Assembly: GCA_016214545.1 (NCBI GenBank)
Contig: JACROH010000001.1
Location: forward strand, 189,750-253,749
Direction: 5' to 3'
DNA from: Candidatus Lloydbacteria bacterium
Lineage (GTDB): Bacteria; Patescibacteriota; Minisyncoccia; Phycocordibacterales; 21-14-all-47-15
DNA length: 64,000 bases
Shown: one piece after another, positions 1 through 64,000 of the stretch
Layout: each line of letters begins with the position of its first letter
How positions within the stretch are numbered: position 1 is the stretch's first letter
Translations under genes and position numbers: made by a program
Notes under the pieces: model-generated
Seen by the model: only the letters and a program-made list of their open reading frames with translations
Told to the model about the DNA's origin: nothing
The model's database searches: none

Positions 1-465
1 GGTCAAAACGGAAGCATTATTTTAGACGATTCGTACAATGCTTCTCCGGTCGCGACCGAAGCGGCGCTTGGAACTCTCGCAAGTCTCCGCAAAAATGGAC
101 AGGCGAAAAAAATTGCCGTGCTTGGCGACATGCTTGAGCTTGGGAAATATTCCACCAAAGAACACGCCCGCATCGGAGAACAGGCGGCGAAGACCGCAGA
201 TATGCTCGTTGCCGTCGGCGTGCGTGCAAAAATGATAGCTGAAAGCGCTCTTTCTTCGGGAATACCCGCGCATATGGTGCACGTGTTTGAGGATTCGCGC
301 GAAGCGGGGGAGTTTCTTAAAAAAGTCGTTGGGCAGGGCGATATTATCCTCGTGAAGGGTTCGCAGTCAATGCGCATGGAGCAGGTGGTCCTTTCGCTCA
401 TGAAATATCCCGAAGAAGCGCCGCTTCTTTTGGCAAGGCAAGAAACAGTTTGGAAAGAGAAATAA
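1..465 (+). CDS. murF: UDP-MurNAc-tripeptide--D-Ala-D-Ala ligase MurF, C-terminal part (5' end outside window)
   Basis: Frame 1 is open from nt 1 (GQNGSIILDDSYNASP...). Mur-ligase C-terminal strings DDSYNASP, KIAVLGDMLELG, DIILVKGSQ. Confidence 0.85.
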   Translation, partial: GQNGSIILDDSYNASPVATEAALGTLASLRKNGQAKKIAVLGDMLELGKYSTKEHARIGEQAAKTADMLVAVGVRAKMIAESALSSGIPAHMVHVFEDSREAGEFLKKVVGQGDIILVKGSQSMRMEQVVLSLMKYPEEAPLLLARQETVWKEK

Positions 466-616
466 AATTCACTTGGGGCGCCAGCCCAGGCTCATTCAAG
501 TTACGTTTGACTTTCGACAAAACTTGACAAAAATATTATTTTTTGTACCCTTAAAGACAGAAAATAATGGTGTTTTTTCTTTGTTACTTTAAAACGACAG
601 TGAAAGGTGGTGTACG

Positions 617-1321
617 ATGGTATCATTTAATCTGTTTTTGTTTTTTTCACAGGTTGTGGTCGTTCTCTTTATGTGGTTCGTCGAGAGGCGTTTGAGTACA
701 GAAGGGCTGAAAGAGTGGGGTGGAAGAATTTTCATTACCTCCGTATTATTTGCTCCGTTTAACATTAACGGGGCCATCGTTACCGTGCTGGGAAGTGCGG
801 AGAATCAGAATGGAAGCGTCTATTCCGTTGCCTCTTTATTTCAAAGCGGAACAAAAGATACCGTTTCACTTTTGTTCTCCGGGTACCAACACGCAGGGCA
901 AAACGCTTCGGTGGTTCTTGGAGTTTCCGGGTATCAAGAGGCGGGACGAAACGCCAATATTGGCGTAGGTGTGTCCGTATACCAGAATGCAGGACGGCGG
1001 GCTCTTGTTCTTTTGGGCGTTTCCGGGTATCAGTATGCAGACCAAGATGCTGTCGTAATAATTGGAGTTTCCGCGTATCAGCATGCAGGCCGTGAAGCTG
1101 ATGTGGCGGCTGGCGTTTCAGGGTATCAGTATGCGAGAGATGAAACCGTTTTTGGCCTTGGTGTCTTTGGATACCAACAGACGGGAGGGGGTGCCGTCGC
1201 GATATTCAGTGTCTCTGGATATCAAGAGGCGGGGGAGCGTGCCATTATGATAATCGGCGTCTCTGGATACCAAAAAGACAAAAGTGGCGAGAAATTATTT
1301 GTTTTCCCATCGTCATTTTAA
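617..1321 (+). CDS. N-terminally anchored tandem-repeat protein (about 9-10 units of 16 aa, consensus SGYQxAGxxAxVxxGV)
   Basis: ATG 617 is preceded by AAAGGTGG. Hydrophobic N-terminus FNLFLFFSQVVVVLFMWF. In-frame 48-nt periodicity. Terminator follows directly. Confidence 0.7.
   Translation: MVSFNLFLFFSQVVVVLFMWFVERRLSTEGLKEWGGRIFITSVLFAPFNINGAIVTVLGSAENQNGSVYSVASLFQSGTKDTVSLLFSGYQHAGQNASVVLGVSGYQEAGRNANIGVGVSVYQNAGRRALVLLGVSGYQYADQDAVVIIGVSAYQHAGREADVAAGVSGYQYARDETVFGLGVFGYQQTGGGAVAIFSVSGYQEAGERAIMIIGVSGYQKDKSGEKLFVFPSSF
878..1276 (+). repeat. In-frame 48-nt tandem repeats encoding the SGYQ units
   Basis: SGYQHAGQNASVVLGV / SGYQEAGRNANIGVGV / SVYQNAGRRALVLLGV / SGYQYADQDAVVIIGV / SAYQHAGREADVAAGV / SGYQYARDETVFGLGV / FGYQQTGGGAVAIFSV / SGYQEAGERAIMIIGV / SGYQK... 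Confidence 0.85.
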
Positions 1322-1333
1322 ATAACAATCTAA

Positions 1334-1367
1334 AATCCCTTGAGGTTTCGACTTCAAGGGATTTTTT
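1334..1367. terminator. Bidirectional intrinsic terminator between the repeat-protein gene and rnr
   Basis: TCCCTTGAGG-TTTCGA-CTTCAAGGGA hairpin with an A-run upstream and a T-run downstream. Confidence 0.8.
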
Positions 1368-1406
1368 ATACGGTACTTATCTCATAGTCTAGTCGATCTC
1401 GCGCAA

Positions 1407-3350
1407 TCACACGATAACGAAATCAATCGTCTTTCGTTTTATGTCGGTGTTTATCACTTTAATTTTGATTGAGTCGCCCAGGCGGTAAGTCTTTTTTGTC
1501 CGTTGTCCGCGGAGGAGGTGCTGTTTTTCATCAAGCACGTAGTAATCATTTTTAAGGGAGCTTAACTTTATCATGCCTTCGGATTTTGTGTCGTTTGTTT
1601 CCGCGTAAATGCCCCATTCGGTGACGCCGGTGATTTTTGCTTCAAACGTGTCGCCCAAGCGCTCGCTCATGTATTCGGTCTGCTTGTATTTAATTGACGC
1701 TCGTTCAGCATCGGTCGCCGTCTGCTCCATGCGTGAAGCATAATCGGCAACGGAACGGAAATGGGCGAGCTCTTTTTCCGATACGCGCTCGCCTTTTAAA
1801 TATTTTTCGAGAAGACGGTGCACGAGCGTATCCGGATAGCGACGGATGGGGGAGGTGAAGTGCGTGTAGTGTTCAAACGCCAAACCGTAGTGGCCGATAT
1901 TATCGGTAGAATAGACCGCTTTTGCCATTGAGCGGAGGGTTGCCATGTTGACGAGCGCTTCTTCGGCGGTGCCCTGCGCTTGGAGGAGAAGGGCGTTGAT
2001 GTCTTTTGATTTTACCTTTCCGTCCTCTTGCTTGAGCGTGTAGCCCAAGGTCTTCAAAAAAAGAGAAAGCTCCTGTATTTTTTCTTGATTGGGTAAATCA
2101 TGGATGCGATAGAGAAACGCCTTTGCCGCGTGCTCGTCTTTTTTCCCTATGAATTCCGCAACCCGTTTATTGGCGAGAAGCATCCATTCTTCAATAAGCT
2201 TGTTGGTCTCAAGGCGCGGTTTTGTATGAATGGCAATCGGCTTGCCCTCGGCATCAAGTTCAAACCGTACTTCGGTTGAATCAAAATCAATGGCGCCTTT
2301 TTCAAAACGTTTTTTCCGTAGATGCCGCGCGATATCGCGCACGGTTTCAAGGGCCGAAGACAGATTGCTCCCGTCGGGCGTGTCCAAAAGAGCCTGCGCG
2401 TCTTCATAGGTGAAACGTTTTGCGGAGTGGATAACCGTCTTTCCGAACCATTCTTTTTTTATGCTGCCGTCTTTAGTGATGGTGAATATGGCAGAAAAAG
2501 CGAGACGGTCTTCGTTGGGGCGAAGGCTGCAGAGGTCGTTTGAGAGACGCTCGGGAAGCATGGGAATGGTGCGGTCTACCAGATAGATAGAAGTGGCTCG
2601 CTTGAGCGCTTCGGTATCAAGGGCAGTTTGTTCACGTACGAAGTGCGACACGTCGGCGATGTGGACACCCACCTCAAATTCGTGCTCGGAGATTTTTTGG
2701 AACGAGAGCGCGTCGTCAAAATCTTTTGCGTCTTTCGGGTCAATAGTGAAGGTCAGCGTTTTCCGCAGGTCGCGGCGTTTGCCTATTTCTTCGTCTGATA
2801 TGCTGCCCGGAAGGGCTTCCGCTTCTTTTTCAACCGGTATCGGGAAGCCGGTATCGAACCCGCGTTCGAGAACAATAGCCTCCATTTCCGTCTCGTTTAA
2901 TCCCGCTTTGCCGATGCGCTTTATGAGCTCTCCTACCGGATTTTCTTTCGGGTCGTCCCATGAAGCGATTTTTACGTACACTTTGTCGCCAGGCGACACC
3001 TGCGTCGCTTGGGCGGGCGGAAGGACGATGTCAATGTACATTTTTTGATTGTCGGGCATGACAAAAAAAACGCCGTTTTCTTCTTTGAGCGTGCCGACAA
3101 ATTGTGTCCGTTCTCGACGGAGGATTTCGGTAATTTCTCCAGATGGGCGCTTTCCTTGGATGCGCGGGAATAGTCTCACTTTTACGCGGTCGCCGTGAAG
3201 CCCCGTATTTAAAAATGCAGGATCGATTTCTACGTCCTGTTCAAATCCTTCTATCGAAACAAAACCGAGTCCTTTGCGGGTAACGGTAAGCACCCCTTCC
3301 GTTTCTCCGGACAGGGTATGTTTTTGCTTGTGTTCGGTATGAGTCTTCAT
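1407..3350 (-). CDS. rnr: Ribonuclease R / exoribonuclease II family (CSD + RNB + S1)
   Basis: RNB strings DPKDAKDFDDALS, IYLVDRTIPMLPERLSNDLCSL, HYGLAFEHYTHFTSPIRRYPD. C-terminal S1-like FEAKITGVTEWGIYAE. Confidence 0.9.
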   Translation of the reverse strand: MKTHTEHKQKHTLSGETEGVLTVTRKGLGFVSIEGFEQDVEIDPAFLNTGLHGDRVKVRLFPRIQGKRPSGEITEILRRERTQFVGTLKEENGVFFVMPDNQKMYIDIVLPPAQATQVSPGDKVYVKIASWDDPKENPVGELIKRIGKAGLNETEMEAIVLERGFDTGFPIPVEKEAEALPGSISDEEIGKRRDLRKTLTFTIDPKDAKDFDDALSFQKISEHEFEVGVHIADVSHFVREQTALDTEALKRATSIYLVDRTIPMLPERLSNDLCSLRPNEDRLAFSAIFTITKDGSIKKEWFGKTVIHSAKRFTYEDAQALLDTPDGSNLSSALETVRDIARHLRKKRFEKGAIDFDSTEVRFELDAEGKPIAIHTKPRLETNKLIEEWMLLANKRVAEFIGKKDEHAAKAFLYRIHDLPNQEKIQELSLFLKTLGYTLKQEDGKVKSKDINALLLQAQGTAEEALVNMATLRSMAKAVYSTDNIGHYGLAFEHYTHFTSPIRRYPDTLVHRLLEKYLKGERVSEKELAHFRSVADYASRMEQTATDAERASIKYKQTEYMSERLGDTFEAKITGVTEWGIYAETNDTKSEGMIKLSSLKNDYYVLDEKQHLLRGQRTKKTYRLGDSIKIKVINTDIKRKTIDFVIV

Positions 3351-3459
3351 ATCAACGTTAGATTATCATGGGAGTGGCAAAAAAAGAAATGTAACCACGG
3401 AGAGACTTTTGCGGCAAGTCAATCTTGTTCCGATTTGAATCGGAGACTATACTAAAGAA

Positions 3460-4065
3460 ATGAAAAGCAAGAAAAATAAAAGTCCGGAACGAATCGTTGA
3501 CTTCCTTTTTGAAGTGGGGATTTTGTCCAAGACGCCGCGCAGCGGTTTTTATTTTTTGGGCAGCGGAGAACAGAGTGTGGCCGAGCATCTGAATCGTACC
3601 ATGTTTATCGGCTATGCCCTCGCCATGCAGGAGAAAAATGTCGACACAACCAAAATATTGAAAATGTGCCTGTTTCATGATTTGCCCGAGGGAAGGACCT
3701 CTGATTTGAATTATGTGCACCAGAAATATGCGAAGGTGAATGAAAAAAAAGTGGTGGACGACATGACCGAAACACTGCCGTTTGGGGACGACATAAAAGC
3801 GATGTGGGAAGAATACGAAGAGCGAAAAACACGCGAGTCTGTTATCGCCAAAGACGCGGATAATCTGGAATGGATGTTGTCAATGAAAGAGCAGCTGGAT
3901 ACCGGCAATACGCGGGCAGAAGAATGGATTCACATTGCCGCAAAGCGCCTCAAAACGGAAAATGCAAAAAAGCTCGTGCCGGCGATTCTCAAAACTAATT
4001 CCGACCATTGGTGGTTTAGCGACAAAAGCGACGGCTGGTGGGTAAACCGAAATAAAGAGAAGTAA
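3460..4065 (+). CDS. HD-domain phosphohydrolase (YfbR-like 5'-deoxynucleotidase family)
   Basis: H..HD..D pattern: SVAEHLNR, LFHDLPEGRTSDL, KDADNLE. Confidence 0.7.
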   Translation: MKSKKNKSPERIVDFLFEVGILSKTPRSGFYFLGSGEQSVAEHLNRTMFIGYALAMQEKNVDTTKILKMCLFHDLPEGRTSDLNYVHQKYAKVNEKKVVDDMTETLPFGDDIKAMWEEYEERKTRESVIAKDADNLEWMLSMKEQLDTGNTRAEEWIHIAAKRLKTENAKKLVPAILKTNSDHWWFSDKSDGWWVNRNKEK

Positions 4066-4076
4066 AAAGGGGTGTT

Positions 4077-4105
4077 TTGACAAAAAACATGCCTATTTGT
4101 ATATT
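4077..4105 (+). promoter_or_regulatory. Sigma-70-type promoter for the small membrane protein gene
   Basis: TTGACA (4077-4082), 17-nt spacer, TATATT (4100-4105). The inverted repeat TATTGC/GCAATA overlaps the -10. Confidence 0.6.
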
Positions 4106-4161
4106 GCACCTAGGCAATATAAACGGTCCGTCTTTTAAATTTTAAAGAGGAGGGATTTGGC

Positions 4162-4368
4162 ATGTGGATGAATTTACTTTGGTGGGTTCTCGCGGTAATT
4201 GTTTGGGATTTTATCGGGTGGTTCATCACAGTTGTTTTTGTACGATTACGTGGGTATGATGCCATCGTCTTCATGACTGGTAATTCAACGAGTTTAGACT
4301 GTCTTTATTTTACGGGAACGATATTAGGACCATTCTCTGTTATTTTTTTCTTGATAGCCCTGCTGTAG
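4162..4368 (+). CDS. Small (68 aa) two-TM membrane protein, unknown function
   Basis: AGAGGAGGG RBS lies 8 nt upstream of the ATG. Two hydrophobic segments. A consensus promoter lies upstream and a CCCCGAG/CTCGGGG hairpin plus T-run downstream. Confidence 0.55.
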   Translation: MWMNLLWWVLAVIVWDFIGWFITVVFVRLRGYDAIVFMTGNSTSLDCLYFTGTILGPFSVIFFLIALL

Positions 4369-4494
4369 AGAATACCCCGAGCGCTCACTAATTAACGAGT
4401 ACTCGGGGTTTGTATTTTGCCCAAAAAATTATAGACGGTTAAGCCACACGATAAAAAATTGACCAAGTTGCGTGCCTCTGCTATTATTCATCCT

Positions 4495-4881
4495 ATGTTA
4501 AAAATCAGACTACAACGCGTTGGACGCAAGCACGACCCGTCATTTCGGGTTGTTTTGACCGACTCTCGGCGCGGGCCAAAAAGCTTAAAGCATATTGAGA
4601 CGCTCGGCTCGTATGACGCGCGCGGTGGGCGAACCCCAGCATTGAAAGGAGAGCGTATTACTCATTGGATTGGGAAAGGAGCCCAGGTTTCCGACACGGT
4701 GCACAATCTTTTGGTAAAAACCAAAGTAATTCGCGGAAAAAAAATCCCCGTAGCGTCTAAGAAAAACGTCGGCAAGAAACAAGAAGAGGCGCAGGCGACC
4801 GTAGCCGCTTCGGCTCCGGAAGCGGTGAACGCGTCTGATGTTGCCGTAGCAACAGAAGAAACAAAGGCGGTTGAAGCATAA
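4495..4881 (+). CDS. rpsP: 30S ribosomal protein S16 with Lys/Ala-rich C-terminal extension
   Basis: MLKIRLQRVGRKHDPSFRVV is the canonical S16 N-terminus. The ORF-track start at 4459 is an upstream TTG; ATG 4495 is preferred. Confidence 0.9.
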   Translation: MLKIRLQRVGRKHDPSFRVVLTDSRRGPKSLKHIETLGSYDARGGRTPALKGERITHWIGKGAQVSDTVHNLLVKTKVIRGKKIPVASKKNVGKKQEEAQATVAASAPEAVNASDVAVATEETKAVEA

Positions 4882-5010
4882 CTATTGCAATCGCGCGCGA
4901 TGCTTGATTGACACTGGTGTCTCGAAAGGGTATATTATCCATTAAGGCAATTTGGGTTAGATGAATTGCTCCATTACAAGCTCATTACAAGCATAGCTGA
5001 ACGTACTATT

Positions 5011-5319
5011 ATGCAAAAAGATCAGGAATTTCTTGAGTTCGTTATCAAGTCGCTCGTTGACCATCCGGAAACGGTGAAAGTGAATCGGAACGTTGATGAA
5101 ATGGGGGTTCTCTTGACGCTCGATATTCATCCCGAAGATATGGGAAAAATTATCGGACGAAAAGGAGCAACCGCGAAATCAATTCGAACCTTGCTCCGTG
5201 TCGTAGGAATGAAAAACAACGCACGGGTGAATTTGAAAATCAACGAACCGGAAGGAGGCCGAGGGCCGCGAATGGCGGATATGTCAGTTGAACAGGCAAT
5301 GGAAGATTTGAAAATCTAA
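5011..5319 (+). CDS. KH-domain RNA-binding protein (YlqC/UPF0109 family)
   Basis: GKIIGRKGATAKSIRTLL (GxxG KH loop). Sits between rpsP and trmD as in many bacteria. ATG 5011 is preferred over the track start at 4966. Confidence 0.8.
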   Translation: MQKDQEFLEFVIKSLVDHPETVKVNRNVDEMGVLLTLDIHPEDMGKIIGRKGATAKSIRTLLRVVGMKNNARVNLKINEPEGGRGPRMADMSVEQAMEDLKI

Positions 5320-5336
5320 TCATATCTCTTAAAAAC

Positions 5337-5377
5337 AAAAACTCTCCGCACAACCGTTCGGGGAGTTTTTGTTTTTT
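5337..5377 (+). terminator. Intrinsic terminator after the KH-domain gene
   Basis: 11-bp stem AAAACTCTCCG / CGGGGAGTTTT followed by TGTTTTTT. Confidence 0.75.
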
Positions 5378-5474
5378 CATGAACTACGAAACGCTTTCTT
5401 CACCATGAGTTTCATAACTTACAAAAAATTGTTTTCTTCTTTTAAATTTGCCAGTATATCTTTATACTAAACAC

Positions 5475-6116
5475 ATGCTTACCTATCACATCATTACGCT
5501 TTTCCCGGACATGATACGCGCCTATACCGACGCGTCTATTGTCGGGCGCGCGCAGGAGAGGAAAAAAATAAGTGTGAAGGTATACAATCCGCGCGATTTT
5601 ACTCGCGACAAACATAAAAGAATCGATGGCCGGCCGTATGGAGGCGGCCCCGGCATGGTGATGCAGACGGAGCCTATTTTGAAGGCGGTAAAGAAAGCCC
5701 TCGGGAATAAAAAGGGTAAAAAAGTAAAAATCATTATGCTTTCACCGAATGGAAAGCAATTTACCAACAAGACGGCTCTTAGCTTTTCAAAAAAATATAC
5801 CGACATTATTTTTATTGCCGGTCGATATGAAGGTATTGATGCGCGTGCGAAAAAAATCCTCAAAGCGGAAGAATGGTCTAGCGGGCCCTATATCGTTACC
5901 GGCGGGGAATTGCCAGCGCTCGTAATGGTAGACGCCATTACGCGGCAAATTTCAGGTGTGCTCGGCGAAGATCTGTCAGTGGAAGAAAAACGTATTGCCG
6001 GAAAAGAAGTGTATACGCGTCCTGAAACTTTTGTCTATGCAGGCAAAAAATATTCGGTGCCGAAAGTGCTTCGCTCCGGTCATCATGAAAAAATAGACCA
6101 ATTTCGCAAGAAATGA
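5475..6116 (+). CDS. trmD: tRNA (guanine37-N1)-methyltransferase
   Basis: ITLFPDM, YGGGPGMVM, IAGRYEGIDAR. ATG 5475 is preferred. Confidence 0.9.
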   Translation: MLTYHIITLFPDMIRAYTDASIVGRAQERKKISVKVYNPRDFTRDKHKRIDGRPYGGGPGMVMQTEPILKAVKKALGNKKGKKVKIIMLSPNGKQFTNKTALSFSKKYTDIIFIAGRYEGIDARAKKILKAEEWSSGPYIVTGGELPALVMVDAITRQISGVLGEDLSVEEKRIAGKEVYTRPETFVYAGKKYSVPKVLRSGHHEKIDQFRKK

Positions 6117-6150
6117 AAACCCCCGCCGGATACTATCGGCGGGGTTTTTG
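6116..6150 (+). terminator. Intrinsic terminator after trmD
   Basis: CCCCGCCG-GATACTAT-CGGCGGGG followed by TTTTTGTTTT. Confidence 0.85.
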
Positions 6151-6211
6151 TTTTGTGGTTGGTGCCGCTAGTTGGTCTAAGTTATCCACAATCGGATTGA
6201 CAAATAAAAAT

Positions 6212-6240
6212 TTGACAAAAAATCGCTCCTAAGCTACACT
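6212..6240 (+). promoter_or_regulatory. Sigma-70-type promoter upstream of the rpoB leader
   Basis: TTGACA (6212-6217), 17-nt spacer, TACACT (6235-6240). Confidence 0.55.
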
Positions 6241-6396
6241 TTGTGCATATCAATGGAGATTGAGTTTTGGGAGCGGATTGATAGGCAGTAGTAAATGCGC
6301 TTTGCCGACCAAAGAAAACTAGGAGGTTTCTTTATGTCGGAAAGGCAAAAGCATTTTGTTACCTCGCATACTCAAATAATTTTTATACTTTCAACG

Positions 6397-6433
6397 GAAA
6401 ACCTTTTTTAAAAAAAGGCGGTTTTCTTTTTTT
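6397..6433 (+). terminator. Terminator/attenuator hairpin inside the rpoB leader
   Basis: GAAAACC...GGTTTTC stem enclosing CCTTTTTT/AAAAAAGG, followed by 7 T. Lies 100 nt upstream of the rpoB ATG. Confidence 0.6.
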
Positions 6434-6535
6434 GATGTATCGGAGGGTAGCAGACGCATCGTACCATTATCAATAATTAGGAGATTCGCTGAAGCGACTC
6501 GCGCCTTGTCGGGCTTGTATTTATATTTATTTTCT

Positions 6536-9500
6536 ATGCAAAAAAAATATTTTTCGAAGTATCGCCCGCCGCTTATCACGTTGCCCAATTTGGTGCAAAC
6601 GCAGGTTGATTCATATAAGTGGCTTCTTGATGCCGGTTTAAAAGAGCTTTTCATGGAGTTTTCGCCGCTCAACGATTACACCGGAGACAAATTCACTCTT
6701 GAATTTTTGTCGGTGGAAGTGGGGGAGCCGAAGCATGACGAATTTTACGCAAAAGAAAACAAAATGTCATACGAAGCCCCGCTTCGTGTGAAAGTGCGTC
6801 TGACCAACAAGTATCTAAAGACGGCCAAAGAACAAGAAATGTTTTTGGCTGATTTTCCGCTCATGACCAAGCATGGAACGTTCGTTATCAACGGCGTTGA
6901 GCGTGTCGTGGTGCCTCAGCTTGCCCGAAGCTTCGGCGCGTTCTTTACGCTGCAAGAATTGAAAGGAAAGCCCTATTTTGGCGCAAAAATAATTCCTGCC
7001 CGCGGAGCATGGATTGAAGTCGAGTCGGAAGTCGACGGCGCTCTCTATGTGCGCATTGACCGTAAAAGAAAATTTACCGCGACGGCTCTGCTTCGCGCTT
7101 TTGGCAACATCGACTCCGACGAGGATGTATTAAAATTGTTCCACGGAAATGAGCTCGCCCAGGCGGTGGTGAAAGCAACCTTGCATAAGGATTCGGCAAA
7201 GACCGCCAACGAAGCCTATATCGAAATCTATAAAAAATTGCGCGACGGAGAGCTCGCTTCTGCGGCAAACGCCCGCGACTTTTTCAAAAATATTTTCAGC
7301 GCGGAACGGTATGACATGTCGCGCGTAGGGCGGTTCCGTTTCAACAAGCGTTTTGGGAAAGGAATGTCTCAAGGTGATATGGAAAGGACGACCATTTCAG
7401 TGGATGACATTGCCACTATTGTTGCGCATATTGTTACACTGAATAATACGCCGGGAGCGCAGGAAGACGATATTGACCACTTGGGTTCGCGCCGCGTCCG
7501 TGCCGTGGGAGAAATGATGCAGCAAAAACTCCGCGTCGGGTTGTCACAAATAAAACGACAAATTCAAGACCGAATGTCCACCATCGACCAGGATTCAACC
7601 TTGCCGATTCATTTTATCAATGCGCGTCCGCTTCAAGCGCGAATGAAAGAATTCTTTACGACAAACCAATTGTCGCAATTTATGATGCAGGAAAATATCC
7701 TGTACGAAATTGAACACTTGCGCCGTCTTTCCGCGCTTGGCCCCGGAGGGCTCACTCGTGAACGCGCCGGTTTCGAAGTGCGCGACGTGCACCCGTCTCA
7801 TTATGGCCGCGTATGTCCTATTCAAACGCCGGAAGGCCCGAACATCGGTCTTATTCTGACGCTCTCTTCGTATGCCCGCGTGAACGATTTCGGCATCATT
7901 GAAACGCCGTATGTCAAAGTGGATAATGGAAACATTACCGGAAAAGTAGAATATATGAACGCTCTGGAAGAAGAAAGTTTTAACATTGCGCACGCGGCTA
8001 TTCCATACGAAAACAATGTCATTCGTGAGGACATGGTTGAGGTACGTTCAGGCGGACGTCCGAAAATGGTTCCCAAGAAAGAGGTGCACTATATCGACGT
8101 TGCGCCAAACCAGGCATTTTCTATCGCGGCTTCGACCATTCCTTTCTTGGAGCACAACGATGCGAACCGAGCACTCATGGGTTCAAACATGCAGAAACAA
8201 GCGACACCATGTGTCGTGCCGGAAGCGCCTATTGTGGCAACCGGAGTTGAAGAAATGGCAGCAAAAGACAGCGGAAGAATTATTGTCGCCGAAGAAGACG
8301 GTGTCGTGCATGCTGCCGATGCGCGCAAAATCGTTATTCAAAACAGCAAAGGGAAAGAGACCGCCTATCCGCTTGTTACTTTTTCTCGTACAAACGGCTT
8401 TACCGCGTTTCATCAGCGTCCGTCGGTTGATGTCGGAGAGAAAGTGAAAAAAGGAGCGATTCTTGCCGACACTTCTTCGTCTGATCGCGGGCAGATCGCT
8501 TTGGGGCAAAATGTCCGTGTCGCGTTCATGTCATGGAGCGGTGCAAACTATGAAGACGCGATTATTCTTTCTGAACGATTGGTAAAAAACAGCAAATTCA
8601 CAAGTATCCACATGGATGAGTTTGTCGTCAATGTTCGCGATACAAAATTGGGACCGGAAATCACCACGCACGATATTCCGAATGTCGGAGAATCAAAATT
8701 GAAAGATTTGGATGAAGACGGGGTGGTCCGTATTGGAGCCGAAGTGCGTCCAAATGATATTTTAGTCGGGAAAATTACGCCGAAGGGCGAGACGGAATTG
8801 ACGCCTGAAGAGCGTTTGCTCCGCTCTATTTTCGGAGAAAAAGCGCGTGATGTGAAAGATACGTCGCTCCGCATGGAGCACGGCAAGCAGGGCCGAGTAG
8901 TCGGCGTGAAGGTTTTTTCTCGCGAGCGCGGCGACCAGCTGGAATCGGGCATTATCAAGCGCATTCATATTGAAGTGGCGCAGCTGCGAAATGTTTCCGT
9001 GGGAGACAAACTTGCCGGACGCCACGGCAACAAAGGTGTTATTTCAAAAATTCTTCCTGAAGAAGATATGCCCTATACTGCGGACGGCAATCCGATTGAT
9101 GTTATTCTGACGCCGCTTGGGGTGCCTTCCCGCATGAACCTGGGGCAGATTCTTGAATTGCACTTGGGGCTTGCCGCGAACACTCTTGGGTATCAGGCAA
9201 TCACTCCGACCTTCTTGGGCGCTACCGATAAAGAAATTAAAGAAGAGCTCGTTAAGGCGGGATACCCCGAAAACGGAAAAGTGCCGCTCTATGACGGACG
9301 CACCGGAGAATCTTTTGAGCAGGATATCGCCATCGGATACATGTACATTATGAAGTTGCACCACATGGTGGAAGACAAAATACACATGCGTTCTATCGGT
9401 CCGTATTCTCTCATTACCCAGCAGCCGCTCGGAGGAAAGGCGCAGGGAGGAGGTCAGCGTTTCGGAGAAATGGAGGTCTGGGCTCTTGAAGGATATGGTG

Positions 9501-9697
9501 CGGCGCACACGCTTCGTGAAATGCTCACCATAAAATCCGATGATATTGTCGGTCGATCCGCGGCATTTGATGCAATCGTGAAAGGCGAGTCGATAAAGCA
9601 GACAAACATCCCCGCATCATTCAATGTGCTCCTCAATACGTTGCGAGGACTCGCGCTTGATGTCGAATTACAGAAAGATAAAGGTTCGCTCGATTAA
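6536..9697 (+). CDS. rpoB: DNA-directed RNA polymerase subunit beta
   Basis: Full-length RpoB signatures ([75 protein letters not shown]). ATG 6536 is preferred. Confidence 0.97.
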   Translation: [1053 protein letters not shown]

Positions 9698-9716
9698 TCC
9701 CATATCTAAAACTCTT

Positions 9717-12700
9717 ATGAAAACTTTCAACAATACAAAAGACTTCAACCATATCACGCTCTTGCTTGCATCGCCCGAGCGCATCAAAGAATGGTCATAC
9801 GGGGAAGTGACGAAACCGGAAACGATCAACTATCGTACCGGCAGGAGCGAACGCGGCGGTCTTTTTGACGAACGGATTTTCGGTCCGGAAAAAGATTACG
9901 AATGCTATTGCGGTAAATATCGCCGAATCAGATACAAAGATATTATCTGTGAAAAATGCGGTGTTGAAGTGACGCGGTCTATCGTTCGTCGTGAGCGCAT
10001 GGGGCATATTGAGCTCGCCTTTCCGGTGGCGCATATTTGGTTTTTGCGCGGCATTCCTTCAAAGATGGGGACGCTCCTCGACCTCTCTATCGCCGACCTT
10101 GAAAAGGTGATCTACTTTGCGGGATACATTATCACGAGCGTCAATGAAGACGAAAAAGGAAAAATTTTAAAAGCGCTTGATAATGAATATCGCACAAAAG
10201 TAAAACAAATCACCAAAGAAGAAGACAAAGAAGCGCTGAAAGAAATGCTCTCGGCGGCGAAAAAAGAAGTCGACACGATTGCCCCCGGAAAAGTGATTGA
10301 AGAAGGGCTGTACCATAAATACGTGCTGAAGTATGGGCATGCGTTTGAGGCGGGAATCGGCGCCGAGGCGGTCTACCACATTTTTAAAAATTTAAATCTG
10401 GAGACGCTCAAGGGCAACATAGAAGAGGCGATTGAGCACGCGGGAGCGGCAGACCGCCAGCGGCTTCATAAAAAACTTTCTTTGGTTAAATCGATGATTC
10501 ATTCCGGCGTGCGTCCCGAGTGGATGTTTTTGACGTCCATTCCAGTGACGCCTCCGGCTCTTCGCCCGATGGTGGCGCTTGAAGGGGGCAGACACGCCAC
10601 TTCAGACGTGAACGACCTTTATCGACGGGTTATCAACCGAAACAATCGTCTTAAAAAATTGAAAGAAATCAGCGCGCCGGATGTCATTTTGCGCAATGAA
10701 AAACGTATTTTGCAGGAAGCCGTCGATGCGCTTATCGACAATTCGATACGGCATGGAGTAGGCAGCGGAGGGGCCGCGATAAGCGCGTCGCAAAAACGCG
10801 CTCTGAAATCGCTCTCCGATTCGCTCAAGGGTAAGCACGGTCTTTTCAGGCAAAACTTGCTTGGTAAGCGCGTTGATTATTCCGGACGTTCGGTAATCGT
10901 CGTAGGACCTGATTTGAAACTCCATCAGTGCGGTTTGCCGAAACATATGGCGCTCGAATTATTCAGGCCGTTTGTTATTGCAAAATTGCTCAAAAACGAA
11001 CTCGCCTTTAACATCCGCGGAGCGGGACGCTTGATTGACGAAGGTATCCCCGAAGTGTGGGCGATGCTCGAAGAAGTTATTCGAGACAAATATGTGTTGT
11101 TGAACCGCGCGCCGACATTGCACCGATTGGGTATCCAGGCGTTCCAGCCGGTTCTCATTGAAGGTAATGCTATTCAGGTGCATCCGCTTGTCTGTACCGC
11201 ATTCAACGCAGACTTCGACGGCGACCAAATGGCCGTGCATGTTCCGTTGTCGGAAAAGGCGCAGTATGAAGCGCGAGAGCTTATGTGTGCGGCGAAAAAC
11301 TTGCTCAAGCCGGGAAACGGAAATCCGATTGTGAATCCGCAGCTCGACATGGTGCTCGGATGCTACTGGATGACCAAAATAGTATCCGGAGACAAAGGAG
11401 AAGGATTATTCTTCGCAAGTCCGAACGACGCAATCAGTGCATACGATTTCGGGCGCGTCGGATTCCGCGCAAAAATGAAAGTGATGAGCACCGATAGCCC
11501 GAAATATCAGGCTTTCCAGGGCGGAGTTTTTGAAACATCCGTTGGGCGGCTCCTTTTCAACAGCGTGCTCCCGAAAGATTTTCCCTATATCAACAAAGAA
11601 GTCGACAAAAAAGAGATGGGCAATATTATCGAAGACCTTATCGCCCGCTATGGCATCGATGCGACGCCGCCGGTTCTCGACAAGATCAAGGCCTTCGGTT
11701 ATCGCTACGTCACCAAATCAGGCATTACCTGGGGTATTGATGATGTGAAAGTGCCGAAAGAGAAAAAAGAAATTATTGCCGCAGCGCGCATCAAAGAAAA
11801 TGAAATTTGGAATCAGTACAACGAAGGACTTCTTTCAAACGAAGAGCGCCGCCGAAAGGTGATCGAAGTATGGCAGCAGGTGGTGAGTGAGATTGAAAAA
11901 TGCATACCGGCTACGCTTGAGGTAAACGGCTCTGTCAGTGACATGGTCTCTTCCGGCGCCCGAGGTTCGCTCAAACAAATTGTGCAAATGAGCGGTATGA
12001 AAGGAATCATTGTGAATACGGCCGGTGAAGCGATTGATTTTCCGGTTATTCCTTCGAACAAAGAAGGATTGTCGCCGCTCGAGTATTTCATCACGACGCA
12101 CGGTTCAAGAAAAGGACTCGCAGACACCGCATTGAACACCGCAAAAGCGGGGTATCTTACCCGTCGTCTCGTTGACGTGTCGCAGGATGTCGTAATTACC
12201 GAAGAAGATTGCGGGACCAAAGAAGCGATTACGGTTACCGCCGAAGACGTATCCGGTATTCATGTTCCTCTGTCGCGCAACGTGCGCGGGCGCGTGCTTG
12301 CGGAAGATGTTACGGAAGAAAATGGCGAGCTGCTCTACAAGCGCGGAATGCTCGTTACCAAGGAAATGGCGCATGAGATAGAGAAGCGCCATATTGTTTC
12401 AGCCCGTGTTCGATCTCCGCTCCGCTGCACCTCATCAGTCGGCATCTGCAGAAAATGTTACGGTCTTGATTTAGGAAGAAACAACCTTGTCGCCTTGGGC
12501 GAAGCGGTCGGGATTATTGCGGCGCAGGCAATCGGTGAGCCGGGCACGCAGCTTACGATGCGTACCTTCCACTCGGGAGGAATTGCTTCGGTTGGAGGCG
12601 ACATCACCATGGGTTTGCCGCGCGTTGAAGAAATTTTTGAACGAAGAAGTCCGAAGACGCCGGCGGTGGTCAGCTCTTCCGACGGCGAAGTGCTCGAGGT

Positions 12701-13385
12701 GTCCTCAAAGAGCAAAGAGCATACCATTACCGTCTTGTCGGATGCGCCGGCGAAAAAGGGAGAGAAAAAAGGCAGCACGATAGAATACGAAATACCGTTT
12801 CGCCGAATGCCTATTGTGGCCGCGGGAGACAAAATCAAAAAGGGCGATTTGCTAACGGACGGACAGGCCGACATTTCGGATATCTTCAAATACGGAGGAA
12901 CCGAACGCGCCGAGAACTACATCATTCATGAAATGAACAAAGTGTATGAATTGCAGGGAGCCTCAATTTCAAGGAAGCATATCGAGGTAATCATTCGCCA
13001 AATGTTTTCACGAAAGCGCGTGAAAGACCCGGGCGACACCAGATTCGGTGCCGGAGAGATTGTAGAAACGGCGGAGCTTCTCAAAGAGAACAAAGACGTA
13101 ACGGAATCCGGCGGAGAAGGGGCAAAAGCCGAACCGGTACTGCTCGGTATTTCCGAAGTTTCTCTCACAACGCAGAGCTTCTTGTCTGCGGCGTCGTTCC
13201 AATACACCTCGCGCACTCTTATAAACACGGCGATAAGCGGCGGTAGCGATCGATTGCGAGGATTGAAAGAAAACGTCATTATCGGACGCTTGATACCGGC
13301 GGGTACCGGATTCCGCGCCCATGCGGCACAGCACGATGAAGGAGCGGACGAAGAAGAAAACGACGATACATCGGCGGGAGAATAG
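9717..13385 (+). CDS. rpoC: DNA-directed RNA polymerase subunit beta'
   Basis: Zn-finger [23 protein letters not shown], catalytic [28 protein letters not shown] 9717 lies 20 nt after the rpoB stop. Confidence 0.97.
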
Positions 13386-13407
13386 CGCAACAGACTCTTA
13401 AATCAAT

Positions 13408-15141
13408 ATGAGCTCATCAACCGTTGAACAAATTAAAGAACGGTTAAGCATCACAGACGTCGTTGAGTCGTATGTGAAGTTGGGGCGGGCGGGAAGCAGC
13501 ATAAAAGCGCTTTGCCCGTTTCATTCCGAAAAGACACCCTCTTTTATCGTCTCGCCCGTTCGAGGGACATTCCATTGCTTTGGATGCGGAAAAGGCGGCG
13601 ATATTTTCACGTTCGTACAGGAAATAGAGGGGCTTCCATTTTCAGGCGCCCTCAAGCTTTTGGCAGAACGCGCGGGAGTCGAACTCTCTTCATACGATAA
13701 AAAAGAACACTCTGAAAAAGAACTTTTATACGCTGTTTTGGAAACGGCTACCCGTTTTTTTGAAGAAAAGCTTGCACAAAACCAAAAGGCTATAGAGTAT
13801 CTGTTGTCCCGTAAAATAGACAAAAATACCATTGCATTATTTCGAATCGGATATGCGCCAAATGAATGGAGGGTCGCGTACGATTTTTTGAAAAAACAGG
13901 GATTTTCCGACGGAGTAATTGAAAAAGCCGGACTCATAATTCCCAATCCAAAAGGGTATTACGACCGATTCAGGGGAAGAATTATGTTTCCCATTTTTGA
14001 TTATTCCGGAAGAATTATCGCTTTTTCAGGTAGGGTATTTGATTCGGAAGAATCGCACGGCGGAAAATATGTCAATTCGCCGGCTACGCCTCTCTATGAT
14101 AAATCGCATGCATTGTATGGCTACGACAAGGCCAAAACAGAAATGAAGAAAACAAATACGTGCATTTTGGTCGAGGGACAAGTAGACCTCATTTTGTCTC
14201 ATCAGGCCGGATTTTCAAACACCGTTGCCGTCTCGGGCACGGCGCTTACCGTCAACCATCTCCAGGCCATCCGACGGTTCGCGGATACGGTTGTCTTTGC
14301 CTTTGACGCCGACCAGGCAGGTATTGGCGCGCTTGAGCGGGGGATGATGCACGCGCTCGAATTTGGCATGGATAGCAAGGTGGTCGCCCTTCCGGACGGC
14401 TCGGACCCTGCGGATGTCATAGGGCGTGACGTATCATTGTGGAGAACGCTTGTGGGGGAGGCAAAACATGTTGTTGATTTTTATTTGGCGCTCTTTCAGC
14501 GTGAACACAAGGAAGAGCGAACATTGCGCGCGTCTATCGAGCGGCGCGTCATACCGTATCTGGCGCGGATAAAAAGCAGCATTGACCGCGCTCAATTTGT
14601 CGCAAAAATTGCCCGCTTGCTTGGGGTGGGCGAAGAGCCGGTGTGGGAAGAAGTCCGCCGGGCGGCGGCAGGTTTTAAAAAAGAACCGCTCGACGAAGCA
14701 GGAATAAAAAAGCCGCAAGCGGGGGCTCTCCGCAGGGCGAAGATAGAACGCAAGCTCCTGGGGATTATTTTCTGGCAGGAAAGCTCCAATGACGCTATGA
14801 TAGAAACAAGCAAAATGAAAGACGCCTATAGGCGTATTGTGGGAGAAGATCGTTATGCGGGCGCCATAGCTCTCGACACGGCGAAAAAGAACGAATATAT
14901 CTTTGAAGCCGAACAACTGACTCCGGAACCGGAGGAACATGCATTAAAAAAAGAAGTTGAAGAGCTCCTCGTTAATCTTGAGCTTGCCTGTTTGGCGGAA
15001 GCGCGGGAGCGGGTGGCTCTTTTGCTCCGTCGTGCCGAACGGGAACAGAGCCCCCTGCAGGCGGAAGACCTGCTCAAGGAATACCAGCGCCTAACGACAC
15101 GCATCGAGGCACTTATTAGCGACGTAGAGCGAGTGAAATGA
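13408..15141 (+). CDS. dnaG: DNA primase
   Basis: Zn finger CPFHSEKTPSF..HCFGCGKGGD. TOPRIM strings EGQVDLI and FDADQAG. The last codons run into repeat E1. Confidence 0.92.
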   Translation: MSSSTVEQIKERLSITDVVESYVKLGRAGSSIKALCPFHSEKTPSFIVSPVRGTFHCFGCGKGGDIFTFVQEIEGLPFSGALKLLAERAGVELSSYDKKEHSEKELLYAVLETATRFFEEKLAQNQKAIEYLLSRKIDKNTIALFRIGYAPNEWRVAYDFLKKQGFSDGVIEKAGLIIPNPKGYYDRFRGRIMFPIFDYSGRIIAFSGRVFDSEESHGGKYVNSPATPLYDKSHALYGYDKAKTEMKKTNTCILVEGQVDLILSHQAGFSNTVAVSGTALTVNHLQAIRRFADTVVFAFDADQAGIGALERGMMHALEFGMDSKVVALPDGSDPADVIGRDVSLWRTLVGEAKHVVDFYLALFQREHKEERTLRASIERRVIPYLARIKSSIDRAQFVAKIARLLGVGEEPVWEEVRRAAAGFKKEPLDEAGIKKPQAGALRRAKIERKLLGIIFWQESSNDAMIETSKMKDAYRRIVGEDRYAGAIALDTAKKNEYIFEAEQLTPEPEEHALKKEVEELLVNLELACLAEARERVALLLRRAEREQSPLQAEDLLKEYQRLTTRIEALISDVERVK

Positions 15142-15176
15142 AAAAGCACACTTTTTCATTTCCAAGCCGAGGAGCT
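15113..15176 (+). repeat. Copy 1 of a 64-nt conserved hairpin element (E element)
   Basis: TTATTAGCGACGTAGAGCGAGTGAAATG-[loop]-CATTTCCAAGCCGAGGAGCT. The second copy is at 56103-56165. Confidence 0.8.
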
Positions 15177-15219
15177 TTTATGAATTTTGAAAAAACGAAA
15201 ATATAATCAACTATTTATT

Positions 15220-16494
15220 ATGCTAAAACACAACACGGCAAAAAAAACACGTCCCGCCAAGCGCTCTCTTGCGAAATCAAAAGCAAGCAAGGCAAAACAG
15301 AAAAAAAGGGAAGATACCGCAAAAAACAAAGAAGCGCGGGCGTCCAGCAGAAAAAAGCAAAAAGCGCTAATGCTTAAAGCGCGGACGACCACTTCTGCCG
15401 ACGTATCGCATAAAAAACAAAAACACGATAAACGTTCCGTCGAGGAGAAAGTCGCCGAGCTCATTTCAAAAGGGAAAGAACGGAAATTTATTACTTACGC
15501 CGAATTATTGAAAGCGTTTCCATATATAGAAGACGACATCTCGTTTCTCGACCGTCTGTATGACCGTTTTTCCGAAGTGGGAATTGGAGTCGTCGACGGG
15601 GGAGATTTGCTTGAAGACGCCAAAAAAGAAAAGCCGCTCGGAAGATACGAATACACCAAAGACGGGTCATACGATTCCGTCCAGATGTATTTGAAAGAAA
15701 TCGGCCGATATACGCTTTTGTCGGGCGCGGAAGAAAAAGAGCTCGCCAAACGCATAGAAAAAGGCGATGAAGAGGCTCGCTCAATGCTCGCAAAGGCAAA
15801 CTTGCGTCTGGTAGTTTCCATTGCAAAAAAATATATCGGCAGAAGCCACGACATGACGCTGCTCGATTTGATACAAGAGGGTAACCTCGGGCTTTTCAAA
15901 GCGGTTGAAAAATTCGATTGGACCAAAGGATATAAATTTTCAACGTACGCCACGTGGTGGATACGGCAGGCGATTACCCGGGCGCTCGCCGACCAATCGC
16001 GTACCATTCGTATTCCGGTGCACATGGTTGAAACGATTGCAAAATACAAAAAAATCGCCAGACGGCTTGCGCAAGATCTCGGGCGCGACCCATTGCCCGA
16101 AGAAGTGGCCATGGAGATGGGGATAGAGGTTGATAAAATTCATACCATTCAGCAAATTGACCAAGACACGATTTCACTTGAAAAGCCGGTTGACGATGAG
16201 GATGAAAAATCAACGCTCGGCGATTTCATCCCCGATGAAAAAATTTTGTCTCCCGACCAGGAATCATCTCGGAGAATCTTGTCCGACCAGGTGAAAGAAA
16301 TTCTTGACGACCTGACCCCCAAAGAGCGAAAAATTCTTGAAATGCGGCACGGCTTGACCGATGGCATCGTGCACACGCTTGAAGAAGTGGGCAAAGAATT
16401 CGGCGTGACTCGTGAGCGCATCCGCCAGATTGAAGCGAAAGCTCATGAAAAAATCCGCCAGCACCAGAAATCAAACCGCCTGCGGAATTACTAA
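15220..16494 (+). CDS. rpoD: Primary RNA polymerase sigma factor with basic N-terminal tail
   Basis: Region 2 [13 protein letters not shown], region 4 [23 protein letters not shown] 15220 is preferred (the track start at 15187 is TTG). Confidence 0.92.
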
Positions 16495-16507
16495 AACAGA
16501 GGAATAG

Positions 16508-16544
16508 AAAAATGCCCGACCTTTCTAAAAAGTCGGGCATTTTG
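16508..16544. terminator. Bidirectional intrinsic terminator after rpoD
   Basis: ATGCCCGAC-N11-GTCGGGCAT flanked by an A-run and a T-run. Confidence 0.85.
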
Positions 16545-16549
16545 GGAAA

Positions 16550-16966
16550 TTAATAAGGGATTATTTCTCCGGAGGCGGTTCTTACGCGTGATATCGTTTC
16601 CTCTCTTGTGAGGGAAACGCCTCTCGATAGGCTGAGTGCCGTAATGTCGCCGCTAGGAACAATCATCCAAATAGGCCATCCTTTGTCGGCAATAAATTTT
16701 GCTTCCATGAATACTCCGGATGGCCACGCGCCGTCACGAAATGGAAGGAAAATGCCGCCGTGGCAATTTGGAAGGACTTGTTTTATGAAGTAATTCATTC
16801 CGGTCCCGGTCGTTTCTTTCCAGCGTTCGTATTGTTCTTGGTGGTGTTGTTGGTTTGGATTTTCGATTTCCCAACTGGGGAATGACAAAGAAATTTTCCG
16901 TAAAAGCCGTTCTTCAAGAGTGGTGTTGTATGTGTTGATTGGATGACCGAAATAGAGCCTTGGCAT
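16550..16966 (-). CDS. Hypothetical protein, tentatively nucleoside 2-deoxyribosyltransferase-like fold
   Basis: AGGAGA RBS. N-terminal RLYFGHPI and later GVFMEAKFIADKGWPIWMI resemble the YxAGP ... E.G.A...GKP pattern of NDT-like proteins. The assignment is weak. Confidence 0.4.
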   Translation of the reverse strand: MPRLYFGHPINTYNTTLEERLLRKISLSFPSWEIENPNQQHHQEQYERWKETTGTGMNYFIKQVLPNCHGGIFLPFRDGAWPSGVFMEAKFIADKGWPIWMIVPSGDITALSLSRGVSLTREETISRVRTASGEIIPY

Positions 16967-16994
16967 CTGGGTTCTCCTGCTATGGGTTTGTGTT

Positions 16995-17288
16995 TTAGCT
17001 TTTTCTGCCCGGACGGATGGAATTAAGCATCCTCAAAATCCGGTTTCTCATTGCTTCTCTGGCAGATAGCCCTGGGGCTGTTTGCCCCGTCCTCCACCGA
17101 AGCATTGTTTGCCGTGAACATGAAAATTCTTTACACAATTGCTCTCTGCTTAAGCCGGCATCGAGCGCTTGCGTAATTATAAGAGCCCAATTTTTTTCAT
17201 CTCCAGTATCTAGCTTACCGATACTCTGTATATATGACTCAATCAGCTCGTTTAGCGTTTCTATGTTTGATTTTCTTGCCGCATTCAT
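16995..17288 (-). CDS. Small helix-turn-helix protein (97 aa)
   Basis: Strong RBS GAGGAGGAG. HTH-like LSREQLCKEFSCSRQTMLRWRTGQTAP. Lies 28 nt upstream of the NDT-like gene on the same strand. Confidence 0.6.
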   Translation of the reverse strand: MNAARKSNIETLNELIESYIQSIGKLDTGDEKNWALIITQALDAGLSREQLCKEFSCSRQTMLRWRTGQTAPGLSAREAMRNRILRMLNSIRPGRKS

Positions 17289-17370
17289 ATATCACTCCTC
17301 CTCTTGTCCTGTCGTATGTTTGATGAACTGCCCGCTGCTATTTGATATGAAAATAAATAAAAAGTCAAGA

Positions 17371-17534
17371 AAAGAAAAAGCCCCACCAGCTAGTCCTTTG
17401 TCGGAGTGGGTCTCCGCTCAAAGTCTAGTGGTGAGGCTTGGGTATTTGTCGGGGCGGTAGGGTTTTTACCTACGTCTCTTGTCCTTTCTCGACAAGCGCT
17501 CTGGATCCGAGCTGCACCCCCGAGACGTATTGGT
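17371..17534 (-). ncRNA. Candidate structured RNA or long structured 3' UTR (family unknown)
   Basis: GC-rich intergenic segment. A 58-nt, ~23-bp extended hairpin (17380-17437) is followed on the minus strand by CUUUUUCUUUU. One stem position is G-U on the minus strand but C-A on the plus strand. Further hairpins lie at 17457-17473, 17478-17496 and 17498-17512. Confidence 0.3.
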
Positions 17535-17960
17535 TTAGGGTCGTTCCTCGGCCACGGTGCAAAGTTTAGATTCAGATTTACCACTTGAGTCGAATGAATT
17601 TAAGAGACGAAAATCTTCTCCATTAAACACGAACTTCAGCGTTTCCATAAACATGCGGTCATCGACCAAGTGTTTCCCGAGATAATACTGGGTCATGGAA
17701 AAATCTTTGCTGCGGAACATGGTCCATGTTTCTCCACTGGAAATCGTTGTTATGAGAGAAACAATATAGTCTCCGTTGGACCAATTTTCCATCTTGAAGT
17801 TGGCGGGATTTCCGCTACTCCTTATGCAAGAAATAGATTTGTGTTCCTCCCATTTCTTAAAATCAGGAAGTGGCTCCGTTGCCGTGGCTATTAAGGGGGA
17901 AACCAGGGAAGCCGCAAAAATAGCGGTACTTATAAGCATTACCAGGCATCTTTTCATCAT
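17535..17960 (-). CDS. Secreted hypothetical protein (141 aa)
   Basis: Signal-peptide-like N-terminus MMKRCLVMLISTAIFAASLVSPLIATA. Confidence 0.6.
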   Translation of the reverse strand: MMKRCLVMLISTAIFAASLVSPLIATATEPLPDFKKWEEHKSISCIRSSGNPANFKMENWSNGDYIVSLITTISSGETWTMFRSKDFSMTQYYLGKHLVDDRMFMETLKFVFNGEDFRLLNSFDSSGKSESKLCTVAEERP

Positions 17961-18141
17961 CGTTACCTCCTCGTATTGTTAAGGGACTTAACCTGCAAAT
18001 AAGGTGACATTTTATAGAATTTTTGTCAATTGTTTTAATAAATTTTCAAAAAAATAACATTGATTGGCAAAGCTTTTAGAATTTAAGTAGTGCCGTGGGT
18101 ATCAGTGTACAATTCGTCATATTTTATGTATAGTGTCAACA

Positions 18142-19467
18142 ATGACAGAAGCCGCGAATAACAAACTTTCCCAAAAACTTATACGGTATATTTCCGCGCT
18201 CAAAAAAGAGCCGTCATGGATGCTTGAAAAACGTCTTGCCGCGTACGAACTCTATGAAAAAACCCCATTGCCGACATGGGGACCTTCGCTTGCGGGAATT
18301 GATTTTGAAAACATGAGCTATTTTACGGCTCCGGGTTCGAAAGAGACAACCTCGTGGGATGAAGTGCCGGCCGACATCAGAGAAACTTTTGAAAAATTGG
18401 GGATTCCGGAAGCTGAAAAACGCGCTCTTTCGGGTGTTGGGGCGCAGTATGATTCCGGTGTTGTATACCATCACCTGAAAGAATCATTCAAACAACAGGG
18501 GGTGATTTTTGAGAATATGGATACGGCGCTCGAAAAATATCCGGACATGGTCAAAGAATATTTTATGACGGAATGCGTGCCGGCGCGCGACCACAAATTT
18601 ACCATGCTTCATGGAGCGCTCTGGAGCGGCGGTACGTTTATCTATGTGCCGAAGGGGGTGAAAGTGGAGCTCCCGCTCCAGGCATACTTTCGTATGAATA
18701 AAGAAGCGTCGGCGCAATTTGAGCACACGCTTATCATTGCCGATGAAGGTTCAGAAGTATCATACATAGAAGGCTGTTCGGCGCCGTCGTACACGCGTTC
18801 GTCTCTGCATGCGGGCTGCGTTGAGCTTTTTGTGAAGAAAGGAGCAAAAATGAAATACATCAGCGTGGAAAATTGGTCAAAAAATACGTATAATTTAAAC
18901 ACAAAACGGGCGCTTGTGTTTGAAGATGCGGAAATACAGTGGGTGAACGGAAACATGGGTAGCGCGGTAACGATGCTCTACCCGTCGTCGGTGCTTTTGG
19001 GGAAGCGCGCGAAGTCGGACAGCTTGAGTATCGTCCTCGCGTCTTCGGGGCAAATTCAAGACACGGGGGCAAAGGCGATACATGTCGCTTCCGATACGGT
19101 TTCGACCATTCGCTCAAAATCAATTTCAACCAAAGGCGGGGCGGCGCTCTATCGCGGATTAGTGCGCGTGTTGCCCAAGGCGGAAAATGTGCGCTCGTCG
19201 GTGTCGTGCGACTCGCTTATTTTAGACAGCGTTTCGTCGTCTGATACATATCCTTCAATCAAAAATGAGAATAATACGGCGGATATTTCACATGAAGCGC
19301 GGGTCGGAAGGATAGGAGATGAAGAGCTTTTTTACATCAAGAACCGCGGTTTTAATGAAGAAAATGCGGTGCGGCTCGCGGTCGGAGGATTCATTGAGCC
19401 GATTGTGAAAGCCTTACCGCTCGAGTATGCTGTTGAGATGAACAAATTGATAGAGATGAATGTTTAA
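18142..19467 (+). CDS. sufB: Fe-S cluster assembly protein SufB
   Basis: FTMLHGALWSGGTFIYVPKGV, FEHTLIIADEGSEVSYIEGCSAP. ATG 18142 is preferred over GTG 18133. Confidence 0.88.
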   Translation: MTEAANNKLSQKLIRYISALKKEPSWMLEKRLAAYELYEKTPLPTWGPSLAGIDFENMSYFTAPGSKETTSWDEVPADIRETFEKLGIPEAEKRALSGVGAQYDSGVVYHHLKESFKQQGVIFENMDTALEKYPDMVKEYFMTECVPARDHKFTMLHGALWSGGTFIYVPKGVKVELPLQAYFRMNKEASAQFEHTLIIADEGSEVSYIEGCSAPSYTRSSLHAGCVELFVKKGAKMKYISVENWSKNTYNLNTKRALVFEDAEIQWVNGNMGSAVTMLYPSSVLLGKRAKSDSLSIVLASSGQIQDTGAKAIHVASDTVSTIRSKSISTKGGAALYRGLVRVLPKAENVRSSVSCDSLILDSVSSSDTYPSIKNENNTADISHEARVGRIGDEELFYIKNRGFNEENAVRLAVGGFIEPIVKALPLEYAVEMNKLIEMNV

Positions 19468-19475
19468 AAATACCC

Positions 19476-19856
19476 ATGGACGAATTATACAAAGAACATA
19501 TTTTAGACCACTATCGAAATCCGCGAAACAAAGGGATACTTAAGCGGTTTGATATCAAACAAGAAGGAGTGAATCCTTCCTGTGGCGATGCGCTCGTCTT
19601 GTACGTGCTTTTTGATGCCGGCGGGCGGGTAAAAGAAGCTGTTTTTGAAGGAAGCGGATGCGCGATCAGCCAGGCCGGGGCCTCCCTTCTTACCGAGAAA
19701 ATAAAAGGGATGACCCGCGGGGAATTGGAGAAAATGACGCCGAAAGAAATGTATGAATTATTTGGCATATCAATGGCGCCGGCACGTGAACCGTGCGCTC
19801 TCCTCGCGTACCATGCTTTGAAAGAGGGTTTAGCGCATAAAAATCATAAAAATTAA
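19476..19856 (+). CDS. sufU: SufU/IscU-type Fe-S scaffold / sulfur-transfer protein
   Basis: HYRNPRNKG, NPSCGD, GSGCAISQA, and a C-terminal Cys in EPCALLAYHAL. Confidence 0.8.
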   Translation: MDELYKEHILDHYRNPRNKGILKRFDIKQEGVNPSCGDALVLYVLFDAGGRVKEAVFEGSGCAISQAGASLLTEKIKGMTRGELEKMTPKEMYELFGISMAPAREPCALLAYHALKEGLAHKNHKN

Positions 19857-19861
19857 TCTAT

Positions 19862-20629
19862 ATGACCCTATCATTAAAAAATATTTCTGTATCAGCAGAC
19901 GATAAGCGCATCGTATCAGATGTTCATATCGAAATTAAACCCGGCGAAATCAACGTCCTTATGGGGCAGAATGGTTCCGGTAAAAGCAGTTTGGTGAATG
20001 CCGTTATGGGTCACCCGCGCTACGTGCTTTCCTCGGGAGAAATGCTTTTGGGTGGGAGAAATATCATCGGGATGTCTCCCGACGAAAAGGCTCGGACCGG
20101 CCTGTTTTTGTCGCCGCAACAATTACCCGAAATTCACGGGGTAACGCTTATTTCGTTTTTACACAAAGCGCATCAGCATGTCTCGGGGGCCAAAATGCCC
20201 GTACTTGGTTTTTATGCATACGTGGAAGCCATTACTCAAAAATTAGGGTTTGATGTCTCGCTTTTAAAACGGCAAGTGAACGTGGGAATGTCGGGCGGAG
20301 AAAAGAAACAATCCGAGATTATTCAGCTTGCCGTGCTAAAACCGGCGTTTGCTTTTTTGGATGAAATAGATTCGGGCGTTGATAAAGATGCCATTGCGCG
20401 GATTTATGCCGCTATTCAAACGCTTGCGAAAGAAAACGGTACCGGTTTTCTTCTCATTACGCACTATGACGCCATTTTGAAATATCTGACACCTGATTCG
20501 GTGCATATCATGTACGGGGGGTCTATAGTCCGTTCAGGGGGAGCTTCACTTGCGAAAGAAATCGAGGAAAAAGGATATACCAAATTGCTGTGTGCCGATA
20601 AAAATGATAATAAAAATATTCCTTCATGA
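19862..20629 (+). CDS. sufC: Fe-S cluster assembly ATPase SufC
   Basis: Walker A GQNGSGKSS, signature MSGGEKKQ, Walker B FAFLDEIDSG. Confidence 0.9.
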   Translation: MTLSLKNISVSADDKRIVSDVHIEIKPGEINVLMGQNGSGKSSLVNAVMGHPRYVLSSGEMLLGGRNIIGMSPDEKARTGLFLSPQQLPEIHGVTLISFLHKAHQHVSGAKMPVLGFYAYVEAITQKLGFDVSLLKRQVNVGMSGGEKKQSEIIQLAVLKPAFAFLDEIDSGVDKDAIARIYAAIQTLAKENGTGFLLITHYDAILKYLTPDSVHIMYGGSIVRSGGASLAKEIEEKGYTKLLCADKNDNKNIPS

Positions 20630-20910
20630 TTACCAAAGAAGCCGTTATAGAAAAATTGAAAGAAGTGAAAGACCCGGAGCTTGATATCGACGTGTACACA
20701 CTCGGGCTCATTTACGACATATCAATTGAAAATGGGGAAGTGGCGGTGCTCATGACGCTCACCACTCCTTTTTGTCCTTATGGCAATGAAATTGTCGAAA
20801 GCGTAGAAGAAAAAATTTACGAACTAAAACCGAATGGCGTCAAGGTGGAAATTACCTTTGACCCGCCGTGGGAAGCTCCCAAGGGGCTGCGGGATATCCT
20901 GGGGGTATAA
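20626..20910 (+). CDS. DUF59 / SufT-like (MIP18 family) Fe-S assembly accessory protein
   Basis: VKDPELDIDVYTLGLIYD, TLTTPFCPYG. ATGA overlap with the sufC stop. Confidence 0.75.
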   Translation: MITKEAVIEKLKEVKDPELDIDVYTLGLIYDISIENGEVAVLMTLTTPFCPYGNEIVESVEEKIYELKPNGVKVEITFDPPWEAPKGLRDILGV

Positions 20911-21050
20911 AAACTCTTCTTGCTATTACAAATTCGTTGTTGTGTTACGACTTATCCACACATAAAAACGTGTGTCTTTTTGACGGCTATTTGATAGGCT
21001 GTGAATAGGAAGTACTTACTTTCTTCTTTGACAAAAAAGGAGGGATACTC

Positions 21051-22640
21051 GTGAAAACAAAAAAACAGAATCCATCTTGGGTTTGTCCAAAATGCGGTAC
21101 TGACGCCATTGTAAAGGATGGCAAAACAACAAATAAAATCTCGAAGCAGCGTTTCAAGTGTACCGAATGTGAACACCGAACGACAATGCCGAGGCTGCCG
21201 TTAAATCCTGTGCCGATGCGGAGCACTCTGCCGAAGTCAAAAGTATATCTCATTACCGCGGCGCAAAATGCGACGCCGGTTCATGCGGGCTTTTGGAAAT
21301 CTTTGGAGCGTGCGAAAAAGTTTTATAATGCCGAGTTGGTTGTAATACCCGGAAGATACAAAAATCCCACAAGCCAGTGGACGCAGGGGAACGACGAGCA
21401 TGAATGGTGGTGTCCGGAAGTGCTCCCGCATCTTTTTGACGGGAGAATGAAGCTGAACGACCGTATCATGATTTTGGGCGATGTGAAAATACAATGGGCC
21501 GCTCAAACACCGCTCGCGAGCATGGACGCATTAACCAAAAACATGAGCGGGATTGTCGGACACGGGAAACGGGCATTGCGTTCAATCGCGACCCCGCAGC
21601 ATAAGCAGCCAAAGCTCATGCTTACGACAGGGGCCTGCACGCTTCCGAATTACACGGATACGAAACAAGGCGCTCTCGGGGAATTCAATCACTGTTTCGG
21701 GGCGCTTATCGTTGAAATTGATGGAGACGTATTTTTCGTCCGTGAATTGAACGCGGACAGGAGGGGCGCTTTCATTGACTTAGACATGGAGTTTTCTCCG
21801 GAAGGAGTGCGGCGGGCAAAACGGGCGCTTTCCATAAGCATGGGTGATGTGCATCACCGTTTTATTTTGCCGCATGTGGTACAAGCGACGTTTACAGCAA
21901 AAGACAGCATGATGAATCTCTTGCGCCCGCGGTACCTTTTTCTTCATGACCTTCTTGATTTTCATACCCGCAATCATCATCACAAAGATGACTGGATTAC
22001 CGGATATGGAAAATGGAAGGCCGGCATGGAATGTGTGCGTACGGAAATTGAAGAAGCGATACGCTTTGTAAATGAAAAAACGCCCAAGAATTGCAAGTCG
22101 ATAATTGTTTCGAGCAATCATGACCGTGCACTATCGCGGTGGTTGAAAGAAGCTGATTTTAAGAAAGACCCGGTGAACCTGGGGTTTTATCTTGAAATTG
22201 CCGCGGAAGTAGCGAAGAGGGCACGAATGTCGGAAAGCGGAATTGAATATGACGATCCGTTTATTCTGTACGCTCGGACTCAAAAACTTGCCGCAAAAAA
22301 TGTACAGTTCTTGGAACAAGGCAAGAGTTTTGTTTTGGCCGATGTTGAATACGGGCTGCATGGCGACCATGGACCAAACGGCTCCCGCGGGACGACCAAG
22401 AATCTTTCGACCATTGGTATAAAAGTGACCAAGGGGCACAATCATACCGCTGAGATTGTCGACGGCTGTTACAGCGCCGGCAAGAGTACCGGAATGCTTG
22501 AATACGAGGCGGGCGGTCCGAGCAGTCATTCCAACGCGCATGTCATACAATACGCGAACGGAAAGAGAGCTATTTTCTTCATTATCAACGGGCGGTATTG
22601 TCTCAACCGTCGTCATGCGTTGGCAAAGAAAGGCAAATAA
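21051..22640 (+). CDS. Zn-ribbon + unknown domain + calcineurin-like metallophosphoesterase fusion (529 aa)
   Basis: AAGGAGGG RBS with a GTG start. N-terminal CPKCG-X22-CTEC. C-terminal motifs in order: GDVHH, HDLLD, SNHD, GLHGDHG, GHNH. Confidence 0.65.
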   Translation: MKTKKQNPSWVCPKCGTDAIVKDGKTTNKISKQRFKCTECEHRTTMPRLPLNPVPMRSTLPKSKVYLITAAQNATPVHAGFWKSLERAKKFYNAELVVIPGRYKNPTSQWTQGNDEHEWWCPEVLPHLFDGRMKLNDRIMILGDVKIQWAAQTPLASMDALTKNMSGIVGHGKRALRSIATPQHKQPKLMLTTGACTLPNYTDTKQGALGEFNHCFGALIVEIDGDVFFVRELNADRRGAFIDLDMEFSPEGVRRAKRALSISMGDVHHRFILPHVVQATFTAKDSMMNLLRPRYLFLHDLLDFHTRNHHHKDDWITGYGKWKAGMECVRTEIEEAIRFVNEKTPKNCKSIIVSSNHDRALSRWLKEADFKKDPVNLGFYLEIAAEVAKRARMSESGIEYDDPFILYARTQKLAAKNVQFLEQGKSFVLADVEYGLHGDHGPNGSRGTTKNLSTIGIKVTKGHNHTAEIVDGCYSAGKSTGMLEYEAGGPSSHSNAHVIQYANGKRAIFFIINGRYCLNRRHALAKKGK

Positions 22641-22688
22641 GCCGTTATGATGTTTGTATTTTTAAAAAAGGTATTATGTTTAAAATAA

Positions 22689-22715
22689 GCGGCACTCGCC
22701 AAGAGTGCCGCTTTT
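22689..22715. terminator. Bidirectional terminator between convergent genes
   Basis: GCGGCACTC-GCCAA-GAGTGCCGC followed by TTTT. Confidence 0.85.
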
Positions 22716-22718
22716 ATA

Positions 22719-23339
22719 TTATCTATTTTTTTTATTATCCCTTTTTTCCTCTTTTTGTTTTAGTTCATCAACATATTGTTTGATGATACCCAAGGCTATT
22801 TCTGTCTTTTTCAAAACCAGATCGATGTCTTCTATTTCCTCGTCTGCATCTTTTTTCCGATAGACGACCACAACAACAATGAATGAGTAGGCCTTTTGAT
22901 TTGGAGACGGCATCGTAAGACAGATTATTTTTTCTTTGTCTGGATGTGTGACCAAATACATTTTTTTGTACTGCTCGCGGTGCTTCTCTCTCGTGAAGTC
23001 TCCAGCTGCGTCAATAGTACTTTTGATCTGAAGGTAGAATTCACCCTGCGTTGTGTAAACAATGACATCCTTGCCCTCGCTATCCTCTGTTTGATTTGAT
23101 TGCGTAGCGCTGGTAAGCCACGGATAACGTGAATAGCAAGCAAGTGCGTTAATAAGGCGTGTTATCAATATCTCCTTTTTGTGCCCAAAGTCTACCGGTT
23201 TCGGTTTTTGCAGTTGTGCTTTTTTATATTCCAAATCTATCTGCTTTTGTTTTTGGAGCTGTTCCTTTCTGCGTTTGTGCCTGAGATATATCCGTCGCTC
23301 TCGTCTTTGACGCCGCTTCATTTTATGACGCCATTTCAT
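22719..23339 (-). CDS. Hypothetical protein: highly basic N-terminal tail + possible Mrr-like PD-(D/E)xK core
   Basis: N-terminus MKWRHKMKRRQRRERRIYLRHKRRK. SEGKDVIVYTTQGEFYLQIKS resembles the D...QxK pattern of Mrr-type nucleases (tentative). AT-rich gene. Confidence 0.45.
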   Translation of the reverse strand: MKWRHKMKRRQRRERRIYLRHKRRKEQLQKQKQIDLEYKKAQLQKPKPVDFGHKKEILITRLINALACYSRYPWLTSATQSNQTEDSEGKDVIVYTTQGEFYLQIKSTIDAAGDFTREKHREQYKKMYLVTHPDKEKIICLTMPSPNQKAYSFIVVVVVYRKKDADEEIEDIDLVLKKTEIALGIIKQYVDELKQKEEKRDNKKNR

Positions 23340-23504
23340 CGTGAGACCCTCCGCACAACAATGTTTTTAAAAGAAAAAGGATCTATTGGTAAGATAGTCC
23401 TAACCAAAAAGGAAAGCAAGCACCGGGCAAAACATGGCAAAAATAAAGGTTCTTCGCAGCAAGCGGCATTGTGATTCTCATTTCGCTCTTAGCTCAGACG
23501 AAAT

Positions 23505-23532
23505 AAAAAAGGGGAGCATATGTATGCTCCCC
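23505..23532 (-). terminator. Intrinsic terminator after the aldehyde dehydrogenase gene
   Basis: GGGGAGCATA-TG-TATGCTCCCC with a T-run on the minus strand. Confidence 0.85.
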
Positions 23533-23546
23533 TAAAGATAGATTAA

Positions 23547-25151
23547 TTATGTTTGTGTCGGTTCCCACCCTTTCGGCGGTGATCCGTTGTCGAATACAAT
23601 AGTTCTTCCGTATGACCAGACTTCGCGGATGGCTTCTCTGGTGCCGATATTGGCGGCGAGAACGCCAGCCGGATGAAATCCGTGCCACTCCGGTGCGCCG
23701 GTAGTCCGCGCACGGTAGCCGGCGTACGTCGTGCCGTTTGCCGTTTCGCCGATTATCCGATTGATGAAGACGATGTCATCAGACACAATGGCCGCCGTCA
23801 GTTTGTGTTTGACACCCCGTATGATTTTAAGGACGGTTGGAATGTCGCTGTCTTTGTAGCCCACAATAATCTGAAACGGGCCGAAGATTTCTTTTGTCGC
23901 GAGCCGAAATGTTTCGCCCTTAAGAAGGGCTTGTATGGGCAGCGACACGGCGGTTGGTTCTATGGCGCCGTATTGTTCCGGTATGGTGTGCTCTTCGAGC
24001 GGCTTACCTCCAAAGATGAGCCTAAACTCGGGGATATGGGACAGTTCTTCAATATGCAGTAAAATATCTTTCGTTCTGATGGATAAAAGCGGGCCTATGG
24101 TCAAATCCTGAAGCTTCCTTTGCAGGGCACATTCGGCAATTTTGTCTATGATGTCTGCTTCTTTCCAGTTGGTGTGTACAAAAAGAAGCGATTGAGCCGA
24201 ACATTTTTGACCTGAAGCCGCATACGCATCTTGGTCGCACTGCCATGCCGTGTAATCAAGCAACGATTGGTCAAAGAAAGGGCAATCAGGCCCCAAAATT
24301 TTCCAATTGAAACCGGAATCTTCAATTTTTATTTTGCCGCGGGTAAGAAATGTCAGCCGTTCCGCCACTTTTGAACTGCCGGTAAATTGAGTCATAGCGG
24401 GACGGGTTTGACGGATAATTTCTTCCATAGTTGCTCCATCACAATGAATAAGCGCGACGTCGTTTCTCGGCATGTCGCAAGAGAGAAGCATGCGGATAAA
24501 CATTTCAATAACCGCGCTTGCGACGGAAGCGCCTTTGATGAGCACTTTATTTCCCATCGCGAGGGCGCCGACAAGCTGCAGCGCGGGAATTTCCAATGGG
24601 AAATTAAAAGGAGCGATGATGATTGTCGGGCCGTGGGGGAAGCGATGCTCTTCGGCTCGCTGTCCGCTCCGGTCTCCCGGGATGCCCGCCCATACGGCAC
24701 AATCGCGCACCCCATCGCCGCTCAAATTATAAAGTGCGTCCCTCGTTACCGTCACCTCGCCGTATGCTTGTGCGTAGCTTTTTGGCATGACGCTTTGTAT
24801 GAGGCGGGCAAAATAATCGGCAAAAAAATGGCTAGAAAGCAGGTTTGCCGCTTTCCCAAAAACCAAACCGTATTGTCGGTAGCGTTCCGTGTTTTTAAAC
24901 GGATTATGCAGGCCGCCCTCAGGGCAGGTGTCCAAGAAAGAGACAAACGGGTCAATCTCATCTTTCTTTGTATCCGGCGCTTGAAACATGGCATGGCCAT
25001 CAATCGGGCTCACAATAGTTTTTGTTTTTTTGGCTGTGATCCATTTTCCGTTTATAAAATTCTCAAGACGTGATTCCGCACATGAGCATGATTGTCCCTC
25101 GGTATCCCACGGGTGTATCCGCATCCAATCCAGGTACTTATCTTTTTCCAT
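23547..25151 (-). CDS. Aldehyde dehydrogenase family protein (1-pyrroline-5-carboxylate dehydrogenase-like)
   Basis: IIAPFNFPLEIPALQLVGALAMGNKVLIK, catalytic EDSG and GQKCSA. Confidence 0.8.
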   Translation of the reverse strand: MEKDKYLDWMRIHPWDTEGQSCSCAESRLENFINGKWITAKKTKTIVSPIDGHAMFQAPDTKKDEIDPFVSFLDTCPEGGLHNPFKNTERYRQYGLVFGKAANLLSSHFFADYFARLIQSVMPKSYAQAYGEVTVTRDALYNLSGDGVRDCAVWAGIPGDRSGQRAEEHRFPHGPTIIIAPFNFPLEIPALQLVGALAMGNKVLIKGASVASAVIEMFIRMLLSCDMPRNDVALIHCDGATMEEIIRQTRPAMTQFTGSSKVAERLTFLTRGKIKIEDSGFNWKILGPDCPFFDQSLLDYTAWQCDQDAYAASGQKCSAQSLLFVHTNWKEADIIDKIAECALQRKLQDLTIGPLLSIRTKDILLHIEELSHIPEFRLIFGGKPLEEHTIPEQYGAIEPTAVSLPIQALLKGETFRLATKEIFGPFQIIVGYKDSDIPTVLKIIRGVKHKLTAAIVSDDIVFINRIIGETANGTTYAGYRARTTGAPEWHGFHPAGVLAANIGTREAIREVWSYGRTIVFDNGSPPKGWEPTQT

Positions 25152-25239
25152 TGGCCGTCTCCTTTATACGTTAGGATTATTCTGTTATTTTCAAAAAACA
25201 CGATTCTCTCTAGTTATTTCACAAAGAGTGTCTGTTGTC

Positions 25240-25267
25240 AAAAAAAGCGCCTAAGGCGCTTTTTTTG
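25240..25267. terminator. Bidirectional terminator
   Basis: A7-AGCGCC-TAA-GGCGCT-T7. Confidence 0.85.
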
Positions 25268-25292
25268 AGAGATTAATGTCGGGAATACCGGG

Positions 25293-26066
25293 TTATTTAA
25301 TGGAATAGGTGATGGAAATGCTTGCGCTGATATCTTGCGAGCCCGGCTCTATTGTTGGGGCCGTTTTTGACATGGCGCTATCGGCTCCTCCGAGTCCGAA
25401 AGTGCGATAGGGCATCGGTACCGATACGCCGCCGTCGTTTATCGAAATGATTTTCCCCATTCTGAAATGCCCCGCTTTTGCAATAGTTTTTGCGCGTTCT
25501 TCTGCTGCGGCAATCGCTTTTGCGCGTACCTCATTTTCGAGTTTGGTGCGGTCGTTCATATCAAACGACAAACCCGAAACGCTGTTGGCTCCATTTGAAA
25601 CAACTCCGCGCATGATTGCTCCTATGTTTTTGAAATCTCGTATTTTTACTTGTACGGTTTGAGAGACAGTATAGCCTACGATTTCAGGAGGAGGGCAGAC
25701 ATTTCCGCCATTTGCAAACGGGCCACCGCAATTTGAATACTGATAGCGCGGGTTGATGGAGTATCCCTGCGTTGTGATGTCTTTTGCGTCAACGCCGTTT
25801 TCTTTTACAAAAGCGATAGCTTTGTTTGCCGCCGTGGTATTTTTTTCCTGCAGTGAAGAGAGGTCGATGCCCCCTTCCGTCAAGATGCTAAATGAAAAAA
25901 GTGCAATGTCGGGGATGGCGGTGACTTTTCCTTCGCCGCTTACGCTGAAACTTCTGGTTACCGAAGGTTCGGCGACGTTTGCCATTCGGATTGCTCCATA
26001 GGCAAAGGCGACCATAACGATAATCCCCGCAATTCCAAGATAGTTCTTTATTTTTATATCCATCAT
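25293..26066 (-). CDS. SIMPL/DUF541-family periplasmic protein
   Basis: N-terminal TM segment. SVSGEGKVTAIPDIALFSFSI and overall alpha/beta pattern typical of YggE-like proteins. Confidence 0.6.
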   Translation of the reverse strand: MMDIKIKNYLGIAGIIVMVAFAYGAIRMANVAEPSVTRSFSVSGEGKVTAIPDIALFSFSILTEGGIDLSSLQEKNTTAANKAIAFVKENGVDAKDITTQGYSINPRYQYSNCGGPFANGGNVCPPPEIVGYTVSQTVQVKIRDFKNIGAIMRGVVSNGANSVSGLSFDMNDRTKLENEVRAKAIAAAEERAKTIAKAGHFRMGKIISINDGGVSVPMPYRTFGLGGADSAMSKTAPTIEPGSQDISASISITYSIK

Positions 26067-26214
26067 ATAATGATAAGTCTTAATTATTATGGTCTTATTG
26101 TATAATAAAACACCAATTTAAACAACGGTGGCGTTTCGGTGTAAAATTTGCTAAAGTTCCTCAAAGAAGCACTCTTGCAATCAGTAAAAACAACACCACG
26201 CGGAAGGGGGGGTC

Positions 26215-26799
26215 ATGCGAAAAGGTAAAAAAATAAAAGACGATAATGCTTCTCGCGGCGACCCATCGGGACGCGTACTGTCAAAGAAGCGGAAAATCAC
26301 TATCCTGGGGGATATCGATAAAAAGCGCGAACAAGAAGTGATAAAAACGCTGCGGGCGTTTAATAAGGAAAGTGATTCTAAAAACATCTATCTTTTTATT
26401 GATTCGTTGGGCGGTGAGTATGATTCCGGCTGTCGTATTGCCAAAGAGGTGCGGGTTTCAAAAGCCCCCGTGTACGGCATTGTGATGTGGCAGGCGTGCT
26501 CGGCTGCCTTCCATATATTGCAGGCGTGCAAAAAAAGAATCGCTTGTACGGCGATGTCTACCGTCATGTGTCATGCCCCTGATTTGTCCGATGTCCGGGT
26601 TGACCAGGCGAATCGCGATAAAATTATAAAGAAGAGAGAAAAAGAGCACGATGATTTTCTCTCTTCTGTTGTTGCAAGAAGCGACGGAAAACTTTCTTTG
26701 GAAAAAATACATGATTTATCCACCAAGGAAGAGGATGTCTCCGCATGCCGCGCTCTGCGGCTCGGCCTGCTCGACCAAGTGATGTATAAAAAAAAATGA
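26215..26799 (+). CDS. Divergent ClpP-family (S14) protease-like protein A
   Basis: IYLFIDSLGGEYDSG (cf. INSPGG), QACSAAF (Ser position), VMCHAP (His position), C-terminal LGLLDQV. Confidence 0.6.
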   Translation: MRKGKKIKDDNASRGDPSGRVLSKKRKITILGDIDKKREQEVIKTLRAFNKESDSKNIYLFIDSLGGEYDSGCRIAKEVRVSKAPVYGIVMWQACSAAFHILQACKKRIACTAMSTVMCHAPDLSDVRVDQANRDKIIKKREKEHDDFLSSVVARSDGKLSLEKIHDLSTKEEDVSACRALRLGLLDQVMYKKK

Positions 26800-26917
26800 A
26801 TTTTTGAAGCGCCCCCATAGAACATCCGGGCGCTTTTACTTTTTCAAAAAGAAAGTGTAGGGTATCCAAAGAGACGGAAGGGGGGAACCTTGTAAAATCT
26901 CATGCTGGGAGGGATGT

Positions 26918-27562
26918 ATGCCAAGAAAAAACCATCAGCCTGATGATGATTTTGAAGATATCGAAGAATATTCGAAATTAGATGATGAAAAATTTGAAGC
27001 GGCTTTGTTGGGACGAAGGATTGCATTGTTGACCGGGAAGATTACGGAAGAAGGGGCGGGCAAGCTCAAGGGAGATTTGATTGGACTAAGTCTGCAATCT
27101 CCCGAAAAAGAAATAATCCTTTTCATCAATAGTCCGGGTGGAGATATGGACCCAGGGCTTGCCCTGTATGATCTCATAACCCTGTATTTGAAAGCGCCGG
27201 TGATTGGCGTTGTCGGCGCAGAGTGTGATTCAGCGGCTTTGTTTGTTCTTCAGGGGTGTTCAAAACGCATCGCGGCAACTCATAGCACCTTTTTGATTCA
27301 CCCAGTTAGAAATGAAGGCGCTCGCTTTGTCTATAATCCCAGTATGATTGATGACTTTATTATGGAAATCAGAGATAAACTCAAAGGGGCTTCTCAGATT
27401 TGCAATGACATCTTGAAAAAACATTCCAAGATGTCACTGGCGGAGATAAAACAACTTTCTTTCGCAAACCATGGAACAGGCACAACTCTTTCTGCGCCCG
27501 AAGCTCTCAAAAAAGGCCTTATCGACGAAATCGCAAAAGGCGACAAATACAAAATATTTTAA
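26918..27562 (+). CDS. Divergent ClpP-family (S14) protease-like protein B
   Basis: ILFINSPGGDMDPGLALYD, GAECDSAALFVL (Ser position), FLIHPV (His position), LSAPEALKKGLIDEI. Confidence 0.65.
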   Translation: MPRKNHQPDDDFEDIEEYSKLDDEKFEAALLGRRIALLTGKITEEGAGKLKGDLIGLSLQSPEKEIILFINSPGGDMDPGLALYDLITLYLKAPVIGVVGAECDSAALFVLQGCSKRIAATHSTFLIHPVRNEGARFVYNPSMIDDFIMEIRDKLKGASQICNDILKKHSKMSLAEIKQLSFANHGTGTTLSAPEALKKGLIDEIAKGDKYKIF

Positions 27563-27577
27563 TTCTTGATTTAAAAG

Positions 27578-27620
27578 ACGGCCCATTCGCTTTATGCGAA
27601 TGGGCCGTTTATTTGTTTTT
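27578..27620. terminator. Terminator between convergent ClpP-like B and the aaRS-like gene
   Basis: 13-bp stem ACGGCCCATTCGC / GCGAATGGGCCGT followed by a T-rich tract. Confidence 0.85.
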
Positions 27621-27626
27621 TATAGG

Positions 27627-28529
27627 TTATATATGTTCCGCCAAATGTCCCGCCAACTTGAGCGCCCGGATGAGGCGAGTCATGCCGATACCGCCGCCGC
27701 ATCGCGGGAAAAATTTGAACGAAAGGAATGCTTCCAATTCTTCTTCAACCCGCTGTTTGCCAAAGTGGGAAAAGAGAATATTCGCATACATGCCGTTGCT
27801 GATGGTATAAAATTGCCGCCGCATTTCCTCGGGATCTGCGCTCCGTTCCGCCGAGCCAATGGTCTCCATTCCGTACAAGATGACATCGATTTTGTTTGCG
27901 ACAACCCCGTCATTTTTCATGTTCCAAAACGGCGAGGTGTGCATGGGGAAGTGTTTCAAGAATATCGTTGGGCCGTATGTTTCCCACATGCGCGTTTCGT
28001 GTTCGGCTTTGAGTTCCGAAACGCCGTATCGTTGCGCCATATTGCGATAGTCTATTTCTATCATTGGCGAAGACGCTTCGTTTTCCGCGTGGCCAATATC
28101 AAGAAAAGCAACCAGCTCTTTTTCAAGCGTAAGCAGGGTATCCATGTCGCCCTTTAGCTCAAATTCAAACATCGGAAATGTGAGATCGTGGCGGCCGGGT
28201 ATCGGGTTTGGCTCTTGGCGAAAGCTGTAGCTGACGCAGTAAAAGCCAGGGGCTCCCGGGCTTCGCAACAGTTCGTATTCGAGCCACATTTGTCCCGTTT
28301 GAGCGAGCGGCCAGGGCAAACCTCCGTAGAGAACGGTTGCTATGGTACTCGGGTCTTCACAGGCGGCAAGAATGCTCAACCGATGCTGTGTCGGAACTTC
28401 TACAAATCCCTTTGCTCTGAAAAACTTGCGCAGTATTTCAACGGCAAAATCAAATTCTTTTGGCTCAACTAAATCGGAAACAGGCATCATTCTCCTCCGT
28501 GTCATTGTTGGCGATGACAAACTACTCAA
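27627..28529 (-). CDS. Stand-alone class II aminoacyl-tRNA-synthetase catalytic core (Asp/Asn/Lys subclass; AsnA-type asparagine synthetase or EpmA-like)
   Basis: Motif 2-like YCVSYSFRQEP, motif 3-like FPRCGGGIGMTRLIRAL, PFWNMK, DVILYGMETIGSAERS. No anticodon-binding OB domain (300 aa). Confidence 0.65.
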   Translation of the reverse strand: MSSLSSPTMTRRRMMPVSDLVEPKEFDFAVEILRKFFRAKGFVEVPTQHRLSILAACEDPSTIATVLYGGLPWPLAQTGQMWLEYELLRSPGAPGFYCVSYSFRQEPNPIPGRHDLTFPMFEFELKGDMDTLLTLEKELVAFLDIGHAENEASSPMIEIDYRNMAQRYGVSELKAEHETRMWETYGPTIFLKHFPMHTSPFWNMKNDGVVANKIDVILYGMETIGSAERSADPEEMRRQFYTISNGMYANILFSHFGKQRVEEELEAFLSFKFFPRCGGGIGMTRLIRALKLAGHLAEHI

Positions 28530-28606
28530 TATCTAAACCGGCAGTGTAGCATGGCTTTTTTAGGAGCGCAATTTTTTGCTTTTATCCGATATGTTACGAT
28601 AAATGC

Positions 28607-29221
28607 ATGGCGTCTAAAGAAAACAAAACGGAGCGTCTTCGGGCGATACGCGATGAGGTGTGGAATCTCGCCAATTCGCCGCTCTATAAATATCGGATAG
28701 AAAACAAATATTATCCGGTGCTTGGAGAGGGGAGCCACGACGCAAAAATCATGTTCATCGGCGAAGCGCCGGGGGAAAAAGAAGCGCTTTCAGGGAGGCC
28801 GTTTTGTGGTGCGGCGGGAAAAATGCTCGATACGCTTCTTGAAAGCATCGGGCTTTTACGTGCCGATGTGTATATTACCAATATCGTCAAAGACAGGCCC
28901 CCGGGCAATCGCGACCCATTCCCCGAAGAGATTGCTCTATATGCCCCCTTCTTAGACCGTCAAATAGAAATCATACGGCCGCGAATCATAGCGACGTTGG
29001 GCCGATATTCCATGCAGTATCTTTTTCCGCACCTTGACCTTGCTTCGGCACTAAAGCCGATTAGCGCTCTGCACGGGGCGTCTTTTGAGGGGAAAACTTC
29101 ATACGGTAGCGTAACTTTAATTCCGCTCTATCACCCTGCCGTTGCTCTCTACAACGGCAGCATGCGGGAGACGCTCAAAGAAGATTTTAAAGTGATACAA
29201 AAAACACTTTCATCTCATTGA
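28607..29221 (+). CDS. Uracil-DNA glycosylase, family 4
   Basis: GEGSHDAKIMFIGEAPGEKEALSGRPFCGAAGKML and LYHPAVAL. Confidence 0.85.
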   Translation: MASKENKTERLRAIRDEVWNLANSPLYKYRIENKYYPVLGEGSHDAKIMFIGEAPGEKEALSGRPFCGAAGKMLDTLLESIGLLRADVYITNIVKDRPPGNRDPFPEEIALYAPFLDRQIEIIRPRIIATLGRYSMQYLFPHLDLASALKPISALHGASFEGKTSYGSVTLIPLYHPAVALYNGSMRETLKEDFKVIQKTLSSH

Positions 29222-29232
29222 ACAGGCTCTAA

Positions 29233-30054
29233 TCATTCGTGAACAACAAGCAATGATTTTTTTCGTGCAAGGAGCCGGTCTTTTTTGAGGGAGGCAATCG
29301 CGAGCTTCGCGTTGGCGCGTCGTGAAATATCAAATGAAGCGAGCAGGGCGGCTTCTCTCGTGGGGCGAGCTGAAATCATTTTCAGAATCAAACCGCGCAT
29401 TTGGCGGACAGAACCTAGAAACCGCGATTGTTTTGTGTGCCCGGCACTTTTACGCGAGGGGTTTGGTATGTGCTGTTTAAGCCGCGCGCCATAATCCATG
29501 AGCGACGCATACCATAGGCGCGGGTGTTTGGCATCCAGCGTTTTTTTAATGAGCGGGAGAATTTCTTTATCACGCACGCCTTCTTTTCGATGCTTGAAAA
29601 AATGATGTATGAATACGGCGCGGATGTTTGTTTCAATACAAATGGCGGGCTTGTTATACGCAAATGCAAGAATGGCCGCCGCGGTGTATGCCCCGATACC
29701 GGGAAGATTCACGAGCTCGTCCAAAGAGCGGGGGATAGCGCCCCCGTATCTTTGCGCAATTATTTTTGAAGCGTCGTGGAGAAAGCGCGTCCGTCGGTTA
29801 TATCCGAGCCCTTGCCAGAGGCGAAGCACTTCGGGGAAAGGAGCGCGGGCGAGCACTCTGCATGAAGGAAATTTTTTTATGAACACGCGATAAAATGACG
29901 CCGCGCGCGGCGCTTGCGTCTGCTGGAGCATGTATTCGGAAACTAAAATATGATAGGGAGTCGCCGCCCTATTGCGCCAAGGAAAAGACCGCCCTGCTTT
30001 GGCGCTCTCACGATACACTAATTTTTGAAAAGCGCGCACGTGCCGGCGTTGCAT
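29233..30054 (-). CDS. HhH-GPD DNA glycosylase, MutY-like, without Fe-S cluster cysteines
   Basis: LVSEYMLQQTQ, LPGIGAYTAAAILAFAY. No Cys after LMDYGA where the 4-Cys loop normally sits. Confidence 0.7.
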   Translation of the reverse strand: MQRRHVRAFQKLVYRESAKAGRSFPWRNRAATPYHILVSEYMLQQTQAPRAASFYRVFIKKFPSCRVLARAPFPEVLRLWQGLGYNRRTRFLHDASKIIAQRYGGAIPRSLDELVNLPGIGAYTAAAILAFAYNKPAICIETNIRAVFIHHFFKHRKEGVRDKEILPLIKKTLDAKHPRLWYASLMDYGARLKQHIPNPSRKSAGHTKQSRFLGSVRQMRGLILKMISARPTREAALLASFDISRRANAKLAIASLKKDRLLARKKSLLVVHE

Positions 30055-30129
30055 AGTGTCTGTACTATATCAAAAATATTTTTTCAAACAAAAACCCCCG
30101 ACGTGATGTCGGGGGTTTTTTGCAGTCTA

Positions 30130-30693
30130 TTACTGAATTGCGTTGTAGAAAACGAAATGAGGTTTTGGCGTTTCAAGATAGGCTATGTTTTGATAAGGGT
30201 TTTCTTCACGCGCCCATTCGGGGGTGGCGTCTGTCAACGCCGGAGAATAGAAATGCCGGACTGTTTTGGGAAATGGCCGCCCCGATTCGTCTGCCGTATA
30301 GACTTCTTTTGCTACCGCAAGTGCCAAGCGCCAATCTTTATTTTTCGTGTCGTCGTATCCCAGAGAACGGTTGTTTTTATATTGAGGGCTTGATATGTGC
30401 AGGCCGGAAAATTGCTTCTCGCTCGTCAGCACTTCTTGATAGGTTGTCCCGCGGTATTTTGTCTCAACGCGATTGCGAATGACCCATGCGATAAGGCGCA
30501 TTTCTTCTTCGTTTTTTGTTTCCGAGTAGACACCGCGCGCGAGCCAGAGGATTTCTTGTTCCTCAAACGGACTCGCCTTTGGCGTCTCTTGTTTGGCGTC
30601 ATCCACGGCCGTTTGCGCAGGGAACATGCTGATGCTCAGTGTTCCGTTTGTGATGATATTACCGAGAAAAAATAAGCCAATGATACTGCCCAT
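30130..30693 (-). CDS. SleB-like cell-wall hydrolase (Hydrolase_2 family), N-terminal anchor
   Basis: LARGVYSETKNEEEMRLIAWVIRNRVE...YQEVLTSEKQFSG. Confidence 0.7.
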   Translation of the reverse strand: MGSIIGLFFLGNIITNGTLSISMFPAQTAVDDAKQETPKASPFEEQEILWLARGVYSETKNEEEMRLIAWVIRNRVETKYRGTTYQEVLTSEKQFSGLHISSPQYKNNRSLGYDDTKNKDWRLALAVAKEVYTADESGRPFPKTVRHFYSPALTDATPEWAREENPYQNIAYLETPKPHFVFYNAIQ

Positions 30694-30888
30694 AAGTGAT
30701 ATATTTTCAGTGATTAAAAAAACGGCTCTCTTTAGCCGTACAATGCAACTTTAGCACGTTTAGTCATTTTTGTCAATCCTTTCATAAAAAATCAAATAAG
30801 GGGACTCGAGTACCAAAAGACATAAAAAAATAGCCCCACGTTGCTTAAAAAGCAAAATGAGGGCTATTTTATACGTCAAAAAGTCTAC

Positions 30889-31089
30889 TTAGGCGCGCGA
30901 CACATTTACTGCGTGCATGCCTTTGTGGCTTTCGGCGATTTCAAAGGAAACCGTGTCTCCTTCTTTGAGTTCGTCGTACCTGACATCGCGGAGTTCGTTT
31001 GCATGGAAGAAAAGGTCTTTTGACTCTCCTTCGCGTGAAATGAATCCGTAGCCTTTGTCTGTCAGTCTGGCGATAGTGCCCTGTTGCAT
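30889..31089 (-). CDS. Cold-shock domain protein (66 aa)
   Basis: GTIARLTDKGYGFISREGESKDLFFH (RNP1/RNP2). ATG 31089 is preferred. Confidence 0.9.
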   Translation of the reverse strand: MQQGTIARLTDKGYGFISREGESKDLFFHANELRDVRYDELKEGDTVSFEIAESHKGMHAVNVSRA

Positions 31090-31192
31090 AACAAAACTAT
31101 AGATAAAAATTGAGTAATTATTCAAAACTCGGTCTCTAGCGAATAAAACTCAACTCCCATTCTATCTCTAGCCCTGCCGTTTTGATACGAGC

Positions 31193-31221
31193 ATAGTACT
31201 ATCAACTCTTTTTTTCGTCAA
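31193..31221 (-). promoter_or_regulatory. Promoter of the cold-shock gene (long 5' UTR)
   Basis: Minus strand TTGACG, 17-nt spacer, TACTAT. About 100-nt leader. Confidence 0.55.
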
Positions 31222-31245
31222 CAAATAAGCCCTGCTCTGATATGC

Positions 31246-31268
31246 ACTTAGTGGTTGAGCCACTAAGT
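31246..31268 (-). repeat. Conserved hairpin ACTTAGTGG-YTCAA-CCACTAAGT, copy 1 (directly after the typA stop)
   Basis: 9-bp perfect stem. Same core and loop as 52072-52100, in the same orientation relative to the upstream gene. No U-tract. Confidence 0.8.
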
Positions 31269-31270
31269 AG

Positions 31271-33067
31271 TTATTCCTTGCGGCGCGCTTTGGCGCGGTC
31301 GTTTTCGGTGAGGAATTTTTTTCGAAGACGTACGCTTTTGGGGGTGACTTCCAGATATTCGTCGTCCGCCATAACCTCAAGCCCGCTTTCAATGGAGAGG
31401 ATATGCGGCGGGACGAGCCGGATGGCTTCGTCGGAGCCGGACGCACGCATGTTGGTGAGCTGTTTGCCTTTAAGCGGATTGACCGTGAGCTCGTCGCCCT
31501 TGGTCGTATTGCCGATGATCATGCCTTCATAGACTTCGGTATTTTCTTTTATGTAAAGCGTGCCGCGGTTTTGGAGATTGTCCAAAGCGAATGCCACGGC
31601 TTTTCCGGTCGCTTGTGAAATCATTGAGCCGGTTTCGCGATGGGCGATTTCTCCGGCGTATGGACGATAGCCCACGGTGCGCGTCGCGAGTATTCCTTCG
31701 CCTTTTGTGTCTATGATAAAAATATTTCTGTAGCCGAAAAGACCTCGGCTCGGACCCTCGAAGGAGAGGAGAATCCGCTTTTCGTGCATGTGCGTTTTTT
31801 GCATCATGGCTCCCCGTGCGCTTAATTTTTCAATGACGATGCCCTGCAATTCGCTCGGCACGTCAACCACGATTTCTTCAAACGGCTCTTGTCGTACGCC
31901 GTCTATCGTCTTCATGATGACGTGCGGCTGGGAAACCTGGAGCTCGTATCCTTCGCGGCGCATATTTTCTATAAGAATGGCGATGTGGAGCTCCCCGCGT
32001 CCGTAGACGGTGAATTGCTCTCCGCCTCCGCTTGCCGAATCAAAATCAACTTTAAGACCGACGTTGACCTCAAGCTCTTTTTCAAGTCGTTCGCGAATCT
32101 GGCGGCTTGTGACAAATTTGCCTTCACGCCCGGCAAAGGGGGAATTATTTACCAAAAAGGTGAGTTCAATAGTCGGTTCGTCTATGGCGATAGCCTCAAG
32201 GTGTTCTCCTTCGGGGGCATCGGCAATTGTGTCGCCGATGTAGGCATCGGGAAGCCCCGCGATGATGGCGATATCGCCTGCGGTTATCGCTTCGGCATCT
32301 ACGCGTGAAATGCCCGAAAAGGTAAAGAGTTTGGTGATTTTTCCTTTTATTACTTGGCCGGATGGTTTTTTGACGTACGCGGTGGCGCCTTGTGCGAGCG
32401 TGCCGCTATATACGCGCACGATGGCAAGCCGCCCCAAGAAATTGTCGTATGCCAAGTTAAACGGCTGGGCGCGGAAAGGCTCGTTTTCTTTTCCCGAAGC
32501 GACCGGCACGTGGCTCAAAACCATATCCAAAAGGGGAGTGATGTCTTTTGAGTCGTCCGAAAGATTTTTTTTCGCGATGCCGTCGCGTCCGATGGCGTAT
32601 ATTACCGGAAAATCAAGCTGTTCGTTGGTGGCGCCCAATTCAGAAAAAAGCTCGAAGACTTGGTCGTGCACGTGGTCGGGGTTTGAAGCGGGCTTATCAA
32701 TTTTATTGATAACCAAAATCGGGCGCAATCCGAGCGCCAATGATTTTTTGAGCACAAATCGTGTCTGAGGCATGGGGCCTTCCTGCGCGTCCACCACGAG
32801 AAGCACGCAATCAATGGAGCGGAGCACGCGCTCTACTTCAGAGCCGAAATCGGCGTGTCCGGGCGTGTCCACGATATTTATTTTTGTCCCTTTATAGATG
32901 ATTGACGCATTTTTTGAGTAAATGGTAATACCGCGCTCTTTTTCAAGCGCGTTGCTGTCCATGCTAATGCCGGTATCTACCGCATGCGTTTGCGAAAGAA
33001 TCGCATCGGTGAGCGTCGTTTTCCCATGGTCTACGTGGGCGATAATGGCGATGTTTCTGATTTCCAT
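31271..33067 (-). CDS. typA: Translational GTPase TypA/BipA
   Basis: [36 protein letters not shown]. Confidence 0.93.
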
Positions 33068-33275
33068 AAAGAGATTTTTGTACGCGCGCTTTCTTGAAAG
33101 AAAAAATCTCCATGCGCGGAGATTCGAGCGAGTAAACCATATAATACCATACCGAAACGAAAAAGTATAGTATTTAGCCGCTGCGCCCTAAAAGACATTG
33201 CTTTTATGGTGGCCGAGGAGTAGTTTGACAGCAGTTCTTTCTTTGAAAATTAAAGCTTCAAAAAGAGAGGTGTCT

Positions 33276-34250
33276 ATGGTCAAAGCATTTTTTCTGAGTA
33301 AAAAATGGGCATTTTGGGCATACGGCGGCGGCTTATTTTTGCTCCTGTCTCTTTATGCGCAAGTGCACATGTCGGTGCTGATAAATGATTGGTATGGCGG
33401 TTTCTACGATATGCTGCAAAAAGCAACCGAACATTCCTTATCGGAATTTTGGAAAAGCATTTTGCGGTTTCTTTCTATCGCGATGCCCTATGTGCTCCTT
33501 GCGACCATCACCGCTTTTTTTACCCGCCTGTATTCGCTGCGTTGGCGCGAGGCGATTACGTTTGATTACATTCCGCGTTGGCGGAACGTCTCAAAAGAAA
33601 TTGAAGGAGCAAGTCAGCGTATCCAAGAAGATACGTACCGGTTTGCGCGAATTGTTGAATCGCTCGGATTGCAGGTGGTACGCGCGCTGATGACGCTTAT
33701 CGCTTTTCTTCCCGTGCTGTGGAAATTGGGTCACGGAGTTCTATTGCCGGTCATTGGCAATATTCCCGGTTCGCTCGTTTGGGCGGCGCTTATTGTGAGT
33801 ATTGGAGGGATGGCCATTTCTTGGTTTGTGGGCATCCAATTGCCGGGGCTTGAATACAACAATCAAAAAGTTGAAGCGGCGTTTCGAAAAGAATTGGTGT
33901 ACGGGGAAGACAACAAAATCGACCACGCCTCGTTGCCGACACTTACCGATTTGTTTGCCGGAATTCGATTTAATTACCAGCGGCTCTTTTTGCATTACGG
34001 ATATTTTGATATTTGGCTCAATACCTATGACCAGTGTATTGTCATTGTGCCGTATCTCATTATGGCGCCGCAGTTATTTACCGGCGCTATCACGCTTGGA
34101 GTGTTGGTTCAGGTATCAAATGCTTTTTCTCAAGTGCATGGGAGTCTCGCGTTGTTTATCCATAACTGGACGACTATCACCGAATTGCGGAGTATCTGGA
34201 GGCGGTTGCATGAATTTGAACATAATCTAGACGAAGCTTTTTCGTCTTAA
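33276..34250 (+). CDS. SbmA/BacA-family membrane transporter
   Basis: EIEGASQRIQEDTYRFARIVESLGLQVVRALMTLIAFLPVLW plus multiple TM segments. ATG 33276 has an AGAGAGG RBS. Confidence 0.7.
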   Translation: MVKAFFLSKKWAFWAYGGGLFLLLSLYAQVHMSVLINDWYGGFYDMLQKATEHSLSEFWKSILRFLSIAMPYVLLATITAFFTRLYSLRWREAITFDYIPRWRNVSKEIEGASQRIQEDTYRFARIVESLGLQVVRALMTLIAFLPVLWKLGHGVLLPVIGNIPGSLVWAALIVSIGGMAISWFVGIQLPGLEYNNQKVEAAFRKELVYGEDNKIDHASLPTLTDLFAGIRFNYQRLFLHYGYFDIWLNTYDQCIVIVPYLIMAPQLFTGAITLGVLVQVSNAFSQVHGSLALFIHNWTTITELRSIWRRLHEFEHNLDEAFSS

Positions 34251-34280
34251 TCCACAACAACAGGAAAGGAGAGGTGGCCT

Positions 34281-35522
34281 ATGAAATCACATGTGGAAGA
34301 ATTTCTGGATTCAATTAACGATGAACTGAAACTTTCTCCGTCAGAAAAAGAGCTTTTGATGCATCCGGTACGGAGTATCATTTTCCCCATATCGGTGCGG
34401 ATGGATTCCGGAGAAATAAAAATATTTGAAGCCTATCGGGTACAGCATAATAACGCCCTAGGTCCGACCAAAGGAGGCATCCGCTTCCATGAGGAGGTTA
34501 CCCTGGAAGAAGTGAACACTCTCGCATTTCTGATGAGTTTAAAAACTTCTTTGTCGGGGCTGCCTTTCGGAGGGGCAAAAGGGGGAGTGAAAGTTGACCC
34601 GAAAAAACTCTCAAAGGGGGAGCTTGAAAGATTGAGCCGAGGATATGTGCGCGGGTTGTATCCAAATCTCGGGCCGCACAAAGATATTCCGGCTCCGGAC
34701 GTGAACACAACGCCTGAAATAATGGGGTGGATGCTTGACGAGTACGAGACTCTTTTGGGAGAGAGCGCTCCGGCTGTTATTACCGGCAAGCCCTTGGCTC
34801 TGGGAGGATCGCGCGGGCGCGACGTGGCGACGGCTCTCGGTGGCGTGTATGTTCTGGAGCGCATGATTACATTGCGAAATGAAAAATGGCTCCAGGACAT
34901 GACGGTTGTTATCCAAGGATTTGGAAACGCAGGGCTCAACGCAGCCGAAATTCTTTCAAAGAAGGGGTCCAGAATTATTGCCGTGAGCGATTCAAGCGGC
35001 GCGATTGTTGAAAAAGAATATGGGCTTCCCGTATCCGTGCTTATTGCAGGGAAAAAGGCGGGCAAATCGGTAACAGAAATGTTATCGCATGGGTCATTAA
35101 GAAACGCTCAAAAAATAAGCAACGAAGAGCTTCTTAAAATCCCTTGTGACGTGCTTGTTTTGGCGGCACTCGGGGGACAAGTTACGATGCAGAATGTGTC
35201 GCAGGTTAAAGCCCGTATCATTTTAGAGCTTGCAAATGCTCCGATTACTGCCGAAGCGGATACGTTTTTATACAAAAATGATATATACGTTATTCCGGAT
35301 ATCCTGGCAAATGCGGGCGGCGTCATTGTGAGTTATTTCGAGTGGGTCCAGAATCTCTACGGCTACAGCTGGACGAAAGACGAAGTTTTTTTGAAATTGC
35401 AAAAACAAACGACAGAAGTCGTGGGTGGCATATACGAGAAAGGAAAGAATTTACGCGTATGCGCCTATGTCAAAGCGTTGAAGAGAATTTTAGAGGCTGA
35501 ACAAATGCGCGGAAGATTGTAA
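34281..35522 (+). CDS. gdhA: Glutamate dehydrogenase
   Basis: GPTKGGIRFH, LPFGGAKGG, VIQGFGNAG. Confidence 0.92.
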   Translation: MKSHVEEFLDSINDELKLSPSEKELLMHPVRSIIFPISVRMDSGEIKIFEAYRVQHNNALGPTKGGIRFHEEVTLEEVNTLAFLMSLKTSLSGLPFGGAKGGVKVDPKKLSKGELERLSRGYVRGLYPNLGPHKDIPAPDVNTTPEIMGWMLDEYETLLGESAPAVITGKPLALGGSRGRDVATALGGVYVLERMITLRNEKWLQDMTVVIQGFGNAGLNAAEILSKKGSRIIAVSDSSGAIVEKEYGLPVSVLIAGKKAGKSVTEMLSHGSLRNAQKISNEELLKIPCDVLVLAALGGQVTMQNVSQVKARIILELANAPITAEADTFLYKNDIYVIPDILANAGGVIVSYFEWVQNLYGYSWTKDEVFLKLQKQTTEVVGGIYEKGKNLRVCAYVKALKRILEAEQMRGRL

Positions 35523-35534
35523 TCTTCCGCGAAA

Positions 35535-35573
35535 GGTCTCGGTAGTTATGCTATCGGGGCCTTTTTCTTTTTT
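35535..35573 (+). terminator. Intrinsic terminator after gdhA
   Basis: GGTCTCGGTAG-TTATG-CTATCGGGGCC followed by TTTTTCTTTTTT. Confidence 0.7.
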
Positions 35574-35593
35574 CTTTGTCAATCGGGCAAAAC

Positions 35594-35626
35594 AAAAACC
35601 CCGCGACATAACGTCGCGGGGTTTTT
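35594..35626. terminator. Bidirectional terminator (serves the downstream cold-shock gene on the minus strand)
   Basis: A-run, CCCCGCGAC-ATAAC-GTCGCGGGG, T-run. Confidence 0.85.
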
Positions 35627-35632
35627 GTTTTG

Positions 35633-35833
35633 TTAGATTCGTTGTACGTTTGTTGCGCTTGGGCCTTTCGGTCCCTGAGTAACTTCAAAAGTTACTTTGT
35701 CGCCTTCCTGAAGTTCGTTGAATTGCACGCCTGAGAGCCCGCTTGAATGGAAGAAAAGGTCTTTTTCTTCGCCTTCACGAGCAATGAAGCCGAATCCACG
35801 GTCAGTAAGCCGCGCGATTGTTCCTTGATTCAT
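35633..35833 (-). CDS. Cold-shock domain protein (66 aa), second copy
   Basis: GTIARLTDRGFGFIAREGEEKDLFFH. Confidence 0.9.
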   Translation of the reverse strand: MNQGTIARLTDRGFGFIAREGEEKDLFFHSSGLSGVQFNELQEGDKVTFEVTQGPKGPSATNVQRI

Positions 35834-35930
35834 TTCGTTGTAAGAAACTTATTCGAGTAAATATTCAAAACAAAATACTGTATGAAAAAACCCGACTTCG
35901 TTTCTCTTACAGCTCTGATTTGATGTGGCA

Positions 35931-35959
35931 AGTATACTATAACCAGTTAAAAATGTCAA
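35931..35959 (-). promoter_or_regulatory. Promoter of the second cold-shock gene
   Basis: Minus strand TTGACA, 17-nt spacer, TATACT. About 95-nt leader. Confidence 0.65.
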
Positions 35960-36721
35960 TCATGCTGCAAGCCAGCCGCCGTCTACATAAAAAGTAGCGC
36001 CTGTTATATAGCTTGCTTCATCAGAAGCAAGAAAGACGACCGCTGCGGAGACTTCTTCGGGTTTTCCGATTTTTTTTAACGGAACGCGTGCAAGCATGGT
36101 ATCCATAGCGTCTTTCGGCATTTGTGCCGCTTGTACCATTGGTGTGTCTATTGCGCCGGGGGCGATAACATTCACATTGATACCCAGAGGGGCCCATTCA
36201 ATCGCGAGTGTTTCCGACATACCGATAACACCGCCTTTCGATGCGGTGTAGTGCGCGCCGCCGGCAATACCGACGCCAACTTGTCCCGATGCAACCGAAG
36301 AGATATTAATAATGCGTCCCCAGTTATTTTTTGCCATCTCTTTTGCCGCGCGCTGCGCGCAAAGAAACTGCCCCCTAAGATTAATGGAAAGCATTTTGTC
36401 CCAATCTTCTTCGGTTAATTCAATTGCGGGTTTTGAAACATAAATGCCCGCGTTATTGACCAAAATATCAAGACGCCCAAATTTTTTTATGACCGCGTCA
36501 AACGCCGTATCCACATCGGTCTTGCGCGAGACGTCTAACGTTACGCACATTGCTTCGCCGCCTGCCGCGTTTATTTCTTCAACTACCGGCAAACATTCAT
36601 CCGCGTTTATGTCGGTTACAGCAATTTTTGCTCCTTGACGCGCCAAAAAAAGCGCATGTGACTTTCCCATGCCGCGTCTGCCGCCGGTAATCAACGCGAT
36701 TTTTCCCGTGAGGTCAAACAT
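35960..36721 (-). CDS. Short-chain dehydrogenase/reductase (FabG-like)
   Basis: TGGRRGMG (TGxxxGxG), NNAG, YTASKGG (YxxxK). ATG 36721 is preferred over the track start at 36829. Confidence 0.85.
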   Translation of the reverse strand: MFDLTGKIALITGGRRGMGKSHALFLARQGAKIAVTDINADECLPVVEEINAAGGEAMCVTLDVSRKTDVDTAFDAVIKKFGRLDILVNNAGIYVSKPAIELTEEDWDKMLSINLRGQFLCAQRAAKEMAKNNWGRIINISSVASGQVGVGIAGGAHYTASKGGVIGMSETLAIEWAPLGINVNVIAPGAIDTPMVQAAQMPKDAMDTMLARVPLKKIGKPEEVSAAVVFLASDEASYITGATFYVDGGWLAA

Positions 36722-36749
36722 ATTTTTTATCGCGCGCAAACGCGATACA

Positions 36750-36878
36750 TTATTTATTAATTTGTTTCCAGAGCCAGAGACCGAGAAGTACAAGGTCGAT
36801 AAACACCACAAGCCATGTGGTGAAACCAAATGTTCCGATGCCTCCCATCATTCCCCAGCCGCTATAATATCCCATCAT
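36750..36878 (-). CDS. Candidate 42-aa Gly/Trp-rich small membrane protein (below the ORF-track cutoff)
   Basis: My own translation: MMGYYSGWGMMGGIGTFGFTTWLVVFIDLVLLGLWLWKQINK. Fills the gap upstream of the SDR gene. No clear SD. Confidence 0.3.
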   Translation of the reverse strand: MMGYYSGWGMMGGIGTFGFTTWLVVFIDLVLLGLWLWKQINK

Positions 36879-36949
36879 GTATTCATTATAATCTCTACCG
36901 TTTGTGACACAAGACGCCGCGGGGGATAAAAATTGTGGAATGAAAAATT

Positions 36950-37276
36950 CTATTTCAATTTGGTGCCGGCGGGGATAGCGTCGCCTACCTCAAGTAACGA
37001 AAACGCTTCGGGATTATTTGCCGCTAAAATCATGGCCTGGCTTTCAAAACCGCGGATAGTGCGCGGCTCGAGGTTCGTAACAAAAATAAATTTTCGGTTC
37101 ACCAAAACTTCCGGAGCGGGGAAATGAAGCGCGATACCGGAAACGACTTGCCGCGGAGCTTCTTCCGCAAAGTCGACTTTGAGGATGAGCAGTTTGTCGG
37201 CATCCGGCATTTTTTCCACGGATACAATTTTTCCGACAGTCATATTCACTTTTGCAAAATCGTCTATTGAAATCAT
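36950..37276 (-). CDS. Stand-alone tRNA-binding domain protein (Trbp111/CsaA-like)
   Basis: FAKVNMTVGKIVSVEKMPDADKLLILKVDF...FVTNLEPRTIRGFESQAMIL. ATG 37276 is preferred. Confidence 0.8.
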   Translation of the reverse strand: MISIDDFAKVNMTVGKIVSVEKMPDADKLLILKVDFAEEAPRQVVSGIALHFPAPEVLVNRKFIFVTNLEPRTIRGFESQAMILAANNPEAFSLLEVGDAIPAGTKLK

Positions 37277-37289
37277 GTGTTTTGTTTTT

Positions 37290-38723
37290 TTACACCTCTT
37301 CAACCAAAAGGAGATTGGTGCCGCCGGAGCGCCCAAAGGGAATACCCGCGGCAATGACCACCTTGTCGCCCTTTTTTGCGATTTTGTTTGTAAGCACAAA
37401 AGCCCGCACGGTTTTCATCACTTCGGTGATGTCGGCAAATTCGTTGATGTGCGCGGACGAACATCCGAAAGAAAGCGAGAGCTGGCGTATCGTTTCTTCG
37501 CGCGGGCTCATTACGATAATCGGCTGCTCCGGGCGGTAGCGTGAAATCATACGCGCCGTGAGCCCCGACTCGGTAAGCGCCACAATTGCTTGCGCATGCA
37601 CGGTGTAGGCCGTGCTCACTACCGCGAAGGTTACCGCGTCTACCGTTTCTTTTTGCGCATTTTTTGCGTCGGAGGCTGGGAGTTTCCCATAGAGTGCGGT
37701 GTAGTGCGGATAATTTTTTTCAACGGACAAAGCAACGCGGCTCATCATTTCTACCGCTTCCACCGGGTATTCACCCAGAGCGCTCTCTTCGGAAAGCATT
37801 ACGGCGTCCGCGCCGTCTAAAATGGAATTTGCGACATCGGACACTTCTGCGCGCGTTGGCACCGGCGATTTGATCATTGATTCCATCATTTGCGTCGCCA
37901 CAATGACCGGCTTACCAAGCTCGCCGCATTTTTTGATAATCATTTTTTGGAGCATCGGCACTTCCTGCGGAGGCACTTCAACGGCGAGGTCGCCGCGCGC
38001 GACCATGATGCCGTCCGTCTCGGCGATAATCGCATCTATATTTTTGATCGCTTCTTCGGTTTCAATTTTTGCGATAATCTTTGCTGATGATTTCGCTTTC
38101 GCAAGCAGGGTGCGCAGCTCTCGTATGTCCGAAGCGCGGCGCACGAATGAAAGGGCGATAAAATCAACGTTGTGCTTGATTCCAAACGGCAAGTCTTTTT
38201 TGTCTTTTGCGGTGAGGCAGCTGATCTTGAGCGATACGCCGGGAAGATTGACACCGCGGCGGCCTTTGGTCTCTCCGCCAACGATGACACGGCAGACAAT
38301 ATCAGTACCGGACACGGAAATAACCTCAAGACGTTTTTTCCCGTCATCAAGGAGAATGGCGTCTCCCTTTTTTACCTCTTTCGTGAGCGTGGCATAATTG
38401 ACGAAAGCTTTCTTTTCGTCGCCGACGCATGCTTTGGTCGTAAGAGTGAAAAGGGAGCCTTTCTTGAGCATTACCCGCTCCTGATAAAAATCGCCGATGC
38501 GGATTTTCGGTCCCGACAGGTCTTGCAAAATGGCGATAGGAGCGGAGAGTTTCTCTGCAACGGCGCGGATATTTGCCACGCGCGCGGCGTGCTCTTCGTG
38601 CGAGCCGTGCGAGAAATTAAGACGGCACACGTTCATTCCGGCTTTTACCAGTTGGGTAAGCACCGTCGCACTTTCAGATGCCGGGCCGATGGTTGCCACA
38701 ATTTTTGTTTTTTTGGTTTGCAT
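37290..38723 (-). CDS. pyk: Pyruvate kinase
   Basis: TKIVATIGPAS, NFSHG, MVARGDLAVE, ATQMMESM. Confidence 0.93.
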   Translation of the reverse strand: MQTKKTKIVATIGPASESATVLTQLVKAGMNVCRLNFSHGSHEEHAARVANIRAVAEKLSAPIAILQDLSGPKIRIGDFYQERVMLKKGSLFTLTTKACVGDEKKAFVNYATLTKEVKKGDAILLDDGKKRLEVISVSGTDIVCRVIVGGETKGRRGVNLPGVSLKISCLTAKDKKDLPFGIKHNVDFIALSFVRRASDIRELRTLLAKAKSSAKIIAKIETEEAIKNIDAIIAETDGIMVARGDLAVEVPPQEVPMLQKMIIKKCGELGKPVIVATQMMESMIKSPVPTRAEVSDVANSILDGADAVMLSEESALGEYPVEAVEMMSRVALSVEKNYPHYTALYGKLPASDAKNAQKETVDAVTFAVVSTAYTVHAQAIVALTESGLTARMISRYRPEQPIIVMSPREETIRQLSLSFGCSSAHINEFADITEVMKTVRAFVLTNKIAKKGDKVVIAAGIPFGRSGGTNLLLVEEV

Positions 38724-38828
38724 TCGTTTTTTGATTTTAAGAATAAGGTTTTTATACTAACACAAAAAAGCCCGGTTCGTCCAAATGGTCGTATAAGTAA
38801 TTTTTTTGTTGTACACTATTATTAATAT

Positions 38829-39389
38829 ATGAGTACCCAAGAGAGACATTTGTTCAATGATATTCTTTTTTTGACGGTGAGTATCGGATTTGCCGTTTTT
38901 ATTGTAAAAATCGGGATGGTTCGCGAAATGGTGGAATGGCTCGACAGCTTGCGGTGGCTCGGCATCATTTTTGCGGGTGCATTCTTTACCTCTGCGTTTA
39001 CAACCGCTCCGGCAATAGCGCTTTTAAGTACGTTTGCCGAGACGATCCCGCTTGCGGCGCTTGCCGTATTGGGCGGATTTGGGGCCGTGTGCGGTGATTA
39101 TGTTATTTTTCGTTTTGCGAAAGACCGCATAGCACAAGACTTCAAATATCTACTCTCTTTTTCAAAAAGAAACCGATTTTCTGCTATTTTTCAGACTCGG
39201 ATTTTTAGATTTTTTGTGCCATTTCTTGGTGCGCTTATCATTGCATCTCCCTTGCCGGATGAGATTGGTATCACAATGCTCGGATTATCCAACATGAAAG
39301 ACAAAATATTTTTTCTAATATCTTTTTTAGCAAACGGAACCGGCATTTTCATCATTGGTTGGATAGCAAAAACAGTATCAGGGTTATAA
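38829..39389 (+). CDS. Multi-pass membrane protein, unknown function
   Basis: About 5 hydrophobic segments. No motif recognised. Confidence 0.55.
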   Translation: MSTQERHLFNDILFLTVSIGFAVFIVKIGMVREMVEWLDSLRWLGIIFAGAFFTSAFTTAPAIALLSTFAETIPLAALAVLGGFGAVCGDYVIFRFAKDRIAQDFKYLLSFSKRNRFSAIFQTRIFRFFVPFLGALIIASPLPDEIGITMLGLSNMKDKIFFLISFLANGTGIFIIGWIAKTVSGL

Positions 39390-39443
39390 ACAGGCTCTAA
39401 AGGCCGATACAAGTTTGAAGCGAGCGCGTATCGCCTCGTTTGA

Positions 39444-39941
39444 TTACAAAAAGATAAACGAGCAAGCAACGACGACAAAAACCAGAAGCGCTTGAAGGAA
39501 AACGCCCATCTGCCAGCTTTCTATTTTCTGCTTTGTGTGAATCCAATAATGAAATTTTTGTAATGAGATGAGCGGCTCATGGCGAAATTTGTAATAGACG
39601 AATTGCAGCGGGTCCGGCAGGATGCCGCCCACGACGCCAATAATGAGGGTTTGAATCCCTAAAGGATCCGATGGCTGGAAAATGAGAATGGAGAGAGCAA
39701 GGCCAAGGATGGCGTCAAACGCCATTTTCCCGAAGTCGATTATAAAATCACGGTTGACGACAATGTCGCTTTGCAGCGGGTCTTCCTCGTTGGTTTTTGC
39801 CGATTTCAGATGGTAATCCCAGTGGGGAATCGCATCAATCAAAAAATGGCTCGCGACCGCGGCGAAGAATGCAAAAACTGGATTAAATGAAAAAAGTCGG
39901 GCTGAAGCGACGCCGACGATGGCATGGGTGGCGAGGGTCAT
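39444..39941 (-). CDS. YdjM/DUF457-like membrane-bound metal-dependent hydrolase
   Basis: N-terminal HAIVGV and HFLIDAIPHWDY. 4-5 TM segments. Confidence 0.5.
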   Translation of the reverse strand: MTLATHAIVGVASARLFSFNPVFAFFAAVASHFLIDAIPHWDYHLKSAKTNEEDPLQSDIVVNRDFIIDFGKMAFDAILGLALSILIFQPSDPLGIQTLIIGVVGGILPDPLQFVYYKFRHEPLISLQKFHYWIHTKQKIESWQMGVFLQALLVFVVVACSFIFL

Positions 39942-40210
39942 ATATGTTTTGTGGGGCTGCTTTTATAGCCTTCTTTTATTAATAGGTTATTTTTTCTTGC
40001 AATACTGCGATTATATCCGCCGAGCGCGCCATCAGAACGAATGACACGATGGCAGGGGATTGCCGGGTCATAATTTGTTTTCAAAACGGCGCCTACCGCG
40101 CGCGCCGCTTTTTTGTTGCCGGTCCGTTTTGCTACCTCGCCGTAGGAGAGTGTTTTTCCTGCGGGAATTTTTTTTACTATCGCGAAGACTTTTTGTTTGA
40201 ATGAGGTCAT
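39938..40210 (-). CDS. ogt: MGMT-family protein, catalytic C-terminal domain only (90 aa)
   Basis: SYGEVAKRTGNKKAARAVGAVLKTN..IPCHRVIRSDGALGGY. ATGA overlap with the downstream ydjM-like gene. Confidence 0.75.
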   Translation of the reverse strand: MTSFKQKVFAIVKKIPAGKTLSYGEVAKRTGNKKAARAVGAVLKTNYDPAIPCHRVIRSDGALGGYNRSIARKNNLLIKEGYKSSPTKHI

Positions 40211-40249
40211 GATGTTTAATGTGTCATTGTATCACAATGAAACAGCAAT

Positions 40250-40279
40250 AAAAAAGACCCCGTTGGTATTCACGGGGTC
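40250..40279 (-). terminator. Intrinsic terminator after the Cys-rich protein gene
   Basis: GACCCCG-N10-CGGGGTC with a T-run on the minus strand. Confidence 0.75.
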
Positions 40280-40311
40280 CGGGAGGCTTACTCGTTTCAA
40301 AGATTTTAAAT

Positions 40312-40599
40312 TCAACCAACAATATTATAGCCTGTTCCTCCGCAGACACCGCAGACAGGTGATGTCATGTACGCACTGGACGGCGATTCATAGGTGAACA
40401 GATTACACTTACCAGGACGAAAGACGCCCTCTCCGCATTTAGGGCAGGCAAGGACAGCCCCGCGGATTATTTTTATTTCACCGCAAGAATCTTTGGTCTC
40501 TTTTGTGGTTTGCAAATAGCCCGAATGTTTGCAGGTTCCAGATCCGTTGCAGTGGACACATTTGATAACTTGGCGATTATTAACGACAAGAACGTCCAT
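40312..40599 (-). CDS. Small Cys-rich protein with DnaJ-type CxxCxGxG zinc-finger repeats
   Basis: CVHCNGSGTC, CPKCGEG, CGVCGGTG. ATG 40599 (MDVLVV) is preferred. Confidence 0.6.
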   Translation of the reverse strand: MDVLVVNNRQVIKCVHCNGSGTCKHSGYLQTTKETKDSCGEIKIIRGAVLACPKCGEGVFRPGKCNLFTYESPSSAYMTSPVCGVCGGTGYNIVG

Positions 40600-40744
40600 T
40601 TGACACCTCCGCTGGTTGGCGATGATTATTGTTAACAAAGAAAATTTATTAGATAATAACATCACGTTAATCTTGTGTCAAATTTTTTATTGGCTCATTC
40701 AAATTCTGTCTGTTGGGTATGTCGGCGTTGTTCTTGCGTAGTTT

Positions 40745-40782
40745 AAAAAACACAAACCCCAGAAATGGGGTTTGTGTTTTTA
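40745..40782. terminator. Bidirectional terminator at the left border of the R-M cassette
   Basis: ACACAAACCCC-AGAAAT-GGGGTTTGTGT flanked by A and T runs. Confidence 0.85.
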
Positions 40783-40786
40783 CAGG

Positions 40787-41659
40787 TTATGTTGATTTGG
40801 CTCCCGAATTAAAACTTTCGCAAACTTTTGAAATCATTTTGCCAAATCTGATACACAAATCCAAGAAGCGAAATCTGAAGTGAACCGCCTCGCTTCGCTC
40901 GGCGGAACGCTCGGGCGTGGCGGAATTCCTCCCCCCAGCCCCCTCCTTCCGCCACGCCCTCGCTTTGCCGGCGAAAAATTTCTGCGGCTGTTTTAATTCG
41001 TTGATCCCCAAAATAACAAAAACTTGTAAAACAGTAAGAGGATAATTCCATCTATCAGGCAAAAATCTTAAATGATATTTCTCTTCGTTATAGATAAATT
41101 GAACTTGGGCATTCGGCGCAACTAATATCTGCTCTGTCGGCACCAATTGCACAGCTTGAGGTGCCGGATTACAATTTATAAGCACACTTTGTATCTTTTC
41201 TAATTCTTGAATCAAATTTCCTATAGATGCCTTTTGCTGAAAAATAATTCCTGAGTTTGGAGAAAAAGTATATTCTTTGCCGTTCAGATTACATTGCATC
41301 ATGATATCAATATCCTTTTCGTATTTTGGTTCGGTAACAGCGAAAATAAACTGGGATTGGTTCGTAGTCTGAAGATCGAAGCGTAGAAAAGTGAGGCGAG
41401 CGAAAAAATCCAACCTTTCCAAAGTTGATGATATCGCGTCTATTTCATTCTCAATACTAGCGTTCCTTTCTGAATCAATCACTTTAACCTTCTCGCATTT
41501 TACTCCATCGCATTCTCGCTTGAATCTGATCGTATAATCTTGTGGAGTCAACTTATTTACAATAAGATAAGCTCCACCAAAAATAACAAGAATAATCAGC
41601 ACAAATCGTGCTAATTGATAAATGCTTTGCTTTTTTGGTATTTCCCAATTTTTACACAT
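40787..41659 (-). CDS. Membrane-anchored hypothetical protein, fourth gene of the R-M operon
   Basis: Its ATG overlaps the nuclease stop (TAATG). One N-terminal TM segment (LARFVLIILVIFGGAYLIV). The last ~55 codons are read from IR-L sequence and the stop lies beyond the IR. Confidence 0.55.
   Translation of the reverse strand: MCKNWEIPKKQSIYQLARFVLIILVIFGGAYLIVNKLTPQDYTIRFKRECDGVKCEKVKVIDSERNASIENEIDAISSTLERLDFFARLTFLRFDLQTTNQSQFIFAVTEPKYEKDIDIMMQCNLNGKEYTFSPNSGIIFQQKASIGNLIQELEKIQSVLINCNPAPQAVQLVPTEQILVAPNAQVQFIYNEEKYHLRFLPDRWNYPLTVLQVFVILGINELKQPQKFFAGKARAWRKEGAGGRNSATPERSAERSEAVHFRFRFLDLCIRFGKMISKVCESFNSGAKST
40795..40804 (+). repeat. Direct repeat ATTTGGCTCC, left copy (TSD-like)
   Basis: An identical 10-mer lies at 43681-43690, just outside the other IR terminus. 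Confidence 0.7.
40807..40965. repeat. Inverted repeat, left copy (IR-L)
   Basis: The reverse complement matches 43529-43683. 40821-40917 is 100% identical to 43573-43669. Confidence 0.9.
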
Positions 41660-42456
41660 TATAAAATTGTTGTTTTCTTTTCGTACAACATAGGCAAAGC
41701 GTCCTGTCTCATGCGGAATTTTGTGCCGTGATTGTGTCCGGTACGAGCGTCAAAATCTACAAGGATTTTCCCTTCGTCCAACGCCTTCAAAAATCCTTCA
41801 AAATTGAATTTCTGCAACATCATTACTTTTGTGTAATGGTAAAATTCCTTTTCCCGGACGATTTTCACTTCGGCCTGAACATAAAAAGCGTTGAGTAGTT
41901 TTGTTCCTGCCTTATGTTCCAAATCGTCAAAACCCCAATATGGTTGTGGATCAAGTTCACCGAGGCCGACACGCTTCTTCACGGACTCAACCCATGCTTT
42001 GTGCCGCAAGTCCGCACTTTTTGCATCAAATGAAATCAAAATCTTTTTCTCTTTCCGGTCAATCACGACCTTAAAGCCCCGATCACTTCGTGACTGTCCG
42101 TGGATTGTTTGCCGGAAACTCATCTCTCCTTTGGGATATTTTTTGCCGTCCTCTTGGTGTGCCCAACCATATTTTGGCAAGAGGACTTGTGGCACGAAAC
42201 GAATTGCGCGCGGCGAGGGCTCAATATGGAAAAGTGTTGTGAGCGAGGTGGAATTAAGACGCTGCGCTTTCAATTCCCATTCTGCGGCGTTGGGAATTGG
42301 CAAATTATTTTCTTTGATACCGAGCAAATCTTCCAAAGTATTGCCGATGCCGCCAGCATTGCCTCGCCGCGCATTCGGTACAAATCCCATTGCTGAAATT
42401 TCTTTTAGTTTTGCAATCAGCTCTGGCTTTGTATAAGTCTTAGGCTTGTTTTTCAT
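41659..42456 (-). CDS. Type II restriction endonuclease (MutH/Sau3AI or MvaI-BcnI-like)
   Basis: GNAGGIGNTLEDLLGI...AEWELKA resembles the N-terminal nuclease pattern of that fold. 17-nt overlap with the methyltransferase gene. Confidence 0.6.
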   Translation of the reverse strand: MKNKPKTYTKPELIAKLKEISAMGFVPNARRGNAGGIGNTLEDLLGIKENNLPIPNAAEWELKAQRLNSTSLTTLFHIEPSPRAIRFVPQVLLPKYGWAHQEDGKKYPKGEMSFRQTIHGQSRSDRGFKVVIDRKEKKILISFDAKSADLRHKAWVESVKKRVGLGELDPQPYWGFDDLEHKAGTKLLNAFYVQAEVKIVREKEFYHYTKVMMLQKFNFEGFLKALDEGKILVDFDARTGHNHGTKFRMRQDALPMLYEKKTTIL

Positions 42457-43219
42457 ATGTAGGTTGGAATAGTTTAGCTTGAGATTGATGTTGTTTTATT
42501 CTCTTTTCTGCCATTTCGCAATACTCCGGTGAGATATCAATGCCGATATAATCTCGGCCAAAGTTTATTGCAGAAATCGCTGTTGTACCCGAGCCCATAA
42601 ATGGGTCCAAAACAACCTTTGCATCTGTTGATCCGACAATTCTATCAATCAAACTGACCGGAAAGGCGGCGGGGTGGTCATTGTTCATCTCTTGCGTAAA
42701 CTCCCAGACATCGCCGTGCGCATTTGCTTTGGTTTTCAACATAAACTTCGACTTGGCGATAAGGTAAACAACTTCGTAAGTCGGGAGGAAATATCCGGGA
42801 TTGAAATTGAGGCCACCTTTCCGCTTCCAAATAATTATTTGTCGGACGGGAAATCCACTCACGATGTCTTGGCGGTCTTGCAATAAGCCGCCCTGCACAC
42901 GCCATTTGTGATTGTAGAAAATTGCACCGTCCTCCGGTATCAAACGCAACATTTCGATCAAACAATCTCTTTGCCACTTCACATACTCATCGTGCGGCAT
43001 ACAATCATTGTGGTGCGAATAGCCCTTTTGCAGGGCGGCATTTGCCCACTTTCCGCCTCGCCCGTCTTTCATTCCATTTCCGGTTGAATTTTTGAGATTG
43101 TAAGGCGGTGAAGTAACAATCAAATCAACCGAGCCGTCCGGCAATTCCTTCATAACATCGACAGCAGAACCGCAGACGATTTTGTTGAGATATTTCTTTT
43201 TGAAATCTGTTTTTGTCAT
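42440..43219 (-). CDS. DNA methyltransferase, beta class (N4-cytosine or N6-adenine)
   Basis: Motif IV DLIVTSPPY near the N-terminus and motif I VLDPFMGSGTT near the C-terminus. Confidence 0.9.
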   Translation of the reverse strand: MTKTDFKKKYLNKIVCGSAVDVMKELPDGSVDLIVTSPPYNLKNSTGNGMKDGRGGKWANAALQKGYSHHNDCMPHDEYVKWQRDCLIEMLRLIPEDGAIFYNHKWRVQGGLLQDRQDIVSGFPVRQIIIWKRKGGLNFNPGYFLPTYEVVYLIAKSKFMLKTKANAHGDVWEFTQEMNNDHPAAFPVSLIDRIVGSTDAKVVLDPFMGSGTTAISAINFGRDYIGIDISPEYCEMAEKRIKQHQSQAKLFQPTYEKQA

Positions 43220-43221
43220 AT

Positions 43222-43422
43222 CTATTTTTTCAAAAGATCATCAACTGAAACCCCAAGGGCTTTCGCAATCCTTTGGATTGTCTCAATGGTAGGGTTAGGA
43301 CTTTCGTCCAACTCTATCTTAACAACTGTATTTAAAGACAAATCAGCAAGTTTAGAGAGCTTATCTTGCGAAAGCCCCTTGTCTTGACGAAATTTTTTGA
43401 TGTTCTTGCCTATTGTGGACAT
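43222..43422 (-). CDS. Controller (C) protein, XRE-type HTH, 66 aa
   Basis: LSQDKLSKLADLSLNTVVKIE. Lies directly upstream of the methyltransferase. TATAAT 5 nt before the ATG suggests a leaderless mRNA. Confidence 0.75.
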   Translation of the reverse strand: MSTIGKNIKKFRQDKGLSQDKLSKLADLSLNTVVKIELDESPNPTIETIQRIAKALGVSVDDLLKK

Positions 43423-43528
43423 AGTAGATTATAATGTATGGAAAGTGATATAATACTTATATGACTTGCAAATCAATTATAACAACTTTCCATTCTTTTC
43501 TCAATGCCGCAAAAAAATCTGTCCGTCC

Positions 43529-43683
43529 AAGCGAGGGAGTGGCGGAAGGAGGGTGTGGGGGGAATTCCGTCGCGCCCGAGCGTTCCGCCGAGCGAAGCGA
43601 GGCGGTTCACTTCAGATTTCGCTTCTTGGATTTGTGTATCAGATTTGGCAAAATGATTTCAAAAGTTTGTGAGGGTTTTAATT
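43529..43683. repeat. Inverted repeat, right copy (IR-R)
   Basis: See IR-L. The ORF-track 153-aa ORF across it is not considered real. Confidence 0.9.
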
Positions 43684-43690
43684 TGGCTCC
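43681..43690 (+). repeat. Direct repeat ATTTGGCTCC, right copy (TSD-like)
   Basis: Abuts the IR-R terminus and overlaps the start of the tRNA-Asn 3' fragment. Confidence 0.7.
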
Positions 43691-43703
43691 GCGGGTAGGA
43701 TTC
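43686..43703 (-). repeat. Duplicated tRNA-Asn 3' end (18 nt)
   Basis: GCTCCGCGGGTAGGATTC is identical to 43861-43878. Confidence 0.9.
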
Positions 43704-43814
43704 TCGGTTTACAACCGCAGTATAGGTTTCCCATCCCGACGTGACGTCGGGATATGGGAGAACCTTTTCGAATCCTGCATGCAAAGCAAGCAGTTGCTTT
43801 GCTCCGCGGAGCTT

Positions 43815-43846
43815 AAAAAATCAAAAACCCCCAAGATTGTGGGGGT
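43815..43846 (-). terminator. Intrinsic terminator after tRNA-Asn
   Basis: Minus strand CCCCCA-CAATCT-TGGGGG followed by TTTTTGATTTTTT. Confidence 0.7.
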
Positions 43847-43861
43847 TAAGATTTTTACAAG

Positions 43862-43933
43862 CTCCGCGGGTAGGATTCGAACCTACGACCAACCGGTTAA
43901 CAGCCGGACGCTCTACCACTGAGCTACCGCGGA
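43862..43933 (-). tRNA. tRNA-Asn (anticodon GTT), 72 nt, no encoded CCA
   Basis: Hand-folded cloverleaf: TCCGCGG / GCTC-AGTGGTA-GAGC / TCCGG-CTGTTAA-CCGGT / TGGTC / GTAGG-TTCGAAT-CCTAC / CCGCGGA-G. Confidence 0.92.
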
Positions 43934-44172
43934 ATGCATATGTTCTTTTTAATGTACTTTCTACCAACCGCGCTCTTCAAGTATTTTTCTCGCTTTCTAG
44001 CTTCTGCCAGTAGTGAGTATTCTTCCGAATGGATAATTATCCACGGAAGAAATTTACTCGTATAGTTATGTTTACCAGAATTGTGCTCTTTTAGCCTACG
44101 TTCTAAATCGGTTGTACTTCCAACATATGTTTTTGGAAATTTTTCACTTTTTAAAATATAGACATAAGCCAT
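43924..44172 (-). CDS. Small stand-alone GIY-YIG domain protein (82 aa)
   Basis: YVYILKS...TYVGSTTDLERRLKEHN...EARKREKYLK. The stop codon TAG is tRNA-Asn nt 8-10. ATG 44172 is preferred over the 121-aa track ORF. Confidence 0.75.
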   Translation of the reverse strand: MAYVYILKSEKFPKTYVGSTTDLERRLKEHNSGKHNYTSKFLPWIIIHSEEYSLLAEARKREKYLKSAVGRKYIKKNICIPR

Positions 44173-44173
44173 A

Positions 44174-44233
44174 ACCACTGAGCTACCCGCTTCGCGTCGA
44201 CGAGAAGCGCGAGTCGAGGCGGGCCGCGGAATG
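44174..44233 (-). repeat. Second, interrupted copy of the tRNA-Asn 5' region
   Basis: CATTCCGCGG + 38-nt GC-rich insert + TAGCTCAGTGGT. The uninterrupted 22-mer is at 43915-43936. Confidence 0.85.
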
Positions 44234-44260
44234 TTTTGTTCTATAAAAGAACGTGAGTGC

Positions 44261-44289
44261 ATAGTATCAAAAATAGCCGTGTCGGGCAA
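44261..44289 (-). promoter_or_regulatory. Candidate promoter for the GIY-YIG/tRNA-Asn unit
   Basis: Minus strand TTGCCC, 17-nt spacer, TACTAT. Confidence 0.4.
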
Positions 44290-44310
44290 GAATACGCTAT
44301 ACTTTAAAAT

Positions 44311-44535
44311 ATGTATATCAGAGTGAATGCCGTTGCCGGCGCAAAAAAGGAATCGGTGAAAGAGATAGGAGAGAATCGCCTGGAAATTTCCGTTCGCGAA
44401 CCGGCAGAGAGAAACATGGCCAATAAGCGTATTGCCCTACTTGTGGCAGCGCATTACGGGGTAGCGCCAAAAGCCGCGCGTCTTATCAATGGACACCGCT
44501 CGCCGCACAAGCTTTTTTCTATCCACGGGAAATAA
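44311..44535 (+). CDS. DUF167 / YggU-family protein
   Basis: IRVNAVAGAKKESV...LEISVREPAERNMANKRIALLVA pattern. Confidence 0.7.
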   Translation: MYIRVNAVAGAKKESVKEIGENRLEISVREPAERNMANKRIALLVAAHYGVAPKAARLINGHRSPHKLFSIHGK

Positions 44536-44572
44536 CTTTGCCCGCAAAAAGCGCTTAAGGTATAATGAAAAT

Positions 44573-44941
44573 ATGCGCACCTCAATAAAAACAACTCGTT
44601 TAATATTAACATCGGCCATTTCGGATTATATCGATAAAAAAATTACCGATATTGAAAAATTTGTCGACAAAGAAGACCAAAGTGCCGCGGTGCATGTTGA
44701 AATTGAAAAGACGACGGCGCATCATCACGCTGGCGATATTTTCCGCGCAGAAATAAATTTGCACATCGCCGGAAAAGACTTTCGTGCCGAAGCAACCAAA
44801 GAAGATTTATACGCGGCGCTCGATGAAATAAAAGATGAAATCATACGGGAATTGTCTTCACACAAAACCAAGAAGCAAACGCTTATCAAAAAGGGCGGAA
44901 GATTAATAAAGAGCCGCTTGCGCGGGCTTTCGCAGGAGTGA
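44573..44941 (+). CDS. hpf: Ribosome hibernation promoting factor (short HPF/RaiA)
   Basis: LTSAISDYIDKKI...VHVEIEKT...FRAEINLHIAGKDFRAEATKEDLYAALDEIKDEI. ATG 44573 is preferred. Confidence 0.85.
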   Translation: MRTSIKTTRLILTSAISDYIDKKITDIEKFVDKEDQSAAVHVEIEKTTAHHHAGDIFRAEINLHIAGKDFRAEATKEDLYAALDEIKDEIIRELSSHKTKKQTLIKKGGRLIKSRLRGLSQE

Positions 44942-44981
44942 TATACTGCTTTATTGCTCTCATCAAATTACACATAATGTT

Positions 44982-45608
44982 ATGGAGAAAAAAAATGGGA
45001 TTCATTGGGGAGTATTTTTACTGGCGGTGGTCGTATTAATTGCGGTGTTCTTTCTTGGTTATATTTTTAAAAACGTGTCAACCGAAGGCGAAAAAAATGT
45101 CGGCAAAGAGCTGGCATCAAAAACAACCATTTCAAACGGGGTGATTATCAAGACCAATTTTGGCAATATCGAATTGTCTTTTTTCCCAGATAAAGCACCG
45201 GTTACGGTTGGTAATTTTATAAAACTTTCCGAAGCGGGTTTTTATAACGGCACGCTCTTTCACCGTGTCATTAAAGATTTTATGATTCAGGGAGGCGACC
45301 CGCTCAGCAAGCAAAGCAATTGGGCGTTGCACGGCACCGGTGGTCCCGGCTATACATTCCAAGATGAAATCAATGATGAAAAATTAGTTCGCGGCGTTAT
45401 TGCGATGGCGAACGCGGGGCCAAATACGAACGGCAGCCAATTTTTTATCGTTACGGCCGAAGAGACGCCCTGGCTTGACGGAAAGCATACGGTTTTCGGG
45501 CGGGTTGTAAGCGGTATGGATGTTGTCGATAAAATCAGTTCGGTGGAGGTCAATGAGCAAAACCACCCGCTCCAGGATGTGGTTATCGAGCAAATCGTGC
45601 TTAAATAA
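44982..45608 (+). CDS. Cyclophilin-type peptidyl-prolyl isomerase with N-terminal membrane anchor
   Basis: FHRVIKDFMIQGGDP, MANAGPNTNGSQFFI. Confidence 0.9.
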   Translation: MEKKNGIHWGVFLLAVVVLIAVFFLGYIFKNVSTEGEKNVGKELASKTTISNGVIIKTNFGNIELSFFPDKAPVTVGNFIKLSEAGFYNGTLFHRVIKDFMIQGGDPLSKQSNWALHGTGGPGYTFQDEINDEKLVRGVIAMANAGPNTNGSQFFIVTAEETPWLDGKHTVFGRVVSGMDVVDKISSVEVNEQNHPLQDVVIEQIVLK

Positions 45609-46479
45609 GCATTCGTTGGAATGTATCCCAATCCATGACAGTCTTGCCCTCCGGCAGGACTTTTTTGATAACAAATACGCCTTCTTCCAAAGCCGCTTCT
45701 TTTACGATAACGCGCAGATTTTTGTCGTCTTTTTTTATAAAAAAGTATACTGTCGGCCATCCGTCATAGGCGCAAAATTTACGAAAGAGCATTTCGGGAT
45801 TTTCTTTCATTTCTTTTAAATCAAAAAACCCATCCTCTTTTTTAATTTTTTTAGTATAGGTTGCGGCGGCGTGGTTTTGTTCCTGAGGTTTCGTAGCCCC
45901 CTCAATGTGTTGAGGAATTATTTTGGCAAGTAATTGGCCGCCAAGATGCGCAAGTTTCTCTTCAAGAGCTGCGCGTCGTATCGGTAACGGCTCATCTAAA
46001 ATCTCTTGTGCAATGATGGGACCGTGGTCAAGCTCTTCGTCCATAAGCATGATGGTAGTGCCGGTTTTGTTTGCGGCAAGGATGGCCGATTGGATGGGGG
46101 AGGCGCCGCGAAACATCGGCAGAAGCGACGGATGGACATTGAGTGCTCCGTGGCGCGGAAGCGCGAGAATCGATTTCGGAATAATTTTGCCGTACGCAGC
46201 GACGACAAATAGACTGTAGCTTGTAGATTCTAGATTGCGGATAAATTGAGAATCCAGTTTCTCGGGCTGAAGGATGGGAATGTTATTTTTCTCTCCCCAT
46301 ATTTTTGCCGGCGGAGGAGTGAGCAAGAGTTTTCGTCCTTGCGGTTTGTCCGGCGCGGTTATGATAAGCGCAGGGATAAAACCCTGTCGCTTGAGTTCGT
46401 CTAGTACCTCCGTGGCAAACTCTGGCGTACCAAAAAAGACAAAGGAAAGAGACTGTTTTTTTGATGGGTGTGTGTTCAT
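45601..46479 (-). CDS. fmt: Methionyl-tRNA formyltransferase
   Basis: FFGTPEFA, NVHPSLLPMFRGASPIQ. Downstream of def. Confidence 0.9.
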   Translation of the reverse strand: MNTHPSKKQSLSFVFFGTPEFATEVLDELKRQGFIPALIITAPDKPQGRKLLLTPPPAKIWGEKNNIPILQPEKLDSQFIRNLESTSYSLFVVAAYGKIIPKSILALPRHGALNVHPSLLPMFRGASPIQSAILAANKTGTTIMLMDEELDHGPIIAQEILDEPLPIRRAALEEKLAHLGGQLLAKIIPQHIEGATKPQEQNHAAATYTKKIKKEDGFFDLKEMKENPEMLFRKFCAYDGWPTVYFFIKKDDKNLRVIVKEAALEEGVFVIKKVLPEGKTVMDWDTFQRMLI

Positions 46480-46485
46480 GAAGAT

Positions 46486-47061
46486 TCAAGCATCCGGTTT
46501 TAATTCCTCAATATTTTTCGCATGGTCGATGAAAAGAATCCCATTTAAATGGTCGATTTCATGCTGAAACACCTGGGCCAAGAGTCCGCTCGCGCCGGTT
46601 TCAAAAGAATGAGCGTGTTCATCGTAGGCACGGACACGAGCCTGTTTGGAGCGGTGAGTGTCTCCATATTGCCATCGTACCGACAGACATCCTTCCGGAG
46701 TCCACGCCCTCTGCTTTGAGAGCTTGATAATTTTCGGATTGATAAACACCATGTCTTTTTTGCGGCATTTTTTTTCAAACTCCAGTTTTTCTTTTTTGGT
46801 GAGGACGGGCTCCGGCGTGTCTTTTGAAACGTTGCCCGGTTCTTTTTTGATATAAAAAATTTTGCCCGATACGACAAAAATACGGAGCGGCACGCCGATT
46901 TGAGGAGCGGCGATCGCAATACCGTCATCGCATGTGTAGAGAGCGTCTTTCATGTCGGCGATGACTTTTTTTATTTTTGCGCTTGTGATATCGGACGGGG
47001 CGATCTCGCGCGCTATTTCACGAAGCACCGCTTCATCTTTTTGAACAATTTTTATCGGCAT
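46486..47061 (-). CDS. def: Peptide deformylase (with ~30-aa internal insertion)
   Basis: GIAIAAPQIG, EGCLSV, QHEIDHLNG. ATG 47061 is preferred. Confidence 0.9.
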   Translation of the reverse strand: MPIKIVQKDEAVLREIAREIAPSDITSAKIKKVIADMKDALYTCDDGIAIAAPQIGVPLRIFVVSGKIFYIKKEPGNVSKDTPEPVLTKKEKLEFEKKCRKKDMVFINPKIIKLSKQRAWTPEGCLSVRWQYGDTHRSKQARVRAYDEHAHSFETGASGLLAQVFQHEIDHLNGILFIDHAKNIEELKPDA

Positions 47062-47231
47062 ACGTAATTCAAAGCATAGCATTCTTTGTGCCTGATTTCC
47101 AAGAATATTTTTTCTTTTGTGCGACGGCGCGGGCGCTTTTCAGGAAGCCGGGCGTTTTACAAAGTACTGTAAATTTGCCACTATTGTCAGTGAATGTTTT
47201 TTCGTTGAAAAATCAAAAAAAGAAAGGGCTG

Positions 47232-47690
47232 ATGTCGATGAAGATTCCGATTGAATTAATTGGAGGAGCCGGATTTTTTCCCGCGAGAAGCAACATGGTC
47301 ACTTCAAAACCGGAGTCCCCCGTGTCTTCGTATGAAGAAGAACTCAATATTCTCGGCATAGAAGGGAAGAATCCTCTTGATTTGCTGAATGTAGTCCTTG
47401 CGATTGAATTGCAGTGGATTCTCAACGCATCTATCAAGTGGAAAAAAATCGATTTTGCGGCCAAGAGAAAATTTTTGGCGACGTATCAAGGCGTTGAACT
47501 CCTTATGTCTGTTGATGTTGATAATGGCGGCTCGTGCGGCACATGCACCGCGGCGATTAAAATTGGAAGAATCGTCAGAGGTGTTTCAAAGGTATCAAAT
47601 GTTGTTTTGCTCGTACGAGAAATATCGGTCAGAGATAGGCTAGTCTTTCGAAAGAATTGTCATTATATGTACAGACCTCACAATAACTAA
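47232..47690 (+). CDS. Hypothetical protein (152 aa)
   Basis: AGAAAGGG RBS before ATG 47232. No recognisable motif. Terminator overlaps the stop codon. Confidence 0.45.
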   Translation: MSMKIPIELIGGAGFFPARSNMVTSKPESPVSSYEEELNILGIEGKNPLDLLNVVLAIELQWILNASIKWKKIDFAAKRKFLATYQGVELLMSVDVDNGGSCGTCTAAIKIGRIVRGVSKVSNVVLLVREISVRDRLVFRKNCHYMYRPHNN

Positions 47691-47713
47691 TTTATTATTG
47701 CGGGGTCTTTTTT
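47674..47713 (+). terminator. Intrinsic terminator
   Basis: GACCTCACAATAA / TTATTGCGGGGTC stem (one mismatch) followed by TTTTTT. Confidence 0.7.
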
Positions 47714-47737
47714 ATACATCTACTCGTCTTCTATTTC

Positions 47738-49648
47738 TTAGAGCAAGTGCTCCGGGTCGACATTGATGGCAAACGACGGCGGCAAAGAAGCGAGCATTTC
47801 GGAAAGCTTTTTGTCGGGCCATGATTTCGGCGGCATTTTAATAACGGCATGCATCGTGTATGCGCCTCGCATGTGCGGCATAAAAGCGGGGAATATCATG
47901 GGACGATAGGCGCTTAAAAATTTTTCAATATGGAGCATCGCCTGTTCGGTGTCGGGTTGTTTTCCGGAATAAGAAATTTTGATAAAAAAAGCAAACGGGG
48001 GGTATCCGAATTTTTTTCGTTCAGCAATCTCATTTTGATAAAACGACAGCAGGTCGCCTTTTGCGCCCTGGACCCAAATCGGGCTGTCGGCGCGCCGTGT
48101 CTGTATAAAAAAAGTTTGAGTGGCTTTTGCGCGAAGACGTAAAAGCAGGCGGAAAATTTTTTCATTGACACGGAAATCCGGTACGGAAAATAGCGCGTCG
48201 GCGGATACGATGGCGACATGCTCTATCGGTTCTCTCAAATAGGAAAGCGCCATTTCGGTTCCGACGAGCACGCCCCCGGGCGTGCGGTAAAAACGCTCGG
48301 CGGTGAGCAATGCCTTTGCTTTGGTTACCGTGTCGGTGTCGATGCGGAATAAATTTTGATGCGGAATTTGTTTTGCAAGAGCCGAGACAACGCTTTCCAC
48401 GCCGATGCCAAGGGGGGTCATTCGCCAGCTAAAGCAGGCGGCGCATTGGTCGGCCGCTGTTTCTTCGTGCCCGCATTTATGACAAAGATGAATGCGGACG
48501 GTGTTTTTGGTATGAAGCACAAGCGGAAGATTGCATACGGGGCAGGAGACCGTTTTCCCGCAATCGGAGCAAACGGTTGAGGTATGGAGCCCGCGTCTTG
48601 CCGCGAATAAAAAAATTTTTCCGTTTTGTTCAATCGCGTGTTCGATGTGGGTTCTAAGCGCTTCACTGATGACGGAAAAAGGAATATTTTTTTCGCGCGG
48701 CGAAAGATCCACGAGGCGGTATTTTACGGGGGAAAGGGCCCGAAATTGAAGGGAGGAGAGGGGTGTGTAGTCGCCGGTTGTCTGCTTCCAAATTGTTTCC
48801 GGGCGCAAGAAAAGGTCGCCGAAAATGAGCTTTGCATTTTGCCGTCGTGCGAATTGTTCCGCAAACGTTCGGGTATCTACGAAAGGCCGAAAAACCGTCT
48901 TATAATTTCCGCTCCCTTCTCTGTCTACGATAATTGTTTTTATGTCGGCCCGTGGAATGCTAAAAAACATGCCGGTGCCGATGAGAAGCACGGGATGGTG
49001 TTTCGACAGTATGGTTTTCCACGTATCAAGAAGCGTTCGGGTCGGGATATCGCCGTGCAAAGCGAAGGTGTATTCACTGATTCCTTTTTCAAGATGTTCT
49101 TTAACATACACCAAATGTTCTTTGTCCGGCACGCAGAAAAAAACCGATTCTTGGCGCGCAAAACTTTCGCGCACGATGCTTTTATATGCGGCGAGACGCT
49201 CTTTGTCGTCCGATTGGATTACATAGGTTTCTTCGAGCGTGCCTCGAGCCGTCTCTTTTTTGCCTTTTAGTGCGTGCTGGCGTGGCAGAGCGGCGGCGTG
49301 CTGCAATATTTTTTCCGGAATGAGGGCTTTGAGCGCGGCGCCGGTTGAAGCGCCGGCGTAGGTTGCCGTGTCTTTTGCGGCCAAGAGAAACGAAGGTAAA
49401 AATAATTGTACGTTTTTTATGGCGAGGATTTTTTTTAAATGAAACGGCGCGGTCCGCAATTGGGATTTCATTGACAGCGCCTCTTCGCAAGACAAAACCA
49501 CGGCGTCTTTTTTTTGGGAGCGCAGCGGAATGGAAACGAGCGTGCCCGGCTCTATTTTTTTTCCGGTGAAATAAGAGAGCGCTTCGGGAGCGACCCCGCG
49601 GCTTATGGGAATGACATGCGCAACATACATATACGATAAGTATATCAT
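47738..49648 (-). CDS. priA: PriA-like primosomal protein N' with degenerate Walker A/B motifs
   Basis: Cys-rich zinc region CSDCGKTVSCPVCNLPLVLH...CHKCGHEE...CAAC and C-terminal GYPPF. Start is 49648 or 49630. Confidence 0.8.
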   Translation of the reverse strand: MIYLSYMYVAHVIPISRGVAPEALSYFTGKKIEPGTLVSIPLRSQKKDAVVLSCEEALSMKSQLRTAPFHLKKILAIKNVQLFLPSFLLAAKDTATYAGASTGAALKALIPEKILQHAAALPRQHALKGKKETARGTLEETYVIQSDDKERLAAYKSIVRESFARQESVFFCVPDKEHLVYVKEHLEKGISEYTFALHGDIPTRTLLDTWKTILSKHHPVLLIGTGMFFSIPRADIKTIIVDREGSGNYKTVFRPFVDTRTFAEQFARRQNAKLIFGDLFLRPETIWKQTTGDYTPLSSLQFRALSPVKYRLVDLSPREKNIPFSVISEALRTHIEHAIEQNGKIFLFAARRGLHTSTVCSDCGKTVSCPVCNLPLVLHTKNTVRIHLCHKCGHEETAADQCAACFSWRMTPLGIGVESVVSALAKQIPHQNLFRIDTDTVTKAKALLTAERFYRTPGGVLVGTEMALSYLREPIEHVAIVSADALFSVPDFRVNEKIFRLLLRLRAKATQTFFIQTRRADSPIWVQGAKGDLLSFYQNEIAERKKFGYPPFAFFIKISYSGKQPDTEQAMLHIEKFLSAYRPMIFPAFMPHMRGAYTMHAVIKMPPKSWPDKKLSEMLASLPPSFAINVDPEHLL

Positions 49649-49757
49649 TGACCAAGCGTCTTATTTTTACAAAAATCTTTTCTCGATAAAAAGGTAATGC
49701 CCCAGTGTCTCTGTCAAATTTTGCGTTTGATATTAAAAAAGTTACAATAAACCCGCA

Positions 49758-51053
49758 ATGAAAGACGCTTTTTCAATCAAAGGACTTGATGGAGCAAGGA
49801 AACTCTCCGGAACGATACCGGTAAACGGTTCAAAAAATGCGGCGTTGCCGGCTCTTGCTTTGCCGTTTCTTTTTTCCGATACCGTTATTCTTGAAAATGT
49901 ACCGGTCTTGGAAGACATCCACCGCGTCGAGGAATTGCTCGCGTCTCTGGGCGTCTCGTGTAAAAAACAAAAGCGCCGATATGAGCTTATGGCGCATGCG
50001 GCACGGCAGACGGTGCTTTCGCCCGATATTGCCAAACGGCTTCGTGCCTCAATTCTTTTTACCGGTCCGATATTGGCGCGCTTCGGAAGCGTTTCGTTTC
50101 CGCACCCGGGCGGATGTGTTATTGGCGAGCGTCCCATCGACCTCTTTTTGGAAGGGTTTAAAAAAATGGGGGCGAGGGTTGATGAAAAAAACGGAATGTA
50201 TCATCTTCGCGCTCCAAAAACCGGGCTGCGCGGCGCCGAGATTTTTTTTCGTACTCAAAGTGTAACTGCGGCAGAAACGTTTCTTATGGCGGCGGTGCTT
50301 GCGCACGGAAAAACAATTCTTCAAAATGTGCCGGTTGAACCCGAAATCGGAGCGCTCATTTCATTTTTGAATCGTTGCGGCGCGAGCATCTCTGGCGCGG
50401 AAACCCATCGGCTCGAAATTATTGGCGGGAAGCCGCTTCGGGCGCGCGGCGCCGCGTATACGATTATTCCGGACCGTATTGAAACCGGCAGCTTTCTTAT
50501 TCTCGCGGCTCTCGCGGGAAAAAAAATAACGATATCACACTGTGAACCGGAGCATGCGGGGGCGGTCATAGAGCACCTCCGGGCTTCCGGTGCCGACATT
50601 GCCGTTGGGAAAAACATGATCACGGTTACCGCACCGAAAGGAAAACGCTCCTCTTTTTATAAAAGCATTCCTTTGAAAACGCACGAATATCCGGGGTTTG
50701 CCACCGACCTGCAGGCGCCCATGACGGTCTTTTTGACTCAATCGGAAGGCGAGGCGCTTGTTTTTGAAACAATTTTTGAAGGGCGTTTGGGATATGTCCA
50801 CGAATTAATCCGCATGGGAGCCAAGATCCAAGACATGGGGCCGCATCGGGTGTATATTCAGGGCAGGGCGCCGCTTCGAGGAAGGAAATTGGAAAGCCCC
50901 GATTTGCGCGCCGGCTTGGCGTTTATCATTGCCGCACTCGTTGCGAAAGGAGATTCGGTCGTGCATAATGCCTATTCGATAGACCGCGGTTACGAACACA
51001 TAGAAAAGCGCCTGCAAAAAATCGGCGCATCGATTAAACGCATTTCCTCATGA
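49758..51053 (+). CDS. murA: UDP-N-acetylglucosamine 1-carboxyvinyltransferase
   Basis: GSKNAALP, PHPGGCVIGERPIDL (active-site Cys), DRGYE. Confidence 0.93.
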   Translation: MKDAFSIKGLDGARKLSGTIPVNGSKNAALPALALPFLFSDTVILENVPVLEDIHRVEELLASLGVSCKKQKRRYELMAHAARQTVLSPDIAKRLRASILFTGPILARFGSVSFPHPGGCVIGERPIDLFLEGFKKMGARVDEKNGMYHLRAPKTGLRGAEIFFRTQSVTAAETFLMAAVLAHGKTILQNVPVEPEIGALISFLNRCGASISGAETHRLEIIGGKPLRARGAAYTIIPDRIETGSFLILAALAGKKITISHCEPEHAGAVIEHLRASGADIAVGKNMITVTAPKGKRSSFYKSIPLKTHEYPGFATDLQAPMTVFLTQSEGEALVFETIFEGRLGYVHELIRMGAKIQDMGPHRVYIQGRAPLRGRKLESPDLRAGLAFIIAALVAKGDSVVHNAYSIDRGYEHIEKRLQKIGASIKRISS

Positions 51054-52063
51054 GTTTTTTTTCTCCAAAATTAGGCATTGATTTGGGAACAGCGAACACG
51101 CTTGTGTTCGTGCCGAAAAAAGGCGTTGTCTTAAACGAGCCGTCGGTTGTCGCCGTTTCAAAAGACAATGGCGAGATTCTTGCCGTCGGGCTTGAAGCAA
51201 AAAACATGATCGGCAAAACGCCCGACACGATTACGGCATATCGCCCGATGAAAGACGGAGTGATTGCGGACTACCACGTTACAAAAGTAATGCTTCGGTA
51301 CTACATAGGCAAAGCGCTTGGCCGATGGAATATTTTTAAACCGGAAGTGATGATATCCGTTCCTGCCGGCGTGACTTCGACCGAACGCCGCGCGGTTGTG
51401 GAGGCGGCGATAAAGGCCGGCGCTAAAAGCGCTTATGTGGTGAAGGAGCCGATTCTTGCGGCTATTGGAGCCGGAATCCCCATTCATGAGGCGTACGGGA
51501 ATATGGTGGTAGATATCGGCGGAGGGACCACGGATGTCGCCGTTATTTCCCTTGGGGGGATTGTGGCCTCAACATCGGTTAAGTGTGCGGGAAATAAAAT
51601 CGACAAAGCAATCGCCGATTATATCAAGCGCACGTTTAATCTTTCCATTGGCGACAAAACGGCTGAAGAAATTAAAATTAAAATCGGCTCGGCTATTCCG
51701 CTCGAAGAAGAGCTTGTGTGCGTGATTAAAGGAAGAGATTTGGTGTCAGGACTTCCTCGCTCGACAGAAATTACCACTAATGAAATAGTAAAAGCCATTG
51801 GCGGGGAATTGAAAGAAATGATAACGGCCATTAAGAATGTTTTGCAGGAAACTCCTCCCGAGCTTGGTGCCGATATCATCGATAAGGGAATCATTATGAC
51901 CGGCGGGTCTTCGCTTCTTCGCAATTTACAGGAGCTGGTATATCGCCGTACGGGCGTCAAAGCCGCGCTTGCGGAGGATGCGCTTTATTGTGTCGCCAAA
52001 GGTACCGGAGTTGCCCTAGGGCATTTGGATGTCTACAAAAAAAGCATTATCGCAAAACGATAA
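51050..52063 (+). CDS. mreB: Rod-shape/actin-like protein MreB
   Basis: LGIDLGTANTLV, VVDIGGGTTDVAV, IIMTGGSSLL. 4-nt overlap with murA. Confidence 0.93.
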   Translation: MSFFSPKLGIDLGTANTLVFVPKKGVVLNEPSVVAVSKDNGEILAVGLEAKNMIGKTPDTITAYRPMKDGVIADYHVTKVMLRYYIGKALGRWNIFKPEVMISVPAGVTSTERRAVVEAAIKAGAKSAYVVKEPILAAIGAGIPIHEAYGNMVVDIGGGTTDVAVISLGGIVASTSVKCAGNKIDKAIADYIKRTFNLSIGDKTAEEIKIKIGSAIPLEEELVCVIKGRDLVSGLPRSTEITTNEIVKAIGGELKEMITAIKNVLQETPPELGADIIDKGIIMTGGSSLLRNLQELVYRRTGVKAALAEDALYCVAKGTGVALGHLDVYKKSIIAKR

Positions 52064-52071
52064 ATTATTTA

Positions 52072-52100
52072 GTTACTTAGTGGTTCAACCACTAAGTAAC
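52072..52100 (+). repeat. Conserved hairpin GTTACTTAGTGG-TTCAA-CCACTAAGTAAC, copy 2 (after the mreB stop)
   Basis: 12-bp perfect stem. Core identical to 31246-31268. Confidence 0.8.
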
Positions 52101-52107
52101 ATTTACT

Positions 52108-52800
52108 ATGCGGACGCTTGTTGAGTCATATAAAAATACCGGTTTGCTCCACCATGCCTACGCTATAGCCGGTCCTCGTGAGGCGGTGCGCAAATCGCTT
52201 CTTTCTTTTTTGGAGGATACGGTCGGGATTGTCACGGTGGGGAATCCCGATGTGCAGGATGAAACATACGATACGTTTGGCATTGATGAAGCGCGAAAGG
52301 TGCGCGGGCGTCAGACAACGAACGCCGCCGTTCGTTCCGCGCAAAAAATTTTTATAATGGCGGCAACCGTTATTACACACGAGGCGCAAAATGCGCTGTT
52401 GAAAATTTTTGAAGAGCCGACGCGCGACACACACTTTTTTCTTATTGTTCCGGATATGGAGATGCTTTTACCGACGCTCTGCTCGCGCCTCGTCGTCATT
52501 CCTTATGGCTATACAAATGATGATACGGCCTTGGCTGCGGCGTTTTTGAAAAGTGACATGGGGGAACGTTTTGCCGCGATTAAGGATATGGTTGAAAATA
52601 AAAACCGTTTGGCAGCGATAGTGCTTCTTGATGCGCTTGAAATCGCTCTCCATGCGTCTTTTGTCGATGCAAAAAAAATAGCCGAGCATGCTTTTGTGTT
52701 TTCCGAAATAGCCAATTGCCGTGCATATCTTCACGGGAGAGCTCCGTCTCTGAAACTTATTTTGGAACACCTTGCGCTTATTATTCCTCGTATTTCATAA
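52108..52800 (+). CDS. holB: DNA polymerase III delta-prime-like clamp-loader subunit
   Basis: LLHHAYAIAG, QNALLKIFEEP, LPTLCSRL (SRC-like). Short (230 aa). Confidence 0.55.
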   Translation: MRTLVESYKNTGLLHHAYAIAGPREAVRKSLLSFLEDTVGIVTVGNPDVQDETYDTFGIDEARKVRGRQTTNAAVRSAQKIFIMAATVITHEAQNALLKIFEEPTRDTHFFLIVPDMEMLLPTLCSRLVVIPYGYTNDDTALAAAFLKSDMGERFAAIKDMVENKNRLAAIVLLDALEIALHASFVDAKKIAEHAFVFSEIANCRAYLHGRAPSLKLILEHLALIIPRIS

Positions 52801-52849
52801 AATCAAAAAAGACGGCAAAAATTAAAAAATATGCTACACTGCATGATAT

Positions 52850-53401
52850 ATGCAATACAATTTTTCCCATTTTAAAAATCGTGTTTCCGAAGTGACGGCA
52901 TGGCTTAAAACCGAATTCTCGAGCATTCACACGGGGAGAGTAACTCCTGCGCTGCTTGATAAGGTGATGATAGATTCCTATGGCGCAAAAGCTCCCATTC
53001 AACATATTGCCAGCGTATCCGTGGAAGATGCGCGCACACTCCGCATTGTTCCGTGGGATAAAAAACAAGTAAAAGAGATTGAAAAAGCGATAGGGATGTC
53101 AAAATTGGGGGTTAATGCATCGGTAGACGACCAAGGTGTTCGCGTATCATTTCCCGAATTGACTTCCGAAAACCGCCAAGCGTTGGTTAAGCTGGCACGG
53201 GCAAAATTGGAAGACGCGCGCGTTACGCTTAAAAAAGAGCGTGAGGAAGTCTGGAACGATATTCAAAAAAAAGAACGGGATGGTGAAATTCCGGAGGATG
53301 ATAAATTCCATTTCAAAGATGAATTGCAAAAATTATTGGACAATGCTCACAAAGAGCTTGAGGCGATGGTGGAGCGGAAAGAAAAAGAGATTGCCGGATA
53401 A
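52850..53401 (+). CDS. frr: Ribosome recycling factor
   Basis: FSSIHTGRVTPALLD, PELTSENRQALVKLA. Confidence 0.92.
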   Translation: MQYNFSHFKNRVSEVTAWLKTEFSSIHTGRVTPALLDKVMIDSYGAKAPIQHIASVSVEDARTLRIVPWDKKQVKEIEKAIGMSKLGVNASVDDQGVRVSFPELTSENRQALVKLARAKLEDARVTLKKEREEVWNDIQKKERDGEIPEDDKFHFKDELQKLLDNAHKELEAMVERKEKEIAG

Positions 53402-53436
53402 TATTCAGCCATCGGTAACCGACAAAATAAACACAA

Positions 53437-54540
53437 ATGACCGTTATTATTTTTATTATCGCCCTTGCCGTTTTGATTCTCGTGCATGAGCTCGGGCATT
53501 TTTTGGTGGCCAAAAAAGCGGGCGTGAAGGTCCCCGAATTCGGTCTTGGTTTCCCTCCAAGAATATTCGGCATCAAAAAAGGGGAGACGGAATATACGTT
53601 GAACTGGATTCCCTTTGGCGGATTTGTAAAAATTGTCGGCGAAAATGCCGATGAAGAAATTGCAAAAGAAGATATGCCACGAAGTCTTGCTTCAAAGCCG
53701 CGGCATGTGCAGGCGGCGGTTATTGCCGCAGGGGTTCTCTTCAATTTTTTATTTGCCTGGGCGATTTTTTCTCTGGGCTTTATGATCGGTCTCCCTTCAT
53801 CGGCTGAAACCACTCCGCTTTCTGCGTTTGTTACCGAGCCCAAACTTACGGTCACGTCGGTGTTATCCGGATCGCCGGCAGAACAAGCGGGGCTGAAAGC
53901 GGGCGACGTTCTTCTTGCGCTGACGTCGAAAGACCGTATGTTACAAAATATTTCTCATGCGGGCGATGCGCAGACGTTTATCGCATCATACGGAAAAGAA
54001 CCGGTTGGTTTTTTGTATAAGCGCGGAGACGGTTTGCCGTTATTTGTTTCGGTTATGCCAAAAGAGGGGATTATTGCGGAAAAACCGGCGGTTGGAATCA
54101 CAATGGATGTTGTTGGTATTGCGCGATTGAGCCTCCTTAGTGCGGTTTGGGAAGGAGGACTTACCACAATACACCTTATCGGAAATGTGGCGGTTGGATT
54201 TTTTGAATTTATAAAAAATATCGCCGGCGGAACAGCCAATGTTAAAGAAATCGCGGGACCGGTAGGAATCGCAGGGCTCGTGGGGCAGGCGGAGGCGCTC
54301 GGTTTTATCCACCTGATGATGTTTGTGGCGTTTATTTCGGTAAACTTGGGGGTTATCAATCTCATCCCGTTTCCGGCGCTTGATGGCGGGCGGCTTCTTT
54401 TTTTGGCGATTGAATCAATCAAACGTTCGCCGATAAATCCGCGCGTGTCGGCGCTTGCCAACACCATCGGCTTTGCGCTCCTCCTTATTTTGATGTTCGC
54501 GGTTACTTATAACGATATCGCGCGGCTTATCAAGGGATAA
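53437..54540 (+). CDS. rseP: RIP/site-2 metalloprotease RseP (M50)
   Basis: HELGHF, PDZ-like SGSPAEQAGLKAGD, NLIPFPALDGG. Confidence 0.9.
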   Translation: MTVIIFIIALAVLILVHELGHFLVAKKAGVKVPEFGLGFPPRIFGIKKGETEYTLNWIPFGGFVKIVGENADEEIAKEDMPRSLASKPRHVQAAVIAAGVLFNFLFAWAIFSLGFMIGLPSSAETTPLSAFVTEPKLTVTSVLSGSPAEQAGLKAGDVLLALTSKDRMLQNISHAGDAQTFIASYGKEPVGFLYKRGDGLPLFVSVMPKEGIIAEKPAVGITMDVVGIARLSLLSAVWEGGLTTIHLIGNVAVGFFEFIKNIAGGTANVKEIAGPVGIAGLVGQAEALGFIHLMMFVAFISVNLGVINLIPFPALDGGRLLFLAIESIKRSPINPRVSALANTIGFALLLILMFAVTYNDIARLIKG

Positions 54541-54587
54541 AAAAACTCCCACGAGGCGGGCCTCGTGGGAGTTAGTGCGATGAAGAT

Positions 54588-55058
54588 TTACTCTTTGTTG
54601 CAATAGGGGTGGTCGTCCATGGCGTCCCGATCCGCCGGATTGACGATAATTTCATCTATCAATCCGTCCGGTTGATTTTTTTCTTTGGCGCCGGTGTTAT
54701 CTCTGTTGTCGAGGAACAATGTTTTTGTCGGTACATGAAAAATTCCATACGGCAATCCTTCCGGCTTGGAACTGGGGAACGCTACGGAAAACTCCGCTAA
54801 ATCAGAATCGGAGTTTTGCAGCGAAAATAGCTGAAAAAAAATCTGGCAATTGGAGCCGTCGGCTTGAATGGTTGCCAACCCCTGTTTCTCAAGAAATGTG
54901 CCGAGTTTATAATTCGGCATTTTGCCGCCAACATGATATTTTTCCGAAACGATGATTGTATCCTCATTGGCGGTGCCGGCCTTATTTTCCTCTGCAAACA
55001 TGGCGGGCGCGAAACCTAAAGCAAAAACAATACTGACAAACAACACTATTTTTTTCAT
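54588..55058 (-). CDS. Secreted hypothetical protein (156 aa)
   Basis: Signal peptide MKKIVLFVSIVFALGFAPAMFA. Confidence 0.6.
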   Translation of the reverse strand: MKKIVLFVSIVFALGFAPAMFAEENKAGTANEDTIIVSEKYHVGGKMPNYKLGTFLEKQGLATIQADGSNCQIFFQLFSLQNSDSDLAEFSVAFPSSKPEGLPYGIFHVPTKTLFLDNRDNTGAKEKNQPDGLIDEIIVNPADRDAMDDHPYCNKE

Positions 55059-55187
55059 TGGGTCCTCCGTTGGTCTAAAAGTTGCGACCTTCTGTTCTGT
55101 TATGCAATGCTACGTTAGTTTGCATTTTCGTCAAGTTTGGAAAGAAATCTTGCGCCCAAGAGTCGGAAGCTATAAACTAACAATTAC

Positions 55188-56087
55188 ATGATGAATATTT
55201 ATTCACAGCAAGATTCAAACATTCGGCGGACATGGTTTCTGATGTTTGTGTTTGTGCTCGTGATTGTGGGCATCGGCTGGTCGTTCTCTTATGTCTACGG
55301 CAATCAATCGATTCTCTATTTTGCGGTATTTTTTAGTGTCGGAATGAATATTTTAAGCTACTGGTACTCCGATAAAATCGTTTTGGGTATGTCGGGCGCG
55401 CAGCCGGTCTCACGCGAAGAACATCGCGAATTGTGGAATATCGTTGAAAATCTTTCTATCACGGCGGGTATTCCCATGCCCAAGCTCTATCTCATAAGCG
55501 ATGCGTCTCCCAATGCGTTTGCCACCGGACGCAACAAGGAACATGCGGCGGTGGCGGTTACTTCGGGGCTGCTTGCCATTCTTGACCGCACCGAACTTGA
55601 GGGAGTCATCGCGCATGAATTGTCGCACATCGGCAACCGAGACATTTTGCTTCAGACGGTTGTCGTGGTGCTTGTCGGATTCGTGACGCTGCTTTCTGAT
55701 TTTTTCTTGCGCATGACTTTTTTTGGCGGCAGAAGGGGAGATAACGACCGTGACAATCGGGCGCAAATGATCATGGTGCTTCTGGGGATTGCCTTGGCGA
55801 TTCTTTCTCCGATTATTGCGACGGTTATTCAACTTGCCATTTCACGCAAGCGCGAATTTTTAGCCGATGCGTCGGGGGCGCTCCTCACGCGCTATCCCGA
55901 AGGGCTTGCAAGCGCGCTTGAAAAAATTTCAAAATCGCCGCACGAACTTCGCCGCGCGAATCACGCCACCGCGCATCTCTATATCGCGAATCCGTTTAAA
56001 GGCGCCCATGCCGCGGGCTTTATGGCAAAATTATTCATGACGCATCCGCCGGTTGCGGAACGAATTGCCGCCTTGCGGGGACTTTAA
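55188..56087 (+). CDS. htpX: Membrane zinc metalloprotease HtpX (M48)
   Basis: HELSHIGNRD, EFLADASGA. 4 TM segments. Confidence 0.9.
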   Translation: MMNIYSQQDSNIRRTWFLMFVFVLVIVGIGWSFSYVYGNQSILYFAVFFSVGMNILSYWYSDKIVLGMSGAQPVSREEHRELWNIVENLSITAGIPMPKLYLISDASPNAFATGRNKEHAAVAVTSGLLAILDRTELEGVIAHELSHIGNRDILLQTVVVVLVGFVTLLSDFFLRMTFFGGRRGDNDRDNRAQMIMVLLGIALAILSPIIATVIQLAISRKREFLADASGALLTRYPEGLASALEKISKSPHELRRANHATAHLYIANPFKGAHAAGFMAKLFMTHPPVAERIAALRGL

Positions 56088-56102
56088 GCGGGTATATACT
56101 TT

Positions 56103-56165
56103 TTATTAGCGACGTAGAGTGAGCGAAATGCAATGCGCAGCTTTGCATTTCCGAGCCGAGGAGCT
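56103..56165 (+). repeat. Copy 2 of the 64-nt conserved hairpin element (E element)
   Basis: TTATTAGCGACGTAGAGTGAGCGAAATG-[loop]-CATTTCCGAGCCGAGGAGCT. Confidence 0.8.
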
Positions 56166-56210
56166 AATATAGGTCTAATACCCTGCGGTCTTTGCCGCAG
56201 CGGCCTATGT

Positions 56211-56549
56211 ATGTCATTCGAACAACAGCCATCGGGGGCGCACGAAAGGAAAAAGGGTGTTGAAGTGTGTTTAATACTGAAGGAAAAAGAATCCGACCCG
56301 CTGCACTGGGGCGGCATTGATTGCTTTGAACTGACTCCGGACGAAGAGCTTTTGATAGAAAAATTTGACGAGCTAAAGCGAAACCCGTCGGAAGAAGCGC
56401 TCTTTGCTCTCAACAAAGAGGCGCGAGAATTACTTGAAGCAACCGGCGGCAGGGGAGATAAAATGTCTGTTGCCGAAGCGCTTATCAATGAGCTTGTGGC
56501 GTTTCGTTATGAATTGAAACACAAGCATCATAATGGGACCGTGCATTAA
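56211..56549 (+). CDS. Hypothetical acidic protein (112 aa)
   Basis: ORF with ATG 56211, downstream of E element copy 2. No motif recognised. The track start at 56133 lies inside the repeat. Confidence 0.4.
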   Translation: MSFEQQPSGAHERKKGVEVCLILKEKESDPLHWGGIDCFELTPDEELLIEKFDELKRNPSEEALFALNKEARELLEATGGRGDKMSVAEALINELVAFRYELKHKHHNGTVH

Positions 56550-56574
56550 AAAAAAAGTTACTACTTTAAAGTAG

Positions 56575-56616
56575 AAAAACCGCCCGAGCCCTTTAAAAAA
56601 GGCGGGGCGGTTTTGT
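56575..56616. terminator. Bidirectional terminator
   Basis: AACCGCCC...GGGGCGGTT stem flanked by an A-run and a T-run. Confidence 0.75.
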
Positions 56617-56628
56617 ATATCACTGCCG

Positions 56629-57456
56629 TTATGATGCAAGACGCGCAGTGTGCACACGGGTGGCGATTCTCCATTTTTTGAGAATACAAATGAGCCACCA
56701 TGTCATATCAATCTCAAACCATCGCAAACCATGCCGAGCGGAGCGGGGAAGCGCATGGTGATTATTGTGCCACCCTTCTCCCCATGCAAGGAGCCCGACC
56801 CACCAGCAATTGGTGGAAAGATCTCCGGTATCAAAATTTTGATACCCGAAATAGTGTGCGGCGCTGTTGACGAGCCACGTCGCGTGCCATACGACAACAA
56901 GCCGCAAGAAGATTCCCCAAAATACCCAAGGCCAACCGCCAATCGATAAAAGAATCTCTCCGAGCAGGGCCTGAATACCGATAACAACCATCGGGTGATC
57001 CAGAGCCCGGAAAAAAGCGTCTTCGTAAATATCAGCGGCGCTTTTTTCAATTACTTCGGAGTGGTCAAACTCTTCATGACGGTAACACATCCATCCAAAG
57101 TGCGCCCACCAAAATCCTTTGCCGGCGTTGTGCGGGTCCTTTATCGTGTCGGAGCCTTTATGGTGCATCCGATGCTGTGCCACCCATTTTACCGGCCCGT
57201 TTTCACAGGCAAGCACTCCGCATAATACGACAAGACGCTCAAGATAGCGCGGCAACACAAGCGAGCGGTGCGTTAAAAGCCGATGGAAGCCCAAGCATAT
57301 TCCCACACTGGCGGTAAGCCAGTAGAGAAAGAAAAAAAGCCAGACCGCGCCCCATGAAAAATTTTCCGGTAAAAATGCGCCGATTGCCAGAATGTGTATC
57401 AGCACGAGAAAGGTAAGACTGAACAGATTGAGGGAATACTTTTCGTTGTCTTGCAC
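56629..57456 (-). CDS. Membrane fatty-acid desaturase (acyl-CoA/acyl-lipid delta-9 type)
   Basis: Three His boxes HRLLTH, HRMHH, HNNHH. Hydrophobic N-terminal half. Confidence 0.85.
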   Translation of the reverse strand: MQDNEKYSLNLFSLTFLVLIHILAIGAFLPENFSWGAVWLFFFLYWLTASVGICLGFHRLLTHRSLVLPRYLERLVVLCGVLACENGPVKWVAQHRMHHKGSDTIKDPHNAGKGFWWAHFGWMCYRHEEFDHSEVIEKSAADIYEDAFFRALDHPMVVIGIQALLGEILLSIGGWPWVFWGIFLRLVVVWHATWLVNSAAHYFGYQNFDTGDLSTNCWWVGLLAWGEGWHNNHHALPRSARHGLRWFEIDMTWWLICILKKWRIATRVHTARLAS

Positions 57457-57544
57457 GCTTTTCCTCCTGGTTTTATGGTTTGAAAATAATAAAAAGAAAC
57501 AAATTTCTGTTTCTTACCTTAACATAAAAGGTATAATTTTAACA

Positions 57545-57577
57545 TAAAAAGAGACGGCGCGTGGTGCGTGCCGTCTC
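57545..57577 (-). terminator. Intrinsic terminator after the lipoprotein gene
   Basis: GAGACGGC-N11-GCCGTCTC with a T-run on the minus strand. Confidence 0.75.
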
Positions 57578-57591
57578 GTGTTGGAGAGGTT

Positions 57592-58245
57592 TTATTTTGA
57601 TACTGCTGTCGGTGCCGGCGATGATTTAAAGAAGGTGTTGGCTATGGATACCGCCGCGGCATCGATTTTTTTAGGGGCTTTAAATTCCCCGTGCATAGTG
57701 GCAAGAAGCCGTTTTTTCCCGGAAGTCGTCGTGTCCCATAAGACAAGCTTAAAACCGGTAATAAGATGCCCTTCGTTGTGAAGCCATGTCTTCGTCGTTA
57801 TAATCGCATCCAATTCTTTTGCATGAGCGGCTTCTATGTAGGCTCCGATATCGGAAGCCTCTTTCAGGGCGGGGGATGCCGCTATGAGCTCATCTTCGGT
57901 AACGATAATGTCGTTGACAGATACCGTGCGTATTTCTTGGATGAGGCGGCTTAAGAAGGCGTCGATGATGCTGCGTGTATCATCCGGCACATTTTTTTTG
58001 AGAGACCATGGCTGGATGAGTGCGTATTTCTTCACTTTAAAAATATCTTCTTTCGTGGCGCCAGGGCCAAGGTCTACCCGCATTGTTTTATAGTCGCCGA
58101 CAAATTCACTGGCGACGTTCAATGCTCCCAGCCCATAATAAAGGCCGTAGAAAATCCCCTGCGTTTCTATGCCGGTGCAGGCGGAAGACAAAAGAATGGC
58201 ACTACTGCAAACAAAAATAGCGATTTTGTTTCTGAGAGTGTTCAT
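57592..58245 (-). CDS. Putative lipoprotein (217 aa)
   Basis: Signal peptide with a lipobox-like LLSSAC. Confidence 0.6.
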   Translation of the reverse strand: MNTLRNKIAIFVCSSAILLSSACTGIETQGIFYGLYYGLGALNVASEFVGDYKTMRVDLGPGATKEDIFKVKKYALIQPWSLKKNVPDDTRSIIDAFLSRLIQEIRTVSVNDIIVTEDELIAASPALKEASDIGAYIEAAHAKELDAIITTKTWLHNEGHLITGFKLVLWDTTTSGKKRLLATMHGEFKAPKKIDAAAVSIANTFFKSSPAPTAVSK

Positions 58246-58392
58246 AGGAAGCCTCCGTGTCCTTGTGAATTCTAGCCGCCGTTGATAGACTAAATTGTTT
58301 GTGGCCAGCAGCTGACAAAAAACAAAAATGTCAATAATTTCTAAATAAAATAATACATCTATAATATTTATTTGTCAATGTATCTAAAAACT

Positions 58393-58477
58393 GGAGGCGT
58401 CGCATAGCGGTCTAGTGCACTGTCTTGGAAAGGCAGCAAGGTGAAAGCCTTCGCGAGTTCGAATCTCGCCGCCTCCG
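58393..58477 (+). tRNA. tRNA-Ser (anticodon GGA), 85 nt with long variable arm, no encoded CCA
   Basis: GGAGGCG / GCAT-AGCGGTCTA-GTGC / CTGTC-TTGGAAA-GGCAG / variable CAAGGTGAAAGCCTTC / GCGAG-TTCGAAT-CTCGC / CGCCTCC-G. Confidence 0.9.
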
Positions 58478-58655
58478 TAACGACATATTTTGATAGCGTT
58501 TCTATAGCTATCAAAATATGGCGTCATCTGATGGGGTGGGGGATTCGAAAGGCGGAGGCGGAGAAAAATTTGAAAAATTTTTCAGACCGCCGAGCCAGGG
58601 TCGTGAGCGTATAATTATAAAGAGCGAAGCGATTATATAATTAACGACTCCTGAC

Positions 58656-58674
58656 CGAATCTCGCCGCCTCCGT
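58656..58674 (+). repeat. Duplicated tRNA-Ser 3' end (19 nt)
   Basis: CGAATCTCGCCGCCTCCGT is identical to 58460-58478. Confidence 0.9.
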
Positions 58675-58770
58675 TGACGTATTAGAAAAATTATGTCAGC
58701 TTAGAGAACGGTCAGGGTAGGGTGCCCTGCAACGCTCGAATCTATTCTTTGAAAAGGAGGAAAAAGAATA

Positions 58771-59406
58771 ATGGCCAGGGGGGAGAATCTTCCAATCGAG
58801 AAACACGTACCGCAGAATCATATTTCCGGTGAATTGCCCGAAAGTCTTGCCGATGCGATTCAGCGCATCATTGCCGATCAGGGGTCGGAATACGATTGGC
58901 GTAATCATTTTACGGTTCCGCGCCCACGGATATGGGAAAAACGTCTCGACATCATCGGAAAGACGGTCATTCCGCATACCTGCGCAGCTCGCGAACATGG
59001 AGGCAACAATGGCTGTATTTGTGATTTGCTTGGCAAGCCCGTCGTCATTGTGAGAATTTGGGAAACAGAATTTGTCGGAACGCCCTCGTATGAAATTGAG
59101 GGCAGCAAAAAACGGATTCAAGAACGTGAATTTTCAGATGAGACGAAGGGGAAAAATCCCGGCATTGTTGAAGGCTTCATTCTCGAAAATTCAAAAGGCA
59201 AGTTTTTAACGGCCGCCTTTGTGTGGGTATCTGCGGAGAGTCCTCTTGATGGCTACCTGCATAATACCCAGGTTGTTCGCGATCTGCTTGGCAGAGAGTT
59301 TTTGAACGGTCCTCCGGTCAAAGCGTATCCCGCATCAAGCAGGCTTGACGGCAGTGAGAAACAAATTAGGGGGGAGGCTATCCCGTTTGGCCAACGTATG
59401 CTTTAG
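58771..59406 (+). CDS. Hypothetical protein (211 aa)
   Basis: Strong RBS AAAGGAGGA. No recognisable motif. Lies just beyond the tRNA-Ser repeat. Confidence 0.55.
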   Translation: MARGENLPIEKHVPQNHISGELPESLADAIQRIIADQGSEYDWRNHFTVPRPRIWEKRLDIIGKTVIPHTCAAREHGGNNGCICDLLGKPVVIVRIWETEFVGTPSYEIEGSKKRIQEREFSDETKGKNPGIVEGFILENSKGKFLTAAFVWVSAESPLDGYLHNTQVVRDLLGREFLNGPPVKAYPASSRLDGSEKQIRGEAIPFGQRML

Positions 59407-59416
59407 CAATAGAAAT

Positions 59417-59450
59417 AAGCGGCATGATATCATCATGCCGCTTTCTGTTT
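59417..59450 (+). terminator. Intrinsic terminator
   Basis: GCGGCATGAT-ATC-ATCATGCCGC followed by TTTCTGTTT. Confidence 0.8.
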
Positions 59451-59518
59451 CTGCTTTGTGCAAAAAATAATAAAAATAATGAGTGGCAATTTTATCCACT
59501 TGACGGGCTGTGTGTATA

Positions 59519-59533
59519 ACCTACACTATAGGT
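59519..59533. promoter_or_regulatory. Candidate CsoR operator overlapping the csoR-copA promoter
   Basis: Inverted repeat ACCTA-N5-TAGGT, 24 nt upstream of the csoR ATG. TTGACG lies ~20 nt upstream of it. Confidence 0.4.
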
Positions 59534-59556
59534 ACTAGGTAAAGAGCGATACGCAT

Positions 59557-59826
59557 ATGACAAAGCAATTACCCGCAAAAAAGACAAAATCGTTAAAACT
59601 CGCGCGGCAAGCTCGCGGCACGCTCGAAACGATTATCGCCATGATCGAGAGAGACGCGTATTGTCCTGAAATTATCCAGCAAGCCGATAGCGTCAGCGGC
59701 TTGTTGCGGTCAATCAAAAAAGAGCTTTTGGCGGGGCATCTTGATACCTGTGCGCTCGAGCGTCTCAAAAAAAATAAAGAAAGCGCCATCAAAGAATTGC
59801 TTAAAATTTATCATCTCTCAAATTAA
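59557..59826 (+). CDS. csoR: CsoR/RcnR-family metal-sensing repressor
   Basis: ARGTLETIIAMIERDAYCPEIIQQ...LLAGHLDTC (C-H-C ligand pattern). Confidence 0.85.
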   Translation: MTKQLPAKKTKSLKLARQARGTLETIIAMIERDAYCPEIIQQADSVSGLLRSIKKELLAGHLDTCALERLKKNKESAIKELLKIYHLSN

Positions 59827-59828
59827 CC

Positions 59829-62141
59829 ATGAGCGACCCTCGTCCGTTCAAAATAATCGGAATAAAGGGGATGCATTGCGCCTCGTGTGCGAGCATTATT
59901 GAAAAAACATTAAAAAAAACCGAGGGGGTCAGGTCGGCGGAAGTCAATTATGGAACCGAAACGGCGAAGATTGATTTCGATGAGTCAAAAACCGACCTGC
60001 AGAGTCTTTCAAAAAAAATAGAGCCGCTTGGCTATTCACTCAGGCTTCCCACCACCGCCACAGCGGAAGAAATGGGCATGTCTGCCGATGAGCATGCGGC
60101 TCATCTCGGGCTTCATCAATCAAAAAAAGAAAAATTGGCCGAGCTTGCCGGCATGAAAACAAAAGTTATCTCCTCGGCCCCGATTGTTATTTTCAGTCTG
60201 TTTGTTATGGCGTGGGGGATTCTTGCTCAATATGGCGCTGTTTCTCCAATTCCGCCTTCTTTTGAAAATTTTTTCCGCTTGCTTTTACCGCTTTTGGCGA
60301 CGTATATGCTTTTTGTCGTCGGCAAGCCGTATCTTTTGGGTGTGTATCGATTTTTCCGCTACGGGAAGGCAAATATGGACACGCTCATTGGCATAGGCAC
60401 ATCGGCGGCGTATCTCTATAGTGTTGCGGTCACTGTTTTTGAAGATGCTCTTCGCTCGTTCATTAATGTAGAACACACCTATTATGACGTAACGATTATC
60501 GTTGTCGCTTTTATTACGCTCGGCAAATATCTTGAAGCGCGTTCAAAATTGAAAACAGGTGATGCGATAGAGAAACTCCTCAACTTACAGGCGAAAACGG
60601 CTCTTGTTGTTCGGAACGGGCAAGAGCAAGAGATTCCGATAAGCGAAGTCGCCCACGGGGATATGCTCGTTGTAAAACCGGGTGTAAGAATACCGGTCGA
60701 CGGAATAATTGTCGAAGGCGAGTCTTTTATTGATGAAGCGTTGGTTACCGGCGAGCCGATGCCCGTTCTGAAAAAGCAGGGCGACTTTGTGGTTGCGGGG
60801 ACAATAAATACCAATAGCACGTTTACCTTTAAAGCGACAAAAGTGGGTTCAGAGACGCTCTTGGCCCGTATCATTAAAATGGTAGAAGAGGCGCAGGGGA
60901 GTAAGGCTCCGATTCAAGCGCTCGCCGACAAGATATCGAGCGTTTTCGTGCCGGTTGTATTGGCTCTTTCTTTTATCGCCCTCGGCGTGTGGCTTGCCGT
61001 AGGAACTCAATATCTCGGTTTTTCACAGGCGCTTTCATTGGGGCTCGTTTCATTTGTGGGCGTTCTCGTAATTGCGTGCCCCTGTGCGCTTGGACTCGCG
61101 ACGCCGACGGCAATTATCGTGGGAGTCGGCAAAGGCGCGAAAGAGGGGATTCTCATCAAAGATGCGGCAACGCTTGAAAAATTGCACAAGGTGAATGTGG
61201 TGGTTTTTGACAAAACAGGCACGGTCACTCGCGGGAAACCGGAGCTCACAAGCATTAAAAATTATTCAAAGCAAACAGATGCCGAAATCATCGGAATTCT
61301 CGCCTCCCTTGAAAAAAAATCGGAACATCCGATAGCCCACGCCATTACCGAGTATGCGCAAACGAATGGTATTGCGATTTTCAAGACGGAATATTTTGAA
61401 ATCATAAAAGGAAAAGGACTCAAGGGGACGATACATGAAAAAGAATATTTTGCCGGCAATGCGGCGTTGATTGCCGATCTCAAACTTTCATTTGATGCGG
61501 CGCGATTCAAACAGGAAACAAAAGAAGGGAAAACGCCGATAGTGCTCGCTACGGCAGAGGAGGTGCTCGGGGTTGTGATGGTCGCCGATGCGATAAAACC
61601 GGAAGCGGTTGAAGCGGTTAAAAAACTCCACGCGCTCGGCATCAAAACGGTCATGCTCACGGGGGATGACAAAAACACGGCGCTTTCAATTGCTCGTGAG
61701 GTCGGGATTGACGACGTAGTGCCCGAAGTATTGCCTGAAGACAAACTAAACAAAATCAAAGAACTTCAGCGCATAGGAAAAGTGGTGGCGATGGCGGGCG
61801 ATGGTGTGAATGATGCCCCGGCGCTTGCGCAGGCGGATGTCGGCATTGCCATGAGCACGGGGACGGATGTCGCTATTGAATCCGCGGGCATCACGCTTCT
61901 TCACGGTGACATTTCAAAACTGGCAAAAGCGATCATGCTTTCAAAAATGACTATGCGCGGAATCAAACAAAATCTTTTTTGGGCGTTTGTCTATAATATC
62001 GTTGGCATTCCGATTGCCGCCGGGGTTTTCTATCCGTTGTTCGGGTGGATGCTGTCGCCGGCATTTGCCGGCCTTGCGATGGCGTTTTCAAGTGTTTCCG
62101 TGGTCGCCAATTCACTGCGAATCAAAGCAAAAAATTTATGA
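59829..62141 (+). CDS. copA: Copper-translocating P1B-type ATPase
   Basis: HMA GMHCASC, TM CPCALGLATP, DKTGTVT, GDGVNDAP. Confidence 0.93.
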   Translation: MSDPRPFKIIGIKGMHCASCASIIEKTLKKTEGVRSAEVNYGTETAKIDFDESKTDLQSLSKKIEPLGYSLRLPTTATAEEMGMSADEHAAHLGLHQSKKEKLAELAGMKTKVISSAPIVIFSLFVMAWGILAQYGAVSPIPPSFENFFRLLLPLLATYMLFVVGKPYLLGVYRFFRYGKANMDTLIGIGTSAAYLYSVAVTVFEDALRSFINVEHTYYDVTIIVVAFITLGKYLEARSKLKTGDAIEKLLNLQAKTALVVRNGQEQEIPISEVAHGDMLVVKPGVRIPVDGIIVEGESFIDEALVTGEPMPVLKKQGDFVVAGTINTNSTFTFKATKVGSETLLARIIKMVEEAQGSKAPIQALADKISSVFVPVVLALSFIALGVWLAVGTQYLGFSQALSLGLVSFVGVLVIACPCALGLATPTAIIVGVGKGAKEGILIKDAATLEKLHKVNVVVFDKTGTVTRGKPELTSIKNYSKQTDAEIIGILASLEKKSEHPIAHAITEYAQTNGIAIFKTEYFEIIKGKGLKGTIHEKEYFAGNAALIADLKLSFDAARFKQETKEGKTPIVLATAEEVLGVVMVADAIKPEAVEAVKKLHALGIKTVMLTGDDKNTALSIAREVGIDDVVPEVLPEDKLNKIKELQRIGKVVAMAGDGVNDAPALAQADVGIAMSTGTDVAIESAGITLLHGDISKLAKAIMLSKMTMRGIKQNLFWAFVYNIVGIPIAAGVFYPLFGWMLSPAFAGLAMAFSSVSVVANSLRIKAKNL

Positions 62142-63169
62142 ATCAAGAAAAGAAAACCTATACGTTTCATGTCCACGGAATGCACTGCAATTCGTGTGTT
62201 GTGTTGACCGAAGGTGAATTGAAAGAGCACGAGCTGGTGGAGCACGCGGTCGCCAGCCTCAATACTTGTTCGGTAAAGGTGCGGGGTGATTTTGGAGAGA
62301 AAAGCGAAAGGGAAATCGGAGAAATCTTAAATCCGGTTCTTGAAAAGCACGGGTACAAACTTTCATTAGAAAAAGAAGAAAAAAAACCGCGGTGGGAAGA
62401 TTTTAAGATTGCGCTTCCTCTGGCTCTCGGGTTCATCGGGCTTTTTGTCGTCCTTCAAAAAATCGGCATTGTAAACCTCATCGGTTCCGGTGAGGTGTCG
62501 TATGGTACGATATTTTTAATCGGGCTCATTGCCTCCGTCTCCACCTGCATGGCGGTTGTGGGAGGGCTCGTGCTCTCGGTTTCCGCAAATTATGCGAAAG
62601 AAGGCGATAAGATACGGCCGCAAATTTTTTTTCATGCCGGAAGAATTATTTCTTTTTTTATTTTGGGAGGCGCCATTGGGGCGCTTGGCTCCGCGTTTCA
62701 GCTCGGCGGTACGGGAGCCTTTGTGGTGGCGTTGTTGGTCGGGCTGGTGATGCTTGTGCTTGGCATAAATCTTCTCGGGATATTTCCATGGGCAAAGAAA
62801 TTGCAGCCCACGCTCCCGACTTTTTTTGCAAATCATCTTTTGGAAGCCAAAAAAATAAACCACACGCTCACGCCGGTTTTGCTTGGCGTCATTACTTTTT
62901 TTCTGCCGTGCGGGTTTACCCAATCAATGCAGCTCTATGCGCTTTCGACGGGGGATTTTTTTGCCGGCGCATTCACCATGCTGGTATTTGCCCTGGGCAC
63001 CTTTCCGATGTTGGCACTGCTGAGCTTCACTTCGCTTGGCATACATGACAAAATAACTTCAAGCATCTTTTTTAAAACAGCGGGGCTTGTGGTTATCTTT
63101 TTTGCCGTTTTTAATATTTTAAGCAGCTTCGTGGCGATTGGTGCGCTACCGCCGATTTTTAACTTTTAG
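62138..63169 (+). CDS. HMA domain fused to a DsbD_2/UreH-like multi-pass membrane domain
   Basis: GMHCNSC at the N-terminus. 6-7 TM segments with FFLPCGFTQ. ATGA overlap with the copA stop. Confidence 0.7.
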   Translation: MNQEKKTYTFHVHGMHCNSCVVLTEGELKEHELVEHAVASLNTCSVKVRGDFGEKSEREIGEILNPVLEKHGYKLSLEKEEKKPRWEDFKIALPLALGFIGLFVVLQKIGIVNLIGSGEVSYGTIFLIGLIASVSTCMAVVGGLVLSVSANYAKEGDKIRPQIFFHAGRIISFFILGGAIGALGSAFQLGGTGAFVVALLVGLVMLVLGINLLGIFPWAKKLQPTLPTFFANHLLEAKKINHTLTPVLLGVITFFLPCGFTQSMQLYALSTGDFFAGAFTMLVFALGTFPMLALLSFTSLGIHDKITSSIFFKTAGLVVIFFAVFNILSSFVAIGALPPIFNF

Positions 63170-63179
63170 CATACGTATT

Positions 63180-63575
63180 ATGAGCGCAAAAACAACCGCT
63201 ATCGTCATCATTGTTATAGGGCTTCTCGTTGGTGCTTTTATTTTGCTTTTGGGCCCTGTCAACACATCCGAAAGCAAGGGAACCGTAGATAATGTGTCGA
63301 TTGTCGATGGGAAACAAATTATTAAAATCGGGGCAAAAGGAGGCTACCAGCCGAAAAATTCTATCGCAAAAGCGGATATTCCCACCGTTTTGCGCGTAGA
63401 AACTCGCGGAACATTCGACTGCTCATCAGCTTTGGCCATCCCCGACATAGGTTATCGGGCAAATTTGCCTCAATCAGGTGTTACGGAGATTAATATTCCT
63501 CCGCAGAAATCGGGAGCGGTACTGCAAGGACTTTGCGGGATGGGGATGTATACGTTCAAAGTGAAATTTCAGTAA
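63180..63575 (+). CDS. Anchored cupredoxin-like domain protein
   Basis: N-terminal TM segment. C-terminal FDCSS...LCGMGMYTFKVKF. ATG 63180 is preferred. Confidence 0.5.
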   Translation: MSAKTTAIVIIVIGLLVGAFILLLGPVNTSESKGTVDNVSIVDGKQIIKIGAKGGYQPKNSIAKADIPTVLRVETRGTFDCSSALAIPDIGYRANLPQSGVTEINIPPQKSGAVLQGLCGMGMYTFKVKFQ

Positions 63576-63635
63576 CCCAGAGGCATTCTCCAGGTGGTTG
63601 CAGAAAATTGCCAAAACCAATACAATTATTTTTAT

Positions 63636-64000
63636 ATGACTGGAAAAACTATTATGTGGTCTGTCGTGGGGGTTATCGTTCTTATTTTTGGCATGTATAT
63701 GATAAAAGCAAAAACCGATGCGACCCCGGGCAAGCTTGATTCGTTTGCCCAGTGTCTCAAAGATAAAGGTGCGGTTTTTTACGGTGCTTTCTGGTGTCCG
63801 CATTGCCAAAATCAAAAGGCGATGTTTGGAAAATCGGTGACCCTGCTTCCGTATGTCGAATGCTCCACCCCCGACGGGAAAGGTCAATTTCCGGTTTGCA
63901 AAGAAAAAAACATAGAAGGATATCCGACTTGGATTTTTGCCGATGGTTCACGCTTGACCGGTGAAGTGGCGCTCGAAATACTCGCAGAAAAAACCGGCTG
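63636..64000 (+). CDS. Anchored thioredoxin-fold protein (3' end outside window)
   Basis: My own translation from ATG 63636: MTGKTIMWSVVGVIVLIFGMYMI...GAFWCPHCQNQK...EGYPTW. The frame is open to the window edge. Confidence 0.7.
   Translation, partial: MTGKTIMWSVVGVIVLIFGMYMIKAKTDATPGKLDSFAQCLKDKGAVFYGAFWCPHCQNQKAMFGKSVTLLPYVECSTPDGKGQFPVCKEKNIEGYPTWIFADGSRLTGEVALEILAEKTG

What the first reader, a model, noticed from the sequence alone, without database searches (positions are those of the whole stretch)
43915..44233. GIY-YIG ORF wedged between two copies of the tRNA-Asn 5' end, with its stop codon inside the tRNA
Seen (minus strand): the 22-mer CATTCCGCGGTAGCTCAGTGGT (3 nt of 5' flank plus tRNA nt 1-19) forms the start of the intact tRNA-Asn at 43936-43915. 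It occurs again at 44233-44174, where it is split after CGG by a 38-nt GC-rich, hairpin-capable insert (CCCGCCTCGACTCGCGCTTCTCGTCGACGCGAAGCGGG). The 82-codon GIY-YIG ORF fills exactly the space between the copies. Its ATG begins 1 nt after the upstream copy (no SD), and its last codons TGC ATT CCG CGG TAG are the downstream copy, so TAG equals tRNA nt 8-10. A TTGCCC-17-TACTAT promoter lies upstream of the whole unit. Established: GIY-YIG domains are the catalytic modules of homing endonucleases, and tRNA-targeting integrative elements usually restore the tRNA 3' end. Inference: this is a self-restoring insertion that carries a replacement tRNA 5' end, a mirror image of classic tRNA-targeting islands. 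If so, the displaced original 5' fragment has since been hit by a small palindromic element. I do not know of this arrangement being described.
Basis: partly seen in the sequence, partly recalled or inferred. Interest (0 to 1): 0.7.

Follow-up and report, generated by a model that had tools for sequence, protein, structure and literature searches.

The report
GIY-YIG nuclease cassette inside tRNA-Asn
A tiny nuclease gene and a GC-rich hairpin sit inside the start of a tRNA gene that stays intact because its first 22 bases are duplicated; the same layout recurs at many tRNA genes in CPR and Bacteroidota bacteria, which points to an apparently undescribed family of tRNA-resident selfish elements.

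Summary
tRNA-Asn(GTT) lies at 43933-43861 (minus strand). An 82-aa GIY-YIG ORF (44172-43924) ends on TAG, which is tRNA nt 8-10. The 22-mer CATTCCGCGGTAGCTCAGTGGT recurs upstream at 44233-44174, split after CGG by a 38-nt GC-rich palindrome (H).

It is not a one-off. Of 81 loci encoding relatives (CPR, Bacteroidota, Ignavibacteria), 57 have the ORF abutting or running into the 5' end of a same-strand tRNA. These are Asn, Gln, Arg, Ala, Met and Lys genes, each with a displaced tRNA 5' stub upstream. Twelve more loci show the mirror image, with a tRNA 3' stub. The stubs almost always carry H.

H is inserted precisely (tRNA nt k then k+1), in either orientation, and sometimes twice or in tandem. 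It is 43 times denser near these ORFs than elsewhere. So H is a constant partner of the ORF, not a chance later hit.

A syntenic relative (L087) has tRNA-Asn/YggU/HPF/PPIase with no ORF, stub or H.

The protein has a confident GIY-YIG fold, closest to UPF0213 and SLX1. The nearest described system is Ssn, a single-domain GIY-YIG ssDNA nuclease with hairpin repeats. The closest match in layout is the fungal mitochondrial mobile ORF that carries a replacement gene end.

I found no description of the tRNA-embedded arrangement. How it moves is inferred, not shown.

The parts
44261..44289 (-). Possible promoter TTGCCC-17-TACTAT, with TG before the -10 hexamer, upstream of the whole unit. It would be the displaced tRNA promoter.
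   Evidence: Read from the sequence. Only 8 of 12 consensus positions match, so the scan did not report it. Inferred, weak.
44224..44233 (-). Displaced tRNA stub, part a: CATTCCGCGG (3 nt of leader plus tRNA nt 1-7)
   Evidence: Exact repeat of 43936-43927 (family D14)
44186..44223 (-). H: a 38-nt GC-rich palindromic mini-element inserted exactly between tRNA nt 7 and 8 of the stub, at a GG^TAG site
   Evidence: (I7). Homologous hairpins with the consensus CCCGCCTCG...CGAGGCGGG occupy the stubs of the other CPR loci. The window copy is inverted relative to the L004 copy: 32 against 13 alignment score.
44174..44185 (-). Displaced tRNA stub, part b: TAGCTCAGTGGT (tRNA nt 8-19). It ends 1 nt before the ATG.
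   Evidence: Exact repeat of 43926-43915 (family D4)
43924..44172 (-). 82-aa single-domain GIY-YIG nuclease gene. It has no stop codon of its own; the stop TAG is tRNA nt 8-10.
   Evidence: Pfam PF01541 at 1.6e-16. 100% identical to an NCBI 'GIY-YIG nuclease family protein' from Candidatus Lloydbacteria. Y5, Y16, G18, R26 and E62 are invariant in 40 homologues. AlphaFold pLDDT 91.3; best PDB matches are UPF0213 BH0048 and SLX1.
43861..43933 (-). Intact tRNA-Asn(GTT). Its first 19 nt plus 3 nt of leader form the downstream copy of the repeat (43936-43915).
   Evidence: ARAGORN; Rfam tRNA 73.3 bits, E 8.6e-16
43816..43847 (-). Terminator-like hairpin AACCCCCACAATCTTGGGGGTT plus a T-run, after the tRNA
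43685..43812 (-). Rearranged second tRNA-Asn copy (pseudo-tRNA). It keeps the acceptor 5' strand TCCGCGG and the exact 18-nt 3' end. The interior is replaced or split by palindromic inserts.
   Evidence: (D1). DNA fold -44.5 kcal/mol, z = -10.6. No Rfam family. A comparable H-split second tRNA-Asn copy is present in L001.

Best explanation
The ORF and the 38-nt palindrome are two parts of one compact selfish cassette that lives inside tRNA genes.

Part one is a bare GIY-YIG nuclease of the small UPF0213/SLX1-like type, the same general kind as the Ssn ssDNA nucleases. Part two is a 20-50-nt GC-rich hairpin mini-element (H).

Shown here:
- The cassette is bracketed by a direct duplication of the tRNA 5' segment.
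- The downstream copy runs on into a complete tRNA-Asn, so the host keeps its tRNA.
- The upstream copy is a dead stub, with H inserted cleanly at GG^TAG (tRNA nt 7/8).
- The ORF has no stop codon of its own and reads into the tRNA.
- The nearest terminator-like site (43847-43816) lies after the tRNA.
- The layout, its 3'-end mirror version, tandem arrays of it, and ORF lineages that follow tRNA identity all recur across CPR and Bacteroidota.

Inferred:
- The unit is transcribed from the displaced tRNA promoter as a long 5' leader of the pre-tRNA. RNase P cleavage would then remove the stop codon from the message, which should keep nuclease output low.
- The nuclease acts on structured or single-stranded DNA at H or at the tRNA gene.
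- The resulting breaks are repaired by recombination between the tRNA-derived repeats or with an occupied allele. That copies the cassette into cognate tRNA genes (homing-like spread) and expands or contracts arrays.
- H, which prefers conserved tRNA motifs, becomes fixed only in redundant tRNA copies, because an insertion into the sole intact copy would be lethal.
For: Anatomy in the window.

Recurrence:
- Of 81 loci, 57 have the ORF directly 5' of a same-strand tRNA, 12 are the 3' type and 12 are unresolved.
- In 39 of the 57, the stop codon lies inside the tRNA: nt 8-10 in 18, nt 21-23 in 19.
- Eleven of the 40 aligned homologues end in ...IPR*, which is the translation of ATT CCG CGG TAG.

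The stub:
- In 33 of 34 5'-type loci, the best upstream match to the ORF-end/tRNA junction is the tRNA 5' part.

H:
- It is present in the stubs of the CPR tRNA-Asn and tRNA-Gln loci and of the Bacteroidota Arg, Ala, Met and Lys loci.
- In 42 of 53 detected H, the flanks map to consecutive tRNA nucleotides.
- Fourteen of 17 CPR insertions lie at GG^TAG.
- Two H occur in one stub in L042 and L062, and three in tandem in L005.
- Both orientations occur, even at the same site.
- Density is 0.69 per kb near the ORFs against 0.016 per kb elsewhere.
- The arms covary: 53 double-change cells against 29.6 +/- 4.5 in shuffles, 0 of 500 shuffles as high.

Mirror type and arrays:
- L035, L054, L072, L074, L037 and L046 are the 3' type.
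- L015 has 3 units before an intact tRNA-Arg. L030 has an intact tRNA-Glu followed by 5 units.

Empty site:
- L087 has the same tRNA-Asn/YggU/HPF/PPIase synteny, with no ORF, stub or H.

ORF lineages:
- In the NJ tree, ORFs group by tRNA identity across host classes.
- Same tRNA in a different host class gives 58-59% identity; same host class with a different tRNA gives 51%.

Protein:
- Catalytic residues are invariant.
- The fold is closest to UPF0213 and SLX1, which are structure-specific nucleases.

Precedents:
- Ssn: a roughly 94-aa single-domain GIY-YIG ssDNA nuclease that binds and cuts next to hairpin repeats flanking its own gene (PMC11893778).
- Fungal mitochondrial mobile ORFs that bring a replacement gene end and displace the native one (PMC3630166).
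Against: - No nuclease activity, cleavage site or transposition event is shown.
- The only empty site found is in a distant relative (PPIase 53% identical), so no recent gain or loss is documented.
- An 82-aa domain has no obvious DNA-recognition module.
- Because the tRNA is regenerated intact, a simple homing model would leave the target cleavable.
- In several loci the stub is preceded by a copy of the ORF's own 3' tail (up to 34 nt in L022). This is better explained by local tandem duplication and decay of ORF-tRNA units than by fresh insertion into a naive tRNA.
- ORF clades that follow tRNA identity could also reflect old vertical association.
- The published SRM search pattern of the Ssn paper matches none of these hairpins.
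- The two repeat copies in the window are identical, so nothing shows that the 5' end next to the ORF is foreign.
- Co-transcription and the promoter are not verified.
Confidence: 0.6

Rival explanations
1. Passive local history. An ORF-tRNA unit was duplicated in tandem by ordinary unequal recombination, and the redundant upstream copy decayed to a stub. The nuclease plays no part in moving anything, and the ORF is inherited vertically next to its tRNA.
For: Tandem arrays exist (L015, L030, L035). Stubs are often preceded by a remnant of the ORF tail. Stub length varies from 14 to about 62 nt, like a decay series. The repeat copies are near-identical.
Against: It does not explain why the same ORF family is attached to at least 10 different tRNA identities in distant phyla. 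It also does not explain the existence of both 5' and 3' versions, the precisely inserted homologous hairpin in nearly every redundant copy, or the absence of the cassette from the syntenic L087 site.
Confidence: 0.15
2. Host function. The small GIY-YIG protein is a housekeeping or repair/processing factor deliberately co-expressed with a tRNA. The stub plus hairpin is a regulatory leader, for example an attenuator, a processing signal or a decoy.
For: Protein sequence is strongly conserved across phyla, 55-70% identity with invariant catalytic residues. The ORF is tightly and consistently coupled to the tRNA 5' end. The family is very large: 5,623 clusters at E <= 1e-10.
Against: Distribution is patchy and multi-copy, with arrays of 3-5. 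The partner tRNA differs between lineages. A mirror-image version exists, and H occurs in both orientations and at different positions, which is unlike a leader with a fixed structure. The cassette is absent from the syntenic locus L087.
Confidence: 0.12
3. One reading: a self-restoring GIY-YIG insertion whose displaced stub was later hit, by chance, by an unrelated small palindromic element.
For: H is a clean insert into the stub, at nt 7|8, with no loss of tRNA bases. It can lie in either orientation.
Against: The same hairpin family is found in the redundant tRNA piece of nearly every related locus and is 43-fold enriched there. Only one canonical copy exists in the 64-kb window.
Confidence: 0.03
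4. Remnant of a classical integrase-type genomic island, or of a group I intron carrying a homing endonuclease gene, in a tRNA gene.
For: tRNA genes are common targets of both. An 18-nt repeat of the tRNA 3' end and a restriction-modification cassette lie just downstream.
Against: The roughly 300-nt unit contains no integrase. The duplication flanking the ORF is of the 5' end. No ribozyme was found: the only Rfam match reaching its gathering score in 43300-44700 is the tRNA, even in the permissive scan. The ORF is not in the anticodon loop.
Confidence: 0.03

Closest known systems
Ssn family: SsnA with NTS/SRM hairpin repeats (Chenal et al. 2025, PMC11893778)
   Same: A single-domain GIY-YIG protein of about 80-100 aa with no extra DNA-binding domain. 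Its gene is accompanied by cognate GC-rich hairpin-forming repeats that are enriched next to it. The authors note an IS-like architecture. Recognition of ssDNA hairpins would fit H.
   Different: Ssn repeats are described as dispersed, in hundreds of copies, flanking the gene on both sides. No link to tRNA genes, CPR or Bacteroidota is mentioned. The published SRM pattern matches none of the hairpins here. Membership of cd10448 could not be tested.
Fungal mitochondrial mobile ORFs (LAGLIDADG or GIY-YIG) that carry a replacement gene terminus: Allomyces atp6; Glomus atp6, atp9, cox2 and nad3 (PMC3630166)
   Same: A free-standing endonuclease ORF is inserted in a gene. The gene end is duplicated, so one functional copy remains and the displaced piece is dead. 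The ORF can lack its own stop codon or be in phase with the host gene. The topology is identical to the 3'-type loci and mirrors the window.
   Different: The host is a protein-coding mitochondrial gene, not a bacterial tRNA. The carried end is demonstrably foreign, whereas here the copies are identical. Those cases have no obligatory hairpin mini-element in the displaced piece.
Phage T4 SegB and other free-standing GIY-YIG homing endonucleases (PMC2330249)
   Same: A GIY-YIG gene sitting among or next to tRNA genes, with a target in the tRNA gene region. Inheritance is by break-induced gene conversion.
   Different: Seg proteins are much larger and have DNA-binding domains. They produce no tRNA-part duplication, have no hairpin partner, and do not overlap the tRNA.
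REP/BIME with RAYT, and IS200/IS605 (HUH transposases acting on ssDNA hairpins)
   Same: A small enzyme gene associated with short palindromic hairpin elements that insert without target duplication.
   Different: The enzyme chemistry is unrelated: HUH enzymes form a covalent intermediate, whereas GIY-YIG nucleases hydrolyse. Those elements have no preference for tRNA genes.
Integrase-type tRNA-targeting islands and prophages
   Same: They use a tRNA gene as a landing site and keep it functional by duplicating part of it.
   Different: They need a tyrosine or serine recombinase, duplicate the 3' part, and are kilobases long. Here a roughly 300-nt unit without a recombinase duplicates the 5' part, or the 3' part in the mirror type.
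UPF0213 proteins (BH0048, EF2693; E. coli YhbQ, by recollection only) and the SLX1 nuclease domain
   Same: These are the best sequence and fold matches. SLX1 cuts branched and structured DNA.
   Different: The function of UPF0213 proteins is unknown. SLX1 has an extra zinc-finger domain and works with SLX4.

Membership tests
GIY-YIG nuclease superfamily | Sequence match to the GIY-YIG catalytic domain, with the conserved Tyr, Tyr, Arg and Glu residues | tested here: met
   Pfam PF01541 at 1.6e-16, covering residues 1-72. Y5, Y16, G18, R26 and E62 are invariant in 40 homologues.
GIY-YIG nuclease superfamily | GIY-YIG fold: a three-stranded sheet flanked by helices | tested here: met
   AlphaFold pLDDT 91.3, secondary structure beta-beta-alpha-alpha-beta-alpha-alpha. 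Foldseek hits are UPF0213 BH0048, SLX1, I-TevI and UvrC-N.
Ssn ssDNA nucleases (cd10448) | Single-domain GIY-YIG protein of about 90-100 aa | tested here: met
   82 aa, one domain
Ssn ssDNA nucleases (cd10448) | Falls in the cd10448 / SsnA clade | not testable with these tools
   No CDD model or SsnA reference sequence was available. The paper's supplements are not held.
Ssn ssDNA nucleases (cd10448) | Gene flanked by SRM repeats matching HGTCWYN(0-2)YYVSBRHN(0-5)WNVSBRGN(0-2)RNCYNB | tested here: not met
   0 matches within -250..+550 nt of any ORF in 81 loci; 3 matches elsewhere. The pattern does match the Neisseria NTS control.
Ssn ssDNA nucleases (cd10448) | A cognate hairpin repeat enriched next to the gene (the functional analogue of SRM) | tested here: met
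   H occurs at 0.69 per kb near the ORFs against 0.016 per kb elsewhere. The arms covary.
Ssn ssDNA nucleases (cd10448) | Site-specific cleavage of ssDNA only, next to the hairpin | not testable with these tools
   Needs biochemistry
Free-standing GIY-YIG homing endonucleases (I-TevI / Seg type) | Catalytic domain joined to a DNA-binding domain | tested here: not met
   82 aa in total. The NCBIfam group I intron endonuclease model matches only residues 1-36, at 25 bits against a cutoff of 56.
Free-standing GIY-YIG homing endonucleases (I-TevI / Seg type) | Presence/absence polymorphism at the same site in related genomes | tested here: inconclusive
   One syntenic empty site was found (L087), but in a distant relative with PPIase 53% identical.
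Free-standing GIY-YIG homing endonucleases (I-TevI / Seg type) | Cleavage of the unoccupied allele | not testable with these tools
   Needs biochemistry
Mobile ORFs carrying a replacement gene end (fungal mitochondrial mORF type) | Endonuclease ORF lying between a functional gene and a displaced duplicate of the gene end | tested here: met
   Window; 57 5'-type and 12 3'-type loci
Mobile ORFs carrying a replacement gene end (fungal mitochondrial mORF type) | The ORF-linked copy is of foreign origin, diverged from the native displaced copy | tested here: inconclusive
   The two copies are identical in the window (22 of 22) and differ by 0-1 positions in the longer stubs. This gives no resolution.
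Integrase-type tRNA islands | Tyrosine or serine recombinase gene within the element | tested here: not met
   The only ORF between the repeats is the GIY-YIG gene.
Group I intron with a homing endonuclease gene in a tRNA gene | Ribozyme core; insertion in the anticodon loop | tested here: not met
   No Rfam intron match at E <= 10. The ORF lies upstream of tRNA nt 1, and the stub ends at nt 19.

The most novel reading that the evidence does not exclude
This is a previously unrecognised class of recombinase-free selfish elements specialised on tRNA genes, widespread in CPR and Bacteroidota. It has two parts. The first is an Ssn-like bare GIY-YIG nuclease gene fused to the tRNA, with its stop codon supplied by the tRNA itself. 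The second is a 20-50-nt GC-rich hairpin mini-element that inserts without target duplication, in either orientation, at conserved tRNA motifs: GG^TAG, U8-A9^G10, the D-loop, the anticodon loop and the T-loop. Together they drive partial tRNA gene duplication, array formation and spread to cognate tRNA genes in other genomes. This would give the Ssn-type ssDNA nucleases a natural biological role.
Probability: 0.4. Interest if true: 0.85.

Novelty: new variant of a known kind. Interest (0 to 1): 0.75.

Why it matters
tRNA genes are the classic landing sites of integrase-bearing islands. This would be a roughly 300-nt, recombinase-free way of occupying them, in both a 5'-end and a 3'-end version.

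- It would link the newly described single-domain GIY-YIG/hairpin (Ssn-type) nucleases to a concrete genomic behaviour.
- It would explain thousands of 'GIY-YIG nuclease family protein' annotations next to tRNAs. It would also explain many pseudo-tRNA fragments, and gene calls that are wrongly extended at the N terminus.
- It shows a protein-coding gene that borrows its stop codon from the invariant U8-A9-G10 of a tRNA. That implies a built-in link between RNase P processing and nuclease expression.
- The hairpin's apparent specificity for conserved tRNA motifs could be useful as a tool.
- Because these elements rearrange tRNA loci in CPR bacteria, they bear on tRNA gene annotation in reduced genomes.

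Tried and rejected
- Exact-protein context look-up of the window ORF: not on record.
- Rfam at permissive thresholds over 43300-44700: only the tRNA reaches its gathering score; there is no intron, riboswitch or family for H or the pseudo-tRNA.
- Published Ssn SRM pattern: no match to H. The Ssn paper's supplements are not held, so SsnA could not be compared directly.
- NCBIfam: only a sub-threshold N-terminal match to the group I intron endonuclease model.
- Search for close relatives of the window through the PPIase neighbour in metagenomes: the best hit is only 63% identical, and only 1 of 80 loci keeps the tRNA-Asn synteny. No recent insertion polymorphism could be shown.
- Viral contigs: only weak relatives, at most 49% identity. 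Two show the same ORF-tRNA abutment, one of them at the extreme end of its contig, so these are probably host flanks. There is no sign that phages carry the cassette.
- A third tRNA-3'-end-like hit at 6991-7008 lies inside a coding region and is chance.
- The idea that H always marks one boundary of the inserted unit was dropped, because some stubs hold two H and H occurs in both orientations.
- A Campbell-type or staggered-cut (long TSD) origin was considered. It cannot explain the stubs that also repeat the ORF's own 3' tail.
- Literature: eight full-text searches found no description of GIY-YIG genes embedded in bacterial tRNA genes. The library covers open-access papers only.
Full report
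**1. The observation**

On the minus strand, ARAGORN finds tRNA-Asn(GTT) at 43933-43861. Rfam scores it 73.3 bits. The ORF 44172-43924 encodes 82 aa and matches Pfam GIY-YIG at 1.6e-16. It is 100% identical to an NCBI 'GIY-YIG nuclease family protein' from a Candidatus Lloydbacteria MAG, so the window comes from a CPR/Paceibacterota genome.

The ORF ends TGC ATT CCG CGG TAG, and the TAG is tRNA nt 8-10. The 22-mer CATTCCGCGGTAGCTCAGTGGT (43936-43915) recurs upstream as CATTCCGCGG (44233-44224) and TAGCTCAGTGGT (44185-44174). A 38-nt GC-rich palindrome (44223-44186) separates the two halves. Neither the 22-mer nor the 38-mer is expected by chance. The ATG follows the upstream copy by one base.

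The proposed promoter TTGCCC-17-TACTAT (44289-44261) matches only 8 of 12 consensus positions, and the scan does not report it. It remains a guess.

**2. The arrangement is general**

Homologues of the ORF gave the first clue. Eleven of the 40 closest proteins end in ...IPR, which is the translation of ATT CCG CGG before TAG. One reads on as NIPRPAS..., just as the window's frame does through the palindrome.

I examined the best 80 loci plus the window.

- In 57 of the 81 loci, the ORF lies directly 5' of a same-strand tRNA. The tRNAs are Asn, Gln, four Arg isoacceptors, Ala-GGC, Met and Lys (plus one doubtful tRNA-Ser call, L020).
- In 12 loci, it lies directly 3' of a tRNA (Leu, Glu, Cys, Ala, Arg).
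- Twelve loci are unresolved, partly because contigs are cut.
- Among the 57, the stop codon lies inside the tRNA in 39. It is at nt 8-10 in 18 (as in the window) and at nt 21-23 in 19. In most of the rest it lies 1-17 nt before the tRNA.

The hosts are Parcubacteria/Paceibacterota, Saccharibacteria, Nealson-, Roizman- and Brennerbacteria, many Flavobacteriaceae, Cyclobacteriaceae, Chitinophagaceae, Saprospiraceae, Ignavibacteria and two gammaproteobacterial MAGs. A full profile search finds 5,623 clusters (at 50% identity) at E <= 1e-10. Many representatives carry 20-40 extra N-terminal residues. This is what a gene caller produces when it reads through the GC-rich hairpin.

**3. The displaced stub**

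In 33 of 34 5'-type loci, the best match between the 150 nt upstream of the ATG and the ORF-end/tRNA junction is the tRNA 5' part, often with a few leader bases. The stub ends anywhere from tRNA nt 14 to about nt 62.

The 3'-type loci are the mirror image: intact tRNA and terminator, then the ORF, then a tRNA 3' fragment with a second copy of the terminator. There the ORF often ends inside the fragment.

Tandem arrays occur. L015 has three [stub + ORF] units before an intact tRNA-Arg. L030 has an intact tRNA-Glu followed by five [ORF + disrupted tRNA-Glu copy] units. L035, L037, L064 and L012 have smaller arrays. L001 nests two ORFs, one intact tRNA-Asn and three disrupted pieces.

**4. The palindrome H is part of the system**

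Every CPR tRNA-Asn and tRNA-Gln locus has a GC-rich palindrome in its stub, with the consensus CCCGCCTCG...CGAGGCGGG and a length of 28-51 nt. Bacteroidota loci have CCTGCCTGCCGGCAGGCAGG or CCCGCCCG...CGGGCGGG.

- *Precision.* Of 53 detected H, 42 have flanks that map to consecutive tRNA nucleotides. The insertion is exact, with no target duplication.
- *Sites.* The sites cluster after nt 7, 9-11, 18, 21-22 and 32, and in the T-arm for the 3' type. Fourteen of 17 CPR insertions lie at GG^TAG, as in the window.
- *Multiplicity.* Some stubs have two H (L042, L062). L005 has three in tandem. L068 has a full tRNA-Arg copy with two.
- *Orientation.* H occurs in both orientations relative to the ORF, even at the same site. 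The window's H is the reverse complement of L004's (alignment score 32 against 13).
- *Structure.* The arms covary, with 82.6% of cells paired and 53 double changes against 29.6 +/- 4.5 in shuffles. The alignment was built from hairpins picked by a motif that fixes the outer seven positions of each arm, so only pair 7:18 and the three inner pairs count as independent covariation.
- *Distribution.* H is 43 times denser within -300..+600 nt of these ORFs than elsewhere in the same loci, although a few copies sit in ordinary intergenic DNA.
- *In the window.* The 64-kb window has one ORF and one canonical H.

H is therefore a discrete mini-element. It accompanies this ORF family and becomes fixed in redundant tRNA pieces. 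It is not a chance secondary hit.

**5. Evidence bearing on mobility**

A marine-sediment contig, L087, has the same order: tRNA-Asn (minus strand), YggU, HPF, PPIase. There, 151 nt separate the tRNA from YggU, against 377 nt in the window. L087 has no ORF, stub or H. It is a distant relative (PPIase 53% identical), so it shows presence/absence but not a recent event.

ORFs group by tRNA identity rather than by host class. The window falls in a clade of tRNA-Asn-linked ORFs from Lloyd-, Pacei-, Sacchari- and Nealsonbacteria, separate from a CPR tRNA-Gln clade. Mean identity is 58-59% for the same tRNA in a different host class, against 51% for the same class with a different tRNA.

Some evidence counts against simple de novo insertion. 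Several stubs are preceded by a copy of the ORF's own 3' tail, up to 34 nt in L022. That points to tandem duplication of ORF-tRNA units followed by decay of the upstream ORF.

**6. The protein**

Y5, Y16, G18, R26 and E62 are invariant. The AlphaFold model is confident, with pLDDT 91.3. Sequence profile and fold searches both place it nearest to UPF0213 proteins (1zg2, 1ywl) and the SLX1 nuclease domain, ahead of I-TevI and UvrC. It has no second domain.

**7. Comparison with what is known**

*Ssn family.* This is the closest described system (PMC11893778). Ssn proteins are single-domain GIY-YIG proteins of about 94 aa that bind and cut ssDNA next to hairpin repeats (NTS/SRM), and those repeats flank their own genes. 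The paper does not mention tRNA, Bacteroidota or CPR. Its SRM pattern matches none of the hairpins here. I could not test cd10448 membership.

*Fungal mitochondrial mobile ORFs.* These are the closest match in layout. They bring a replacement gene end and leave the native end as a dead duplicate (PMC3630166).

*T4 SegB.* This is a GIY-YIG homing enzyme in a tRNA cluster (PMC2330249), but it is multi-domain and causes no duplication.

*Excluded.* Integrase islands and group I introns are ruled out by content.

Eight full-text searches found no description of this arrangement.

**8. Most likely mechanism**

Shown:
- a nuclease gene plus hairpin cassette embedded in a tRNA gene;
- a duplicated tRNA part, with one intact copy;
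- the stop codon supplied by the tRNA;
- recurrence, arrays, and both a 5' and a 3' version;
- H as a precise, bidirectional insert restricted to redundant copies.

Inferred:
- The unit is transcribed from the displaced tRNA promoter as a pre-tRNA leader, so RNase P cleavage would remove the stop codon.
- The nuclease acts on structured or single-stranded DNA at H or at the tRNA gene.
- Breaks are repaired by recombination between the tRNA-derived repeats or with an occupied allele, which gives homing-like spread to cognate tRNAs and array expansion.
- H insertions into the sole intact tRNA are lethal and therefore never seen.

I give this 0.6. Passive duplication and decay gets 0.15, a host function 0.12, and the remaining readings are minor.

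**9. Verdict**

The arrangement appears to be an undescribed, widespread variant of known kinds of selfish nuclease elements. How it moves is still open.

Noticed in passing
window 43685-43812 (minus): A second, rearranged tRNA-Asn copy lies right after the tRNA terminator. It starts TCCGCGG-AGC and ends with the exact 18-nt tRNA 3' end. The D and anticodon arms are replaced by the hairpin GCAAAGCAA..TTGCTTTGC, and the T-loop is split by a roughly 65-nt insert containing the palindrome CCCGACGT/ACGTCGGG. It folds extremely stably (-44.5 kcal/mol, z = -10.6) and matches no Rfam family. It is probably an older disrupted copy, like those in L001 and L068, but an RNA function is not excluded.
   Followed up: partly
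window 40806-43680: A restriction-modification cassette is flanked by roughly 180-nt inverted repeats (40806-40985 plus strand, 43680-43505 minus strand), 94% identical over the well-aligned ~120-nt core (40840-40960). It contains an HTH C-protein-like gene (43422-43222), an N4/N6 DNA methylase (43219-42440), an MvaI/BcnI-family endonuclease (42456-41659, Pfam 2.3e-66) and an unknown 290-aa ORF (41659-40787). Each repeat holds a GC-rich hairpin, CCGCCTCGCTTCGCTCGGCGG, that resembles H (compare L043). The right repeat abuts the pseudo-tRNA 3' end. This may be a mobile R-M unit that uses H-like ends.
   Followed up: partly
L087 1-1600: A marine-sediment contig has the same gene order as the window: tRNA-Asn (minus), YggU, HPF, PPIase. 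It has no GIY-YIG ORF, stub or hairpin, so it is an unoccupied version of the site in a distant relative.
   Followed up: yes
L001 3140-4070: This tRNA-Asn locus is a nest of elements. In order: a stub with H at nt 18, ORF1, an intact tRNA-Asn, a second tRNA-Asn copy lacking nt 1-7 with H at nt 18, a divergent second GIY-YIG ORF, and another T-arm fragment with H.
   Followed up: partly
L002 7532, L003 7299, L006 1290, L018 3871, L045 1366: A few H-type hairpins (CCTGCCT(A/G)CCGG..AGGCAGG) lie in ordinary intergenic DNA, far from any GIY-YIG ORF or tRNA. H is therefore not strictly confined to tRNA pieces.
   Followed up: no
Proteins P0004, P0029, P0030, P0038, P0039 and many representatives: Database gene models of this family often carry 20-40 spurious N-terminal or C-terminal residues. 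These are translations of the GC-rich hairpin and tRNA stub (for example ...AEARRGG......NIPRPASPKAGE...). This is a systematic annotation artefact.
   Followed up: partly
L162 16-329 and L164 1289-1596 (IMG/VR contigs): The same ORF-runs-into-tRNA arrangement (tRNA-Cys, tRNA-Arg) appears on two 'viral' contigs, in L162 at the very end of the contig. These are probably host flanks of prophages integrated near these tRNAs.
   Followed up: no
window 44289-43924 (minus): The 38-nt insert shifts the frame, so the upstream TAG of the stub is bypassed. A 121-aa ORF is therefore open from a TTG at 44289, which coincides with the putative -35 hexamer, through the stub and H into the GIY-YIG gene. Homologue N-termini indicate that the real start is the ATG at 44172.
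   Followed up: yes
window 6991-7008 (plus): AATTCCTGCCCGCGGAGC resembles the tRNA-Asn 3' end with 3 mismatches. It lies inside a long coding region and is a chance match.
   Followed up: yes
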